Shown: positions 1 through 64,000, counted from the first letter of the stretch. The stretch: 64,000 bases of DNA from Candidatus Marinacidobacterales bacterium (GCA_965226495.1 OZ245365.1:4640001-4704000), one strand, 5' to 3'. Numbers and translations are program-made. Notes: a model not told the origin generated them from the sequence alone.

Positions 1-50
1 GCCTTGCTCGCAATTAGAGATCGGTATGGTCTGCGGATCAGCCTGGAGCG

Positions 51-1451
51 TTAAGGCTGGCCTGATACGGTTGCCGGCGAGTCGAGGAGCCCCGGCTCAG
101 CGATGACCCTCTCGATGTCCTCTGCCTCCATCGGCAGAATCTTCGACAGCAGCTCGTATCCATCCGGCGTAACGAGGATCATATCCTCGAGGGTGACGCG
201 GAAGTTGTTGAGGTCCGGAAGCCGCATCACGGGCTCGATGACGAACACCTGTCCCGGCACTAGGGGCTTCGAGCGATCGCCCGCTCCGCCAACGAAGTAG
301 TCGACGTAGTGACCCAGCGGTCTTCCCGTCCCGTGACGGGCAACATAGTCCTCTGCTCCTCGACGTAAGTAGTCCTCTTTGAGATCTGGCAGCTGTTTTT
401 TCATAGCTTCGACCGAAGCCATCGCGATGTCCTTCTGCGTGACGCCGGGCTTGATGGCGGCCAGAGCGGCACGGTAAGCAACCAGATAGATATCGTAGAG
501 GGCGCGTTGCTGCGCGGTGAATTTCCCTGAGACAGGCGCGGTGCGGGCGATATCCGTTTTGTAGTAGTTGTATTCGCAAGACACATCCACCAGCATGACT
601 TCACCGGTTTCCATAACCCGGTCTAGCTTGTTGTAGTAGTTGAATATCTCTATGAAGCTCTTCATGAAGTTGGGTCCCGATTGAAGATCTTCCGAGTAAG
701 CGAGTCGCTGCGCGCCTTCCTTGCGAAAGACGAGGCGGGACACCCCGGCGAGTTGACTCTCTCGGATGCCCGGCCGAACCGAGCGGAGGGTCTCCAGCAA
801 CCCCAGGCTCGAAATCTCCACCGCACGACGAATCGATTCGATCTCATCAGCATCCTTCACGGCGCGAAGCTCAGTGATCACGGGGTCGAGGTTTTGGAAC
901 TCCATCCACCCGAAGCGGCGAGAAAGACTGGTTCGCAGATCTTGCTGGCGATCGGTCGGTTCATCCAGCCCTTCGGGGAAAATTTTCTTTGATCCAAACG
1001 GGATCTCCCCGGGTTGACGCCCTAGCAAGAGATAGATCACGGGACGACGCTCGGCCAAAGCGTCCAAGTCCCCGAACAACGAAGTCATCGGAGCAATGCG
1101 AGCGACGCCAGCCGCCGCAGGCACCGAGTCCTTCTCCTTGGCCTCGTCTCGGAGATAGAGCGTGGTTTTCCGCTCCTTGGCGTCGAGCAAGAGAATGGCA
1201 CTCTTCACCTCGAGACCCGTGAGGTAGTAAAAGTGGACTTCCTGCTTGAACTCCTGCGGTGTATAGGTGGGGTCGTAGCGATGAGCCTGCCAACTGGTAC
1301 TGTAATCGGGCTCAGCCAACAAAAGGGCGACGCCGCCATCGAGCTTGTCGTAGAGAGCAGCGCGGCGTCTGGTGGGTTGGGCGTCGGCCAGAGCGGTGAA
1401 TGTCAGAATGACAAGGACTACGATGAAAGCAACGTGCTTTGTAGTCGGCAT
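51..1451 (-). CDS. Xaa-Pro aminopeptidase (peptidase M24) with signal peptide
   Basis: FYYLTG N-domain motif, LRAVKDADEIE, metal ligands D(VDVSC), D(TDIART), H(GHY), E(IEP), E(LED). Start moved to ATG 1451 (MPTTKHVAFIVVLVIL, signal-like) because the longer ORF only reads through REP repeats and overlaps the nitrilase. Confidence 0.85.
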   Translation of the reverse strand: MPTTKHVAFIVVLVILTFTALADAQPTRRRAALYDKLDGGVALLLAEPDYSTSWQAHRYDPTYTPQEFKQEVHFYYLTGLEVKSAILLLDAKERKTTLYLRDEAKEKDSVPAAAGVARIAPMTSLFGDLDALAERRPVIYLLLGRQPGEIPFGSKKIFPEGLDEPTDRQQDLRTSLSRRFGWMEFQNLDPVITELRAVKDADEIESIRRAVEISSLGLLETLRSVRPGIRESQLAGVSRLVFRKEGAQRLAYSEDLQSGPNFMKSFIEIFNYYNKLDRVMETGEVMLVDVSCEYNYYKTDIARTAPVSGKFTAQQRALYDIYLVAYRAALAAIKPGVTQKDIAMASVEAMKKQLPDLKEDYLRRGAEDYVARHGTGRPLGHYVDYFVGGAGDRSKPLVPGQVFVIEPVMRLPDLNNFRVTLEDMILVTPDGYELLSKILPMEAEDIERVIAEPGLLDSPATVSGQP

Positions 1452-1462
1452 TTTAGTAACCA

Positions 1463-1557
1463 CCCTCACCCCGGCCCTCTCCCTGAGGGAGAGGGAGTAA
1501 AGGAAGGAAGCCATCCGTGGCACCCTCACCCCAGCCCTCTCCCCAGAGGGGAGAGGG
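1463..1557. repeat. Tandem pair of BoxC-like REP palindromes (CCCTCACCC..CCCTCTCCC-n3/4-GGGAGAGGG)
   Basis: Copies at 1463-1495 and 1523-1557 separated by a spacer containing AAGGAAGGAAGCCA; the same unit recurs at 13498, 30111, 30168 and 46078. Confidence 0.85.
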
Positions 1558-1563
1558 AGAATT

Positions 1564-2692
1564 CTAGCCGTCGACCTCGACTTCCATGGATTGGAGCTCA
1601 CGCAAAATCGTCTCCACCTTTTCGGCGGGCAGGCTATGTCGCTCCGCCACTTTCTCGATCTGCTCCATCTTGATGCGTCGAGGAGAAAAAGGCGCTGTCG
1701 GTTCGAAGTCTTTGTCCCGTATCTGAAGCGAGACCACATCCCACCGACTGTAATGTCCCATGCAATCGAAGACGTTCTTGGCCACGATACGATCGGCCAG
1801 ATCCAGCTCGGCGACCACCATCTCTTCGCGATGGAAAACCGGTTCCGCAGCATAGGCACCGAACGGGTTCACGATCGCGCTGCCACCCATAGCCCACTTC
1901 CAGCTCGCGGTCTTCTTATAGGGGAAGTCGTCAGGCACCGAGTCCTCCGGCAGGTAGAGGCTCGCACTGACCACGAAGGTCTGGGTCTCGAAGGCGTATT
2001 CCCGTATCGCGCAGTCCTGATCGGAAGAGTGGAGCGGTCCCTCGGAGCCCGTCATGTCACGCACCGAATTGCCCTCTCCGCCATAGCTCCACCAGCCCGG
2101 CCAAACCGCAGCGTGTATCTCCTCCCCCTTGATGGCCATCGCAGCCTTCAAGAGAGTCATGTGGTTCTCGAAACAAATGAGCCCACCTAGTCGACCAAAG
2201 CTGGTATCGAAAACTCGAAGGTCGGATGCGTCACCTCGCCCCCAAAAGAAGCGCTCTTGATGCGTGGGCATCAACTTGCGATGGCGGCCCAGAATCTCAC
2301 CATTGGAGCCGATGAAGAGGAGGGTGTTGTACAACGTCGCCGAGCCTTCACGATCGTCTTGTTCGTTGAGCCCGATGACCGCGACAACGCCGGCGCTCGC
2401 CGCCGCCCGACAGAGAATGTCGGTCTCTGGGCTAGGAATGCGGACCGACTGCTTCGTAGAACTCGACCACCGTGTCCTTCCAAAGAACAGCCGATTCCGG
2501 CGACGTATAGCCGAAGTTGTTTCGCCAGTACGGATAGGTCGGGATACCGGTCTCGGGCGTTACCAACAGCTTCACGCCCTGTCGTCCTGCCTCAACGATG
2601 GTCTCGGCGTACTTCTCGACCGACTCTCGCTTTTTCATGAAGACGGGCGAGATTTGTGCTGCTGCGACGCGTAGAGGTTTTTTGTTGGGCAT
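1564..2692 (-). pseudogene. Carbon-nitrogen hydrolase (nitrilase), frameshifted near 2453 (or sequencing error)
   Basis: N-part RVAAAQISPVF..PETGIPTYPYW (2432-2692) and C-part YNTLLFIG..HRKLMPT..ICFEN (1564-2334). Removing one base in TAC GAA GCAG TCG restores FYEQSVRIPSPETDIL and a complete E-K-C triad. Confidence 0.8.
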
Positions 2693-2702
2693 AAGAACGT
2701 GC

Positions 2703-5633
<2,931 letters not shown>

Positions 5634-5653
5634 CTAAACCCGCTCCGCCAATC

Positions 5654-6043
5654 TCAATCCGCCCCCTCCTTCTCTATGAGCTCCTGGTACTGCGAAGCAG
5701 TGAGCAATTTCCCGAGCTCCGCCGCGTCGTCAACTTTAACGATCATGAGCCAGGAGTTCCCGTGAGGATCTTTATTCACCATCTCTGGTGAGTCCACGGC
5801 ACTCTGGTTAACTTCCACGACTTCTCCTGCCACAGGGCTGAAGAGCTCCGAGACCGCTTTCACCGACTCGATGGTGCCGAAGACCTCGTTGGCGGTCAAC
5901 TTGGCACCGACGTCGGGAAGCTCCACGTAGACCACATCACCGAGTTGCTTCTGGGCATAGTCGGTGATACCGACGGTGCCACGGTCACCCTCCATCTTGA
6001 TCCACTCGTGCTCTTTCGAATATTGCCGATCGTCAGGGTACAT
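5654..6043 (-). CDS. gcvH: Glycine cleavage system H protein
   Basis: YSKEHEW, GITDYAQ, lipoyl-Lys motif IESVKAVSE. Confidence 0.98.
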   Translation of the reverse strand: MYPDDRQYSKEHEWIKMEGDRGTVGITDYAQKQLGDVVYVELPDVGAKLTANEVFGTIESVKAVSELFSPVAGEVVEVNQSAVDSPEMVNKDPHGNSWLMIVKVDDAAELGKLLTASQYQELIEKEGAD

Positions 6044-6091
6044 ATTTGTCTCTCCTAGCCCTCGTCATAAACATCCGCGCTTCAATCTATT

Positions 6092-7219
6092 CTAGTTTTC
6101 GCTTCCCGTGCCAGCGGACACCTTCTTCCGCCTGTAGAAAGGGGTAGGAACCACCCGCGCTCGGGCACGGCGGCCCCGGATCTCCACCTCGAGATCCGTT
6201 CCATCGGCCCATGCCGAAGCCGGGAGATAGCAGAGCCCGATGGACTTCTTTAGATAGGGAGCGAAACTACCACTGGTTACCGCCCCCACGGCATCACCGT
6301 CGACGAAAACGGGATGGCCGCTTCGCGCGATCCCTCGGTCCACCATCTCGAAACCGACGAGCTTGCGCAAGACACCTTCTTCTTTTTGCCTTGCGAGGAC
6401 CTCGCGGCCAAGGAAATCGCCTTTGTCGAACTTGATCATCCAACCCAAGTCCGCTTCGAGTACGGTGTGCTTTTCGTCGATGTCGTTTCCAAAGAGCGCC
6501 ATTTTTGCTTCGAGCCGCAGCGTGTCGCGTGCGCCCAGGCCAGCAGGCTTTAGCCCCGATGATTGCCCCGCCTCCATCACTTTTTGCCACAACGCCTCTG
6601 CGTGCTCGGCTGGCACCAAGAACTCGAACCCGTCCTCGCCCGTGTAGCCGGTGCGAAAGATGGTGACGTTATGTCCGGCCACTTCGCCCCTGACGAAGTG
6701 GTAATACTTCAGCTCATCGAGCTTTTCGGTAGTCAACATGGAGAGAATGTCCCGAGCACGCGGCCCCTGGAGGGCAACCAACGCGTAATCGTCACTCACG
6801 TTCTTCACTTCGCCTTCTCCGCGGCGATGGGATTCGATCCAATCGAAGTCCTTTTGGATATTCGAGGCATTGACGATGGCCAGGTAGCTCGAATCGCTCA
6901 TACGCGAGATGATCAGATCGTCGATGAAACATCCTTCGGGCGTCGTGAGGGCCGAGTAATGCGCTTTTCCCACCGTGAGGCGCGACACGTCGTTGGGTGT
7001 TAGGCGCTGCAGGAGCTCGAGAGCGCCCGATCCTTCAAAAAGGAGCTCACCCATGTGGCTCACATCGAACAACCCGGCGGCGTTGCGAACCGCGAGATGT
7101 TCAGCGACGACGGCGCCATAGTCCACCGGCATTTCCCAGCCGGCAAAATCCACCAGCCGTGCATTGAGTTTTCGATGTACGGAATAAAGTGGCGTTCTCT
7201 GAACCGGAGAGCTAGACAT
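6092..7219 (-). CDS. gcvT: Glycine cleavage aminomethyltransferase T
   Basis: RTPLY, FAGWEMP, GLFDVSHMG, RTGYTGEDGFE, GLGARDTLRLEA. Confidence 0.98.
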   Translation of the reverse strand: MSSSPVQRTPLYSVHRKLNARLVDFAGWEMPVDYGAVVAEHLAVRNAAGLFDVSHMGELLFEGSGALELLQRLTPNDVSRLTVGKAHYSALTTPEGCFIDDLIISRMSDSSYLAIVNASNIQKDFDWIESHRRGEGEVKNVSDDYALVALQGPRARDILSMLTTEKLDELKYYHFVRGEVAGHNVTIFRTGYTGEDGFEFLVPAEHAEALWQKVMEAGQSSGLKPAGLGARDTLRLEAKMALFGNDIDEKHTVLEADLGWMIKFDKGDFLGREVLARQKEEGVLRKLVGFEMVDRGIARSGHPVFVDGDAVGAVTSGSFAPYLKKSIGLCYLPASAWADGTDLEVEIRGRRARARVVPTPFYRRKKVSAGTGSEN

Positions 7220-7394
7220 TCATCCGTAGGGGCAGTAAAAAGAAATCGTCGGCCCGGTTGACCTCGCTGACGGACGGCTACGCTATCACAGGGCTCTTAA
7301 CAGTGTCAAGAAACCGCGCTTGCCGGCGGGGGCAGAGCTTCTTATAATAGAGGAGGTTAGGGCATCTCCCTATAGTCAGTACTTCGATGGCAAA

Positions 7395-8999
7395 ATGGTC
7401 AAAGCCAGCCAAGCATACGTCGTTCGCTGCTGGAACTGTCTGAACGACTTCGAGGCAATCGAGGCCGTTTGGTGCAATTGCGATCCCCGCAAACCAACCA
7501 AGCTGTGCCCGTTCTGCCTCCAGTGCTTCTGCCCCGCTGACGATAGCTACAAATCCAACTTCTGGGACCTGGCCCCCGACTCGCTCAACGAAGAGGTCGC
7601 GCTCCTCGAACGGAGCCAGGATCGCTTGGGTGAGATCCTCGTCCGTAACCAGAAGCTCACAACCCCTGAGCTGCTCCGAGCCCTGGTGGAGCAGAAGCGG
7701 ACCGGGGACCTGCTGGGCAAGATCCTGGTCCAGAAAGGGTGGGTGAGCCAAAGCGATATCGAAGAGGGGCTCCGCTACCAGGGCTACAAGCCGCTCGTCG
7801 ATAAGGACGGCGGAGAGGTTCATGCGACACCGATCGCGGACCAATCGATTCCCCAGGAAACGCTGGACTACCTTCTGACGCTTGGCGCAAAAAAGGGTGC
7901 TTCCGACATACATATCGAGCCCTCCGACAACGAGCTGGGGGTCAAGTTCAGAATCGATGGGTACTTCTATAAGCTGAAGCCCCTTCCGAGAGCCGCCCTG
8001 GAGCCGTTGTCGGCAAAGATCGGCTCGCTGTTTCGTCTCGATCCGACCCGCGAGGGTGTGCCCCAGAAGGGTCGGGCAGTGACGCAGCTCATGGAGCGCG
8101 AGTACGACCTTCTCGCTCAGACCCTTCCGACCCAAAAAGGGACCAGCACGACGATAAAGCTCGTCGATCGCCGTTTCTTCCTGAAGAACTTCACCGCACT
8201 GGGACTGACCCCGGCGAACCAACTCTTCTTGGTCCGGGCGATGGACGCTCCCTCCGGCCTGATACTCGTCTCTTCGCCTCCCTTCAACGGCGCCATGACG
8301 ACGTGTTACTCGCTCATGGACCACCTGGCCAAATCGGAGCGCAAGGTCGTGAGTCTCGAACCGTCCATTCAGTGGCAGGTTCCTTATGTGAACCAGATAG
8401 AAGTAAACGAAGAGCGAGGATTCGGTCTCCAGGAGGCGATGCGCTCCCTAACGACCGTGAAGCCGGACGTACTTTTCGCACTGGACTTGTCGGATCGGCC
8501 AACTGCCACACAGGTCTGCCAGCTCGCCACTTCGGTACTCGTGATCGCAACACTACCTGCTTTCAACGCGGTCGAGGCCCTCTGGCGACTCTACGAGTAC
8601 GGCGTACCGCCTTCTCTCATCTCCCGGTCGCTGGCTTTGGTCTTGAACCAACGACTGGTTCGACGCATTTGTAGGAACTGCCGCGAGGGAGGCAACCTGG
8701 CCGACCCGCGGAAGCTCGCTCCCCATGGCGTCAGCGAAGAGGAAGCCGCCGGGGTGAGGCTTTATCGCGGCAAAGGCTGTGCGGCCTGTAACCGCATCGG
8801 CTATCGACGTCGCAAGGGCATCTTCGAAGTCATGATTGTCGACGATGAGATGAGGCAACTCCTCGCCAAGCGCCCTGAGCTACCCGAGATCGAGGCAGCA
8901 GCAAAGCAATCCGGAATGGAGACTCTACGCGAACGGGCCCTCCACGATGTGTCCGACGGCATTACCTCCATCGACGAGTTCATCCGTTGGAGACTATGA
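7395..8999 (+). CDS. GspE/PilB-family protein with Cys-rich N-terminus, MshEN motif and degenerate ATPase motifs
   Basis: ASDIHIEP, FRIDG, NQRLVRRICRNC, GKGCAACNRIGYRRRKGIFE are PilB/GspE hallmarks; Walker A reads SSPPFNGAMTT. Start ATG 7395 preferred over TTG 7320. Confidence 0.85.
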   Translation: MVKASQAYVVRCWNCLNDFEAIEAVWCNCDPRKPTKLCPFCLQCFCPADDSYKSNFWDLAPDSLNEEVALLERSQDRLGEILVRNQKLTTPELLRALVEQKRTGDLLGKILVQKGWVSQSDIEEGLRYQGYKPLVDKDGGEVHATPIADQSIPQETLDYLLTLGAKKGASDIHIEPSDNELGVKFRIDGYFYKLKPLPRAALEPLSAKIGSLFRLDPTREGVPQKGRAVTQLMEREYDLLAQTLPTQKGTSTTIKLVDRRFFLKNFTALGLTPANQLFLVRAMDAPSGLILVSSPPFNGAMTTCYSLMDHLAKSERKVVSLEPSIQWQVPYVNQIEVNEERGFGLQEAMRSLTTVKPDVLFALDLSDRPTATQVCQLATSVLVIATLPAFNAVEALWRLYEYGVPPSLISRSLALVLNQRLVRRICRNCREGGNLADPRKLAPHGVSEEEAAGVRLYRGKGCAACNRIGYRRRKGIFEVMIVDDEMRQLLAKRPELPEIEAAAKQSGMETLRERALHDVSDGITSIDEFIRWRL

Positions 9000-9003
9000 A
9001 GCG

Positions 9004-9600
9004 GTGAAGATAGCTTTCATCGGCACGCACGGAGTCGGAAAAACCACCCTCTGCTACCACCTGGCGGGGATCCTCAAGAAGAAGCTTCCCAGCGTCGATA
9101 TCGTCAAGGAGGTCGCGCGCGGCTGTCCCTTACCGATCAATCGTGACACGAACTTGGCGGCTCAGTCTTGGATTCTTCACTCGCAGATTGCGATGGAGAT
9201 TGCGGCACAAGATCAACACCACACGGTGATCTGCGACCGAAGCGTTCTCGACAACTATGCCTACCTCGTGCACGCGGAGGGGGCGCATGCGGTGCTCGAT
9301 CAGCTCGTCACCTACTGGATGGAGACCTACGATTACCTCTTCAAAGTCCCGGTGGGTTTCGTACTGCAACAAGACGGTGTGCGCGACACCGACACGGAGT
9401 TTCAACTCGAGATCGACCGGCTGGTCGGCGACATACTCAACGAGCGGGGGCTACGCTATTACAACCTCTCAGGCAGTAACCGAGAAATATGGATCGCCTT
9501 TGTCGTCGGCGTCGTCGAACGAAGCGATTCTTCCCCCAAGTCCACCACCGCACTGCCCGCGCCGCGCCAGATGCCCCTGCCCATGAAAAATGACGGGTGA
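9004..9600 (+). CDS. P-loop NTPase, AAA_28/NadR-like nucleotide kinase family
   Basis: KIAFIGTHGVGKTTL Walker A, EVAR, ICDRSVLD, DGVR; GTG start 4 bp after the upstream stop. Confidence 0.8.
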   Translation: MKIAFIGTHGVGKTTLCYHLAGILKKKLPSVDIVKEVARGCPLPINRDTNLAAQSWILHSQIAMEIAAQDQHHTVICDRSVLDNYAYLVHAEGAHAVLDQLVTYWMETYDYLFKVPVGFVLQQDGVRDTDTEFQLEIDRLVGDILNERGLRYYNLSGSNREIWIAFVVGVVERSDSSPKSTTALPAPRQMPLPMKNDG

Positions 9601-9692
9601 GTCGGACCGATCCGACACCGGCGCCTGGCTTCATTGAAGGTGGCAACCCGACATTTTGGCGCCAAACACGAATTCGAGGCGCTCAGCCGCGC

Positions 9693-9707
9693 TTTACAAA
9701 ACTTTAC
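9693..9707 (+). promoter_or_regulatory. CpxR/OmpR-type direct repeat TTTAC-N5-TTTAC
   Basis: TTTACaaaacTTTAC is the reverse complement of GTAAA-N5-GTAAA; it lies ~90 bp upstream of a Spy/CpxP-like gene next to an OmpR-family regulator. Confidence 0.6.
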
Positions 9708-9798
9708 GTTGCCGACAAACTCCTGAAAACACGAGTGGCTAGTTTGGGGTGTGAGGATCGCAATGGAGCGAGACCTCACGAACAAAAGGAGCCACAAA

Positions 9799-10335
9799 AT
9801 GAATTCCGAGAATAATCATGAGGTTGAGCGCAAACACCGCTCGAAAGGATTCTGGGCTTTCGTCCTCATCGCCGGACTCGTCGTCGCGGTCCTGACAGGA
9901 GGGGCACTCGTTTCAACGCAGGCCTCCGGCTTTTTCGGCCATTCCGGGCATTCTGGGCATGGGCATCGGGGACACTTCAGCAAAAATCCGGAAATGGCGC
10001 GCGAGCACGCCGAGTTCGCCGCTTCTTGGGTGCTGGGTCGCATCGATGCTACCGACGACCAGAAAGAACAAGTGCAGGCGATCATCGGGAATGGAGTGGA
10101 GAACCTCGTCGGCCTGGCGCAACAGCATCGTGAGAACCACGAGGCCTGGCGGGTCGAGCTCTCCAAATCCACTATCGATCGTGTCGCGCTCGAAGAGCTT
10201 CGGAAAAGCGGGATCGAGCTTGCGGATACCGCCTCGACACGGCTGATAGAAGCCCTCGCCGATGCGGCCGAAGTCTTGACGCCAGAGCAACGGGCCGAGC
10301 TCATGGAAATGGCCGACCGCTTTCACGAGCGTTAG
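9799..10335 (+). CDS. Spy/CpxP-like periplasmic protein (LTxxQ), His-rich
   Basis: N-terminal TM/signal, GHSGHSGHGH linker, ATDDQK and VLTPEQR motifs; AAGGAG RBS before ATG 9799. Confidence 0.8.
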   Translation: MNSENNHEVERKHRSKGFWAFVLIAGLVVAVLTGGALVSTQASGFFGHSGHSGHGHRGHFSKNPEMAREHAEFAASWVLGRIDATDDQKEQVQAIIGNGVENLVGLAQQHRENHEAWRVELSKSTIDRVALEELRKSGIELADTASTRLIEALADAAEVLTPEQRAELMEMADRFHER

Positions 10336-10344
10336 GCCGAAACG

Positions 10345-10415
10345 GGGGTCAGATCCAGTTTTGTGCACATTTGGGCCATACTGACTGGCGAATGCACAAT
10401 ATTGGATCTGACCCC
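10345..10415. repeat. GGGGTCAGA-type REP hairpin element
   Basis: 13-bp perfect arms GGGGTCAGATCCA / TGGATCTGACCCC plus an inner TTGTGCA/TGCACAA stem. Confidence 0.75.
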
Positions 10416-10456
10416 TGTAACATTCCTTTACGGGGGTCTGAAGCCGGGAGTGTGCG

Positions 10457-11167
10457 GTGGTTGAACGCGTCTTGATGATCGAGGACGACGAGACCCTATC
10501 GGGGATGGTGGGCGAGTATCTCGGCGCGCGGGGGATCGAAGTCACCACCAGGCCGGAAGCGGAGTCGGGGCTAAAGCTTCTCAAGCAAAACGAATTTGAT
10601 GCGCTCATCCTCGACATCATGCTCCCCGACCTCGACGGGTTCGAAGTCTGTCGGAGGGTGAGATCGGATTCCGACATTCCTATCCTGATGCTCACCGCGA
10701 GAGGGGAGGATACCGATCGCATCGTCGGGCTGGAGCTGGGCGCCGATGACTACCTGCCCAAACCCTTCAACCCCCGAGAGCTGCTCGCCCGCCTGCGCGC
10801 CATTTTGCGCCGGCGAGGTGCGCCATCGAAAGGAGCACAACCGAGTCTCCGTTTCGGCCGGCTAGAGATCGATCGAAACGCTCGGCTGGTTCACGTGGAA
10901 GGTCAGGCCAGAACTATGACAAACCATCAGTTCGAGCTCTTGTGCATCCTCGCCGAGAATGCCGGGCGGGTGATGTCTCGCGAGAGCTTGATGAATCGCC
11001 TGAGAGGCCACGGTCTCGAGGCGTTCGATCGCAGCATCGATGTTCACATCTCTCGCATTCGCGCCGCCATCGAGGCGGACCCCAAGCATCCCCGCCGGGT
11101 GATCACGATCCGGGGAGCGGGATACGTCTTCGCCCAGAAGCAGGACGACGACTCGGGGGCCCGCTAA
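10457..11167 (+). CDS. OmpR-family response regulator
   Basis: IEDD, LDIMLP, GADDYLPKPF, DRSIDVHISRIR, TIRGAGY. Confidence 0.95.
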   Translation: MVERVLMIEDDETLSGMVGEYLGARGIEVTTRPEAESGLKLLKQNEFDALILDIMLPDLDGFEVCRRVRSDSDIPILMLTARGEDTDRIVGLELGADDYLPKPFNPRELLARLRAILRRRGAPSKGAQPSLRFGRLEIDRNARLVHVEGQARTMTNHQFELLCILAENAGRVMSRESLMNRLRGHGLEAFDRSIDVHISRIRAAIEADPKHPRRVITIRGAGYVFAQKQDDDSGAR

Positions 11168-11190
11168 GCCCGATAAGCCAGATAAGCCTG

Positions 11191-12465
11191 ATGCGTCGCC
11201 TCTATCTGCAAATCTACCTTGCCTTCGTCGGGATTCTGATCCTCTTCGGCGTCCTGATAATGCTCGCCTGGTTCCTCATCCCGCCACGGGGTCAAGACCT
11301 CATGTTGTTCGAGGGAGTGGCGGCCTTGGCGGGCGAGCTACTTCCAGCGTCCGATGAGCCCATTGAGAAGCTCCAAGGCACGATCGAGAGAATCGGGAGC
11401 AAGTTCCCCGCTGATATCGCAGTACACGACGCCGACGGGAAACTCCTCGCCTCACTCGGAGACCGGCTGCCGCCTCCGAACCCCAACCACAAGCGGAGCG
11501 GTTGGATCCATGGTCACCGAACGGGACCCGCAGCCGCTTTTCTTCTGCCGGACGGCCGGTGGATGGTGGTTCGCCATGCGGGTCGATCCCGCGGGCACGT
11601 CCTCTGGGTGCTTGCCTTGTTGGCTGGCGCTATCGCAGTGGGCGCCTATCCCATCACGCGACGCATCACGCGACGCGTGGAGCGACTGCAAACTCGCGTT
11701 GACGAGCTGGGGGCGGGAGATCTCTCGGCGCGCGTGGAGGTGGAGGGAAACGATGAAGTGGCAAGCCTCGCGCGAAGTTTCAACGTGGCCGCCGATCGGG
11801 TCGAGCGCCTCGTCAACACGCAGCGTCATACACTAATTAGTGCGTCTCACGAGCTTCGTTCACCGCTGGCGCGTATGCGAATCGCCGTAGAGCTATTGGG
11901 CGACGATCACCGCCCCGATGTCCGCGCTCGGATCACGAAAGATATCGCCGAACTGGATGGGTTCATCGAGGAACTGCTACTGGCAAGCCGCCTGGACGCC
12001 CTGGATCACCTCGAGCAAACGGAAGACGTCGATCTCTTGGCGCTTCTGGCCGAGGAGGGGGCCCGCGTGGAAGCAATGGTCACCGGTGAACCGGTTTGCA
12101 TCCTGGGGGACGCGCGTATGTTGCGGCGCCTCATTCGTAATCTCCTCGAGAACGCGTACCGCTATGCCGACGGTTCTCCTGTCGAAGCTTCGGTCGCCCC
12201 ATTGGAAAGGGGGGGCAGCGGCGCCCGTTTACGGGTAGAAGATCGAGGTCCCGGTGTTCCGGTCGAGGAACGAGAAAACATCTTCAAACCGTTCTATCGA
12301 CCACCCGGCATGCGAGAGACCGCCGACGGTGGCGTAGGGCTCGGGCTCGCACTGGTTCGGCAAATCGCCCATCGCCACGAAGGAGAAGCACGCTGCCTCC
12401 CACGAAAGGGCGGCGGCACGTGCTTCGAAGTGACCCTTCGGGCGACAGTCCCTCCCGCCCCTTAG
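11191..12465 (+). CDS. HAMP-domain sensor histidine kinase
   Basis: Two TM segments, HAMP, SHELRSPL H-box, NLLENA, DRGPG, GLGL; start ATG 11191 (MRRLYLQIYL). Confidence 0.93.
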   Translation: MRRLYLQIYLAFVGILILFGVLIMLAWFLIPPRGQDLMLFEGVAALAGELLPASDEPIEKLQGTIERIGSKFPADIAVHDADGKLLASLGDRLPPPNPNHKRSGWIHGHRTGPAAAFLLPDGRWMVVRHAGRSRGHVLWVLALLAGAIAVGAYPITRRITRRVERLQTRVDELGAGDLSARVEVEGNDEVASLARSFNVAADRVERLVNTQRHTLISASHELRSPLARMRIAVELLGDDHRPDVRARITKDIAELDGFIEELLLASRLDALDHLEQTEDVDLLALLAEEGARVEAMVTGEPVCILGDARMLRRLIRNLLENAYRYADGSPVEASVAPLERGGSGARLRVEDRGPGVPVEERENIFKPFYRPPGMRETADGGVGLGLALVRQIAHRHEGEARCLPRKGGGTCFEVTLRATVPPAP

Positions 12466-12815
12466 AAAGGTGGCACCAATGGGTCTTCCGACGAGATCGG
12501 CGACGGGACCGGGTCCCCTGGCTTCTTGTCGTTAGAATTCGCCCCCGCGAGCTCCCCCTCTTTCCACCGCTTGTAGCTCTCGAGAAGCTCGGCGAGCAAG
12601 CGATCGCCGAGCTCTGGGCTCTCGAACCCGACCTGTTTCCAGTATTTCTGCTCGCCGTTGACCATCACTGGCTTCGAAGGAACGGCAGCGAACATGCCGT
12701 TCACGCCATCGATGACTCGGAATCCGCGGACGATAATTCCTTCACCAATCGTCACGTCGGCAAACGCCAGAATCTTGGTATCTCTCCCCTTGGGAGAACT
12801 AAATTCAGCCTTCAT
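12462..12815 (-). CDS. spoVG: SpoVG-family nucleic-acid-binding protein
   Basis: LAFADVTI..IIVRGFRVIDGVNGMFAAVPSK matches the SpoVG pattern. Confidence 0.8.
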   Translation of the reverse strand: MKAEFSSPKGRDTKILAFADVTIGEGIIVRGFRVIDGVNGMFAAVPSKPVMVNGEQKYWKQVGFESPELGDRLLAELLESYKRWKEGELAGANSNDKKPGDPVPSPISSEDPLVPPF

Positions 12816-12853
12816 GTCATTCCTCCATTTCTTTTTCTTGAATCACAAACCCT

Positions 12854-13435
12854 CTAAAGCAGAGGCTCCCACCGGCCGGCCCGGTATCGGGCCAAGCGGA
12901 CTCGTCCCGATGATCCGAGGACGATCACCGCATAGATGAATCCCTGCCCGTTACTGAGAAAAAGCGTTCCGCTCGTCGAAGTCCCGATCGGTGAGAACGA
13001 CAGCATTCGACCTCGGCCGAACCGAAGCGGCGGAAAGTTGGGCTGCTTTCCAGCAGCAGTAACAGCGTTACGGGGCGGAGTCCCGTACCGAACCCCGGAG
13101 AAGTAGTCGCTGAGCCTCCAGTACTCCCGGATCCTTTGGTCCACCCCAGAGCGCATATCGGCGCGACGCACCCCGTTGCCGTTTCCATCAATGTAGAGGG
13201 AGAGCACCGGCTCCCCTTCGACTTCATCGAATACGATTGCGGTGTAGCGCCCCTTTGCCGCGGCTTCGGATCGGACCTGTCGGAAGAGCCCCCTGAAGTA
13301 GTGCGCCGCCCCACGGAGGCGGTACTCCTTCGCCAAATCCCATCCTCGTGGTATCGACAGCCCGGCGACAATCACCATGAGCAGGACCACCATCATCAAC
13401 TCCACTAGACTGTAGGCTTTCTCATTCGAACGCAT
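12854..13435 (-). CDS. Prepilin-type (GspH/FimT-like) pseudopilin
   Basis: AYSLVELMMVVLL class III signal (Ala at -1), C-terminal FSPIG..GTLFL..GRVR. Confidence 0.8.
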   Translation of the reverse strand: MRSNEKAYSLVELMMVVLLMVIVAGLSIPRGWDLAKEYRLRGAAHYFRGLFRQVRSEAAAKGRYTAIVFDEVEGEPVLSLYIDGNGNGVRRADMRSGVDQRIREYWRLSDYFSGVRYGTPPRNAVTAAGKQPNFPPLRFGRGRMLSFSPIGTSTSGTLFLSNGQGFIYAVIVLGSSGRVRLARYRAGRWEPLL

Positions 13436-13497
13436 GGTTCATTTGCTCCCGAAATAAATGGCCGGCCCCGAAGTGTGAGACAGGGCCTTCCTTTGCT

Positions 13498-13530
13498 CCC
13501 TCTCCCTCAGGGAGAGGGCCGGGGTGAGGG
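13498..13530. repeat. BoxC-like REP palindrome (reverse orientation)
   Basis: CCCTCTCCCTCAGGGAGAGGGCCGGGGTGAGGG is the exact reverse complement of 1463-1495. Confidence 0.85.
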
Positions 13531-13566
13531 TGATTCATCCCCGGCCCCCTGGCTCCCTGCTATCCT

Positions 13567-13923
13567 TTACTTAGTGCCCTTCCCACTCGCCTCGACCAAC
13601 AGATAGGGTCGTAGACGCAGGAACGTCTTCTCCCCGATCCCCTTGACGTTCATGAGCTCCTCGACCTTGGTAAAGCTCCCGTTTTTCTTGCGGTAGGCCA
13701 CTATCCGGGCCGCTACCGTATCGCCGATCCTCGGAAGCTCGGTGAGCTCCTCGCTCGTCGCTGTGTTCAAGTTGACCTGGAGTTCTGCGGCGAACGCGGA
13801 TTTCTTGGACGTCTCGTCTGTGGCAGGTCTGACAGGTGTGGCCGGCCCGGCAAGCGCCGGAGTCGGGGCGCCTGCGACGCCTAGGAAAACCATAGAGACG
13901 ACTACCAACATTGCATGTTTCAT
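13567..13923 (-). CDS. comEA: ComEA-family helix-hairpin-helix DNA-binding protein
   Basis: Signal peptide followed by VNLNTA..ELTELPRIG..IVAYR..VKGIGEK. Confidence 0.88.
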   Translation of the reverse strand: MKHAMLVVVSMVFLGVAGAPTPALAGPATPVRPATDETSKKSAFAAELQVNLNTATSEELTELPRIGDTVAARIVAYRKKNGSFTKVEELMNVKGIGEKTFLRLRPYLLVEASGKGTK

Positions 13924-14228
13924 CCTTCCCTCCTTTTAGATATCCGTGGACGGCTGAGATTTGGAGTGCCGTTTGTCCTTTAGAAATCGTTGGTGCCCGG
14001 CACGGCGCCCTCGTCGACCGCCCATCAGCGACGAGGACATGAAGAAGAGACGAAAAACGGGAGGCGAACCCTCCCTGGCTTGTGCAAAAAACAGAATCGT
14101 TGACCAGATGCTGAGCGTCGAGTGCTCAGATCGGATTAAGGTAGCTAGAAAGAAGGGTTTATGGTAAACTCTAAAGTGGTGTGTTAACTTCCGCGGGCTA
14201 TGATCTGCCCAAGGGGCTCACCTGATCA

Positions 14229-16043
14229 ATGGATGTACAAGACTCCGGAAATCTAGATCAGAAGGCATTCCTGGCGTTGCTCATTGAGCTGCACCAGAAG
14301 AGCGGTACCGGTTCGCTGAAACTCGAACGGGCGCCCCTGCAAAAGGCGGTCTATTTCCGCGACGGCCAGATCCTCTTTGCGGCCTCCAACGATCCGCAGG
14401 ATCAACTCGCGTCCATTCTGGTCGAGGAGGGGAAGCTCTCCAAGGACCAAATGCAGGTGGCACAAGCACGCGTATCGGCTGGAAACCCGCTGGCCAAGGT
14501 TCTTACGGAGCTCGGTTACATCTCGCAGAGGGAGCTGGCGGACGCAGCACGACTGAAGGTCGAGAAGATCCTCACCGATCTCTACGGGTGGAAAGAGGGC
14601 ACCTACCAGTTCGTGGAACGATCACTGCCCAAGGGTGCGATCGACTTGGAGCTTTCCACGCCGCGCCTGATCTTCAACAGCGTGCGACGCATCGACGACC
14701 GAGAGTGGATCTTGAAACAACTGGGCTCTTTGGATTCGGTTCTCGCCGCGACCCCTTCGTTCGATAATTTTTTGACCAAGACGACCCCCGAGCCGAGTGC
14801 GAGCGACGTGCTTCGCTTGGTTGATGGTGTGCAATCCATCAAACAAATCGGGGCGCTCTCCACTTTGGGCGAGTTCGAAGTCTGTAAAATCTTGGCGTCC
14901 GCTCTACTGACCGGAGCGCTGGAAAAATCTTCGGCGGGTACTCCCTTCGCCGGAGAAGCCGCTTCTCCGCCCGGGCCGCCACCAAGCGAGGCCTCCTTCC
15001 CTTTTCCGGGCGATGCCGCGGTAGAAACGACGGCGCTCAATATTGGAGAAAGCGGCTCGGATTCCGCGGAGGCCGGGTACACAGACCCACAGCCGGTTCC
15101 GCTATCAGAGATCGAGCGGTCAGCGGCCCTTCCCGCAAGCCAGCCGTCTGGAGATTTCGTCTTCGACGAACCCCCTAGCGCCGCTTCGAGCGAGCAAAAA
15201 AGAGTGCCTCCGCGCCCTCGAAAGATGAGTCGAGGCGGCGGAAGCAAGAAAGCACTCATGGCCGCGGCCGCTCTCGTGGCGATCGGAGGGATAGCCGGAG
15301 CCGCGTACTACTTCTTCTGGGGACCAGAAGAATCGTCGGCAGGAGCCACCGGGACTCCAGCAGGCACTCCGCCGGTGACCACGCAGGCGGGCCAAACTCC
15401 GAAGCCACCGCCGACCACCACCAGGACGCCACCACCCTCCACAACGGCTCCGCCAACGTCGACGCCCCCTCCCACCGGTCCGACTCCGACAAGCCCATCG
15501 ACGACCAGACCGCCGAGGCCGTCCACCAGCCCGTCTAGCGGGGCGAAGACTCCACCGAAGGCCGCTTCGTCGAAACCCCCATCGACCAAAACGACGCCTT
15601 CGCCGCCCCCGAGGACTACGACCACCACCGCTCCCCCGCGAACATCTCCTCCGTCGAGCCCGACACCAACGTCAACTGGTAGCCGGCCCAGCACTCCTTC
15701 CGGACAACCCATGGCCCAAGGACAACAACAGCTCAAGAGTGGGAACTATCCTCAAGCGGCAGCTACGTTTCTCGGCCATCTTAGACGCGTGGGTACTGAC
15801 AAGTTCACGATTGCGGTGGGTGTTTTCTGCGATGCGAGCAACGTGAGCCGCGTCGTCCAAAGCTCGGGGGGCTCCGAGCAGCTACTCGTCCTTTCCTTCG
15901 ATAACAAGGGGCGCTCGTGCTACCGGGTGTTCTGGGGAATCTTCGACTCGCGGGCGGAAGCCCAGCGGGCGATTGCATCTGTCCCGACCGACATACGGGC
16001 ACGTGACTCGGCACCGGTCCCGATAGCTCGCCTCATTTCCTAG
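14229..16043 (+). CDS. DUF4388-domain membrane protein with Pro/Thr linker and SPOR-like C-terminus
   Basis: GSLKL..VYFRDGQILFA..WKEGTYQF, a TM helix, ~130 aa P/T/S linker, CYRVFWGIFDSRAEA. Confidence 0.7.
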   Translation: MDVQDSGNLDQKAFLALLIELHQKSGTGSLKLERAPLQKAVYFRDGQILFAASNDPQDQLASILVEEGKLSKDQMQVAQARVSAGNPLAKVLTELGYISQRELADAARLKVEKILTDLYGWKEGTYQFVERSLPKGAIDLELSTPRLIFNSVRRIDDREWILKQLGSLDSVLAATPSFDNFLTKTTPEPSASDVLRLVDGVQSIKQIGALSTLGEFEVCKILASALLTGALEKSSAGTPFAGEAASPPGPPPSEASFPFPGDAAVETTALNIGESGSDSAEAGYTDPQPVPLSEIERSAALPASQPSGDFVFDEPPSAASSEQKRVPPRPRKMSRGGGSKKALMAAAALVAIGGIAGAAYYFFWGPEESSAGATGTPAGTPPVTTQAGQTPKPPPTTTRTPPPSTTAPPTSTPPPTGPTPTSPSTTRPPRPSTSPSSGAKTPPKAASSKPPSTKTTPSPPPRTTTTTAPPRTSPPSSPTPTSTGSRPSTPSGQPMAQGQQQLKSGNYPQAAATFLGHLRRVGTDKFTIAVGVFCDASNVSRVVQSSGGSEQLLVLSFDNKGRSCYRVFWGIFDSRAEAQRAIASVPTDIRARDSAPVPIARLIS

Positions 16044-16104
16044 CTCGGTTCTCCGTATGGTGCCGGCTCTTTTCCCCCGACACACGCTTCGCCACCTTCG
16101 CGGA

Positions 16105-17403
16105 ATGAAACTGGCGTCGCCGACAGTTCTTCTCATCACCCTACTCGCGCCTCCCCTCAGCGCGGAGACACTCCATTTGACGAACGGCCGGCAAATCCAG
16201 GTGGAGCGTTATTGGGAAGAAGGCAAGCAGATCTATTACGAAAGAAACGGCAGCATCTTCGGATTTCCTAGCTCGCTCCTCGAGCGAGTGGATCGCGGCG
16301 ACGCGCGTCCCGCCACCAAGAAAACGTCGGAAGCGGTGGAAGAGGCCGAGCCCGGATTTAGGAACGAGCCCCATGCGAAGGCGGTCGAGCAAGCACGGGC
16401 CTCGGCCGAAGAAGGGGATCTCGAGAAAGCCTCTCATTACTACCGTCAAGCCTTGCACGCCGCCCCCGAATCGGTAGTCACCCGTGTCGAGCTGGGGGAG
16501 CTTTACCTGGAGCGCGGTGATCTCTCGGCGGCGCAGATCCAGCTGGAGCTAGCCAAACGCAGTGCCCCGGAAGACCCGACGATTCGAGAGCTCTTGGGAG
16601 ACACCTACTACCAGCGAGGTCGCACCGCGCTCGCAATCCGAGAGTGGCAAAAGGCCCTCGAGCTCGCCCCGGGAGCCGGCGTCCTGGACAAGCTGAAGCA
16701 GGCGCTGCGGGAGAACGATCAAGACATCGACTTCGACGAGCTACGCCGCCCCCACTTTCTCATTCGCTATGACGGCGCCATCAACCAATCCCTCGGGCGA
16801 GAAGTGGCCATGGCTCTCGAGTCGGAGTACGAAGAGCTGATCCAGGAGTTACACTTCACTCCACAAGCTCCGGTGAAATTAACCCTTTACACGAACCGCG
16901 AGTTCAGCGAAGTCACGCACGCCCCGTCCTGGGTCTCGGCGCTCAATGATGGAGAGATACGGATCCCCGTCGAAGGGCTCAACCAATTGACTCCCCAGGT
17001 GCGCCGGCTCTTACGGCACGAGCTGACCCATACTTTCATCAACGCACGCACCGGAAACAACTGCCCGACTTGGTTTCACGAAGGCTACGCGCAGTTGCGA
17101 GCGAACCAAGTGCCGGACGGAATGTACGAGGCTCTCAAGGAGGCGAAGGAAGCGGGAGGGCTGCTGCCGCTTTGGAGCTTGGAGGGCCCACTCCTCAGCT
17201 ACTCCACGGAACAGGCGAGATTGGCGTACTACGAATCGCTGGCGGCAACGCAGTACCTGGTGAAGCGGAAAGGAAGAGATTCATTGATCCGGATCATGGA
17301 TCTGTTGGCGCGGCGCTACACGATGAATGATGCGCTGAACAAAGTCATTGGCCTCGACTATCAAGAGCTTCAGACCGCTTGGGAAGCGGATCTCGGCCGT
17401 TAA
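16105..17403 (+). CDS. Secreted TPR protein with peptidase MA-like (HExxH) domain
   Basis: Signal peptide, TPR repeats, HELTH..PTWFHEGYA. Confidence 0.8.
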   Translation: MKLASPTVLLITLLAPPLSAETLHLTNGRQIQVERYWEEGKQIYYERNGSIFGFPSSLLERVDRGDARPATKKTSEAVEEAEPGFRNEPHAKAVEQARASAEEGDLEKASHYYRQALHAAPESVVTRVELGELYLERGDLSAAQIQLELAKRSAPEDPTIRELLGDTYYQRGRTALAIREWQKALELAPGAGVLDKLKQALRENDQDIDFDELRRPHFLIRYDGAINQSLGREVAMALESEYEELIQELHFTPQAPVKLTLYTNREFSEVTHAPSWVSALNDGEIRIPVEGLNQLTPQVRRLLRHELTHTFINARTGNNCPTWFHEGYAQLRANQVPDGMYEALKEAKEAGGLLPLWSLEGPLLSYSTEQARLAYYESLAATQYLVKRKGRDSLIRIMDLLARRYTMNDALNKVIGLDYQELQTAWEADLGR

Positions 17404-17454
17404 CGTCCCGCGATGCAGTAAGTGTCGGGGTCGCGGGAGTCTGCAACCTCACCG

Positions 17455-17901
17455 TCAAACTGATGCGCTAGATTTCGAGAGACGAAACCGCGGATAGAGA
17501 AGCCCGTTGGCAACCGCGACGATCGTGAAAACAATCAGCGCGTCCAGAACGTTGAAAAAATAGAAGTCTTTGGTGTGGCTATAGTGATTCATGTAGACAC
17601 CGCTCAGCGCGGCAAAGAAGAGCCAGGCGACGCCGTAGAGCTTCAGGCTGCGCACCACGTAATGCCCTTTCAGGCTGGCTTCGGCGAGAAAGAACATCCA
17701 GGTGATGCTGAGCCACATCAGAAAGTTGTAGAAGAACGAAGTCACCCAATCGAAGGTCGTGAAGTTCGTATTGAAGCACGGGCTCCCTTCCATCGCCCCG
17801 AATAGCCCTTCGAAAATCAACCACATCTCGAATGGAGCGGCCGCTACGTATCGAACGGTATTGAGGACCACGACCAGCGCCAATAACTTCACGACCGTCA
17901 T
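17455..17901 (-). CDS. Hypothetical 4-TM membrane protein
   Basis: Four hydrophobic segments; GGAGG RBS 6 bp before ATG 17901. Confidence 0.7.
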   Translation of the reverse strand: MTVVKLLALVVVLNTVRYVAAAPFEMWLIFEGLFGAMEGSPCFNTNFTTFDWVTSFFYNFLMWLSITWMFFLAEASLKGHYVVRSLKLYGVAWLFFAALSGVYMNHYSHTKDFYFFNVLDALIVFTIVAVANGLLYPRFRLSKSSASV

Positions 17902-18121
17902 GTTCAACCTCCATTAATGCCGCAGGGCCCCACCCCCACGGCTCGTCCCTACGCCGGCCACCGATCAGCTGCGGCCTCACTCCTCGTTCGGCCGCTGGCC
18001 TCCGCTCCTCGACAGGCTCGCTGCGGCCGGCGGCGGCTGCGGGACAGCTGAGGGCTCTCCCCGGGCTTCCATCGCGGCCCATGCGTGCGGTGCGGCATAA
18101 TACTATCGGAGGTGGGAGGAA

Positions 18122-18577
18122 ATGCAGAAATGGTTGAAGATTTGCCGCGTCGGCGTTGCCGCGCTAACGCTAGCAGGAACCGGCTTTTTTTCTGTCCATG
18201 TCCTGGCCCAGTCGATGGGTAAGGACGCGACCTACGTCAGCCCCACCAGCGGGACCAAGCTTCGAATCCTCCTCGACGAAAGCAACCTAGGTGGCTCCGA
18301 AGTCGAGGTCGCGGAGATCGAGTTTCCTCCGGGAGTCGATTCCGGGGCTCACGTGCATGGGACGGTGGAGATCTTCTATGTCCTCGAAGGCGAGCTCGAG
18401 CACATCGTGAATGGAAAGAAATACGTGCTCGGACCGGGCATGATCGGTCACGTCCGTCCGCCTGACGAAGTGATCCACCGCGTCAAAGCGAACGGTCCTC
18501 CTTGTAAAGCGTTGGTTATCTGGGCTCCCGGCGGAGAGGGGACCCGTATCGCCGAGCAATGGGAGGCCGGGAACTGA
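18122..18577 (+). CDS. Exported cupin-domain protein
   Basis: Signal peptide, HVHGTVEIFYVLEG and VIH cupin motifs; GGAGG RBS. Confidence 0.85.
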   Translation: MQKWLKICRVGVAALTLAGTGFFSVHVLAQSMGKDATYVSPTSGTKLRILLDESNLGGSEVEVAEIEFPPGVDSGAHVHGTVEIFYVLEGELEHIVNGKKYVLGPGMIGHVRPPDEVIHRVKANGPPCKALVIWAPGGEGTRIAEQWEAGN

Positions 18578-18591
18578 GAGGTTACAGTCCA

Positions 18592-18930
18592 CTACTTCGT
18601 TGGCGCGAGCTGTTTCAGCTCTTCGAACCACCCCTTCACGACGTTTAACTGGGACTGCTGCGACGACTCGGTCGACAAGGCGACCAGGAATTTCTGACTG
18701 TCCGGAGAGACGCCGATGTGGGGATGATTGAGCGAAGCGAGGAGTTGTGCCTTACGCCGAAATCGCGCCAGGCGCTCGGGCTCCTCGGCTACTTCTGAGG
18801 GCAAAGCCTTGATGGCAACATCGCGCCCCAGCTTGGTATCCCGCGCTCGGTAGACCTCTCCCATTCCACCGGCACCGATGGGGGCGAGGATCTCGTAAGG
18901 ACCCAACTTAGTGCCGGGCGTGAGGGACAT
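18592..18930 (-). pseudogene. Internally deleted Ser/Thr kinase-PD40 gene
   Basis: Kinase subdomains I-IV (GAGGMGEVY, VAIK, HPHI) fused directly to the C-terminal tail VSPDSQKF..WFEELKQLAPTK, which is homologous to the end of 27237-30095. Confidence 0.85.
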
Positions 18931-19922
18931 TCGCGTGAAAATATCCCCGCACAGGTTGAAAAGTCAATGAGTAGACAGGCCCCGGCTCGCGCGCGAGGCT
19001 GCTTGAGCGGCGAAATCGTTCCATCACATCCTTCCCGTACTCGCACTCCGCCAGATACTGGTTGTGCGCGGGGCACATCAGTTGGATGTTCTCAGGGCTG
19101 TGGTCGCCGCCGAGGGCAAAAGGCTGGCGGTGGTGGAACTGCAGTCCATGGCGTTCGCTACAACGCCTACCCCGCCCGTCCACGAAGGTGCATTGATTTC
19201 CGTCCCGCTCGCTCACCGCGCGCCTCACCGGGGCCGGGATGTAACGCGAGGAGGGTGACGTGTCGGTTTCTTTGAGATCGCGTCTGGGCGCCCGCGTCTT
19301 ACCGTAGCGCCTCGACTCCAACTTCTCCAGCTTTTCGGTCACGGCTTCGTCGATGATGACAGCTAGATCGCTGTCCGGCATGAGCGCGCGTAGGCGTTCG
19401 ATCTTGTCTTTGAGCTCGGCGCTGGCTGTGAACTGGATTTTGTAGCGGGTGGGGGCGAGGGGCTTAACCACGCCGGCGTTGGCCGGGAAGCTTGCGGATC
19501 TTGGGCGCAACATCAGGCTGCGGCGCAACCTCCGCCACAAGCTCTTCGATCTTTGCCTTGGACTTGTGCGCCGCTCGCGGCAAAACGGTGTCCCGATTCG
19601 CTTCGGTGAGGTATGGCGAAAGCTTGGCGGCGCCGGTCAGATGAATACGGCCGTCCTCCAGCATCGTCAGAAGCTCCGGGTGCCTTCGCGATGCGCGCGC
19701 GACTCGAATTCGGAGATAGGCTTCGGCCTCGGACATATGTAATACCTCGGAGCAATAGGTGAACATCGACGCGCAAGCTTCGCGTGCTTAGAGACGCCGC
19801 TCGTCTACCTCAGCAATGTGCGCGACCAACTCCGACTCGACGCGTCGTGATTGCTGCACCAGCCCCGACAAGCGGTGGAGTAACTCATCGTCCGAAGTCG
19901 ATTTCAATAAGTTCTTAAACAT
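18908..19922 (-). pseudogene. DUF222-like/HNH endonuclease, disrupted
   Basis: MFKNLLKSTSDDELL..AHIAEVDERRL*(TAA 19788-19790)AREACASMFTYC; frameshift near 19485; C-terminal RYIP..ERDGNQC..FHH..ENIQLMCPAHN HNH domain. Confidence 0.85.
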
Positions 19923-20214
19923 GTGTCGTCCCCCTCGACACTAATATAACAACGCACTTTTTTTGGCCTTGAGACGACGTGAGTCGGGAGGAACGTGCTT
20001 CGACGAAAATTTCGTCTCGAAGCTTCTGGGCGTTGACTAGAGCGTCAACGTACGTTTTAGAGATGGCAGTACGAAGGCATTAGAAAAGTTTCAAAACTTG
20101 TTGCGGAATCTTGTCAAGAGAAGATTCATTTTTTTCTTAGGAACGTATGTTTCAACTCCTCTAGTGGCTTACTTCGCTGCTGAGAATCTTGCCCGGGCAA
20201 GATTCTTGACGCTA

Positions 20215-21543
20215 CTAACGTCCGCCCGATTCGCTGGGCGTCGGGGGCCTCACTCGGTGCGCCGCGCGGCGGGTAGCGCTCGATGGCGCCATTCGATCCG
20301 CCAACTCTCTCACCCTCTCGAGATACACGTCCATATACTCGGCCGCGATCGGTGGACCGGGAGGGTAAATTTGCTTGAGCGGATTCACCGGCTTCCCGTG
20401 ACGAACGAGGCGGAAATCCAAATGGGCACCGGTCGCCAAGCCGGTGGATCCGACGTAGCCGATCACTTCTTTCTGGTTTACGCGTTTGCCGGTGCGGAGT
20501 CCCTTGGCGAAGCGGGACAAGTGTAGGTACTTGGACTGGTAACCCATCGCATGGCGAAGAGTCACCATGCGGCCGGAACCTCCTTTGGTGGAGATCCCGG
20601 TCACCGTCCCGGCCGCGACCGAATGCACGGGCGTCCCTTGCGGAGCCGCATAGTCGACGCCGAGGTGAGGCATCCGGCGTCCATGCACCGGATGAAGCCG
20701 ACTATAGGAGAACCGCGAGCTGATTCGCTGAAACTCGAGCGGTGCTCTGAGGAAGGCCTTACGCATCGACTTGCCGTTGGGATCGTAGTAACCCTTCTTC
20801 ATGCCGTTCGGGTCCACGAAAAGAAAGGCGAAGAGTTCCGTCTCCCCGGAAACGTAGCTGGCCGCGAGAAGGTCTCCGTAACCGGCAAACTGGTCGTCGC
20901 GGTATAGCTTCTCTACAAGGAGTGAAAACCGATCCCCGGGCCTACTCTGCGTGTAGAAATCGAAGTCCCAAGCGAAGACTTCAGCGAAGGCGACCACCAG
21001 GGGAGCCGACTCTCCTAAAGACTCCAGGCTCGCGAAGAGACTCCCTTGGACCGAACCCCGGTGCGCTACCTCTCTATGCTCGATGACGATGGAGAGCTGG
21101 TCCCCCACCCAACCACCGTTCTCCCGGCGAGCCTCATAAGTCTCTAGGGCTCCGCGATGGATCCAAATCGCGTCCACATTCCCACCGCTGGTGTAACGGA
21201 TCTCTACTTCGTCGCCGGGTCGTAGGTGGCGCAGATTGAGATGAGGCGTCAAGGCGGTGGCCATCTCGTGCACCGCGAGGGGAGTAAACCCGTTGCGCTG
21301 GAGTAAACTGGCCAGCGTGTCTCCTCGACGAACCCGATCCGGTACGACCAACCACGGCTCTTGATCGGTGAAGCTGACTTCTGCGGGCCGGGGGGCCTCG
21401 GGAGGCTCGAATAGGGGAAGGTCGAGAGGTGCCAAGCGTTGCCATGCCGCCAACCCGACGACGCTCATCCCATAGAGCCCCACGGAGGCCAGCGAAAAAC
21501 GACGCACTAGGCGAAGCCCTTTTCTCGAACGTGACTTCTTCAC
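20215..21543 (-). CDS. M23 metallopeptidase (OapA/LysM-like N-terminus; MepM/Csd3-like)
   Basis: RRGDTL, ISSRFS..R.HP..HLGVDYAAP, YLHLS, HLDF; GTG start overlaps the upstream TGA (GTGA). Confidence 0.88.
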   Translation of the reverse strand: MKKSRSRKGLRLVRRFSLASVGLYGMSVVGLAAWQRLAPLDLPLFEPPEAPRPAEVSFTDQEPWLVVPDRVRRGDTLASLLQRNGFTPLAVHEMATALTPHLNLRHLRPGDEVEIRYTSGGNVDAIWIHRGALETYEARRENGGWVGDQLSIVIEHREVAHRGSVQGSLFASLESLGESAPLVVAFAEVFAWDFDFYTQSRPGDRFSLLVEKLYRDDQFAGYGDLLAASYVSGETELFAFLFVDPNGMKKGYYDPNGKSMRKAFLRAPLEFQRISSRFSYSRLHPVHGRRMPHLGVDYAAPQGTPVHSVAAGTVTGISTKGGSGRMVTLRHAMGYQSKYLHLSRFAKGLRTGKRVNQKEVIGYVGSTGLATGAHLDFRLVRHGKPVNPLKQIYPPGPPIAAEYMDVYLERVRELADRMAPSSATRRAAHRVRPPTPSESGGR

Positions 21544-22490
21544 GCTTGCGCCCCGGGAGCGGGGACCCCGTAGAAGTCCAGGCTTCTCTCGAGACCTTGG
21601 GAGAGAGAAAAGCGCGGCTTGTAATCGAGCTCCTCGGCAAGACGAGAGATATCGGCTTGCGAGTGGGCTACGTCGCCGGCGCGGGGAGACTCGTAAACGG
21701 GTTTCACCTTGCTTCCAACCAGTGCCGCCATCGTCTTCCAAAGGTCGTTCAAAGAGATGCGATCTCCACAACCGACGTTGTATACCCGCCCCGCGGCTCG
21801 CGGGGAGTGGCAAGCGGTCAGATTCACGTCCGCCACGTTGTCCACGTAGGTGAAGTCGCGGGTCTGCTCACCGTCGCCATAGACAGTGGGTGGCTTGCCC
21901 AATACGATGGAGTCGATGAAGCGACTGATGACCCCCGAGTACGCGGAGCCGGGATCTTGGCGCGGGCCGAACACGTTGAAGTACCGCAACGCCACCGTTT
22001 CCAAACCGTACAGTCGGTGGTACACCATGCAGTACTGCTCGCCCGTCAGCTTCGAGACCGCATAGGGCGAGAGGGGCTCGGGCCGAACACTTTCTCTTTT
22101 GGGAAGCTCCTTGCTAGCTCCGTACACCGAAGAAGAAGACGCGTAGACGACGCGGCGGACCTTGGCTTGGCTGGCGGCGTGGAGCAGCACCAGCGTACCG
22201 GTCGCATTGGCAGCATGTGACTCGAGGGGTCGCTCCACCGAGCGAGGGACCGAGGGGATGGCCCCTTGATGGAAGACATAGTCCACACCGGTGACGGCCT
22301 TCTGCACGTCCTCCGGGTCGCAGAGATCGCCCCGCTTGAGCTCGATCTCGCCTTCGACGCCTTCTAGGTTCGCCTCTCTACCGGTGGAGAAGTTGTCCAA
22401 GACACGAACCTTCTCCCCGTCGTCGAGGAGTCGGCGCACTAGGCTCGAGCCGATGAACCCTGCACCGCCGGTCACCAGATAGAGCCCCAC
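21540..22490 (-). CDS. NAD-dependent epimerase/dehydratase (UDP-sugar 4-epimerase-like)
   Basis: TGGAGFIG, SSSSVYG, YAVSK, LRYFNVFGPRQD, GDGEQTRDF. Confidence 0.93.
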   Translation of the reverse strand: MGLYLVTGGAGFIGSSLVRRLLDDGEKVRVLDNFSTGREANLEGVEGEIELKRGDLCDPEDVQKAVTGVDYVFHQGAIPSVPRSVERPLESHAANATGTLVLLHAASQAKVRRVVYASSSSVYGASKELPKRESVRPEPLSPYAVSKLTGEQYCMVYHRLYGLETVALRYFNVFGPRQDPGSAYSGVISRFIDSIVLGKPPTVYGDGEQTRDFTYVDNVADVNLTACHSPRAAGRVYNVGCGDRISLNDLWKTMAALVGSKVKPVYESPRAGDVAHSQADISRLAEELDYKPRFSLSQGLERSLDFYGVPAPGAQA

Positions 22491-22670
22491 TCGCCTCCTC
22501 GAAAATTCATCGCTAGCTCAAATTGACTAACTATCAGTGTAGGGGAGCCGCATGTGCTTCGTCAACCATAACTTACGCGGTCGGGCCGGGGGGCGCCTTT
22601 TTCGAATACGCCCACCCTATGTTAAGATAGTGTTGGGAAATACCTTCGCCTACGGATCCAGGAGCTATTT

Positions 22671-24311
22671 GTGCAGGGAGACCTTAGCCAGGATACCCTC
22701 GCTGGCGTAATCCGCGGCCTGTACCTCGACCGCAAGAGTGGCATCTTGCACCTCGAACGGGAGGGGATCAAGAAGCGGATTTACTTCAAGAAGGGGTCCA
22801 TGATCTTCGCCAATTCGGACGTCGATGACGACCGGATCGGGGAGTTCCTGATCCGCAACAACGCCATCGATCGAGCCGCCTTCGAGATGGCGGCTAAAGT
22901 CGCCAAGGATACTAAGAAGCGGTTCGGCAAGACCGTCGTCGAGATGGGTCACATGTCCGCCGACGAGATGGAGACCCACGTCACCGGCCAAATCCAAGCT
23001 ATTATTTTCTCCCTGTTTCTGTGGGAGGCGGGTGACTGGAACCTAGAGCCGCACGAAGATCCGGTCGATGCAGATATCGTGCTGAATCTCTCCACCGCGG
23101 ACATCATCCTGGAAGGCATCCGGCGAATGACTGACCTGGAAGGGATCCGCCGTGGCCTAGGAGATGAGCAGGGAATGTTGCGACATTCCGAGAATCCCCT
23201 TCTGCTTTACCAAAAGATCAGCTTGACGCCCTCGGAAGGATTCGTGCTGTCACGTGTCGACGGCGTATCCACGGTTGCCGACATTGCGGCCATTTCACCA
23301 CTAGGCGAGGAAGAAACAATTCGTTGTATCTATGGGTTAGTTTCGGCAGGAGTTCTCGATGTCGCGAACACTGGCGCGCAGGCTGCCGCGGCTCCGGCAA
23401 CGGAGGACAAGGTCGATATCCCGAGGCCCGAGGCCGAAACCTTAGAACGCGATGAGGATAAGGCGGCTGCTCCACCGGCACCATCGGGACCTACGCCCGA
23501 AGAGCAGGAGATCCGAGACGACATCATGGCCCGGCACGCTTCGCTAGAGACCGCCAACCTCTACGATCTCCTAGGACTCAACCTGAACGCGGGCGGCCCC
23601 GAAATAAAAAAGGCCTACTACAAGATGGCGAAGAAATACCATCCGGATCGCCATCACTCACCGCATCTTCACGACGTGCACGGCCAGCTGGAGGAGCTCT
23701 TCGTGAAGATCACCAAGGCGTATCAGAAGCTCTCCGACCCCCTGGCTCGCCGGCGCTATGACTCATCTCTGCGCACCGAGGCTCCCCCAGGCGAAGGCGC
23801 AGGCGGTGGGTCGTCGGCAACCCCGTTGCACGACGCTGGGACGCCATCCATGCCGGAGGGGCCGACTCCACAAGAAAAAATGGCGGCCATGCAATTCCAG
23901 GAGGGCCGGCGACACTTCATAGAGCTGCATTACTTCGATGCCATCCAATGTTTACGTGAGGCGGTCCGGCTCGCTCCGCACAAAGGTCCGTACCACAAGC
24001 TACTCGGGCAAGCCTTGGTCAAGAATCCCCACTGGCGGAAGGAGGCCGAGGAGCACTTCCACATAGCGCTCAAAACGAGTCAGTTCGATCCGGAGTGTTT
24101 CATCGGATTGGGTGAGATCTACGAAGGCGAAGGCATGACCAGCCGGGCCCTGAAGATGTACCAGCAGGCGCTCAACTACGATCCCAGCAACGAGTTCGCG
24201 CAGGAAAAACTCGATGCTCACAAGCCCAAAGGGGCCATGGAAGGGCTCAAAGGCATGCTCCGTCGAAAGAAGGACAAGGGGGAAAAGGAGGAAAAGGTTT
24301 CGGAGGAATAG
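22671..24311 (+). CDS. DUF4388 + DnaJ + TPR domain protein
   Basis: DUF4388-type N-terminus, YDLLG..IKKAYYKMAKKYHPD J-domain, C-terminal TPRs. Confidence 0.85.
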   Translation: MQGDLSQDTLAGVIRGLYLDRKSGILHLEREGIKKRIYFKKGSMIFANSDVDDDRIGEFLIRNNAIDRAAFEMAAKVAKDTKKRFGKTVVEMGHMSADEMETHVTGQIQAIIFSLFLWEAGDWNLEPHEDPVDADIVLNLSTADIILEGIRRMTDLEGIRRGLGDEQGMLRHSENPLLLYQKISLTPSEGFVLSRVDGVSTVADIAAISPLGEEETIRCIYGLVSAGVLDVANTGAQAAAAPATEDKVDIPRPEAETLERDEDKAAAPPAPSGPTPEEQEIRDDIMARHASLETANLYDLLGLNLNAGGPEIKKAYYKMAKKYHPDRHHSPHLHDVHGQLEELFVKITKAYQKLSDPLARRRYDSSLRTEAPPGEGAGGGSSATPLHDAGTPSMPEGPTPQEKMAAMQFQEGRRHFIELHYFDAIQCLREAVRLAPHKGPYHKLLGQALVKNPHWRKEAEEHFHIALKTSQFDPECFIGLGEIYEGEGMTSRALKMYQQALNYDPSNEFAQEKLDAHKPKGAMEGLKGMLRRKKDKGEKEEKVSEE

Positions 24312-24329
24312 CGCTCACATTACTCCGCT

Positions 24330-25712
24330 TTACTCTAGTTTTCCCGCCTCCCTTTTGATCCTCTCGTTGAGTTCTAGAACGTCTCGCCGGATCTTGTCTA
24401 CGTCCACGGTTCCTACTACGCGACTTTCCATAATGACCCGCCCGTGAACGATGGTGGTCGTCACGTTGGCGGCTGTCGCCGCGTAAACCAACGCCGAGTA
24501 GACGTCGTACATCGGGATCATATTGACCGCGTCCTTATCGACGATGATGACGTCGGCCAGCTTCCCAACCTCGAGTGAACCAATCCGGTCCCCCATGTTG
24601 AGCGCTTTCGCACCTCCGATAGTTGCCATTTCGACCACATCAACGGGCGGCATAACGCTCCGGTCTTCGTTGACCAGCTTGTGTATCTTGGCCACGTAGC
24701 CCATCTGGATCATGATATCGAGCGTGTTGCCGCTCATGGCACCGTCACTGCCCAAACCGACGTCGACTCCGCGCTCGAGCATGGTCAGAACCGGCGCCAC
24801 GCCCTTCCCGGCCTTCACGTTGGAAACCATATTGTGAGCGACGCCTACTCCACGTTGCTTCATCAGGTCGATGTCCGACTCGGTAACGAAGATACAGTGG
24901 GCCGCCACCAGTCGAGAGCTCAGTAAACCGACTGAATCTAGATACTCGACCGGCGTCTTGCCGAAATCGCGGCGGATTTGCTCGATCTCGGCTTTCGTCT
25001 CCGAGAGGTGGATCAGGACGGGCACGTCGAGCTTCTCGGCCCACTCCGCCACCAAGGCCAACTGCTCCTCCTCGACGGAGTAAGGCGCGTGCGGAGCCAG
25101 GGCGGGAGTGATTAGCTCGTCACCACGAAACTCTTCGATAAATTTCAACGCGTACTCGAGGCCGCCGTAAGGCTCTTTCGCGTCCGGGGCGGGATACTTG
25201 ATCACCGTCTCCCCGGCGATGGCGCGCATCCCCACCTCGCTGGCGGCGCGCGCAACCTGATCTTCGAAGTAGTACATGTCGGCAAACGTCGTCACCCCGC
25301 CCTGCACCATCTCCACCGCGGCGAGGAGCGTTCCGCGATAGACGTTCTCCGGGTCGACGACCGTTCTCTCCAATGGGAAGATGAAACGCTGCAGGCGATC
25401 GGGAACCTCGTCGGCGAGACCGCGGAAAATGGTCATCGGGGCGTGAGTGTGGGTGTTCACCATACCCGGCATCACGATGTCGCCACCGGCGTCGATGACC
25501 TTGGCTGCCGAGTATTGGGCCGCGAGCTCGGGTCCACCCAACGCGACGATCTCGGAACCACGGATGACGAGCGTGCCTTCCGGGATCACCGCCTTCTCCT
25601 CGTTCATCGTCACGAGGTGGGCGTTCTTTATTAGGATGTCGGCGCGCTGTGGCTCCTGCCACAAACCGACACCCGCTGCCGCAATCATGAATGCGACGGT
25701 CCAGCTAAACAT
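24330..25712 (-). CDS. Amidohydrolase (MTA/SAH deaminase-like)
   Basis: PGMVNTHTH, PHAPY, HLSET, AAHC, GLGSDG, GSLEVGKLAD. Confidence 0.9.
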   Translation of the reverse strand: MFSWTVAFMIAAAGVGLWQEPQRADILIKNAHLVTMNEEKAVIPEGTLVIRGSEIVALGGPELAAQYSAAKVIDAGGDIVMPGMVNTHTHAPMTIFRGLADEVPDRLQRFIFPLERTVVDPENVYRGTLLAAVEMVQGGVTTFADMYYFEDQVARAASEVGMRAIAGETVIKYPAPDAKEPYGGLEYALKFIEEFRGDELITPALAPHAPYSVEEEQLALVAEWAEKLDVPVLIHLSETKAEIEQIRRDFGKTPVEYLDSVGLLSSRLVAAHCIFVTESDIDLMKQRGVGVAHNMVSNVKAGKGVAPVLTMLERGVDVGLGSDGAMSGNTLDIMIQMGYVAKIHKLVNEDRSVMPPVDVVEMATIGGAKALNMGDRIGSLEVGKLADVIIVDKDAVNMIPMYDVYSALVYAATAANVTTTIVHGRVIMESRVVGTVDVDKIRRDVLELNERIKREAGKLE

Positions 25713-25714
25713 GC

Positions 25715-25945
25715 TCACATCTTCCCCTCCCTCTCCTTCAAGTAGTCGTCGATGGCCGGCCGCCACGACTCGATGTAATCCCGATAGTGGGCCTCGTTGA
25801 ATTCGGCCAAGTAGGTGTTGCCCTCTTCTGACAGCGCGGTGAAAGTATAGGACACTTGAGCCCGCGTCGCTCCCCCGTCTGCTTCTTCACAACGTACTTC
25901 TACGACTGCCACGCGGGAGCCGGGAGTTACTCTCGCATACTTGGT
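25715..25945 (-). pseudogene. C-terminal fragment of a probable SRPBCC-like protein, 5' part missing
   Basis: YARVTPGSRVAVVEVRC..AQVSYTFTALS..W..AI reads like an SRPBCC C-half; the frame closes at a TGA ~20 bp from the HNH gene stop. Confidence 0.5.
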
Positions 25946-25976
25946 AACAAACTGGATTCAGGTTGTCCAGCTCGGT

Positions 25977-27020
25977 TCAGTTCCGGGAGGACTCCTTCCG
26001 CGCGGCATCGATCTTCCCTTGAATGAACCCGGCGCCAAATGTACGCTCCGCGGTCAACAGATTGTGAGGCCCGCAGTGAAGGCGCAGATTCCTCTCGCCG
26101 TGACTGCCATCTAGAGCAAAGGCCCGCAGGTGCTCGATTTCGAGCCCTGTTCGTTGGCGACACCGAGTCCCATCCCGACCCCGAAATTCACACTGGTAGC
26201 CGGCGCGATCTTGGACGCGCTCGCGGACCTCCGAGGGGATGTAGCGGGACTTGCCAGAAATCTTGCCCGGGCAAGATTTTCTGTTACCTTTCGACACCTT
26301 CTGTAGTCGCCGTTCACGCTTTCTCTTCACGTCCTTCTTGTCGAGAGCGATGTCCATCGCCTGTTCCATGATCTCGGCCATCCGTTGCTGGGAGTTTTCG
26401 ACACCGAGCACCTCCGCCAGGCGCTCGAACTTCTCCTTGAACTCGCGGTCGGCGGAGAAGCGGAAATTGAACACCTCCGGTTGCGCCGGCTCGAGGATGG
26501 TCGGTGACACCCGGGGAGTCGGGCGTGCCGTCAGGACTGGCGGCGGCTCGGCGGGCGCCTTGGTTGGTATCTTTCGAATCGAGGACGCGAAAACGGGCTT
26601 TGGCCGGAGCGCGACAACGTACTCTTCGACCTCGCGCCTGGTCATTCCGGCGCAATCCCCAAAAAGCTTCTCGACGTTGCTCTCAGTGAGAACGGGCGCA
26701 AGGAGACCCGCCACGGTGAGACTCACTTGGTTCTCGGCCAGTGCCACGAGTATCTGAGGGAAACGTCGCGCTACGTTGGCCACCTGAATCCGGCGAGCGA
26801 CCGAACCCTCGCTTAGGTTCAAGCGCCTGGTGCAGTAATCGAACAGATTCTTGTACCCGCGCTCGAGATGGCCCTTTCTTCTAGACATCTCTGCGATGTG
26901 GGCGATGACGAGCGCCACGTTTCGTTTCTCAGCGCGGACCAGCTTCTCGGTTGAGCGGTCGAGCTCTTCGGTGGAGAGCCCTTCGAGTGTAGCGAAGTAC
27001 GTCTTAACTTTTTCGATCAT
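25977..27020 (-). CDS. DUF222-like/HNH endonuclease (intact; probable mobile element gene)
   Basis: AHIAE..LFDYC..LSEG N-domain; SRYIP..VRERV.DRAGYQC..C..LEIEH..NLRLHCGPHN; GAGGGGG RBS before ATG 27020. Confidence 0.85.
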   Translation of the reverse strand: MIEKVKTYFATLEGLSTEELDRSTEKLVRAEKRNVALVIAHIAEMSRRKGHLERGYKNLFDYCTRRLNLSEGSVARRIQVANVARRFPQILVALAENQVSLTVAGLLAPVLTESNVEKLFGDCAGMTRREVEEYVVALRPKPVFASSIRKIPTKAPAEPPPVLTARPTPRVSPTILEPAQPEVFNFRFSADREFKEKFERLAEVLGVENSQQRMAEIMEQAMDIALDKKDVKRKRERRLQKVSKGNRKSCPGKISGKSRYIPSEVRERVQDRAGYQCEFRGRDGTRCRQRTGLEIEHLRAFALDGSHGERNLRLHCGPHNLLTAERTFGAGFIQGKIDAARKESSRN

Positions 27021-27236
27021 GAGCGTTGCCCCCTCTCCTAAATATAGCAACGTACTTTTTCGTACACTCAGAGGGCGTGAGCGCGAAACAAACGAGCTCG
27101 GTTGAAGAAAAGGCTCAATTTAGTAGAGAAGGATGCGAGAAGGCTTGCGTGCAATTCCTAAAGGTATCCGTGTTAATGGCTCGTCACGTCGTGATTTTGC
27201 CCCGCGAAACTTGTCAAGTGATTCTCGATCTTTTTT

Positions 27237-30095
27237 TCACTTTGTCGGAACCAGACGTTCGAGCTCCTCGAACCAGTTGAGAATGATGACGAGCTCGGTG
27301 CGTTCCGACTGGCGTCCACCAACCGGCTTCGCCATGACAAACCGGCCGTCGGGTCCCACATCGTAGGTCGGAGCAGCGGCGCCGTCTGGTGAATACGGCA
27401 GCTCGAACAACGTTTCGGGCGGCTCGAACCGGAAATCCGGATCGGTGGTAACCCGGACTGCCATCATCGTGTGATCCTCTATGTAATAGAGCTCCCGATC
27501 TCCCGGCCCCCAAACCGGCTCCACTCCACCGTTGGTCGAAACCCGCATCGGTGCACCTGAGCCGGGATACGGCCGCACTAGAACCTCGAAACGCCCCGTC
27601 AAGTCCGATATAGACGCATGCCAACGACCGTCTGACGAAAGCGCGCTCATCCCCTCAAGATCCTCTGTTTGAACCACGACACGAGGTTCCCGATCGCCCT
27701 TGAGCGAAATCGCCATAATATCGTTTTGCTCTTCGAAGAGGAGCTCCTCGGTCCGGTGGGACCATGCTCGAAGAAACTTTGGGTGTGGACTCTTGAGGAG
27801 TAGCTCCGGCTCGGAGCTGCTCCCGTCAGAGGGGATAGAGAAAAGGTCCAAGCCGCCGGCTCGCGTTGAAGCAAACGCGATGCTGCTGCCACCCTGCACC
27901 CAAACGGGAAGGAGGTCACGTCCACCGGTTGTCAGACGCGTCGGAGGACGATTATCCAGATAGTAGACCCAGAGGTCTCCAAACCCCGGGTTGAATCCAG
28001 TCATCAAAGCCAACCGGCGCCCATCGGGTGATAGTCGGATGTTCCTCGGATTCTCGAGCGGTCCTTCAACCAACGGCTGGTGCTCTCTTCCGTGACGATC
28101 GACCCACAGCAAGGTCGCGAGGCTGGTGCTTCTAGGGAGATACGCCAGCGAGCCGTCGCGCGACAGACTGACGCTCCCGAGACCCCACCGGGGATTGGCC
28201 CTTATCCCCTCCAGCACCGGAGCGGAAGGGCCTGTCGTTTCTAGGTCTTCAAGATCGAACGGCGCCGCCATGAGAACTCCCTGCTGCATATAGAGCAAGT
28301 GACCGGACGGCGCGTAGCGGGGGAAGTAACCACCTTCGAGCACGGTGTGGTATTCGCCAGACTTCAGTGAAAGGGCCGCGATACGGCTTGGTACGAGCGA
28401 CGACGTGCCCTGTATCGAGAAAAGGACGGCCTTGCCGTGGGGGAGCACATCTGGCCACCAGTGGCCCCCCTCCTCATTCGCAGCGTCGGGTGTTGTAAGA
28501 ACCTCGGGCGTACCGCCGCTTTCGGGCACACGGAAAAGACCAATCTGATTCTCTTCGTTAAGGGCAGCAAAGATAATGGTATTGTCGGTGCTCCAGGATG
28601 CCCCCCAAAGGCGTCGTTTCTGGCACAAGGTCGTCACCGGGCCACCGCGGACAGAGACCGTCTTCAGTGCGTTTTTCTGTGGGCCTAGATTTTCGAAAAA
28701 CCCAATCCACTCGCCGTCGGGCGAGAAGAACGGGTCAACAGCGTTCTCCGTTCCTGGCAGCGGCGTGACATCGAGTTCGTCGAGCGAGCGAACGTAGAGC
28801 AACCGTTCATCGGCACTCCCCCCAGCGTACGCGAGCCGCGATCCATCCGGAGAGAACGCGAGAGTTCCGGGGTTGCCCAGCATACCGGCAAACGGTGCTT
28901 CGGCAGGCAAGGTGATCGACAATCGACGAGTTGGCTCGGACGGACCCGGCCCCACTAGCGCCCAAACGGCGAGTCCTGCTAGCAATGTGCCGATGATTCC
29001 AATCGCAATCCATTGCCCGGGCCTCGAGTGTGCTTTTGCAGCCGGCAGCTCAGTCGCGCCTTGCCCGGCGATCCATTTCAACTCCTGCATGACATCGGAC
29101 GCAGCTTGCCAGCGTTGGTCCGGTTCCTTGGCCAAGCACCGTCGGATCACGTGATCCAGCAGGGGCGGTGCAGTAGGTATGGAAGGAGGCTCGTCTTTGA
29201 GAATCGCTCCAATCAGACTCGCCTGACTCTCTCCTTCGAAGGCTCGTCGCCCAGTCACCATTTCGTAGAGCACCGCACCGAAGGCGAAGATGTCGGTCCG
29301 CGCGTCGGCTTTCTTGCCCTCGACCTGTTCGGGAGCCATGTACTGCAACGTGCCGACAATCGCCCCTTCTCGTGTCATTTTCGTCGCAGTGGCCGCGTCA
29401 GGATCGAGCTTCGAAGGTTCAGGCATCAGCTTCGCCAAACCAAAATCCAGAAGCTTCGCACCCGACTTCGTCAGCATGATGTTGCCGGGCTTGAGGTCAC
29501 GATGCACGACGCCGTGACGGTGCGCCTTGTCGAGCGCGTCCGCGATCTCGATTCCATGTTGCATAGCCTGATCGAGTGGTAGCGCTCCCTTCTCTAATCG
29601 CGCGGCCAACGTCTCCCCTTCGATGTACTCCATCACTAAGAAATCGACACCGTTTTCTTGGCCAACGTCGAAGAGCGTGCAAATGTGGGGGTGGTTCAGT
29701 TGAGAGATCGTGCGGGCCTCGCGCTCGAAACGTTCTCGGGCCTGACGGTTTCCGGCAACATGAGCCGGGAGAACTTTGATGGCAACGGTGCGATCGAGTC
29801 GCGTATCGGTGGCTTGGTAGACCTCACCCATCCCGCCCGCACCAATCAGGCGAACGAGCTTGTAATGACCAAGCTCCGTTCCGGGCGCTAGCTCCATGCT
29901 ATTTACCGCCGGTCCGCGGCCGAGAAAACCGTTCGCTTCTGCTTCGTCATGATTGGCCAGTAGCTCTTCGACCCGCTTGCGCAGCGCATCTTGTCCTGAG
30001 CACGCTTCGTCCAAAAATGCCGGTCGCTCGTTGGGGGCGAGCCTGAGCGCGGCTTCGAAGAGCTCTGCGACGCGCTCCCAAGAGTCCGGCTTCAA
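27237..30095 (-). CDS. Ser/Thr protein kinase with TM and TolB/PD40 beta-propeller
   Basis: GAGGMGEVY, VAIK, HRDLKPGN, DFGLAK, YMAPEQ; multiple FSPDG repeats. Confidence 0.95.
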   Translation of the reverse strand: MKPDSWERVAELFEAALRLAPNERPAFLDEACSGQDALRKRVEELLANHDEAEANGFLGRGPAVNSMELAPGTELGHYKLVRLIGAGGMGEVYQATDTRLDRTVAIKVLPAHVAGNRQARERFEREARTISQLNHPHICTLFDVGQENGVDFLVMEYIEGETLAARLEKGALPLDQAMQHGIEIADALDKAHRHGVVHRDLKPGNIMLTKSGAKLLDFGLAKLMPEPSKLDPDAATATKMTREGAIVGTLQYMAPEQVEGKKADARTDIFAFGAVLYEMVTGRRAFEGESQASLIGAILKDEPPSIPTAPPLLDHVIRRCLAKEPDQRWQAASDVMQELKWIAGQGATELPAAKAHSRPGQWIAIGIIGTLLAGLAVWALVGPGPSEPTRRLSITLPAEAPFAGMLGNPGTLAFSPDGSRLAYAGGSADERLLYVRSLDELDVTPLPGTENAVDPFFSPDGEWIGFFENLGPQKNALKTVSVRGGPVTTLCQKRRLWGASWSTDNTIIFAALNEENQIGLFRVPESGGTPEVLTTPDAANEEGGHWWPDVLPHGKAVLFSIQGTSSLVPSRIAALSLKSGEYHTVLEGGYFPRYAPSGHLLYMQQGVLMAAPFDLEDLETTGPSAPVLEGIRANPRWGLGSVSLSRDGSLAYLPRSTSLATLLWVDRHGREHQPLVEGPLENPRNIRLSPDGRRLALMTGFNPGFGDLWVYYLDNRPPTRLTTGGRDLLPVWVQGGSSIAFASTRAGGLDLFSIPSDGSSSEPELLLKSPHPKFLRAWSHRTEELLFEEQNDIMAISLKGDREPRVVVQTEDLEGMSALSSDGRWHASISDLTGRFEVLVRPYPGSGAPMRVSTNGGVEPVWGPGDRELYYIEDHTMMAVRVTTDPDFRFEPPETLFELPYSPDGAAAPTYDVGPDGRFVMAKPVGGRQSERTELVIILNWFEELERLVPTK

Positions 30096-30110
30096 GTGGC
30101 TCGCCCTTGG

Positions 30111-30220
30111 CCCTCACCCTACCCTCTCCCAAAGGGAGAGGGTATAAAGGAAGGAAGCCAACGTGCCCCCTCACCCTACCCTCTCCCCAGAGGGGAGAGG
30201 GTTTCAAGGAAGGAAGCCAA
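30111..30220. repeat. Tandem pair of BoxC-like REP units
   Basis: CCCTCACCCTACCCTCTCCC..GGGAGAGGG at 30111-30142 and 30168-30201, each followed by AAGGAAGGAAGCCA. Confidence 0.85.
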
Positions 30221-30233
30221 CCAACTTGTGGTG

Positions 30234-30263
30234 AAAATAGCTGTATACCAGGCGAAAAGTCAA
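30234..30263 (-). promoter_or_regulatory. Putative sigma70 promoter of the kinase gene (TTGACT-18-TATTTT)
   Basis: Near-identical architecture upstream of the truncated kinase at ~18935-18968. Confidence 0.5.
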
Positions 30264-30325
30264 TGGAGGGCAGTAAGGAGGAAAACCTTGTCCGGACGAG
30301 ATTTTTTGTTACCTTTCGATACGCT

Positions 30326-33151
30326 TTACTCTTCCGACGCCAAGGCCAGAAGCCGTGCCCTGGTTTCGGCAGACCAGCCCGAGTGGGCTTCCAGAACGCG
30401 ACCCTCCTCGTCGACGAGAAGAGTCAAAGGCACGGTGAGCTGCGGCGAAGCGTAGATCTTCTCGATGTCCTTCTCATCGAGTAGGACGTTCTTATAGCGG
30501 ATCGAGCGCTCTTCGAGGTAGGAGAGAGCGGCATCCCGCTGCCCGAAATCCAAGCTGATACCGATTAGATCGACGCCGGCGGCGGCGAGTTTGTCTTGAA
30601 GCCGCGACAGCTCGGGCATTTCGACGGAGCACGGGACACACCAAGTCGCCCAAAAGTTAACGACGGTCTTTCGCCCCGGCTTCAAGAGCGAACCCAGCGT
30701 GCCCGAGGACCCCGAGGACGAGGACGGTAACGTTACCACCGACAGATCCGGGAGCGGCTCGCCCTTTCGAAAGGCGAGACTGTGGAATAGTTGTTCCGAC
30801 GCCGGCTCGGGGTCGGGCAAGCTTCGGAGGCGCTCGGAAACCATCTCGACCGTCCCGGCGCCTTCCACCAGCCGTAGGCTTTGACCGGCACGGACATCGG
30901 GGTACGTCTCCACCAAACCGGAAGGCCACGTCACCGTCAGCTCGTAGCTTTCATGCTGGCCCGAGCGGGGGCCGAGCCCGAAGACGAGCCGGGGGTCGCC
31001 TGCAGAAACGAATCCGCTACCCCCGGACTTGATCTTGGTTTGAGTTCCTAGTGGCGTCCGCAGGCGGACCACGGTCCCGAAAGCATCTCGAGCCGACTGC
31101 GTCCCCTCGAGACTCACTCGTATAAAGCCGTTTTCTTGGCCCACGTTGTTCCGATAAAGACGCCGGCCCTCGTTTTGAACCGGCACCACCACCACATCCA
31201 GATCCCCGTCGTTATCGAGATCGGCGAACGAGCAGCCGCGACCATCCCCAATGGAGTCCAGGCCCGAAACACCGGAGATCTCGAGATAGGTCCCGTCCCC
31301 TCGGCTCAAGTACAAACCGTCGCGCTCGAAGCCGCTGAATGACAGACCTTTTTCGAAGATCTCGGTCATGTGGTGGTTCTGGTAATCGGTATTCCCCGGC
31401 TGCTCGACTTTAGCCGCGGACGCCACCACGTGGCGCCAAAAGAGGCTTCAGGTGTCTTTCATGGTCTTGCCAGACACGAAGCCGTTGACGGAGAAGACGT
31501 CTTCCCAGCCATCGTTGTCCAAATCGAAAAAGCCGCCGCCATATGCCCAACCGGCGCCGAAGCCTCCGGCACGCTGCGCGACGTTCTTGAACGTACCGTC
31601 ACCCTGGTTCTCGAAAAGAGAGTTGCCGGCGGCGAGTTTCTTGAGAACCACTCCATCTGGGGTGGCGTCGGGCATGAGCCTTTTCAGAATCCGATTGCCC
31701 GCCGTCGAGGACATGTTCGTTACGTGGAGGTCCAAATCTCCATCGTTGTCATAGTCCCCGAAGGAGACACCCATGCCGTTTCCCGGATCGACGACACCCC
31801 TTTGCACCGCCTCGTCGCGGAAGTGGTCACCGTAGTTCACGAAGAGCGCGTTTTCGCCGAAGTCATTGCTCACGTACAAATCCTGGCGACCGTCCGCGCT
31901 CACGTCGGCGAATGCCGCGGCGTAGCCCCAACGCGAATCATCGACCCCCCATTTCGTTCCCTCTTCCCGGAAACGGCCGTTTCCCTGATTGATAAAGAGA
32001 AGATTGGGAGTACCGTTGCTCGCCTTGCTCCAGGAATCGGGCATCACCTGACCGTAGAGGTTGTAGGAGGTGACATAGATGTCGGTCCACCCGTCTCCAT
32101 TTACATCCGCCGCCGCGGCGCTGAAACCAACCGCTCGGTGGTCGACGCCCGCCTCGCTGGACACATCCAAGAAGCGCAGCTCGCCGGTGGGCCGCAGCTG
32201 GTTTTGAAGCAAGCTCTGCTCTCCGACGGCGGCGAAGAAAATATCCAGGTCCCCATCGTTGTCGTAGTCGAGGAGTAGCGTTCCTGTTCCGTCCCGGCTG
32301 TAGCCCACGAGCGTTTCCTCAGAGGCATCGCGAAACGGACCCTCCCACTCATTCAGAAACAGTCGATTCCCCAGCACCCCGCTGGTCACGATGTCGAGCA
32401 ACCCGTCGTCGTTGACATCGCCCACCGCCGCACCATGAGCCTTGAAGCCGTCGTTGGGAGGCTCGCCGAAAGCAGGCACGTCCTCCCACAGCCCGGCGGG
32501 TCGGGTCACATCGGAAAACAGGTCCTCCTCGGACAGCATGCTTTCAAGCGACTCGAACGACCAACTCCGCACTCTCCAAAGTTCTTCAGGCACTCTCTCG
32601 ACACGAACCTGAATCCACCCCCGTACCCATTCGCGCCGTCCCTTCCCGTCGCGGCCTACGACAAAGAAGAAGACGCGGCTTTCGCCGCGCGTCGGCGTAC
32701 CACCATCGAAGTCTGCCCCTTTCACCTTGAGGCGGACATCCTCGATTTCGGTGAAATGAGACAGAAACCCTTCGACACTCTGAAGGAAGTCGGCACGTTC
32801 GGTCACTTTGGGAGCCACGTTCAGATCCCAGCCGTGCCGACGGATCCATTTAATGTCGTGCTGCACAGCATCCGGTCGAGTGGGAAACAAAGTGGCCTCG
32901 AACTCCTCGGGGAAGTATTTTGCAGCCTTCCCGAGGTCTTGTCGGCGAAGCTCGACCGACAAGTCCAAGAGCTGGTTTGCCAGCGACTCTGAATCGTCTT
33001 CTATCTGCTCGAGCGCGGCGCGATCGAGCTCGAGAGAAGACCGTTCCTGGGCCAAGGCCTCATCGGGTAAGGTGCTAACTAGCAGGACGAGCGCCAGGGC
33101 TGTCGGCAGATGGGTGCGACCCCAGCCAACCCAAGAGACATTTAGTGACAT
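30326..33151 (-). CDS. Secreted FG-GAP/CRTAC1 (ASPIC-UnbV) protein with C-terminal TlpA thioredoxin domain; in-frame TGA at 31448-31450 (candidate selenocysteine)
   Basis: ORFs 31448-33151 and 30326-31429 are in the same frame; DxDxDG repeats continue across the TGA; ASPIC/UnbV region and NFWATWCVPC follow; a hairpin lies directly after the TGA. Confidence 0.75.
31412..31447 (-). promoter_or_regulatory. Bacterial SECIS-like hairpin
   Basis: After UGA: AGCC-UCUUUU-GGCGCCAC-[GUG]-GUGGCGUC-CGC-GGCU; the apical loop starts with G 18 nt after the UGA. Confidence 0.6.
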
Positions 33152-33298
33152 CAGCGAGTAAGAGCTTAGACAATCCCCACGGCGTTTCCAAATCTGCCGC
33201 CCTCAGTATTGTAGTCACCGGCGCCCGAGACGTGAGACAATCCGCGGACTTGGATTGTGGTGGGACGCAGATCCAGCGACTAGCAATGGAGGGTCACG

Positions 33299-34546
33299 AT
33301 GAGCTCGGAACCTAAGACAGATGCGGTTAGCTTTCGTTGGGTCATTATCTTTCTGATCTGGCTCGCCAATACCTGCGGAGCGCTCACCCAATTATCAGGT
33401 GGCCCGGTCCAGCTCTCCGTGGCGAAAGAATTCGGGCTAAACGCTGCCCAGTTAGCCACCTGGATCAACCTACCCCTGCTAGCTATTGGCCTCTTCTCGA
33501 TCCCCGCAGGCATCCTGGTGGACCGGTTTGGAGCTCGCGCCGGAGTGGCGTTCGCGTTGCTCCTCATGTCCGTATTCGCGCTCGGACGAGGAATCGCTCC
33601 TAGCTTTGCGTGGCTTTGTTTCGCGACTTTCTCCTTCGGAATCGGTTACGCTTTTCTGCTGAGCGGGATGCCCAAGGCGGTGTCCGAGTGGTTTCCATCC
33701 CACGAACTGGGACGAGCGGTCGGATTCTATACGTCCGGAGCTTCTGTCGGAGTGCTCACCGTCTTTTGGTTTGCGATACCTGTGTTCGGCGATAATTGGA
33801 GAGACCTCTTCTTAGCCTCGGGTGGCACCGTGACGGTCGCCTTTCTCGCCTGGCTCGTCCTCGGCAAAAAATCTTCCCGTGCTTCGTCCGGGCATGGCGC
33901 TCCCGGGGGAGTCGGCGACATGCTCCGAAGCTTTCGATCGGTCGCGAGTCAGCGCGACGTGAGGCTATTGGTAGGACTGTGCGCCATGACGCAGGTCGGG
34001 GTCTTCGGCTGGCTGGCTTTCGGTTTTCCGTACTTGGTGATCGCCAAAGGCGCTCCGGAGGAAACGGCTGGCCAGGTGGTCGCGTTCACGATGGTGGGCT
34101 TCCTCTTTGGGGCACTCTCCGTATCCGGACTTTCAGATCGGCTCGGCAAACGGCGGCCATTCCTGATCGGGCCGGCCTTCGTCACTTGCCTGTTGTTCTT
34201 CGGCCTGATCGTGGTTCCTCTGGGGTGGCTCTTCTGGGCCATGGTGCTCTTGATCGGATTCTGCCTCGCCGCGATTCAAGTTCTGCTATTCGCCCTACCG
34301 CTCGAGCTTCCGGGGGTTTCGAAGGATCAGGTCGGTGCCTGCGAAGGTCTTATCATTTCTATCGGCTACTTCTTCGGGATCGCAGCCTCTCCCGTCTTGG
34401 GATCGCTACTGGGAAGCTACGATACAACGACGCCCCAGCAGTTCTTTGTCGTGGTGGGTTGCATGGGAGCGGCACTGGGCGTCGGGACCGTCCTATCGTT
34501 CTTGATGAGTGAGACTGGACCCGCCGGTCGAAAGGCCTCCGCCTAA
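33299..34546 (+). CDS. MFS transporter
   Basis: About 12 TM segments; GILVDRFGAR motif A; WFPSHELG; SDRLGKRR. Confidence 0.92.
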   Translation: MSSEPKTDAVSFRWVIIFLIWLANTCGALTQLSGGPVQLSVAKEFGLNAAQLATWINLPLLAIGLFSIPAGILVDRFGARAGVAFALLLMSVFALGRGIAPSFAWLCFATFSFGIGYAFLLSGMPKAVSEWFPSHELGRAVGFYTSGASVGVLTVFWFAIPVFGDNWRDLFLASGGTVTVAFLAWLVLGKKSSRASSGHGAPGGVGDMLRSFRSVASQRDVRLLVGLCAMTQVGVFGWLAFGFPYLVIAKGAPEETAGQVVAFTMVGFLFGALSVSGLSDRLGKRRPFLIGPAFVTCLLFFGLIVVPLGWLFWAMVLLIGFCLAAIQVLLFALPLELPGVSKDQVGACEGLIISIGYFFGIAASPVLGSLLGSYDTTTPQQFFVVVGCMGAALGVGTVLSFLMSETGPAGRKASA

Positions 34547-34553
34547 GGCCCCC

Positions 34554-35735
34554 ATGGACCGTAGGCAGTTCCTGAAGGCCGGCGCTCTCGCCGGGGCAGG
34601 AGCCGCGTACTTCGGAGCTGCTCACCTTTACCTCTCGGACGAGAGGTGGACGCCCAATCGTTCCTATTGGGTCGCGCGGGGACGCGCGCCCGTGAACCCT
34701 CCTCTGCAAGGTAACCACTCAGTAGACCTCGCGGTGATCGGTGGTGGCGTCACCGGTCTCTCCACCGCGATCCACGCCCGGGAAATGATGCCGGGACTCC
34801 AGGTGGCGCTCCTCGAAGCCGAATACGTCGGCTACGGGGCCACCGGGCGCAGCGGCGGCATCCTCGCAAACGGCACCGAGATGGGAATCCAGGAAGGCAC
34901 CGAATACAACACGACCTTTGCTATCTCCTTCATTGATCGCCTCGGTATCGAATGCGATCTCGATCGAGAGAACGAAGAGTTGGATCCCTACAAATACGCC
35001 GTGGGATTGAAGGCGGCGGCGGAACGCGCAGGCGTTCGAGTCTACGAGGGCACGCGAGTCGTCGAAATCGACAAGGGGAATCCCGTTAGGCTCGCGGGCG
35101 ACGGTTTCACTCTTCAAGCGCCGCGCGTGATCGTCGCCACCAACGGCTACATGCCGAAGCTCGGTGTCGCCGCCGAGCGTATCTTCCCGGTGCACACCGG
35201 TGTGGCGGTCACCACTCCGATGCCGGACGAGGTGCTTTCCGGCTTTCCCGCGAGCCTCCACATCATGACCAACCGAGAGATGTACGTGTGGGGTCGAAAG
35301 GTTCCTGGGAAGCGCATGCTCATGGGGTCCGGCGCGGAGTACTACTACGATAACGGCCTTTGCGACACGAGTGAGCGCTACGTATTCGCGGCGCTAGAAC
35401 GATTCATGAAAGAGAGCCATCCCGAGCTGACTGATTATCCGTTCGAGTACACGTGGACCGGTCCGATGGGAGTGACCGAGGATCAAGAGCCCGTGATGGG
35501 AACGGAAGGCAAGGACGGCAACATCTTCTACTGTGGTGGCTACGCGGGTCTCGGGATCGCGATGGGTACGCGCGCCGGCCAGTGGCTGGCCGGGATGCTG
35601 GAAGGCGCGGCTCCTCCCGACTGGCTGTTCCGTGATACGTTCCGCTTTCCCGGTGAGCCCCTGCGCTTCATTGGTGTGAACAGTGCCATCAATCTCATGA
35701 ATCTAAGCCTCCTGAGCATGAAGAAACATGAGTAG
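34554..35735 (+). CDS. Tat-exported FAD-dependent oxidoreductase (DAO/PuuB-like)
   Basis: MDRRQFLK twin-Arg signal, VIGGGVTG, GATGRSGG, WTGPMG, GYAGLG. Confidence 0.85.
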   Translation: MDRRQFLKAGALAGAGAAYFGAAHLYLSDERWTPNRSYWVARGRAPVNPPLQGNHSVDLAVIGGGVTGLSTAIHAREMMPGLQVALLEAEYVGYGATGRSGGILANGTEMGIQEGTEYNTTFAISFIDRLGIECDLDRENEELDPYKYAVGLKAAAERAGVRVYEGTRVVEIDKGNPVRLAGDGFTLQAPRVIVATNGYMPKLGVAAERIFPVHTGVAVTTPMPDEVLSGFPASLHIMTNREMYVWGRKVPGKRMLMGSGAEYYYDNGLCDTSERYVFAALERFMKESHPELTDYPFEYTWTGPMGVTEDQEPVMGTEGKDGNIFYCGGYAGLGIAMGTRAGQWLAGMLEGAAPPDWLFRDTFRFPGEPLRFIGVNSAINLMNLSLLSMKKHE

Positions 35736-35988
35736 CGAAGAAAGCGTCCTTCGCAATTGGCAGGTTCCGCTCGTGGGTCCGACTTCGCTCGTTGTTCTCG
35801 GAGTCCTGTCTATTCTGTTTTTTTGGGTACCGTTGGTTGCGCCATTGATTCAGCTCGTCGCTTTGGTTCAGTGTCTTCGCACCGCGCGATGGGGATTGGC
35901 CGAACCGTGGAGCCTGGTCATCGGAGTCGGCGGAGCGTTCGTCGGGTTCGGTCTGTTTCTTGCGCTCCAGTACCGGTGGGTGATCTAG
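35728..35988 (+). CDS. Small membrane protein
   Basis: Hydrophobic 86-aa ORF overlapping the upstream stop, consistent with translational coupling. Confidence 0.6.
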   Translation: MSSEESVLRNWQVPLVGPTSLVVLGVLSILFFWVPLVAPLIQLVALVQCLRTARWGLAEPWSLVIGVGGAFVGFGLFLALQYRWVI

Positions 35989-36075
35989 GCGTCCGGTTCT
36001 CGAGTCGCAACCGACCGACCTGTGGCGTAAGATACGCCCAAGATTGAGGGCAAGCCTCAGATAGGAGGGTAAGCC

Positions 36076-37005
36076 ATGCCAGTTCGCGACCCCAGTGAAG
36101 CAGATACTGCCGAGCACCGGCCGATCGGTGATGATGCCGAGGCCGTCGAAGCCGGGCAACCTCCCCTCTCTTCATTGGTCCACATCGATTTCGGGGCGGT
36201 TACCGACCGCGGCAAGAAGCGGTCCAACAACGAAGACAGCTACCTGGTAGCCCGCTGCGGCCGGGCCTTGGAGGCCCTGCTGACCAATCTCCCCAAAGAA
36301 GAAATGCCGACCGAATTCCGTGAGACCGGCTACGGGATGATCGTGGCCGATGGCATGGGTGGTGCGGCGGCCGGAGAAGTCGCGAGCCGTATGGCCATCA
36401 GCACCCTGGTGAAACTGGTCACCGAAATCCCTGATTGGATCCTCCAGTTCGACGAGGATCGAGAGAAGGAGGCCTTAAAGCGCGCCGACCATCACTACCG
36501 CCGGGTGCACGAGGCCCTTACCAAGCGCGCCGAGTCCGATCCCAAGCTCGCCGGTATGGGTACCACGATGACCGTGGCGACGGTCATCGGCGCCGACGGG
36601 GTCGTCGCCCACGTGGGAGATTCACGGGCCTACCTCTATCGCGACGGCAAGCTCCACCAGCTGACCAAGGATCAAACCCAGGCTCAGCTACTCCTCGACG
36701 CCGGCGTCATTAATAAGGAAGAATTCTCCAAGCACCGGTACCGCCATGTGCTGCTCCAGGCAATCGGGGGGCGCGGTGGACTGGTGGACGTCGAGATTCA
36801 GAGGATGCGCTTCCGCAACGACGATCGCTTGTTGCTTTGTACCGACGGTCTGACCGACATGGTCGACGACACCCAGATCGCCGAGGTTCTCGGTCGCGGA
36901 GCGTCGTCCCAGGAAGGATGTCAGGCTCTTGTCGATCTAGCCTTGGAGGCCGGGGGGAAAGACAACGTCACCGTCGTCGCGGCGCATTTGAGTATTCCGG
37001 ATTAG
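36076..37005 (+). CDS. PP2C-family Ser/Thr phosphatase
   Basis: NNEDS, VADGMGG, GMGTT, HVGDSRAY, LCTDGL, GKDNVT. Confidence 0.95.
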   Translation: MPVRDPSEADTAEHRPIGDDAEAVEAGQPPLSSLVHIDFGAVTDRGKKRSNNEDSYLVARCGRALEALLTNLPKEEMPTEFRETGYGMIVADGMGGAAAGEVASRMAISTLVKLVTEIPDWILQFDEDREKEALKRADHHYRRVHEALTKRAESDPKLAGMGTTMTVATVIGADGVVAHVGDSRAYLYRDGKLHQLTKDQTQAQLLLDAGVINKEEFSKHRYRHVLLQAIGGRGGLVDVEIQRMRFRNDDRLLLCTDGLTDMVDDTQIAEVLGRGASSQEGCQALVDLALEAGGKDNVTVVAAHLSIPD

Positions 37006-37097
37006 CTAGCCGCCCGATTCGAGGCGTTCCCAATTTAGAATCAGAAGCACCTCTCGGCGTTCTGTGCTAACTTGGGCCCGTTCTGGAGGTGTGGGCC

Positions 37098-38009
37098 ATG
37101 AAATCTTCTCTCAGTATCTTCTTACTACTGTTCGTTCTCCTACCGAGCGCAAGCAACGCGCAGGATAAGTCCACCTATTACACCGTGATACATCCCGACG
37201 AGTTCACGATTGATTGGGAGGGCTGGTACGAAAAATGGGAGCAGCGGACCGCGGAAGTGCGCGCGGAGTTCCCGCATCATTTGAATCTTGCGTACGGAGA
37301 AGATCCCAAGCAGAAGCTGGATCTCTATCTCCCCAAGGGTAGCCCGAAAGATGCCCCCGTCTTCTTGTTTCTTCACGGTGGCGGGATGCGCGAAGGTGAC
37401 CGGGCTCAGTACGGGTACCTAGCGCGACCTTTTCTGGAGAACGGCATCGTGGTGGCCCTCGCCAGCTACCGTCTCACACCCAAAAATACCTACCCCGATC
37501 AACCGAACGATTCCCGAGACGCTGCGGCCTGGCTCTACAAGAACGTCGCATCCTACGGAGGCAATCCCCGAGCCCTCTATGTGGGCGGCCACTCAGCCGG
37601 GGGGCATCTTTCGGGCCTCATCTGCGCCAACACCGACTGGCTCGCCGAGCGATCGGTTCCGAGGGACGCACTTCAGGGCTGCGTCCCGATGAGCTCAGAC
37701 TACGGGTTCGAGGCGATCCAGAAGCGAACGACTTACCTTCCGGATGCCTCGGATCACAAAGGCGCTACACCGATTCTCAACATCAAGAATCCCCCGCCCT
37801 ATTTCGTCATTGCCGCGGGGGGTGACGAAGAGCATTTGATCGAGCCGAGCAAGGAGTTCGCCGCGGCGCTCCGCGAGGCTGGGAGCACTGCAGTGGTCGT
37901 GTTCGGCGAGGACATGGACCACGCCGAGATAGTGGCCGTTTTGGGAGACGGCAATAGCAAGCTCTTCAAAGCAGCCCTCGAGATGATCCGATCGGAACCG
38001 GGGACTTAG
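37098..38009 (+). CDS. Exported alpha/beta hydrolase (kynurenine formamidase/HSL-like)
   Basis: Signal peptide, LDLY, HGGG, GHSAGGH nucleophile elbow, C-terminal DH. Confidence 0.85.
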   Translation: MKSSLSIFLLLFVLLPSASNAQDKSTYYTVIHPDEFTIDWEGWYEKWEQRTAEVRAEFPHHLNLAYGEDPKQKLDLYLPKGSPKDAPVFLFLHGGGMREGDRAQYGYLARPFLENGIVVALASYRLTPKNTYPDQPNDSRDAAAWLYKNVASYGGNPRALYVGGHSAGGHLSGLICANTDWLAERSVPRDALQGCVPMSSDYGFEAIQKRTTYLPDASDHKGATPILNIKNPPPYFVIAAGGDEEHLIEPSKEFAAALREAGSTAVVVFGEDMDHAEIVAVLGDGNSKLFKAALEMIRSEPGT

Positions 38010-38036
38010 TGTTCCGTATCTAATTCGAACGCCAGC

Positions 38037-38348
38037 TCAACCTGCGAGCTCGAAAAGCCGCGTGAATTTCTTCAGGGCGGTCGCCGAGCCGGTCACTTTC
38101 CACTTTCCGGTCTTCTCCAGATCGGCCGGGTCCTCCCCGGATTCGAAGCGACGAAAGATCTCGGATGTGGTCGTGACCACGACGTCCGGATCGGACGCTG
38201 ACCCGGCGGCGCTGGACAACTTCCCGTCTCGGACGAGCGCGTGCAACACCTCGTCGCCCACGCGGAACTCACAGCAAACCTTCACTCCCTGAGCCCGTTC
38301 GGGACGAAAAAAGGCCCTCATCGCCACGGCAGTCCAGGTAGCACGGTA
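38037..38348 (-). pseudogene. SCP2-like C-terminal fragment (probably of an HxlR-SCP2 regulator)
   Basis: W..VAMRAFFRPERA..EFRVGDE..DPDVVVTT..VTGS..L.KF..LF; no plausible own start or N-terminal HTH. Confidence 0.5.
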
Positions 38349-38380
38349 ACGATCTATATTGGTTTTGTCGGAGGTGAAAC

Positions 38381-38734
38381 ATGACTTGGCAGAAAGCGGT
38401 TCTAGGCTTGGTTTTGATTCTTTTCCTGGCCATGACGGGAGAGGTGCTTTACGAGCATGGCTACTTGGGCTTCTTCGCCATCGCGAGCTCCAATTCCGGC
38501 ACCCAACTGATGATGTTCGATCTGGTGGTCGCGCTGACACTCATCACGACCTGGATGGTTGGAGACGCCAGCGAGAAAGGAAAGGCCGTCGTTCCTTTCG
38601 TCCTTATCACCCTATTCTTCGGCGTCGCGAGCCCGCTGCTCTATCTCATCACTCGCAGCGAGGGAAAGGTTTTTCAGCGTATCGCGGGTACTGCCGTGCT
38701 GGTGCTTCTCATGGTCGCGGGCGTGGCGCTATGA
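38381..38734 (+). CDS. Small membrane protein (DUF2834-like)
   Basis: GGAGG RBS; DLVVAL..WM..DA..LFFG...PLLYL pattern. Confidence 0.65.
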   Translation: MTWQKAVLGLVLILFLAMTGEVLYEHGYLGFFAIASSNSGTQLMMFDLVVALTLITTWMVGDASEKGKAVVPFVLITLFFGVASPLLYLITRSEGKVFQRIAGTAVLVLLMVAGVAL

Positions 38735-39151
38735 GTTGACGCCAATGACGGGCAGCCCAAATGCGCGCGCGGCAGTAGTTAGTGCACCGTCGTGGGTCGC
38801 CATGACAAGCTCTTCGCCTCGCTGCTCACGCCAGAGTAGCGCCGTCGCTAGGTGAACGGCATCGAGTGTTCCTAGAGGAGTGGGAAAAGGCTGAGATGCG
38901 CGATTCAACACCAGCTTCGTGAGATCGACTAGGTGAAGCTCGGCAAGGAGTTGAAACATGGTCTCTCGCCTAAGCGCTAGGTCCTGATCCGACAGCCCCA
39001 CCGTGTGTCGGAGCCGATCGAGAGTGCGCAGACATTCGACCTCTACCAAGTGACTCGCAACGCCTACCTTGATGGATGCCCACTCTTTCAGGCTGTCCGG
39101 CTGACCAAGGACGACCCGCAGAAGCACGGACGAGTCAAGATAAGCGATCAC
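38729..39151 (-). CDS. vapC: PIN-domain (VapC) toxin
   Basis: YLDSSVL, VE, TLDAVHLATA, THD acidic PIN residues. Confidence 0.9.
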   Translation of the reverse strand: MIAYLDSSVLLRVVLGQPDSLKEWASIKVGVASHLVEVECLRTLDRLRHTVGLSDQDLALRRETMFQLLAELHLVDLTKLVLNRASQPFPTPLGTLDAVHLATALLWREQRGEELVMATHDGALTTAARAFGLPVIGVNS

Positions 39152-39411
39152 CGCTCGAGCTGTCGCTCCTCAAGTAGAAGACTGACAATGTCGATATCTA
39201 GTCTCAGGGGAGGAGGCAGCGGCACTTTCTGCAGAGATGGATATTTACCCAGTGGCGCCCGGACCTTCAGTGGCTCATCGCCTTCGGTATAGGGGACGAC
39301 CTTTGCCACAGGCTTATCCCGATCCAGAACCACGACAGAATGACCACGCCGCACGCGACGCAAGTGTTCGCTCAAGCGCGCCTTCAGATCCGCGATCTTC
39401 ACGCCCTTCAT
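39148..39411 (-). CDS. Phd/YefM-family antitoxin
   Basis: MKGVKIADLKARLSEHLRRVRRG..VLDRDKPVAK; overlaps the toxin start by 4 bp. Confidence 0.88.
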   Translation of the reverse strand: MKGVKIADLKARLSEHLRRVRRGHSVVVLDRDKPVAKVVPYTEGDEPLKVRAPLGKYPSLQKVPLPPPLRLDIDIVSLLLEERQLER

Positions 39412-39446
39412 GACTATAAGATAGTCATGAATGGTCATATTGTCAA
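39407..39446 (-). promoter_or_regulatory. TA promoter TTGACA-17-TATCTT with operator palindrome; likely leaderless mRNA
   Basis: 11-bp arms TTCATGACTAT-aag-ATAGTCATGAA cover the -10 box and the ATG; the ATG is 6 nt after the -10 box. Confidence 0.75.
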
Positions 39447-39518
39447 GGAGTGGATCTGCCGCCTGGGAACGAGAGTACGAAAGCGGACTCGTCATGCCGA
39501 AGCTTGAAGATGCCTGCT

Positions 39519-39886
39519 CGAGCCGTCCGTAAGCCGAGTTCTGTTCCCCCCTTTGGTTGCCCGTAGGAGGGCGACGATCATTTATCTAGCCGCGACGATT
39601 GCTCGCCGCAGTCGAGCGACCTACCCGGAAGCTTCGGACGGGCCGCCCTCGAACGCTTCCCTATTTGGTCTTGCTCCGTGCGGGGTTTGCCGTGCCTCGG
39701 ATGTCACCACCCGAGCGGTGCGCTCTTACCGCACCATTTCACCCTTACCTCCCCCGAAGGAAGAGGCGGTATATTTTCTGTGGCACTTTCCTTCCCGTCA
39801 CCGGGACTGGGGGTTGCCCAGCGCACTGCCCTGGGGAGTTCGGACTTTCCTCCGACCCGAAAGCCGGCGATCATCTGGTCGACTCG
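39519..39886 (-). ncRNA. rnpB: RNase P RNA (type A)
   Basis: GGAGGAAAGTCCGAACTC, AAGTGCCACAGAAAA, GGTGCGGTAAGAGCGCACC, AACAGAACTCGGCTTA; P1 ends pair; TATAAT at ~39900-39905. Confidence 0.97.
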
Positions 39887-39928
39887 AACAGGCAGGGCCA
39901 TTATACGACACGCGGCAAAACGGGGCGG

Positions 39929-42508
39929 CTATTGAACGTAACCGAGCGAGCGTAGCTGCTGAAGCTGATCGGGAGAAAGCGCGACGCCTTCCGCCGCTTG
40001 GAACTGCGTAGCCAGCGCCTGATGGGCCTCCCACTGAGCTTGGAGTCGCTTGCGGTATTCCTCGACGAGCTCGGGGTAGCGTTCGTTGACGTTGTGCAAA
40101 GCGTAGGGGTCGGAGAACAAATCGTACAGCAGCAGCCGCGGGGTCTCGGCAAAATAAGGATGAGTGGCACCCCAGCGTCCTCCCGCCGGGATCGCATGAC
40201 GGCCGAGGTCGGGATCGGCGCCTTCCTTCACGGGACTGATCTCTAAAGACGCGCCCCAGCGGCCATCGATCATCTCGATGTTGCCGAACCATTCACCGGT
40301 TTCTGCATCGACGCGGAACTCGTCGAAGATGACGGGACGTTGTTCCCACCCATCGTCCCCAGCAGGTCCAGCAGATCCGGCAGGCCCACGCGTCTCCATC
40401 AGCAGGGGCGCCAGCGATTGCCCTTGCAAAACCTCCGGCTGTGGCAAGCCCACCAAATCAAGCACGGTGGGCAGCACGTCGATCATCGATACCGGCTCCG
40501 CAAAGCGTTGACCGCCCGCGATGCGGCCAGGCCAAATGAAGATGAGCGGGATGCGGCTATTGAATGCCCCGAGGAGTGCTCCTTCCCAATCGGGGGGCTC
40601 CTCTTCGAGCATGCCTCTTCCGAAGCGGGAGTAGCTTCCGGCCGGATGGCCGTGGTCAGCGGCAATGATGAGCAGGGTCCGCTCCCATTCGCCGATCGCC
40701 TTGAGTCGCTCGACCAGGCGCCCGAGCTGATATTCCTGGTGCGCCATCGTCTCATCGTAAAGGCCACGGTGGCGCTCGTAAAAGGTTTGGCGAGGAATGC
40801 TCTCGCGTTCCAGAGCATGGCGATACGCGGCGAAGATGCTGGTCAGCTCCAATTGCTTGCTGAACATCTTCCCCTCCCACTGGGAGAGCTCGGCACTTTG
40901 CTCCGGCGAGACGTACAAACCAGCGAAGGGAGGCACCGGGCGATAGGGCCAGTGGACGTCGGTCGTTTGAAAGTGCGCCCAGTACGGCTCGGCGCCGTAC
41001 TGTTCGCGAAACCGCCAGAAGTCTTCGTGAAGCTCTTTCGAGGATTCCGAATGGTGACCGCCCAAGTGCTCGACAAGAACGTCCATCCCGCGCTCTATGC
41101 CGATAAGCCGGCCGGCGTTGGGGTTGGTGGTAAAAGAGGACGTCAAGTATCCGGCGTCGTGCAAGTGCTCCGCCATGGTCTTGGCGCTCAGCGGCACTGG
41201 TGAAGAGTAGACGCCGCGGCTCAGCCCACCCAGGACGCTGTGCTGGAGCGATGTCATGAACGATGCGGTCGACGGTTGCGTCCAGGTCGAGTTGCTGTAG
41301 GCGCGCTCGAACACCGCTCCTTCCTCGGCCAACCGCTCCATGTTCGGCGTGGTGCGGCGGTTGTATCCGTAAACACTCATGAAGTCCGCACCGGCCCCAT
41401 CGATCACATAGAAGATGACGTTCGGCTTGTCGGATCGGTGATCGCCGCCCAGCGTCGGGGCGCCCCAAAGAGCTACCGTCCCTTCGCGCTCCGCGTCGGC
41501 TTCGAGAGAAAGTGTTATCGGTTTTCCTTCATAGGCTTCGTAGCTCGAAAGATCGACGCTGACTGGTCTCCAACCAGCGGGGTCGCCGTAGGAGTCTTCG
41601 AAAACGACCTCGGCCTCTTCTCCATCGACTTCCGCGGTGATCTTGAAATCGACCGGAATGTCAGACCGCACGACTCCCAGCTCGAGATCTAATCGACCCC
41701 CTGGTGGTACGTTCACGTGATAGCTCATGCGGGCCGGTGTGTGCGCAAAGAGTGTCCGTCGCACCGAGTTCTCCCGCGCCACGCTCTTGACACCGTAGGG
41801 GTCTCGGAAGGCGCTGCCCGAAGGGACGGCACTTATTGAAACGATCTCGAAGCTCGCTTCTTCGAGCGCGCCGACGGCAATGCCCAAATGCTTCCAGGGC
41901 TTGTCTTTGCCCACGGATTCGGGGCTCATGGCTTCGGGGCGCGTCACAGGGAAGACATATGTCTGCAACTCCCCGTCACTGAATACCGGTGTCCTCGACC
42001 ATGCCAGCCAAGTGGGAAACCATGTCGGAGGGCATGACGCCACCTTCAAACTCGAAGCCGATCACCATGCCCCAAACCGGATCCGACGTGCGGGCGCGCA
42101 GCACGATCGCTTCCCAATCATCGAAATCCCAATCGTCGAGCTCGGTGTAGAGTCCCCCGATGACCAGCATGCCGGCTCGACCCAACTCGAGGAGGGATAG
42201 GCTCAAAGCGCCGTCTATACTCGCGAGCTCCGTCGAGTTGCGTTTCCCGACCGGCCCGGAATCGACAATGGCCTCCATTCTGGCCGCGGCTCGTCGAACT
42301 TCCACTCGACTTCTCGGAGAGCCTCGGTGGCAGGCCCGGCACTCTCGATCTCCGCCGCCTCGAGATGCTGCTCGAGATGGAGGGCGGTATCCGAATCGAG
42401 AGGGCCAGGCGGGCGTCCGCATCCACCACTGCCCCAACAGGCAAAGACCGGCAATAGGCCGGACAGGATCAACGGCGCAACGTACCGGTGGTAGCGCTTC
42501 AATTTCAT
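39929..42508 (-). pseudogene. Sulfatase-like protein with two compensating frameshifts (~42250 and ~41995)
   Basis: Three overlapping ORF pieces; KPNVIFYVID, RTTPNM, STWTQPS, ADHG, IDVLPTVLD, LRSLGYVQ. Confidence 0.7.
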
Positions 42509-42520
42509 CAGCGGCGGGAG

Positions 42521-43885
42521 CTAACCGTCGGTCTCTTGTGCGATCTTATACTGCTCGAGCTTCTTGTAGAGATTGCTTCGGGGGGTTCCGATGACTTGAG
42601 CGGTTTGGGAGATGTTCCAGTCGTTTCCCCTGAGCTTCGCAACGAGAAACGCTCTCTCGCTTACTTCTTTGAACTCCTTCAGGGTTCCGACGCCGAGGTG
42701 GTCAACCTGAACGAGCTCGCTGGGGTAACGGATGCTCTCGGGAAGATCCTCGACTCCGATGACATCGCTGTCGGACATAATGAGCATGCGCTCTACCGTG
42801 TTGCGCAGCTCGCGGATGTTTCCTTTCCAAGAGTACTTCTGGAGTCTCTCCAACGCCTCGGTGGAGAACTTTTTCTTCCGTAGGTGATCCTCTGTCGAGA
42901 ACACCTCGATGAAATGTGCCACCAAAGCAGGGATGTCTTCGCCCCGCTCTCGCAGGGAAGACATCTCGATGGGGATGACCGACAGGCGGAAAAAAAGATC
43001 TTCGCGGAAGTTTCCGGCGGCGATCTCATCCTCCAGTCTCTTGTTGGTGGCGGCGATCACTCGCACATCGACTTTGTTCGTCGCCGCGGAGCCCACGCGC
43101 TCGACTTCGCCTTCCTGCAACACTCGAAGCACCTTGGCTTGCGTGCGGGCGCTCATGTCCCCAATTTCGTCGAGGAAGATCGTGCCGCGATGGGCCTGCT
43201 CGAATTTCCCTACCTGTTTGGTGGTGGCTCCGGTGAACGATCCCTTCTCATGCCCAAAGAGCTCGCTCTCGATGAGGTCTTCGGGAATGGCGGCGCAGTT
43301 GACTTGAACGAAGGGGGCGCGGGCTCGATTACTGTTGCCGTGGATCGCGCGCGCCACCAGCTCTTTTCCGGTCCCCGACTCGCCGGTGATGAGAACGGTC
43401 GCATTGGTGGGTGCCGAGCGGCGAATGGCCTCTCCGACTTTGTCCATGGCTTTGCTGGAACCGACCATCCGGTAACGGCGCTCGAAACGAAGCCGTAACC
43501 GGCCGACTTCTTCCTCCAGCTCCTTCCGCTCGGCGGCATTTCGCACCGCGAGCAGCACCCGCTCGGTCTCCAAAGGCTTTTCGATGAAATCGAACGCCCC
43601 GAGCCTGGTGGCTTGGACTGCCGTCTCGACGTTTCCGTGCCCGCTTATAATGATGACCTGGGTCGAAGGTGACTTCTCTTTGAGCTGCTCCAGGACTTCC
43701 AGCCCGTCGATCCCAGGCATCTTGATATCGAGGAAGATCAGATCGGGAGGATCTTGTTCGACGGCCTTGATTGCTTCGACCCCGGACGGAGCCTCGGTGA
43801 CCTCGAAGCCCTCGTACTCGAGGGTCATGCGCATCGTTTTTCGGATGGGCTCCTCGTCGTCTACAACGAGTATTCGGGCCTTCAC
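42521..43885 (-). CDS. Sigma-54-dependent response regulator (NtrX/NtrC-like)
   Basis: Receiver domain, GESGTGKE, ESELFGHEKGSFTGA, FLDEIG, Fis-type HTH. Confidence 0.93.
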   Translation of the reverse strand: MKARILVVDDEEPIRKTMRMTLEYEGFEVTEAPSGVEAIKAVEQDPPDLIFLDIKMPGIDGLEVLEQLKEKSPSTQVIIISGHGNVETAVQATRLGAFDFIEKPLETERVLLAVRNAAERKELEEEVGRLRLRFERRYRMVGSSKAMDKVGEAIRRSAPTNATVLITGESGTGKELVARAIHGNSNRARAPFVQVNCAAIPEDLIESELFGHEKGSFTGATTKQVGKFEQAHRGTIFLDEIGDMSARTQAKVLRVLQEGEVERVGSAATNKVDVRVIAATNKRLEDEIAAGNFREDLFFRLSVIPIEMSSLRERGEDIPALVAHFIEVFSTEDHLRKKKFSTEALERLQKYSWKGNIRELRNTVERMLIMSDSDVIGVEDLPESIRYPSELVQVDHLGVGTLKEFKEVSERAFLVAKLRGNDWNISQTAQVIGTPRSNLYKKLEQYKIAQETDG

Positions 43886-43985
43886 AACTTCCTACCTCTG
43901 AGCGCGGCCCCCACGGAAAGGGATGCCGAATACGGTTCGCCGGACGCGTGGCGTGAAATCAAACCGGACCTACTAGTCCAATCTG

Positions 43986-45521
43986 TCAAAACCTGTCAGG
44001 CCTGACAGGCCTGGCAGGCCGGTCTTCGGGCTGGTCAGTTCTTTCGGGGCGAACCTTCGCAATGAACGCGAAGTTTGCGCTCCGCACGACGTACAGCAGC
44101 AGCAGCTCTCCCGGACCGGCCTGCCCGATCGCTTCCCGGTAGCCACTCGGATCCGAAACGGCTCGGCGGTTGACCTCGGTGATGACGTCGCCGCGTTGTA
44201 CCCCCTCGTCCGCGGCCGGGCTTAGGGGTTTGACCCGCGCCACCATCACCCCCTGGACGTCTTCCGGCAAGCCATATCGTTGTACCGCAGCGGGAGACAG
44301 CGGCTGCACGGTGAGGCCCAACTCGTCGACGGTGTCTGGTTCATCCCTCGTCGGTTCGGGCTCCGGTCTGGCTCCTGCCATGGCTCGCTCGTCCAGAGTG
44401 GCCCGGAGTTCTAACCGTTTGCCGTCGCGATAGACGGTAACCTCGACCGGAGTCTCCGGAGCCGAAGAGCTAATCGCTCTCACCAGATCCGCTCCAGTCA
44501 ATACCGGTTCCCCGTTCACGGCCACGATCACGTCGTAACGCTTGAAGCCCCCCTTGTGTGCCGGGGAGTCCACGGTGACACGCGTGACGACCGCGCCACG
44601 CGCCTCGGGAAGCCCGAGCTGTTCTTGGTAGTCCTCATCCACGTCGTCGAGACTGACTCCCAGATAGCCACGCGACACGGCGCCGCGCTCTCTCAGTTGA
44701 GTCAAGATGTCTCTCGCGGTGTTGATAGGGATGGCGAAACCGATACCATGCCCTTGTTGGCTTACCGCGGTGTTGATCCCTACCACCTCACCTTGCGAGT
44801 TGAGTAACGGTCCACCCGAGTTTCCGAAATTAATGGCGGCATCGGTCTGAATGAAGTTATCGAAACTCGGATTCCAGAGCACCCGGCCTTTGTAGCTCAC
44901 GACGCCAACGGTAACCGTATGATCATACATGCGCAGCGGATTCCCAATGGCGACAACCCACTCGCCTACGCGTAGAGCGTCGGAGTCGCCGAGAGGGATG
45001 GCAGGGTACTCTCCAGGCTCCTCCACTTTGAGAAGCGCCAAGTCAGTCTCCCGGTCACTCCCGATCACCTTCGCACGCAGGGTCCGCGAGTCGAAGAGCG
45101 ATACATCGACGCGGTCAGCATCTTCGATGACATGATGATTGGTCAAGAGATAGCCTTCCTTATCGATGAAAAAACCCGAGCCGGAGCCTCGCCTCGGCAA
45201 CTCCAACCCTTCGTGGGGATCGGTCTCACCGAACAAATCGAAGGGATTCCTGGATGAGTCGCCGCCTCTGAGCCCCATGGTGTCGGTGCCGGTGGCGACG
45301 ATGTTCAAGACCGCGGGATTGACCTTCTCCACGACGTTGGCGAAGTCGACCAGACCGGAGAGTCCGGACGTTTTGGACTGGCCGGGGTCGGGAAACGAAG
45401 GCCGGTTGTCGGAAGAGGATCGGGCGGCGTTGGGAGCAATCGCCCCTGCCAAGATGAGGCCGAGCATGAAAGCGAAGGCGGCGGCAACGGCCGCGGCGAT
45501 CAGAAGCTCTTGTTTTTTCAT
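43986..45521 (-). CDS. HtrA/DegP serine protease with two PDZ domains
   Basis: GSGF, TNHHVI, DLALLK, QTDAAINFGNSGGPL, two PDZ domains. Confidence 0.95.
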   Translation of the reverse strand: MKKQELLIAAAVAAAFAFMLGLILAGAIAPNAARSSSDNRPSFPDPGQSKTSGLSGLVDFANVVEKVNPAVLNIVATGTDTMGLRGGDSSRNPFDLFGETDPHEGLELPRRGSGSGFFIDKEGYLLTNHHVIEDADRVDVSLFDSRTLRAKVIGSDRETDLALLKVEEPGEYPAIPLGDSDALRVGEWVVAIGNPLRMYDHTVTVGVVSYKGRVLWNPSFDNFIQTDAAINFGNSGGPLLNSQGEVVGINTAVSQQGHGIGFAIPINTARDILTQLRERGAVSRGYLGVSLDDVDEDYQEQLGLPEARGAVVTRVTVDSPAHKGGFKRYDVIVAVNGEPVLTGADLVRAISSSAPETPVEVTVYRDGKRLELRATLDERAMAGARPEPEPTRDEPDTVDELGLTVQPLSPAAVQRYGLPEDVQGVMVARVKPLSPAADEGVQRGDVITEVNRRAVSDPSGYREAIGQAGPGELLLLYVVRSANFAFIAKVRPERTDQPEDRPARPVRPDRF

Positions 45522-45571
45522 GAACAGGCGGAGTATAGCACTCAGCCCCTTGCCGCCCAAAACGCCTTTGG

Positions 45572-46084
45572 TTAGTGTGTTTTCTGGTTGATCGCGAGCT
45601 CGAGAACAGGTGGGTTTCCGGATTCCAGAAAAGACTCAATGGCATCGACGAACGCGGAGACATCGACACCCATGAAGCGTCCGTCGACTCGGCGCAGTCT
45701 TGCGACCCCCTTTGTTGCAAGTTTCCTAGCTCCTTCGTCCCGACCAGCACGATGTTGGACGAGAGCGGCGGCAATTTGGATGAGACCTTGAAGAAACGCC
45801 CCAACGGTATCGTTGCGGCCAGTGGCTTGCCAGAGCATCTCCCACTCGGCGTGGGCTTCCCACCAGTAACCGTAATTGAACAAGTCCACTCCGTAAAGAT
45901 AAAGCTCACTCTCCCGCCAGCCTTCGGGATCGAAGGATTTCGGCGGGCATTCTGTTCTTCCATACATATGCCCCGCCGGATCGCGCTCCGGATGGGGCGT
46001 TTGGCCTGGTTGGTGTTGGTAGGGAGGGAACGCTCGTTCGGAATAGCGCCGAGCAGCGCGACGAGGCAATTTGACCACCCTCAC
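45572..46084 (-). CDS. DUF309-domain protein
   Basis: GVDLFN..WWEAHAEWE.LW..LQGLIQ; the annotated GTG start lies inside a REP. Confidence 0.85.
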   Translation of the reverse strand: MRVVKLPRRAARRYSERAFPPYQHQPGQTPHPERDPAGHMYGRTECPPKSFDPEGWRESELYLYGVDLFNYGYWWEAHAEWEMLWQATGRNDTVGAFLQGLIQIAAALVQHRAGRDEGARKLATKGVARLRRVDGRFMGVDVSAFVDAIESFLESGNPPVLELAINQKTH

Positions 46085-46110
46085 CCCGGCCCTCTCCCTG
46101 AGGGAGAGGG
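46078..46110. repeat. BoxC-like REP palindrome
   Basis: Identical to 1463-1495; a partial second copy starts near 46140. Confidence 0.85.
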
Positions 46111-46243
46111 AGTAACGGATGAAGAAACCAAAATTACCACCCTCACCCGCCGTCTGACCACCCTGTTAGGCGGGCAAACCACATTTTGACGGCTGGATCA
46201 TTCTCCAAAGAGGGAGGGAGAGCCAAAGGAGGAGGCCACCAAT

Positions 46244-47254
46244 TTACAGATTTCGCTCGATGACGTAGTCGGCCAAGGCGATGAGCGATTCCTTGTGGGC
46301 CGAGTCGGGCAGAGGAACGAGGGTCTGCTTCGCCTGCCTAGAATAGTTCTCCGCCACGCTTCGCGCCTTGTCGAGCGCCCGGTGCCGGTGCACCAGTTCC
46401 AAGACCTCTTTCCCACTCGCGTCGTCGACCGCCTTGTTGTCGATGACCGCTTGCACGATCGGTGTCGCTCGAGGCTCGGCCTGCAAGGCATAGAGAATCG
46501 GCAAGGTGACGTGCCCCTCCTTGAGGTCGGCCAGGACGGGTTTCCCTAGGACTTTTTCGTCGGCCATGAAATCCAACATGTCGTCGACGACTTGGAACGC
46601 CATTCCCAAGTTGAGCCCATATTCCGTCAGGATGCGCTCCTGCTCGTCTCCCGCCTCGGCGAGCACGGCCCCGATCCGGGAACACCCGCTGAACAGGTAG
46701 GCCGTCTTCAACCTGAGGATCTCGAGATGCTCTTCCTCGGTGATCTTCAGATCTCCTCCCCGATTCAATTCCAGGATCATGCCTTCGATCATTCTGAGCG
46801 TGACGTCGCAGATCACCTGCAGGATATTTAGGTTACCGAGCTCGATGGCCAGGCCCATCGAGCGTATATAGAGGTAGTCGCCCAGAAGTACGGTCACATC
46901 GTTCCCGAGCAGCGAGTTCACCGAAGTTTTCCCGCGTCGCAGCGTCGCCTCGTCGATGATGTCGTCGTGTATCAAGGTCGCGGTATGGATGAACTCCATG
47001 ACCGCCGCGTAGTAATGACCCTTGCCGCCCCGGTAGCCACAGAGCTTGCCCGCGAGCAGCAACAGCGCAGGGCGGATCCGCTTGCCTCCGCTCTGATAGA
47101 CGTAGCGGCTGCTCTGCTGGATTAACTCAACGTTGCTGTTGATGTTTTCTTCGATGAACTCGTCTACCTGCGTCAGCTCCTCTTGCACCTCCGCGAAGAT
47201 GTCGTCGAGGTCAATCTGAGGCCAGGCGGGTCGGCTGGGTTCGGGAGCCTGCAT
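46244..47254 (-). CDS. ispB: Polyprenyl diphosphate synthase
   Basis: GGKRIRP, HDDIID..LRRG, KTA, FQVVDD. Confidence 0.9.
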   Translation of the reverse strand: MQAPEPSRPAWPQIDLDDIFAEVQEELTQVDEFIEENINSNVELIQQSSRYVYQSGGKRIRPALLLLAGKLCGYRGGKGHYYAAVMEFIHTATLIHDDIIDEATLRRGKTSVNSLLGNDVTVLLGDYLYIRSMGLAIELGNLNILQVICDVTLRMIEGMILELNRGGDLKITEEEHLEILRLKTAYLFSGCSRIGAVLAEAGDEQERILTEYGLNLGMAFQVVDDMLDFMADEKVLGKPVLADLKEGHVTLPILYALQAEPRATPIVQAVIDNKAVDDASGKEVLELVHRHRALDKARSVAENYSRQAKQTLVPLPDSAHKESLIALADYVIERNL

Positions 47255-47262
47255 GGGTCGTC

Positions 47263-47754
47263 CTAGCGGTAGTTCGTGAACTCCATGTGAATGTCCATGT
47301 CGGTATCACGTAGTAGTTGAATGATTTTCTGCAGATCGTCTCTATTTTTGCCAGTCACTCTCAACTGCTCGCCCTGAATCGAGGCTTGCACCTTGAGTTT
47401 GGTGCCCTTGACCACCTTCACGATCTCCCGTGCCTTCTCAATAGGGATGCCACTTTGGAGCTCGACGCGCTGCTTGACCGTCCCCCCGAGGGCAGACTCG
47501 ATCTCACCGGGTTGAAGCGCCTTGAGAGAAACCTTCCGCTTGATCAGCTTCCCCTTCAAGACCTCCATCGCACTTTTCAATTTGTACTCATCGCTGGAGG
47601 TCAAAGCGAGATGGCCTTCCTCCAGCTGTATCTCCGTCTTAGACCCTTTGAAATCGAAACGGTTCTGGATCTCTTTGCCCGCCTGCAGGACGGCGTTTTT
47701 CACCTCCTGCAGGTCCACTTCGGAAACAACATCAAAAGAATGGTCAGGTGGCAT
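47263..47754 (-). CDS. yajQ: YajQ-family nucleotide-binding protein
   Basis: SFDVVS, RFDFKG, QASIQG..RVTGK.RDDLQ, FTNYR. Confidence 0.95.
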   Translation of the reverse strand: MPPDHSFDVVSEVDLQEVKNAVLQAGKEIQNRFDFKGSKTEIQLEEGHLALTSSDEYKLKSAMEVLKGKLIKRKVSLKALQPGEIESALGGTVKQRVELQSGIPIEKAREIVKVVKGTKLKVQASIQGEQLRVTGKNRDDLQKIIQLLRDTDMDIHMEFTNYR

Positions 47755-47852
47755 AGGGCACCCATTATTACGGAAATCGCTCTGTCAATCAATTCAGCGG
47801 GCGATTCGAGGAGCGGGCAGACAGGGCGCAAGCAATTGAAGGCAAAGGGGGT

Positions 47853-48620
47853 TTAGCAGCGGAAGAAACCGCGAAAGTTAGCGTCAGTCGCAGCCTCGAG
47901 CTCATCGAGAGTGATTCCTTTGAGCTTCGCCAACGCGGCGGCCGTATCCTTTACGAAGGCAGGCTCGTTTCGTTTCCCTCGATGGGGCACCGGCGCGAGA
48001 TAGGGCGAATCCGTCTCCACGAGGAGCTTGTCCATCGGGAGATCCTTAGCGACCTCGCGCAGGGACTCGGCGTTCTTGAAGGTCAGGATGCCGGAGAAGG
48101 AGATGAGGAAGCCCAGCTCGATCGCCGCCTTGGCGGTCGCGAGATCGGCCGTGAAAGAGTGCAGGATCCCGCCGACTTCACGGGCGTTTTCCTCCCTCAG
48201 GATGGCGACCAGGTCCTCCTCCGACTGCCGCTGATGGATGATGATCGGGAGACCCCGTTTTTTCGCGACCCGTATCTGCCGTCGAAAGACATCTCGCTGG
48301 GTCTCGGGTGGGGACAAATTGTAGTGGTAGTCCAAACCGATCTCTCCGATGGCCACTAATCGAGGACGTTGACTCAGCCTCTCGAGCGTCGTCTCACCAT
48401 CGGGTCCGAACCCCTTGGCATCGTGGGGGTGACAACCTATCGCGGTCAGAAGCTCCGGATGCTCGTCTACGAGCTCGAAGGCTTTAGTGTACGTGGCCCC
48501 TTCATCCATGAGGCCCAAGGAGAGGATGGTGTCGATCCCCGCCGCTTTGGCCCGTCGTAAGACGCCGGCGCGATCGTGATCGAAGGCTTCCATCTCCAGG
48601 TGGGCATGTGAGTCAATCAT
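47853..48620 (-). CDS. tatD: TatD-family DNase
   Basis: MIDSHAH, GCHPH, IGEIGLDY, ETDSPYL, RGKRNEP. Confidence 0.95.
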   Translation of the reverse strand: MIDSHAHLEMEAFDHDRAGVLRRAKAAGIDTILSLGLMDEGATYTKAFELVDEHPELLTAIGCHPHDAKGFGPDGETTLERLSQRPRLVAIGEIGLDYHYNLSPPETQRDVFRRQIRVAKKRGLPIIIHQRQSEEDLVAILREENAREVGGILHSFTADLATAKAAIELGFLISFSGILTFKNAESLREVAKDLPMDKLLVETDSPYLAPVPHRGKRNEPAFVKDTAAALAKLKGITLDELEAATDANFRGFFRC

Positions 48621-50913
48621 TCTTTTCCTTCTTGCCCTCCATGTATTGCAGATAGCCCACACCGCCAAGATAGCGCCCCAAGTCTTCTGGGACTAGCGCG
48701 TCTTCCGGCGGCGGAGCGCCGGCCCGCAGGTGCTCTTGCTCCCGGAGCCAATGAAATATCTGTTGACGCCAAAATCCGGATAGGGCGCTTCGTTCGGAGG
48801 CTATGTTGACCTTTTCTCTTGGATCGCTCGAGCGATCGTAAAGCTCTTCTGCCCCGGTTCGACTGTCCCAGATAAACTTATCGCGGCGATCTTGAACCGA
48901 ATAGCGCGGCTTGTTCCACAACGTCCGTGAGAAGGCCGGGCGTGGAGGAAGACTCTCCCCGAACAGAAGCGGTACGACGCTCCGACCCTGCATTTCCTCT
49001 ACCGCAGGGCCCTCACCCAACCCGACCAACCCCAAGATAGTAGGCGCCAAATCAATGAGCTCCACGACTTGCGACACCTTGCGCGGCGCCACTCCCGGCA
49101 CACGCATCATGAGCGGCACCCGTACACTTTCGTCGTAGAGCTGTGTGTTGTGACCGATGAAACGGTGCTCGAACAAAGCCTCGCCATGATCGGCGGTCAG
49201 AACGACAATCGTGCGCTCGGAAAGCCTGAGCAAGTCCAACTCCTCGAGAATCATTCCGACGAGATGATCCGCGAAGGCCATGTTTCCATCGTAGAGGGCC
49301 CGGATCCGTGAGAGCACTTGGGCCGGCACTTCCTGGCCGCGAGCCGCGGCGTCGTTGTAGACGTCCACGTCTTTCCACTCGCTGAGCCCTTTTGGAAAAA
49401 GGTCGCCGGGACCGAAGCGCGTATCGAACGGCGGCGGCGGATCATAAGGAAAGTGAGGCTCCCGAAAATGCACGTAGGCGAAAAAACGCCGCTCGGCGTT
49501 TTCCTGCAACCAGCTCGAAAAAGATTGCAGCACCGAATCCCCGTGTCCGGTGTAGTCGTCGCGCTCCCGCGCCAGCTGGAACTCCTCGTATCCGCGATCC
49601 AACCCGAAGGTCGACGATACGACCGCGTTTCCAGAGAAGCCTGCGGTGGTGAAGCCGGAGAGTGTCAGAAGACCCGGCAACGTCACCGCAGACGAAGGAA
49701 GCCGATCGGCGAAGGAAACGCTCTGGTGCCTTTCCGGATACTGCCCCGTTAGCACCGAGCCAATTGACGCGATCGTGTAAACCGCTTGGCTTACGGCGCT
49801 TTCGAAAACGACACTCTGCGCGGCGAGTCTCTCGATCTCGGGCGTCGTTGGCTTATCATAACCGTAGGCACTCATGCGACCCGCGCTCGCGCCGTCGAGG
49901 ACGATCAGAAGGACATTGAGCTCTTCGGAGAGCTCGTCGGGGACTTGCGGGGGAGACGGAGCGAGGGACGCGTCGGCCGTATAAGTAAGGACCGGCCTCG
50001 CGAAGAGATCCGCCGACTCCGCCAGCAACGAAATCTCCACCCGTTCACCGCTCAAAGAATCGAGCGCCAGCTCGTGGCGGATAACTTCGCCTCTGGGAGC
50101 TGTCGCTTCTGCGAGTCCTTCTGTCTCGCTATGGCTATCCGCGGAGCGCACGTGAATACGAAGTCTCGCACCGGCGGGAGCCAAGAGGCGTTGAGGTTCG
50201 TGAGCCCCCACATCGACCGTGAGGCGGGCCTCCTCGGGAACTCGCAAGAAAAAAGAGAGTCGCCCCCCTGCCGGCAGGAAGACTCCGGGAGATTCCGAGT
50301 GAGGCTCGACCAAGGCGAAGGGGCCCGGCTTGCCCTCGACCGGCGGCGTCCCGAGTGGAGGCACATCGAAACGATAGAAGGCTACCGCGAGCTCACGGCG
50401 ATCCCGACCATCCCCGCCGGTGTCCCTTGGAGAGCGTGCGTAACGAAATCGAATCTGGACCGTGTTCTCTCCCTCGACCAGAGCAAGCTCGAGAGGATAG
50501 CGGCCCCTACCCTCGCGTAGGTGGAGAGTGGGTAGCACCCGACCGTTGTGAGCGATCTCGAGAACCTGGGCCGGTGCACCCTCGAAGCGATGGGGCTGAC
50601 ATTCGATCCAGGCCAGGCGCTCGCCCGCGGCGTCGCTCTCGAAACGAAAGGACGCTTGGTCGCCGACCGCCCAACGAAACGCGTTGCCGTCCGGCGCCGT
50701 CTCCCCAAAGGACCACCCGTCGCCGAGAAGTGGAATCGCAGAGGGCACGCCGAACTCGACGAGGATCCCCTCCCAGTCCTTCGAAGCCACGGGCGTCTCG
50801 CTAGCGAGAGCGAGGGTCGCGCGGTTCCCGTCATTCCCAACGGGGGGATCCTGGCAAGCGAAGCAAGCCAACCATGCCGCGACCCAGACCGCGTGGCGTC
50901 CGGGCTGGTTCAC
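48613..50913 (-). CDS. Sulfatase-like lipoprotein
   Basis: FAC lipobox-like signal, NVLLIVLD, TTPEI, EPHFPY, TADHGE, LIDLAPT. Confidence 0.85.
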   Translation of the reverse strand: MNQPGRHAVWVAAWLACFACQDPPVGNDGNRATLALASETPVASKDWEGILVEFGVPSAIPLLGDGWSFGETAPDGNAFRWAVGDQASFRFESDAAGERLAWIECQPHRFEGAPAQVLEIAHNGRVLPTLHLREGRGRYPLELALVEGENTVQIRFRYARSPRDTGGDGRDRRELAVAFYRFDVPPLGTPPVEGKPGPFALVEPHSESPGVFLPAGGRLSFFLRVPEEARLTVDVGAHEPQRLLAPAGARLRIHVRSADSHSETEGLAEATAPRGEVIRHELALDSLSGERVEISLLAESADLFARPVLTYTADASLAPSPPQVPDELSEELNVLLIVLDGASAGRMSAYGYDKPTTPEIERLAAQSVVFESAVSQAVYTIASIGSVLTGQYPERHQSVSFADRLPSSAVTLPGLLTLSGFTTAGFSGNAVVSSTFGLDRGYEEFQLARERDDYTGHGDSVLQSFSSWLQENAERRFFAYVHFREPHFPYDPPPPFDTRFGPGDLFPKGLSEWKDVDVYNDAAARGQEVPAQVLSRIRALYDGNMAFADHLVGMILEELDLLRLSERTIVVLTADHGEALFEHRFIGHNTQLYDESVRVPLMMRVPGVAPRKVSQVVELIDLAPTILGLVGLGEGPAVEEMQGRSVVPLLFGESLPPRPAFSRTLWNKPRYSVQDRRDKFIWDSRTGAEELYDRSSDPREKVNIASERSALSGFWRQQIFHWLREQEHLRAGAPPPEDALVPEDLGRYLGGVGYLQYMEGKKEKND

Positions 50914-50916
50914 GGC

Positions 50917-51312
50917 TTATCGGACCTTGCTTCCAGGAGGAACGCTTTCGTCGAAGGTCGCGAGAACGGGTTTCCCGTCGGGGGGTTGTGCCGCGAGGAG
51001 CATGCCGTCGGATTCGACGCCCCGGAGGCGGACCGGCTTGAGGTTGGCCACCACGATAATCGTGCGGCCCACGAGCGATTCCGGTTGGTAGACCTCGGCG
51101 ATGCCGGCAACGAGTTGCCTCTTCTCGCTACCCAGATCCACGATGAGCTTCAAGAGTCGAGTCGCCCCGGGGATCGCCTCCGCTTCGAGCACCTTCGCTA
51201 CGCGAAGATCTAAACGACCGAACTCGTCAATTGAGATCTTCTCCTGGGAGACCTTCTCCGGCGACGCAGAGTCATTCTCCGCAGCTTTGTTATCGTCACT
51301 CGTTTCCGTCAT
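50917..51312 (-). CDS. Stand-alone tRNA-binding OB-fold (MetG C-terminal/Trbp111/CsaA-like)
   Basis: LDLRVAKV, RQLVAGIA, VANLKP..LRGVESDGMLLA. Confidence 0.9.
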   Translation of the reverse strand: MTETSDDNKAAENDSASPEKVSQEKISIDEFGRLDLRVAKVLEAEAIPGATRLLKLIVDLGSEKRQLVAGIAEVYQPESLVGRTIIVVANLKPVRLRGVESDGMLLAAQPPDGKPVLATFDESVPPGSKVR

Positions 51313-51330
51313 GAACTTGCCTCCGAGTCG

Positions 51331-52527
51331 TTACTTCTGAGCTCGCTTGCCCAAGTGGCGCCAGGCTGAAATTGCAGCGTGTTGCACTTCCTTGAGCGAA
51401 ACACGCTTTCGCGCCGCGATGCGTCGGCAGTCTTCGAACTCGGGTGCAACGTTCAGAACGCGGCCGCCGCTCAAGCCCAGCTTGACCGCTACCTTCCCAA
51501 AGCGCGTCGATACTTGAACGACCTTGCGCTCGAGCACCTGTCTCTCGACCTCGTGGCACCTCAGACCCAAAGTCGTGCTCTCGGCAAAAAGGATCGCCAC
51601 CATTTCTTGACGTAGAGACAACGGAGCGATGGCCGTTACGTTCACACCCGGCCGGCTCTTCTTCATCGTAGCCGGAGTCAGAAACACGTCGAGTGCGCCA
51701 GCCGCGAGCAGCCTTTCGAGGAGATAGCCGGCAAGCTCCGCGCTCATGTCGTCGATAGTGGCCTCCATGACGAGCACCGTCTGGTTGGCACCTCTCCTCT
51801 GTTCGGTTTCACCTAGGATGAGCCTTAGTGCATTGGGGCGTCCATCTCCAGGATCCTTCGTCCCCAATCCGTAGCCGATCTGTTTTACGGTCATCGCCGG
51901 CCAGGGACCGAATCGCCCGGCCAGCGACGTGACCAAAAGGGCCCCGGTGGGAGTGGTTCGCTCGAAGCTCGAGTCATCCGAAAAAACCGATGCGCCGCGG
52001 AGCAGCAGGGCCGTTGCCGGTGCCGGAACCGACATCCGTCCGTGCTCGATCACCAATTCTCCTCCGCCGACGTTTACCGGTGAGCTCTCCACCGTCTTGA
52101 TGTCGAGGAGCTCCAGACCGATGAGCGTACCGACCACGTCGATGAGAGTATCGAGCGAACCGAGCTCGTGAAGATGGATCTTGTCTATCCGCTTGCCATG
52201 AACCCGCGCCTCGGCGGCGTAGATGCGACGGATGAGCTCCAGTCCACGCTCCTTGAGCTCCGACGAGAGCCGGCTCGCCTCGATGATCTCGGAGAATTCA
52301 GAGAAATGACGGTGCCCTTTGTCTCCTGGCGTCAGGACTTGGACGCGAGTGCCCCGAATTCCTTGCCGTGTCGCCTTGGACGCCTTCAGCTGAAACCGGC
52401 CCATCCGAAGCTTCTTGAGCTCCGCGGTCAACGTCGCGAGCGGCAGACCGAGATCGACGAGCGCACCGAGAGTCATGTCACCGCTCACTCCGGCCGAGCA
52501 ATCGAAGTAGAGGATTCGCTCCGCCAT
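51331..52527 (-). CDS. larC: Nickel pincer cofactor biosynthesis protein LarC
   Basis: YFDCSAGVSGDM.LGAL, HELG, VPAPAT, TPTGA, MKKSRPG, PEFEDC. Confidence 0.93.
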   Translation of the reverse strand: MAERILYFDCSAGVSGDMTLGALVDLGLPLATLTAELKKLRMGRFQLKASKATRQGIRGTRVQVLTPGDKGHRHFSEFSEIIEASRLSSELKERGLELIRRIYAAEARVHGKRIDKIHLHELGSLDTLIDVVGTLIGLELLDIKTVESSPVNVGGGELVIEHGRMSVPAPATALLLRGASVFSDDSSFERTTPTGALLVTSLAGRFGPWPAMTVKQIGYGLGTKDPGDGRPNALRLILGETEQRRGANQTVLVMEATIDDMSAELAGYLLERLLAAGALDVFLTPATMKKSRPGVNVTAIAPLSLRQEMVAILFAESTTLGLRCHEVERQVLERKVVQVSTRFGKVAVKLGLSGGRVLNVAPEFEDCRRIAARKRVSLKEVQHAAISAWRHLGKRAQK

Positions 52528-52530
52528 GCG

Positions 52531-52697
52531 CTAAGTGTCTCGTCTCGGAAGTGATGTTAGCATCGAGAGCGTCGAGGCGCCCGGATCGCAAGGCGCGGCG
52601 AGGGCGACATACCTGGTGTATTCAACCGAGCCGCAACGCAGGGAGGCGGGATGCATCGGCGCACGAATGCAACATGACCTCCGGGACGGGACACTAG
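52531..52697. mobile_element. Hairpin MITE (TAGTGTCC.GT family), copy 1
   Basis: Ends CTAAGTGTCTCGTCTCGGAAGT / ACCTCCGGGACGGGACACTAG; internal core shared with 60151-60371. Confidence 0.75.
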
Positions 52698-53368
52698 AGG
52701 ATTCCTTTCTCTTTGAGACTCGTGTAACGGCCCTGTCCAAGAATCATATGGTCGAGAACTTCGATACCCATGATGCTGCCCGCCTTCTTGAGTCTTCGGG
52801 TCAGCTCGAGATCTTCCCGGGAGGGCGTGGGATCACCGGAGGGATGATTGTGAAACAGAATCAAACCCGCGGCCTGAAGTGACACCGCCTCCCTGAAGAC
52901 CTCGCGGGGGTGGACGAGGCTGCCGTTCAAGCTTCCACGAGAGATGACTGTGAGACGCTTCAAGCGGTTGCGCGTATCCAGTACCAGCACCCCGAACTCT
53001 TCCACCGGCTTCGCGCCGAATCGGGGCAAGAGATACCTCCCCGCGTCGTCTGGAGTCCGGAAGACAGGACGGCGCTCGGGCGGTTCGGCGACGGCGCGCC
53101 TTCCCAACTCGAGCGCCGCCATTAGACGAGCCGTGCGCGCCGATTTGAGTCCTCTCAATCTCGCTAAGCTGTCCGGGGTCGATCGGGCAAGCCCTTCCAG
53201 TCCGCCGGCAGAAGTCAATATCTGGTTGGCAAGCTCGAGCGCGGAGAGACTTCGAGTGCCGGTCCCCAGAACCACGGCCACGAGCTCATTGGTCCCGAGC
53301 ACTTCAGCGCCCCGTGCGAGGAGCTTTTCCCGCGGGCGATCTTCGGGAGCCAGGCCATTCATAATCAA
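52694..53368 (-). CDS. radC: RadC (JAB domain) protein
   Basis: RPREKL, VHPREVF, HNHPSGDPTPS..D, LDH. Confidence 0.95.
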   Translation of the reverse strand: MIMNGLAPEDRPREKLLARGAEVLGTNELVAVVLGTGTRSLSALELANQILTSAGGLEGLARSTPDSLARLRGLKSARTARLMAALELGRRAVAEPPERRPVFRTPDDAGRYLLPRFGAKPVEEFGVLVLDTRNRLKRLTVISRGSLNGSLVHPREVFREAVSLQAAGLILFHNHPSGDPTPSREDLELTRRLKKAGSIMGIEVLDHMILGQGRYTSLKEKGIL

Positions 53369-53384
53369 TCCTTCTATAACGATG

Positions 53385-54131
53385 TCAGGCGATCCCCGCC
53401 GCTTGCATGAGCTCCGGGAGACGAACCGCCGAGGGACCCAGCAGGGTCACATCGGCCATCGAGCTGATGGGTGTTTCTTCCATGTTGACTTCGATCACCA
53501 AGGCGCCGGCTTGCTTCGCCAACACCGGCAAGGAGGCCGCGGGATGGACCAAGGCCGAGGTCCCAACGACCAGTACCGCGTCACTGCTGGACATCGCGCT
53601 CACCGATCGACTGAGAGGCTCTTGAGGCAACATTTCTCCAAACCAAACCACGTCGGGCCGGAGCAAGCTGCCACAGGTACATCGCGGAGGGATCTCGGGC
53701 AAGGGCACCCGGAAATCCTCAGCGTTGTGCGAGCAGCTCGTGCAACGAAGCCGCCAAACGTTGCCGTGAAGCTCCTGCACGTTGCGGCTTCCCGCGGCAC
53801 GGTGCAGCCCGTCGACGTTCTGGGTCACGAGCGTGAACTCGTTCACGCTTTGCTCGAGTCTTACCAAGGCGTCGTGCCCGGCGTTCGGTTTGCAGACCGC
53901 CAACTTTTGTCGCCTCCAGTCATACCACTCCCAACTCATCTTGGGATCGCGCGCGAAGGCCTCCGGCGTGGCCAATTCCTCCGGCCGATGTGTCTTCCAT
54001 AGCCCCTGGGGCCCTCTAAAGGTCGGCACGCCGCTTTCGGCCGATACGCCGGCACCGGTCAATACGCTGACCCGCTCGGCGTCGGCGAGTTTCTTCGCCA
54101 ATTCCCGGACGCCTTGCTCATCGTGTTGCAC
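53385..54131 (-). CDS. cobB: NAD-dependent deacylase (sirtuin)
   Basis: TGAGVSAESGVPTFRG, TQNVDGLH, HG, RPDVVWFGE, VGTS. Confidence 0.95.
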   Translation of the reverse strand: MQHDEQGVRELAKKLADAERVSVLTGAGVSAESGVPTFRGPQGLWKTHRPEELATPEAFARDPKMSWEWYDWRRQKLAVCKPNAGHDALVRLEQSVNEFTLVTQNVDGLHRAAGSRNVQELHGNVWRLRCTSCSHNAEDFRVPLPEIPPRCTCGSLLRPDVVWFGEMLPQEPLSRSVSAMSSSDAVLVVGTSALVHPAASLPVLAKQAGALVIEVNMEETPISSMADVTLLGPSAVRLPELMQAAGIA

Positions 54132-54412
54132 CGTCAGAGTTTATTCCACCGCCCCCGTCGAGGCAACGGAACTCTCCTAATAAGGACGAAAAACAAGCCT
54201 CACCTCCGCCTTAGAGCTGCGCTTCTGGCGCAATGAGCTGGAGTTAGCAAGGATCTCGCCTGGACAAGATTCTTTCCTCGGAGCTAAAACCGGAGATGCA
54301 GCGATTTCTCTCTATCGGTGCCTGGAACAAGAAAGGAGACATATCTCAAGAAAAATCGTCTCTATTCAGTGGCTGCGGACTCTTTTTTGAGTTGGTGCCA
54401 AGCGTGGTCCAT

Positions 54413-54447
54413 TTGACATCATGATGACATCACTATAACATCACGAT
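54413..54447 (+). promoter_or_regulatory. TA promoter (TTGACA-17-TAACAT) with three ACATCA repeats at 11-bp spacing
   Basis: ttgACATCAtgatgACATCActataACATCAcgatATG; no RBS, ATG 6 nt after the -10 box. Confidence 0.7.
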
Positions 54448-54690
54448 ATGGTTCGCACTCAGATTTACTTGGCGAAATCACAGCACCGTGCCCTGCGCCG
54501 TGCTGCAGCCCGCGAAGGAGTCAGCATGACGGAGCTTTTACGCCGGATGATCGACCGGGACTTGCTGAGCAAACCCGGAAAGCCGGAATTCACGAAAGAA
54601 GCCGTCATTTCCTTCATTGGATTAGGAGAAAGCGGCCGCACCGATACTTCCGAGCGGCACGACGACGCACTCGACGAAGCCTTCCGATGA
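54448..54690 (+). CDS. CopG/RHH antitoxin
   Basis: MVRTQIYL..L...A...GVSMTELLRR; C-terminal SERHD..L; overlaps the PIN gene. Confidence 0.85.
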   Translation: MVRTQIYLAKSQHRALRRAAAREGVSMTELLRRMIDRDLLSKPGKPEFTKEAVISFIGLGESGRTDTSERHDDALDEAFR

Positions 54691-55115
54691 GAAAGCTCTT
54701 CGTGGACACCGGTGCTTTCTACGCGATGGCGGACCGCTCCGATCGTCATCACCGGGAAGCGGCGAGGACCTTCCAAAGCCGGGCGGGCGAAGACGAGCTC
54801 ACTACCACGGACCACGTGTTTGTGGAGGCTTGGTTCTTGATCCGCGCGCGACTCGGCCGCCCGGCGGCGATGGGATTCTGGGACGCCATCGAAACGGGCT
54901 TGGTGACGATATTGGGTGTAACGGCGCGGGACTTATTGCGAGGCCACTGGATTGCACGTGAATGGGCCGATCAAGACTTCAGCATCGTCGACTGCACGAG
55001 CTTTGCGATCATGGAGCGTTTGGGCATCGACCAAGCCTTTGCATTCGATGTTCACTTTCGCGTGGTTCGGTTGGGATCCCGGCGCACCCACGCTCTGACG
55101 ATCCTGCCCGGTTGA
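54687..55115 (+). CDS. vapC: PIN-domain (VapC) toxin
   Basis: FVDTGA, D.HH, E, FSIVDCTSF..M, FAFD.HF. Confidence 0.92.
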   Translation: MRKLFVDTGAFYAMADRSDRHHREAARTFQSRAGEDELTTTDHVFVEAWFLIRARLGRPAAMGFWDAIETGLVTILGVTARDLLRGHWIAREWADQDFSIVDCTSFAIMERLGIDQAFAFDVHFRVVRLGSRRTHALTILPG

Positions 55116-55247
55116 GATGGAATGCTGACAGTCTCCTCCAGACGAGATGGTCCGTCGTCTACCTTGAGGTTTTATCGGGCGTTTTAGCTCACCAGGTTCT
55201 GGCGCGCGCCACCAAAACTTAAAGCGGTAAATCAGAAGCCGGCGCTC

Positions 55248-56750
55248 CTAGAACTGGAGCTGCAGCGACTCCTCGAGCTCCTTTTCTGCGTGATCCTGCC
55301 CGTCGAAACCCAGTAGGCGCCGGGTTCCCCCCACCATCGTTTCGAGATGCACTGGGCGTGTCCACACCTTGTGGATGTTGCTCAGAACGTCTTGGGCGTA
55401 GTCGAGGCGCAAGTCGATGCCCTCGTGCCGATGGTAGAGAAATAGCTCTCCGCGATTTTCGTAGTTGGAGTCCACCACGTAGATGAAGGGATCGCCCATA
55501 TTGGTCAGCTGAAAAAGTAGCTTCTCCTTCACCTTCTGGTAATCACGGTCCAGGATCACATAGCGGCCGGTGGAGGAGTCATACCCGTAGTTGAACAGGC
55601 GATGCTCTTCACAGAACTCGGGAGTGAGAAACGTATCGATGAAAGAGATATCGTTGTAGATCTTCCGGACTTCGAATATTTTCTTCCTGCCGCCGCCGAG
55701 AGATGAGTCCCACTTTCGTTTAGCCTCGACGTCCGAGCACTCTTCATAATCTTTCCCGAATTTCCCTTTGTTCCATCGCTCTTCGATATCGCGAAATAGC
55801 TCGAGACCGAGCTTATACGGATTAATCACTCCGGGCCGTGTGCCTAGCGTCCCGGAATGATGATCGGCGTAGTCGATGACCTCGGAATCAGTTAGCTGGC
55901 GCTCGGTCATGATCTTCGAGTGCCAGTAGCTGGCCCAACCTTCGTTCATGATCTTGGTCATCCCCTGAGGCGCGAAGTAGTAGCTTTCGGCGCGCACGAT
56001 CGCGAGAAGATCCTGCTGCCAATCTTCCAGGGGTGCGTTCTCGATGAGGAAGAGCAAGATATCCCTCTCGGGGGACTCCGGATTGCGGCGTTTCCGCATC
56101 CGCTCGGCCTCGATTTGGTTCTTTTGTTGCTCCAGGAACTCCGCCGGGTTGATGTACTGATCCATGTACTCCTTGCTGCGGAGCTTAGGTACCGCGACTC
56201 GGTCTCCGGGAACGAACTCCTCTTGCGTCTCTTTCTCGCGGCGACGGATGTAGGGGGAGTGCTGATCGATGAGATTCTCCAGTGAGAGTATCGAGTCGAG
56301 GAACTCCTCGACCACCTCGTACCCGAACCGGTCGATATAGCGGCGGACCCGCGTCGCATGGTTTGCCATTCGGTCGATCATCTTACGGTTGGTGTGGCTG
56401 AACCACAGATTGTTCTTGAAGAAATCGCAGTGGCCGTATACGTGAGCGATGACCAGCTTTTGATCGGTCTCGCTGTTGCTCTTCATCAAGTAGGCGTAAC
56501 AAGGATCGTTGTTGATCACGAGCTCGTAAATCTTGGATAGACCGTACGTATAGCCTTTGGCGAGCTTTTCGTACTCCATTCCGAAGCGCCAGTGCGGATA
56601 TCGGGTGGGGAAGCCGAGATAGGCGGCGACCTCGTTCAGCTGGTCGTAGTCGACGAGCTCAAAGATAGTGTCGAAGAAATCGAGGCCATAGTTCTTGGCG
56701 TCTTCGTGGACTGACTGCCTGATGGCTTCGAGATTCGGTGGTAGATTCAT
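55248..56750 (-). CDS. spoVR: SpoVR-family protein
   Basis: RYPHWRFG, YELVIN.DPC.AYL, HVYGHCDFFKNN, TKIMNEGWASYWH. Confidence 0.95.
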   Translation of the reverse strand: MNLPPNLEAIRQSVHEDAKNYGLDFFDTIFELVDYDQLNEVAAYLGFPTRYPHWRFGMEYEKLAKGYTYGLSKIYELVINNDPCYAYLMKSNSETDQKLVIAHVYGHCDFFKNNLWFSHTNRKMIDRMANHATRVRRYIDRFGYEVVEEFLDSILSLENLIDQHSPYIRRREKETQEEFVPGDRVAVPKLRSKEYMDQYINPAEFLEQQKNQIEAERMRKRRNPESPERDILLFLIENAPLEDWQQDLLAIVRAESYYFAPQGMTKIMNEGWASYWHSKIMTERQLTDSEVIDYADHHSGTLGTRPGVINPYKLGLELFRDIEERWNKGKFGKDYEECSDVEAKRKWDSSLGGGRKKIFEVRKIYNDISFIDTFLTPEFCEEHRLFNYGYDSSTGRYVILDRDYQKVKEKLLFQLTNMGDPFIYVVDSNYENRGELFLYHRHEGIDLRLDYAQDVLSNIHKVWTRPVHLETMVGGTRRLLGFDGQDHAEKELEESLQLQF

Positions 56751-56765
56751 CTTGGCTCGCGCTTC

Positions 56766-57869
56766 CTAACGTCCTTTGCCGAGGAAGGCCTTGATGGAGT
56801 TGAAAATGTGCTCCCGACCTTCAATACGGGAAAGTCCCAGATTATCGGTGCCTTCGAACCGGTCGGCTAGCATATCGAGAAACTTCCCGCTCCCATACCG
56901 ACCCTCGACCTGTCCGTAGCAAAACAGATTCGCTCGCGGGAGGATGCGGTTGGTTATCAGGTCGACGCACAATTCATCGTCCCCGTCGGAGAGGTTGTCA
57001 CCGTCCGAAAAGTGAAAGAGGTAGACATTCCAATCGTCGAACGGAAAATGTTTTTGCATCATGTTGGCTGCCAGCTGGTAGGCGGAAGAGATTCGTGTGC
57101 CGCCCGACTCCCGCAAATGGTAGAAGACATCGGCATCGACTTCCTTGGCCTCCGTATCGTGAACAATGTACCGGCTTTCGATCCCTCGATACTGTGAGCG
57201 CAGCCACGTGTCGATCCAGAAGGATTCGATGCGCACGATCTCCTTCTGCTCGTCTTCCATCGACCCAGACACGTCCATCATATAGATGATCACCGCATTC
57301 GCTGTGGGTCCGGGCACTTTCTTGCGAGCCCGATAACGGAAATCTTCCCGGATGGGAACGATGACCGGCCGTTCCGGCGAGTAAGTTCCGGATGCGATCT
57401 GGCGTTTGAGGGCCTGCTTGTAAGTTCGTTTGAAGTGGCGCAGCGATTCGGGTCCCACCCGGTTGATGCCGACGTAGCGGTCTTCCTCTTGGATGATGTT
57501 CTTCTTGCCCCGAGGTTCGATGCGGGGAAGCTCTAATTCCTCGCCCAGGATCGTGGCCAATTCGGAAAGCTGAACGTCCACCTCGAGCAGATGCTCGCCA
57601 GGCATATCACCGGCCCCTTGGGCCCCCTCGCCGGGTGCCGCCCCAATCGGCGTGCCTGCCTCGCCCTCTCCCTGCCCCACACCGCCGGTGCTGCGGGGGT
57701 CGTAACGAAACGTGGGAATCTCGACTTGGGGAACGGGGATAGAAACGAAGTCCTTGCCGCGGCGGCCGATGAACTCCCCGCGGGTGATGTACTTTTTCAG
57801 ATTGCGGCGGATGGCGCCACGGACGATCTGCTTAAAGCGGTTTTGGTCGCGCTCGATGCTGAGGACCAT
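56766..57869 (-). CDS. yeaH: YeaH/YhbH (DUF444) vWA-like protein
   Basis: [29 protein letters not shown]. Confidence 0.92.
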
Positions 57870-57881
57870 TACAAGAGTGCC

Positions 57882-59945
<2,064 letters not shown>

Positions 59946-60150
59946 GAGGCTGTGACCTCCATGTTCAGATCGAAGTGGTCCGTCTCTACTGTTGAAAGGT
60001 TGCTTAGTATCTATGATAGGAACGCAGAGCGGGATTGTCAATTGAAACCAAGGGGATACGGCCGGCGTGGGGAGCGGGCGAATAAAGCCAACCGGCGCGG
60101 CTGAGGAATGCGCCGTCAGCCCACGCGAGAGCTAGAACTGATTGTCGCTG

Positions 60151-60371
60151 CTAGTGTCCTGTCTCAGTAGTTCGTTGCACAAAGCTCGAGGCCATTTTGT
60201 GTGCTGGCGAGGCGTGCCGACGAAGTCATATCTGGATATTTCCCGCCTTCCGCAGCGAGCCTGCCGAGCGGAGGGCTAGGCCGAAGGCCGAACTGCAATG
60301 AATGCCGCAACGAAGCCAGCGCGCAAAAGGGGCCGAGATTTATATGACGAACTACTCGGACGGGGCACTAG
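60151..60371. mobile_element. Hairpin MITE (TAGTGTCC.GT family), copy 2
   Basis: Terminal repeats CTAGTGTCCTGTCTCAGTAGTTCGT vs revcomp CTAGTGCCCCGTCCGAGTAGTTCGT (21/25); pairing extends ~55 bp; CTAG at both ends. Confidence 0.85.
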
Positions 60372-62004
60372 GTCGAGGGTGGCTCTCGGGCGCGACGTAC
60401 CAATTGAAGTCGCAGGAAGGAACGATAGTCCCCTCCTCGGCGACGTGCTCGATCAATAGGTTTCTGACTTCTTCTGAGGAGCGCCACAGGATTTCCGCGT
60501 CGGTGAGCATTTTGTAGCCCCCGCCGCCTGCCGCACGATAGTTCGTCGTCACCAACGTGAACTCTTGCTCGGGATCCATCTTCCTTCCTTGGTAACTGAG
60601 CTCTCGAATCCGATCGCCCACCGGCCGCGTGGGATCGATTCGATAATCGGCGCCTGCCAACATGTCGAAGTTGTATGCACGCACGAGAGGATCGAGCTCG
60701 ATCACGAGTCGCCCGGTCTCGGCGTCGAGCACGGCGTGTTCGTAGTATCGGGCCGAGTGCTCGAGAGCTTCTTTCACGTCACGTCCCTTCACTTTCAGAA
60801 CCACGAGGGTGTTGTCGTATGGATAGAAGGACAGAAGCTGCTGTACGGTTACCGGTCCTGCCGGGATTCCTTCGAAACGATAGGGTAAAAGAGCGGCCAG
60901 AGATAATTGCGCTCCACTTTCCTCGAGCATGACTCTCTGGAGAAGATCCATGAGCGCCGTATCTCGAAAACGTGCTCGCTCGGCGCCGAGCGGCTCGAGC
61001 GCCTCGCCGAGGACACTACTGATATAGGCCATCGTCCTCTCGTGATAGGGCCGACCGAGCTCTAGCACTTTTTCGTCGGACTCGAAGTCCGATGCCGATA
61101 GGAGCTCTCCATCCCAGCGGCTCAGCCGCAACTTTCCGGAAGAATCTTTCTCGAAATGCAGATCGACGCGGCACAAAGAATCTCCCCAACGGCCCGGCTC
61201 ACAGAGGATCACTCCGTTCAACTCTTGCGGAGGGACCTTCTGGTGGGCGTGGCCCATGAGAATGACGTCGATCCCCGGCACTTCTTTCGTCAACCGATAG
61301 ACTTGGTTCTCATACTCCGACTTGTTGGATTCACCACTCTCGAGGTCGCGCTCGAGCGCTTGATGGGTCACGACCACGACAGTATCGACCCCTTCCTTCT
61401 CGAGGAGTATCGGTACGTATTGCTTCGCAGCCTCCACCGTGTCCACGAACTCGAGGCCGGCATAGTTCTCGGGCGTCTCCCACGTCGGGACGGCGCGCGT
61501 TGTGAGGCCCAGGATCCCCACCTTGACGCCGTTCAATTCTTTCACGAGATAGGGCTCGAAGAGCGTCCCTCCCTCTTCGGTCACGACGTTGGCCGAGAGC
61601 CAAGGGAAAGACGCGTCGTTCCTTGCGCGCTGGAGAACTTCGAGACCAAAGTTGAATTCATGATTACCGACCGCCATTGCGTCGAATCCGACCCGGTTCA
61701 TGGCCAGCATGGTCGGCTCGTGTGGACCGGGGTGCTTCCGTTGATGAACGTAGGCGAGGGCCGATCCTTGGATCGTGTCTCCGGCGTCGAGCAAGAGCAC
61801 CGGTCGTCCTTCCGAGCGGACGGACTCGACCATCGTGGCAACTCTCGCCACCCCGATATCGGCATCTCGGTTTCGGAAGTAGTCGAAGGGGTAGATGTAT
61901 CCATGCAGATCGGACGTCTGAAGCAAGGTGATCTGCTGAGCGTGGAGTGGGAGGGCGAGGAGGTGAAGGGCAGCGACAGCGGTGGCAGTTCGCATCATCT
62001 TCAT
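60352..62004 (-). CDS. Bifunctional 2',3'-cyclic phosphodiesterase / 5'-nucleotidase
   Basis: Signal peptide, TSDLHG, DAGDTIQGS, GNHEFNFG, GHAH, YPYDN, NYRAAGGG. Confidence 0.92.
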   Translation of the reverse strand: MKMMRTATAVAALHLLALPLHAQQITLLQTSDLHGYIYPFDYFRNRDADIGVARVATMVESVRSEGRPVLLLDAGDTIQGSALAYVHQRKHPGPHEPTMLAMNRVGFDAMAVGNHEFNFGLEVLQRARNDASFPWLSANVVTEEGGTLFEPYLVKELNGVKVGILGLTTRAVPTWETPENYAGLEFVDTVEAAKQYVPILLEKEGVDTVVVVTHQALERDLESGESNKSEYENQVYRLTKEVPGIDVILMGHAHQKVPPQELNGVILCEPGRWGDSLCRVDLHFEKDSSGKLRLSRWDGELLSASDFESDEKVLELGRPYHERTMAYISSVLGEALEPLGAERARFRDTALMDLLQRVMLEESGAQLSLAALLPYRFEGIPAGPVTVQQLLSFYPYDNTLVVLKVKGRDVKEALEHSARYYEHAVLDAETGRLVIELDPLVRAYNFDMLAGADYRIDPTRPVGDRIRELSYQGRKMDPEQEFTLVTTNYRAAGGGGYKMLTDAEILWRSSEEVRNLLIEHVAEEGTIVPSCDFNWYVAPESHPRPSAPSE

Positions 62005-62107
62005 TAGTAACCTCGCTTAACTGGTACTATACATCGATGCCGATGACCGGGCCTCTGGTGGAACGCCAAAATACGGAGCTGCCAACGGTCAAAGTGGCCA
62101 GGCGTCC

Positions 62108-63073
62108 ATGAAATATCGTCGGCTTGGAAGAACCAACCTCCAGATCTCCGAGGTCGGTTTCGGCGCCTGGGCCATTGGCGGCCCCGTCGACATTGCCGGG
62201 AAGCCTTTCGGCTGGGGTCCGGCGGACGAAACGCAAACGACCACCGCCATCCGGCGGGCGCTCGATCTGGGAGTCAATTTTTTCGACACTGCTGACGTTT
62301 ACGGTCTCGGCCGCAGCGAAGAAATCCTGGGACGCGTCCTCAAGGGCCGAGACGTCATCATCGCCACCAAAGCTGGCAACATCCGCACCGAGTCCGGGCA
62401 GACCGGCAAAGACTTCAGCAAGGACTATCTGCTCGAAGCGGTAGAAGGAAGCTTGAAGCGGCTTCGACGGGAGACTCTCGACCTCTTCCAGCTCCACAAT
62501 CCTTCCGAAGAGGAACTACGGCGGGGAGATTGTCTCGAAGCGTTGGAGCAGATTCGCCAAACGGGGAAGGTTCGCCACACCGGCGTCTCCATCAACAACC
62601 CCGAAGAAGGGCTCGCAGTGCTCAACGGTCCCCTTCCAGTGGATAGCCTTCAGCTTGTTTACAACTTGCTCAAGACCCGGATGGCGGAACGCGTGCTACC
62701 GCTGGCCCTCGAAGAGGACGTGGGGGTCATTGCGCGGGTGCCTTTTCAATACGGCCTGCTAACCGGGAAATTCGAGCGTGACGTCAGCTTTCGAAAAGAC
62801 GACCATCGAAGCTGGACCCTCGCTCCAGAGCTCATCGAGAAAGGCGTCGACTTGCTGGAAGCGCTTTCCCCCCACCTCGAGCAACATAGCCTGTCGGCGG
62901 CCCAGTACGCGCTGAAATTCGTCCTCGCCCATCCGGCCGTGTCACTCACCATTCCCGGGGCACGAACACCGGATCAAGTCGAGTCGAACGTGTCGGCCTC
63001 CGATGGCGCTCCCCTGCCGCCCTCTCTGCTACGCGCCACCGCAGAAGCGCAGCGGCTCGAAGCACCTAGCTGA
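62108..63073 (+). CDS. Aldo/keto reductase
   Basis: GFGAW, FDTADVYG.G.SE, IATK, SLKRL..DLFQLH, IPGA. Confidence 0.95.
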   Translation: MKYRRLGRTNLQISEVGFGAWAIGGPVDIAGKPFGWGPADETQTTTAIRRALDLGVNFFDTADVYGLGRSEEILGRVLKGRDVIIATKAGNIRTESGQTGKDFSKDYLLEAVEGSLKRLRRETLDLFQLHNPSEEELRRGDCLEALEQIRQTGKVRHTGVSINNPEEGLAVLNGPLPVDSLQLVYNLLKTRMAERVLPLALEEDVGVIARVPFQYGLLTGKFERDVSFRKDDHRSWTLAPELIEKGVDLLEALSPHLEQHSLSAAQYALKFVLAHPAVSLTIPGARTPDQVESNVSASDGAPLPPSLLRATAEAQRLEAPS

Positions 63074-63156
63074 AGCAACAGTTTGCACGCGCCGTCTGAA
63101 TTGGGCTAGTGTCGTCCCAGCTTCCTTGCCCAGACTTCCTAAAACTCGGTAGTCAT

Positions 63157-63417
63157 ATGTCCGAAAACGACGCCCCAAAGGAGTTGGCCGCGAAGGAAGC
63201 CTTCGCCCTATCGCTGCTCGTGATCGTAGTGGGGGGTCTCCTCTTTGCCGCGTTCTCATTCATTACTTTTGGAGTGCCCCTACTGGTCGTTGCCATCGCG
63301 GGCATCCTTTGGATGTACGTCGGCATCATGAAGTGGGTCGACCGCACACTGACGAAACGGACCGCCTCTCGGGGGACTCCTGCTGACGGGGCCGAGGGGG
63401 GCGGCGACTCTCGGTGA
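63157..63417 (+). CDS. Small 2-TM membrane protein
   Basis: Two hydrophobic helices; GTGA overlap with the next gene. Confidence 0.6.
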   Translation: MSENDAPKELAAKEAFALSLLVIVVGGLLFAAFSFITFGVPLLVVAIAGILWMYVGIMKWVDRTLTKRTASRGTPADGAEGGGDSR

Positions 63418-63848
63418 GCCTCAAAGATATTCTTGCCGGGCGGCCTAAGATCATCGCCCGGACCCGAACCGGCAAATGCTTCAAGGGCTACCTTCGGGAC
63501 GGCCGATTCTTATCCCGTGGTCGGCTGCGCATGACCACCCTCGAAGGCGAAGAGCTGCCGGTGGATCTTAGTCAACTGAAGGGTGTGTTCTTCGTGCGCG
63601 ATTTCAAGGGCAACGAGAACTACCTGGAGACTAAGGTCTTGATGGCTGATCCCGAACAGCTCGGCCTGAGGGTACGACTGCGGTTCGAAGACAACGAGAC
63701 GATGGAAGGTATCGCCGAGAACCAGCTAGAGCTACTCGAGTCGGCCGGTTTTTTCTTTTGGCCCGCCGATCCGGAGGCCAACAACAGCTTGATCTTCGTG
63801 GTCACGTCGGCCTTGTTGGGTTTCCGCGTCCTCAGCGTCAAGGGTTGA
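63414..63848 (+). CDS. Hypothetical protein (DUF6982-like)
   Basis: LKGVFFVRDF.GN, RLRFED.E.MEG, GFFFWPADP..NN..IFV. Confidence 0.7.
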   Translation: MSLKDILAGRPKIIARTRTGKCFKGYLRDGRFLSRGRLRMTTLEGEELPVDLSQLKGVFFVRDFKGNENYLETKVLMADPEQLGLRVRLRFEDNETMEGIAENQLELLESAGFFFWPADPEANNSLIFVVTSALLGFRVLSVKG

Positions 63849-63954
63849 GGGACGCCTGCCTAACTCGATCGTGGCAACGTGTTATTCTGGCGCCCTTCAG
63901 TAACCTCCTCCTTCATTAGTAAGGACCCGAACAGGAGAGCAAAGGAGAGAAATT

Positions 63955-64000
63955 GTGAAAGAACCGAAAGTGATACGTCTTCAGCCGGACGGCCCCATGA
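63955..64000 (+). CDS. Start of a CDS running off the window edge
   Basis: AAGGAG RBS, then GTG: MKEPKVIRLQPDGPM, open at the edge. Confidence 0.4.
   Translation, partial: MKEPKVIRLQPDGPM

Follow-up and report, generated by a model that had tools for sequence, protein, structure and literature searches.

Gene organization and features of the locus

The window analyzed here, a stretch of 64,000 nucleotides from Candidatus Marinacidobacterales bacterium (GCA_965226495.1, OZ245365.1:4640001-4704000), contains on its minus strand a reading frame (33151..30326) whose sole interruption, in the ORF reading of the window, is a TGA codon. The frame opens with an ATG at 33151, and its first 567 codons end at this TGA (31450..31448, minus strand), which is followed by six sense codons (S L F W R H) and a GTG (31429..31427). 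The latter is the start chosen by ORF callers for a separate '367-aa ORF' that is in the same frame and ends with TAA at 30328..30326. The first-pass annotation of this DNA, made from the sequence alone, described the 567-aa and 367-aa ORFs as sharing one frame and parted by the TGA plus six codons, and our reading of the ORFs confirms this description. Read-through translation yields 941 residues, with the site context GKTMKDT-U-SLFWRHVVAS. The features of the locus are as follows.

30326..33151, minus strand: single gene of 941 codons, interrupted in frame by one TGA (codon 568) and closed by TAA (30326-30328)
33050..33151, minus strand: probable Sec-type signal peptide, residues 1-34, MSLNVSWVGWGRTHLPTALALVLLVSTLPDEALA then QE, with a basic n-region, a hydrophobic core and A-L-A
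32507..33022, minus strand: N-terminal alpha+beta domain, residues ~44-215, from AF2 secondary structure
31112..32446, minus strand: CRTAC1-like FG-GAP beta-propeller, residues ~236-680, with Ca-binding-type DxDxDG motifs (Pfam, Foldseek, phmmer)
31448..31450, minus strand: UGA codon 568, almost certainly read as selenocysteine (column conservation, Sec machinery, 0 differences in contigs of four runs)
31419..31437, minus strand: SECIS-like hairpin GGCGCCAC-GUG-GUGGCGUC, with an 8-bp stem and its first base 11 nt past the UGA
31352..31450, minus strand: helical insert of the propeller, residues 568-600, with helices 568-579 and 588-600 (DSSP of the AF2 model)
30875..31084, minus strand: UnbV_ASPIC domain, residues 690-759 (Pfam PF07593, 7.4e-13, 48.6 bits against a cut-off of 23.4)
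30377..30766, minus strand: TlpA/ResA-like thioredoxin-fold domain, residues 796-925 (Pfam Redoxin, AhpC-TSA, Thioredoxin_8)
30629..30640, minus strand: CVPC redox motif, Cys838 and Cys841, within WCVPC (residues 837-841)

Orthologs with 45-91% identity align across the TGA from residue ~20 to residue 940, and the 373 codons downstream of it are conserved in them. Comparative analysis strongly supports the view that the split into '567-aa' and '367-aa' ORFs is spurious and arises from taking the UGA for a stop. The neighboring genes encode an M23 peptidase, a DUF4388-DnaJ-TPR protein, an amidohydrolase, a Ser/Thr kinase with PD40 repeats and an MFS transporter, as well as a DAO oxidoreductase, a PP2C phosphatase, an esterase, a sulfatase and a sigma-54 regulator. 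No redox partner gene or evident operon adjoining the gene was found in this neighborhood, and a promoter/terminator scan at the gene was uninformative.

Domain architecture of the predicted protein

Residues 1-34 are a probable signal peptide and the protein is probably exported: the N-termini of the orthologs follow the same signal-peptide pattern, and residues 1-17 have pLDDT values below 50 in the AF2 model. In this model, the next domain begins with long helices and continues into a curved antiparallel sheet, and most blocks from residue 51 onward have pLDDT values of 92-97. It has no Pfam match in the window's own protein (P0001), and the homolog P0048 has a precomputed match to PF13577, a SnoaL-like family. 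This part of the protein had been described from the sequence as helical or NTF2-like; the model gives it an alpha+beta fold, and NTF2/SnoaL-like is what it may be.

The propeller is recognized by Pfam FG-GAP_3 at 2e-38 in 6 stretches, and its DxDxDG motifs lie, as already noticed in the first reading of the sequence, on either side of the TGA (D543/D545/D547/G548/D551 before it and D644/D646/D648/G649/D652 after it). Sec568 is the first residue of helix 568-579 in the model, the mean pLDDT of which is 91.3 and the pTM 0.90. For the thioredoxin domain, phmmer retrieves TlpA from PDB (1jfu, 2.7e-12), and Foldseek retrieves ResA, DsbE and TlpA chains with TM scores of 0.6-0.8 on the target. The domain order is the one that had been read from the sequence, namely a probable signal peptide, N-terminal domain, propeller, ASPIC/UnbV and a TlpA domain with WCVPC.

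Conservation of the UGA codon among homologs

The DNA of 65 TGA-bearing homologs, which show 27-91% identity and fall into at least three sequence groups, was fetched and aligned, and the TGA is in the identical column in 65/65, some of these loci having been chosen by hand rather than as a random sample. Typical site motifs are KDT-U-SLFWRHVV, KDL-U-SFFWRQVV and GDS-U-SxFWRAV. Among 41 related genomes, all 13 ortholog rows that span the site (64-100% identity) and likewise 8 paralog rows (33-36% identity) carry exactly one TGA, and in all 21 rows it occupies one alignment column. Across 401 genomes of the phylum, one TGA is present in 44 of the 45 rows with at least 45% identity that span residue 568, with the column checked in the 29 that were fetched. 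This positional conservation is far beyond chance.

Cysteine occupies the Sec column in three database homologs (P0004, P0020 and P0246), compared with 65 Sec forms among the aligned loci. Where Sec is absent, different residues (S, E, G, N, D, Q, A, R, Y or L) and not Cys fill the column, and Trp was never seen there among the homologs. The variable residues are confined to forms in which the CxxC of the thioredoxin domain is lost or degraded or the domain is absent, bar 11 exceptions that keep CxxC. The first-pass annotation had singled out the column after KDT, where a conserved TGA or Cys was expected to favor a selenoprotein, and Trp, Arg, Gly or variable residues with no conserved hairpin to argue against it. 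The column holds TGA in all 65 aligned TGA-bearing homologs and Cys in three; within the ortholog group, Sec is not replaced by Trp, Arg or Gly, and the hairpin lies at the same place. As a separate observation, such rarity of Cys forms is unusual for a selenoprotein family.

Selenocysteine machinery and read support

The genome encodes the complete set of Sec components that the first reading had proposed to look for, all above the curated cut-offs: selA (570.1 bits), selB (377.7 bits), selD (332.6 bits) and tRNA-Sec (70.9 bits against a cut-off of 47), the latter also reported by ARAGORN as tRNA-SeC with anticodon tca. The host selD gene itself has an in-frame TGA, in the context SAG-U-ASK. 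In the sample of 401 genomes, selA is present in 301; it was not found in four TGA-carrying genomes (G121, G270, G295 and G358), all of which have tRNA-Sec and selB. With regard to the reads, where a sense codon in place of the TGA had been considered, contigs of four runs from four studies cover positions 31250-31650 with 0 differences; none of the sequencing runs listed as containing the stretch is an RNA run. The internal UGA, judged by these comparisons, almost certainly encodes selenocysteine.

The SECIS-like hairpin

In bSECISearch-type models, a stem-loop immediately follows the UGA on its 3' side, and its apical loop contains G or U and lies ~16-37 nt from the codon. This geometry is present in the window and at all 65 sites. 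In the window, a spacer of 10 nt, AGCCUCUUUU (31447..31438), separates the UGA from the 5' arm GGCGCCAC (31437..31430), the loop GUG (31429..31427) and the 3' arm GUGGCGUC (31426..31419); given the 10-nt spacer and the 8-nt 5' arm, the loop begins 18 nt after the UGA. Thus, of the SECIS-like fold initially proposed, the geometry (8 bp, GUG loop, 18 nt) holds, but the outer AGCC/GGCU pairing forms when the 45 nt past the UGA are folded and is absent when the wider 71-nt context is folded. The single sequence also carries little weight, with a fold z-score of -0.62, 47 of 200 shuffles folding at least equally well, and the same being true of 18.7% of 1000 synonymous recodings (13.8% with a stem of at least 8 bp). 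Taken alone, the hairpin of the window is not significant, and its stem is largely dictated by the peptide W-R-H-V-V-A in GC-rich codon usage. In Rfam, searched at E values up to 10, the one match was ovine_lenti_FSE, which at 11.4 bits (gathering score 45) is attributable to chance. The evidential value of the hairpin comes from the comparison of the family and not from the sequence of the window, on which the first reading had leaned too heavily.

A hairpin is present at each of the 65 sites, which represent 61 distinct 63-nt contexts; its 5' arm starts 11-14 nt after the UGA in typical forms and from about columns 14 to 16 in the family alignment. The hairpin is kept despite codon changes (CGC CAC GUG GUG GCG; CGU CAG GUC GUG ACG; CGG CAA GUC GUG UCG; CGU GCG GUC GCA CGC), the third base of the loop varies among homologs (GUG, GUC or GUU), and the pair 18-28 is compensatory (C-G in 34 sequences, G-U in 5, U-A in 5, A-U in 1 and G-C in 1). 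In a fixed-register count, 74.1% of the cells are paired, and neither this pairing nor the covariation score is equaled in any of 500 shuffles; this count under-describes the family, group C and some others being shifted by 1-2 nt and hence scored as unpaired. When the 3' partners are slid by -3, 71.5% of the cells are still paired, because of the GUG GUG repeat, and slides of -1 and +3 give similar covariation scores.

The mean fold energy is -12.46 kcal/mol for the 65 Sec forms versus -9.23 kcal/mol for 22 non-Sec homologs with nearly the same peptide, in Mann-Whitney comparisons that treat related sequences as independent. Among synonymous recodings, the share with an equally stable or more stable fold has a median of 0.16 in Sec forms versus 0.54 in non-Sec forms, and it is at most 0.05 in 18/60 of the former versus 2/22 of the latter; the kinship of the sequences and the GUG GUG repeat blur these controls for selection on the hairpin. 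In addition, positions 31414-31472 form an island of nucleotide conservation where alone metagenome contigs of other organisms align, at a depth of 127-382, compared with 3-9 for most bins on either side and up to 55 for some in one run.

Our main reading, which we hold at a probability of about 0.85-0.9, is that a single minus-strand gene, 33151..30326, encodes a 941-residue exported protein, in which UGA 568 would be decoded as Sec by the host SelB and tRNA-Sec, with the hairpin serving as the SECIS element.

Selenocysteine, its partner cysteine and a possible redox relay

Among the 68 forms with Sec or Cys in the column, 64 have a thioredoxin domain with an intact CxxC at the position of CVPC (61 of the 65 Sec forms and 3 of the 3 Cys forms), and the other 4 have no such domain and instead contain a local U-x-C. 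In the rows of the tree without Sec or Cys, the domain is missing or the CxxC is lost in 32 of 36. The link between Sec and CxxC is not two-way: CxxC is kept in 11 forms without Sec or Cys (L084, L101, L102, P0013, P0127, P0143, P0208, P0214, P0235, P0243 and P0245, the site column of P0143 being outside the alignment). A tree built from the propeller columns provides 7 independent Sec/Cys contrasts, with the change in CxxC in the same direction in ~5, in the opposite direction in 0 and no change in 2 (sign test, median p of only 0.0625). The co-occurrence of Sec or Cys with CxxC supports the idea, put forward in the first-pass annotation, that the thioredoxin domain would serve the Sec residue of its own protein.

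Mechanistically, Sec568, at the N-terminus of the propeller-inserted helix, would be the redox-active residue of an extracytoplasmic oxidoreductase. It would react with an oxidized substrate and then form a selenenylsulfide. To resolve this bond, the protein would use the CxxC of its own TlpA-like domain at the C-terminus, with the neighboring Cys taking this role in the UxC forms, where this domain is absent. A CcdA/DsbD-type membrane protein would then return the TlpA-like domain to its reduced state with reductant from the cytoplasm; the genome contains one DsbD_TM/CcdA gene (65.3 bits). This relay, from Sec568 through the TlpA-like CxxC or the Cys of UxC and fed by a protein of the CcdA/DsbD type, is the account that we somewhat favor.

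The same Sec residue could be genuine and yet not be recycled by the fused thioredoxin, being instead a metal or metalloid ligand or a structural element, with the TlpA-like domain acting on other periplasmic substrates. Because 11 homologs without Sec or Cys retain an intact CxxC, the thioredoxin domain can be maintained without Sec, and the scarcity of Cys forms could indicate a selenium-specific ligand chemistry. We nevertheless consider this explanation rather unlikely, given that a partner Cys accompanies Sec or Cys in every one of the 68 forms, that the CxxC is mostly lost or decayed where Sec is lost, with no contrast in the opposite direction, and that the AF2 model places Sec at the N-terminus of a helix, which is the usual place of a redox-active Cys or Sec.

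Other readings of the UGA codon

The other explanations concern the decoding of the UGA itself. The codon could be a programmed stop or switch, such that the main product has 567 residues and the remainder is produced independently or only when selenium is sufficient, both forms being functional. Public gene callers yield exactly these two pieces, and decoding of UGA as Sec in bacteria competes with RF2, so that some truncated product is to be expected. However, the short product ends inside the propeller, before the last blade (D644-D652) and UnbV_ASPIC, and the frame and the protein sequence are conserved across the TGA in all orthologs. The downstream piece, for its part, has no conserved start, its GTG being the hairpin loop with the variable third base, and its translation has no signal peptide of its own, as had been noticed at the outset. 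The switch between short and long isoforms that the first reading had entertained hence finds no support in this comparison, and we regard it as improbable.

Still less probable is that code reassignment or near-cognate suppression inserts one of the standard amino acids (Trp, Cys, Gly or Arg) at the UGA. Read-through without Sec does occur in some bacteria, but a reassigned code would scatter many TGA codons over the gene, whereas each ortholog has exactly one in ~940 codons, and translation table 11 yields normal ORFs for the neighboring genes. The Sec machinery is complete, with tRNA-Sec and selB present even in the 4 carriers without a selA match, and the column admits Cys in three homologs and Trp in none. 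Finally, although a lone in-frame stop in an otherwise intact gene resembles a recent nonsense mutation in one genome, a pseudogene or a sequencing or assembly error is refuted for practical purposes by the TGA at the same codon in all 65 aligned homologs over the whole range of identity, the conserved 373 codons downstream and the 0 differences in contigs from 4 studies.

Relationship to known systems

The closest known structure is that of murine CRTAC1 (PDB 9ETN), which shares with the protein of the window an FG-GAP propeller of the Ca-binding type followed by UnbV_ASPIC, both over the Pfam cut-offs in the latter protein. Its chain 9etn_A is the top match both in Foldseek (E value 3.1e-28, TM score 0.74 on the target, 605 columns) and in phmmer (6.9e-25), and the NCBI name of a full-length relative, P0006, is 'CRTAC1 family protein'. 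The phmmer alignment with murine CRTAC1 leaves out residues 494-587 and, with them, the start of the Sec helix; a thioredoxin domain is absent from the murine protein, as is, within the aligned range, an N-terminal alpha+beta domain. We know of no catalytic function in the CRTAC1/ASPIC/UnbV family.

The C-terminal domain has the same fold and WCxPC motif as the TlpA, ResA and DsbE (CcmG) oxidoreductases but scores far below the NCBIfam cut-offs for each of them (TlpA NF047696, 61.6 versus 230; ResA NF002854, 49.8 versus 170; DsbE TIGR00385, 46.2 versus 123.15). It is TlpA-like and not an ortholog of TlpA, ResA or DsbE. Whereas these proteins have their own membrane anchor, the domain is here fused to a propeller protein of 790 residues. 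A reductase fused to its own TlpA-like recycling domain is represented by PilB of Neisseria (Trx-MsrA-MsrB). The analogy, which rests on co-occurrence, would consist in an exported catalytic domain whose oxidized Cys or Sec is reduced by an attached TlpA-like domain fed by DsbD/CcdA; the catalytic parts of the two proteins have no sequence or fold relation.

The thioredoxin-fold selenoproteins listed in the catalog entries compared include a UGC-containing TlpA family, a WAxxUGC ResA-like family, a Redoxin family with UxxC and a thiol:disulfide interchange family with UxxC (PMC13188914). Like the protein described here, they are bacterial, predicted to be extracytoplasmic, Sec-dependent and of the TlpA/redoxin fold. 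In these entries, however, Sec is part of the redox motif, whereas in the present protein the motif is all-Cys (CVPC) and Sec is located 270 residues upstream, in the propeller insert. Against NF041054, the protein of the window scores 36.5 bits (cut-off 300).

Distribution, annotation and significance of the family

Among 120 relatives listed, all 97 proteins of at most 625 aa end in xDT exactly before the site, so that the family is systematically cut short in annotation. Of the best 150 cluster representatives, 35 have a match that stops at residue 566 or 567 and 9 have one that starts at 570-595; the deposited relatives are a truncated 'FG-GAP/VCBS repeat protein' and a separate thioredoxin-like piece. 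A TGA-containing ortholog with at least 45% identity that reaches the C-terminus is present in 42 of the 401 genomes of the phylum sample, and many of these genomes contain further paralogs, with three in the genome of the window. It is strongly supported that the family is large and mainly belongs to Acidobacteriota, with truncated relatives labeled Latescibacterota and Eisenbacteria and some coming from marine metagenomes.

A catalog of May 2026 comprises 119 selenoprotein families and subfamilies (Table 1 of PMC13188914). The present family is absent from the 119 entries of that table; the supplements of BSepDB, deep-Sep and ISME J 2016, which lie outside this comparison, could list it. No NCBIfam model covers the family, and literature searches that paired FG-GAP, ASPIC or CRTAC1 with selenoprotein or selenocysteine returned, as judged from the listings, only unrelated animal or medical papers. 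The gene almost certainly founds a widespread selenoprotein family that is missing from the current catalogs compared and is split in two by public annotation. Its recognition adds a large exported selenoprotein family of a new architecture, corrects a systematic annotation error and bears on the use of selenium by Acidobacteriota.

Tentatively, and at somewhat less than even odds, we propose that this could be the first selenoenzyme built on a CRTAC1/FG-GAP propeller, that is, a Sec-dependent extracytoplasmic oxidoreductase, abundant in soil and marine Acidobacteriota and their neighbors, with a selenenylsulfide cycle that runs through a built-in TlpA-like domain. The chemistry involved would be one in which Cys hardly replaces Sec, given that Cys forms are rare and that loss of Sec accompanies decay of the redox relay. 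If true, this would be the first catalytic function for the enigmatic CRTAC1/ASPIC/UnbV superfamily and would imply that recruitment of Sec is not limited to thioredoxin-like and metal-cofactor active sites. The pattern among the homologs, with Sec accompanied by a partner Cys and loss of Sec by decay of the CxxC, offers a testable mechanism and a first functional handle on the bacterial CRTAC1-like proteins.

Conservation of a single in-frame TGA

The gene and the elements around its in-frame stop are as follows:

33151, minus strand: ATG start of the reading frame, 567 codons until the TGA
31450..31448, minus strand: in-frame TGA that ends the 567-codon frame
Beginning 10 nt past the UGA, minus strand: hairpin GGCGCCAC-GUG-GUGGCGUC, read from the sequence
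31429..31427, minus strand: GTG from which ORF callers begin a "367-aa ORF", same frame, after S-L-F-W-R-H
30328..30326, minus strand: TAA stop, end of the read-through frame

Reading through the TGA yields a product of 941 residues with the context GKTMKDT-U-SLFWRHVVAS. The first-pass annotation described a 567-aa and a 367-aa ORF in one frame, split by the TGA and 6 sense codons, with DxDxDG motifs on both sides of the TGA and a hairpin with a GUG loop 3' of it; this description holds wholly in the sequence, where the frame, TGA, domains, motifs and hairpin were each located. No informative neighbors were found in the gene neighborhood. The 230-nt gap between the stop of this gene and the downstream Ser/Thr kinase gene harbors two copies (30124-30162 and 30183-30221; 85% identical) of a 39-nt element, each including a short palindrome (CTCTCCC..GGGAGAG), which could represent a repeat element or else serve as a terminator.

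Whole genomes were searched in six frames with stops read through. Among 41 related genomes, 14 yielded a match at E <= 1e-30, and all 13 ortholog rows covering the site (64-100% identity) contain exactly one TGA, as do 8 rows at 33-36% identity that sort into sequence groups B and C and include two paralogs from the window's own genome; in a MAFFT alignment, all 21 TGAs share one column. The stop-free rows are either N-terminal pieces short of the site (L040, L047, L048) or remote FG-GAP proteins with 32-36% identity whose match ends at or before residue 774 (L039, L049, L050, L053, L054). Of 401 sampled phylum members (a tally that, like the selA count below, takes in the unpublished genomes G064, G089 and G192, on which no individual claim depends), 118 have a match at E <= 1e-40, and 44 of the 45 rows with at least 45% identity that span residue 568 carry one TGA, the column being confirmed in the 29 rows fetched as loci and the other 15 having the "one TGA" flag alone. 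The sole exception, L091 from genome G428, breaks off at residue 782 and lacks a thioredoxin domain; its site residue is Ser. With 40 further loci hand-picked from the phylum match list, so that the divergent loci are not a random sample, 65 of 95 aligned read-through translations have U at the site column, 22 have some other residue and 8 remote rows have a gap. Cys occupies this column in three database homologs (P0004, P0020, P0246), the only Cys forms seen, and after loss of Sec the residue varies freely (S, E, G, N, D, Q, A, R, Y, L). At the read level, contigs from runs of four studies (one run each, one of them maybe the window's source) span 31250-31650 with 0 differences. No RNA run turned up among the sequencing runs listed for the stretch.

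Neither a pseudogene nor a sequencing error nor a reassigned code can account for a lone TGA in a shared column among proteins as distant as 27% identity, with the 373 codons downstream conserved; independent assemblies are in agreement too. We put the probability that the locus is a real and well-conserved gene for a selenoprotein at roughly 0.85-0.9.

Two paralogs in the window's genome, L045 (G000:C1:2541925-2544624) and L051 (G000:C1:3213749-3215473), have ~27-34% identity, the TGA in the same column, the FG-GAP/UnbV_ASPIC/AhpC-TSA architecture and an intact CxxC; L045 lies within an open frame of ~1266 residues, with extra sequence outside the matched part. In three related genomes, the ortholog match is split in two (L036/L040 in G004, L038/L047 in G034, L037/L048 in G036), with the break upstream of the Sec site at around residues 240-330; the pieces adjoin in different frames in G004 and G036 and are ~7 kb apart in G034. 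A frameshift or an insertion could be the cause, as could an artifact of assembly.

The UGA has left a footprint in protein databases. When residues 480-700 were used as the query against a collection of 5.8 billion proteins, 97 of the 120 relatives among the matches listed were no longer than 625 aa, and all 97 end in K/E/N/D/A-D-T, directly before the UGA. These relatives, from Acidobacteriota, Latescibacterota, Eisenbacteria and Tara marine metagenomes, carry the names "FG-GAP-like repeat-containing protein", "VCBS repeat-containing protein" or "hypothetical protein". Of 86,124 cluster representatives, the best 150 include 35 whose match ends at residue 566/567 and 9 whose match begins at 570-595. 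Thus, the family is widely deposited as two pieces.

The hairpin downstream of the UGA

The case for the SECIS-like hairpin of the first-pass annotation comes from comparison within the family more than from the single sequence. The window hairpin alone gives no significant fold signal (z-score -0.62; 18.7% of 1000 synonymous recodings of the window fold as well or better, 13.8% with an equally long stem) and proves little. W-R-H-V-V-A in GC-rich codons nearly dictates it. We consider the family comparison more telling. A hairpin is found at the same place in 65 of 65 sites (61 distinct contexts) and is kept through changes of peptide and codons (e.g., WRHVVA, WRQVVT, WRQVVS, WRAVAR). Pair 18-28 of the hairpin alignment, which joins the third base of an Arg codon to the first base of an Ala, Thr or Ser codon, is C-G in 34, G-U in 5, U-A in 5, A-U in 1 and G-C in 1 of 57 distinct 39-nt sequences. 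Paired cells amount to 74.1%, and none of 500 shuffles reaches the observed pairing or covariation score, statistics that overstate the signal because the homologous sequences are related. On account of the GUG GUG repeat, 71.5% still pair at a slide of -3. Covariation scores similar to that of the observed register are also obtained at slides of -1 and +3, and several clades show registers shifted by 1-2 nt. Rfam contains no model matching the hairpin.

Non-Sec homologs with an almost identical encoded peptide (SFFWRQVVAKS) provide a natural control. Their fold energy is -9.23 compared with -12.46 kcal/mol for the Sec forms, and their median stem 5 compared with 6 bp; the median share of synonymous recodings that fold as well is 0.54, as against 0.16 for the Sec forms (18 of 60 at <= 0.05). 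The non-Sec homologs thus fold no better than their own recodings, whereas the Sec forms fold better than theirs; relatedness among the sequences inflates these comparisons as well. Across four metagenome runs, numerous contigs from other organisms match the window solely at 31414-31472, which covers the UGA and the hairpin, with 90-95% identity; contig depth there is 127-382, whereas most flanking bins have 3-9 (and some in run X5 up to 55). This stretch is a sharp island of nucleotide conservation.

Selenocysteine machinery

The genome, a single contig of 6.34 Mb in which the window spans G000:C1:4640001-4704000, encodes each of the components sought, namely tRNA-Sec (70.9 bits, where the cut-off is 47; tRNA-SeC with anticodon tca according to ARAGORN), selA (570.1 bits), selB (377.7 bits; L009, G000:C1:4706066-4707955, ~2 kb past window base 64000) and selD (332.6 bits; L019, G000:C1:5697778-5698710). 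selB lies ~33 kb from the selenoprotein gene. The selD gene encodes a selenoprotein in its turn, its frame containing a single TGA (SAG-U-ASK). Across the lineage, use of Sec is very common, with selA matched in 301 of the 401 sampled genomes (297 over the cut-off). In four carriers of the TGA form (G121, G270, G295 and G358; completeness 99, 95, 69 and 96%), no selA match exceeded the cut-off, and tRNA-Sec (68-76 bits) and selB (294-383 bits) did; assembly gaps or another route to Sec-tRNA could account for the missing selA.

Protein architecture

The FG-GAP propeller, ASPIC/UnbV and thioredoxin domain with WCVPC expected from the first reading were recovered both by Pfam, with FG-GAP_3 (2e-38, six stretches), UnbV_ASPIC (690-759) and Redoxin/AhpC-TSA/Thioredoxin_8 (796-925), and by an AlphaFold2 model built from a 49-sequence alignment (mean pLDDT 91.3, pTM 0.90). 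The signal peptide was read by eye from the sequence, the other features below from the model:

Residues 1-17: disordered N-terminus
Up to residue 34: putative signal peptide (hydrophobic core, A-L-A)
Residues ~44-215: alpha+beta domain
Residues ~236-680: propeller
Residues 568-600: two-helix insert between blades
C-terminal of the propeller: UnbV_ASPIC, then a linker, then a thioredoxin fold (redox motif WCVPC, residues 837-841)

Helix 568-579 of the model starts with Sec568; the N-terminus of a helix is the classical position of a redox-active Cys or Sec.

The best PDB match found by Foldseek is murine CRTAC1 (9etn_A; E 3.1e-28, TM 0.74 on target). By phmmer, CRTAC1 aligns to residues 238-493 and 588-747 only, and the stretch that starts the Sec helix has no counterpart in it. 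ResA, DsbE and TlpA chains match the C-terminus in Foldseek. NCBIfam has no full-length model for the 941-residue protein, its TlpA, ResA and DsbE models giving sub-threshold domain hits only.

A possible relay in an apparently uncatalogued family

Among the 65 Sec forms, 61 have a thioredoxin domain with an intact WxxWCxxC, and the 4 without this domain have a Cys two residues past Sec (DG-U-[TRS]-C). The latter (L104, L105, L106 and L110, from genomes G133, G433 (twice) and G055) share the motif DG-U-[TRS]-C-[LV]-W, and their hairpin has another sequence at an equal distance from the UGA. All three Cys forms keep CxxC, so that a partner cysteine is present in 68 of 68 Sec/Cys forms. Of the 36 tree rows without Sec or Cys, 32 have no domain or a degraded motif (e.g., APLC, SASC or APPS), and CxxC persists in 4; among further site-spanning cluster representatives, 20 are degraded and 7 keep CxxC, for a total of 11 such forms retaining it. 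A FastTree tree restricted to the propeller columns (103 rows) requires at least 7 changes in each trait; in 7 independent Sec/Cys contrasts, CxxC changes in the same direction in ~5, in the opposite direction in 0 and is unchanged in 2 (sign test, median p 0.0625).

We regard this co-occurrence as the strongest clue to the mechanism, and it suggests a relay from Sec to the thioredoxin domain. Sec568 would react with a substrate; a selenenylsulfide would then form between Sec568 and the TlpA-like CxxC, or the local Cys; and re-reduction would come from the cytoplasm via a CcdA/DsbD-type protein, of which the genome encodes one. The rarity of Cys forms and the free variation after Sec loss would fit a catalytic Sec that is poorly replaced by cysteine. 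A ligand role for Sec568 is the possible alternative; we slightly favor the internal relay, which is plausible if unproven.

A review of prokaryotic selenoproteins of May 2026 (PMC13188914) lists 119 families and subfamilies in its Table 1, which has no FG-GAP, VCBS, ASPIC, UnbV, CRTAC1 or propeller entry, and a text search of that paper does not find these words either. FG-GAP is absent from the main texts of deep-Sep (PMC12013277), BSepDB (PMC13326102), Zhang 2006 (PMC1794560) and Peng 2016 (PMC5029168), as are ASPIC, VCBS and CRTAC1 in those main texts where they were searched for; the supplementary tables may list the family. The literature found for selenoproteins or selenocysteine with FG-GAP, ASPIC or CRTAC1 comprised, judging by the listings, unrelated papers only. 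The family thus appears to be uncatalogued. In catalogued TlpA/redoxin-type selenoproteins, Sec is inside the thioredoxin motif, whereas here that motif is all-cysteine and Sec lies 270 residues away in a different fold. The decoding itself is most likely standard Sec insertion of the bacterial type. The family has a new architecture, is new to those parts of the selenoprotein catalogues that were examined, and comes with a relay proposal that is testable.
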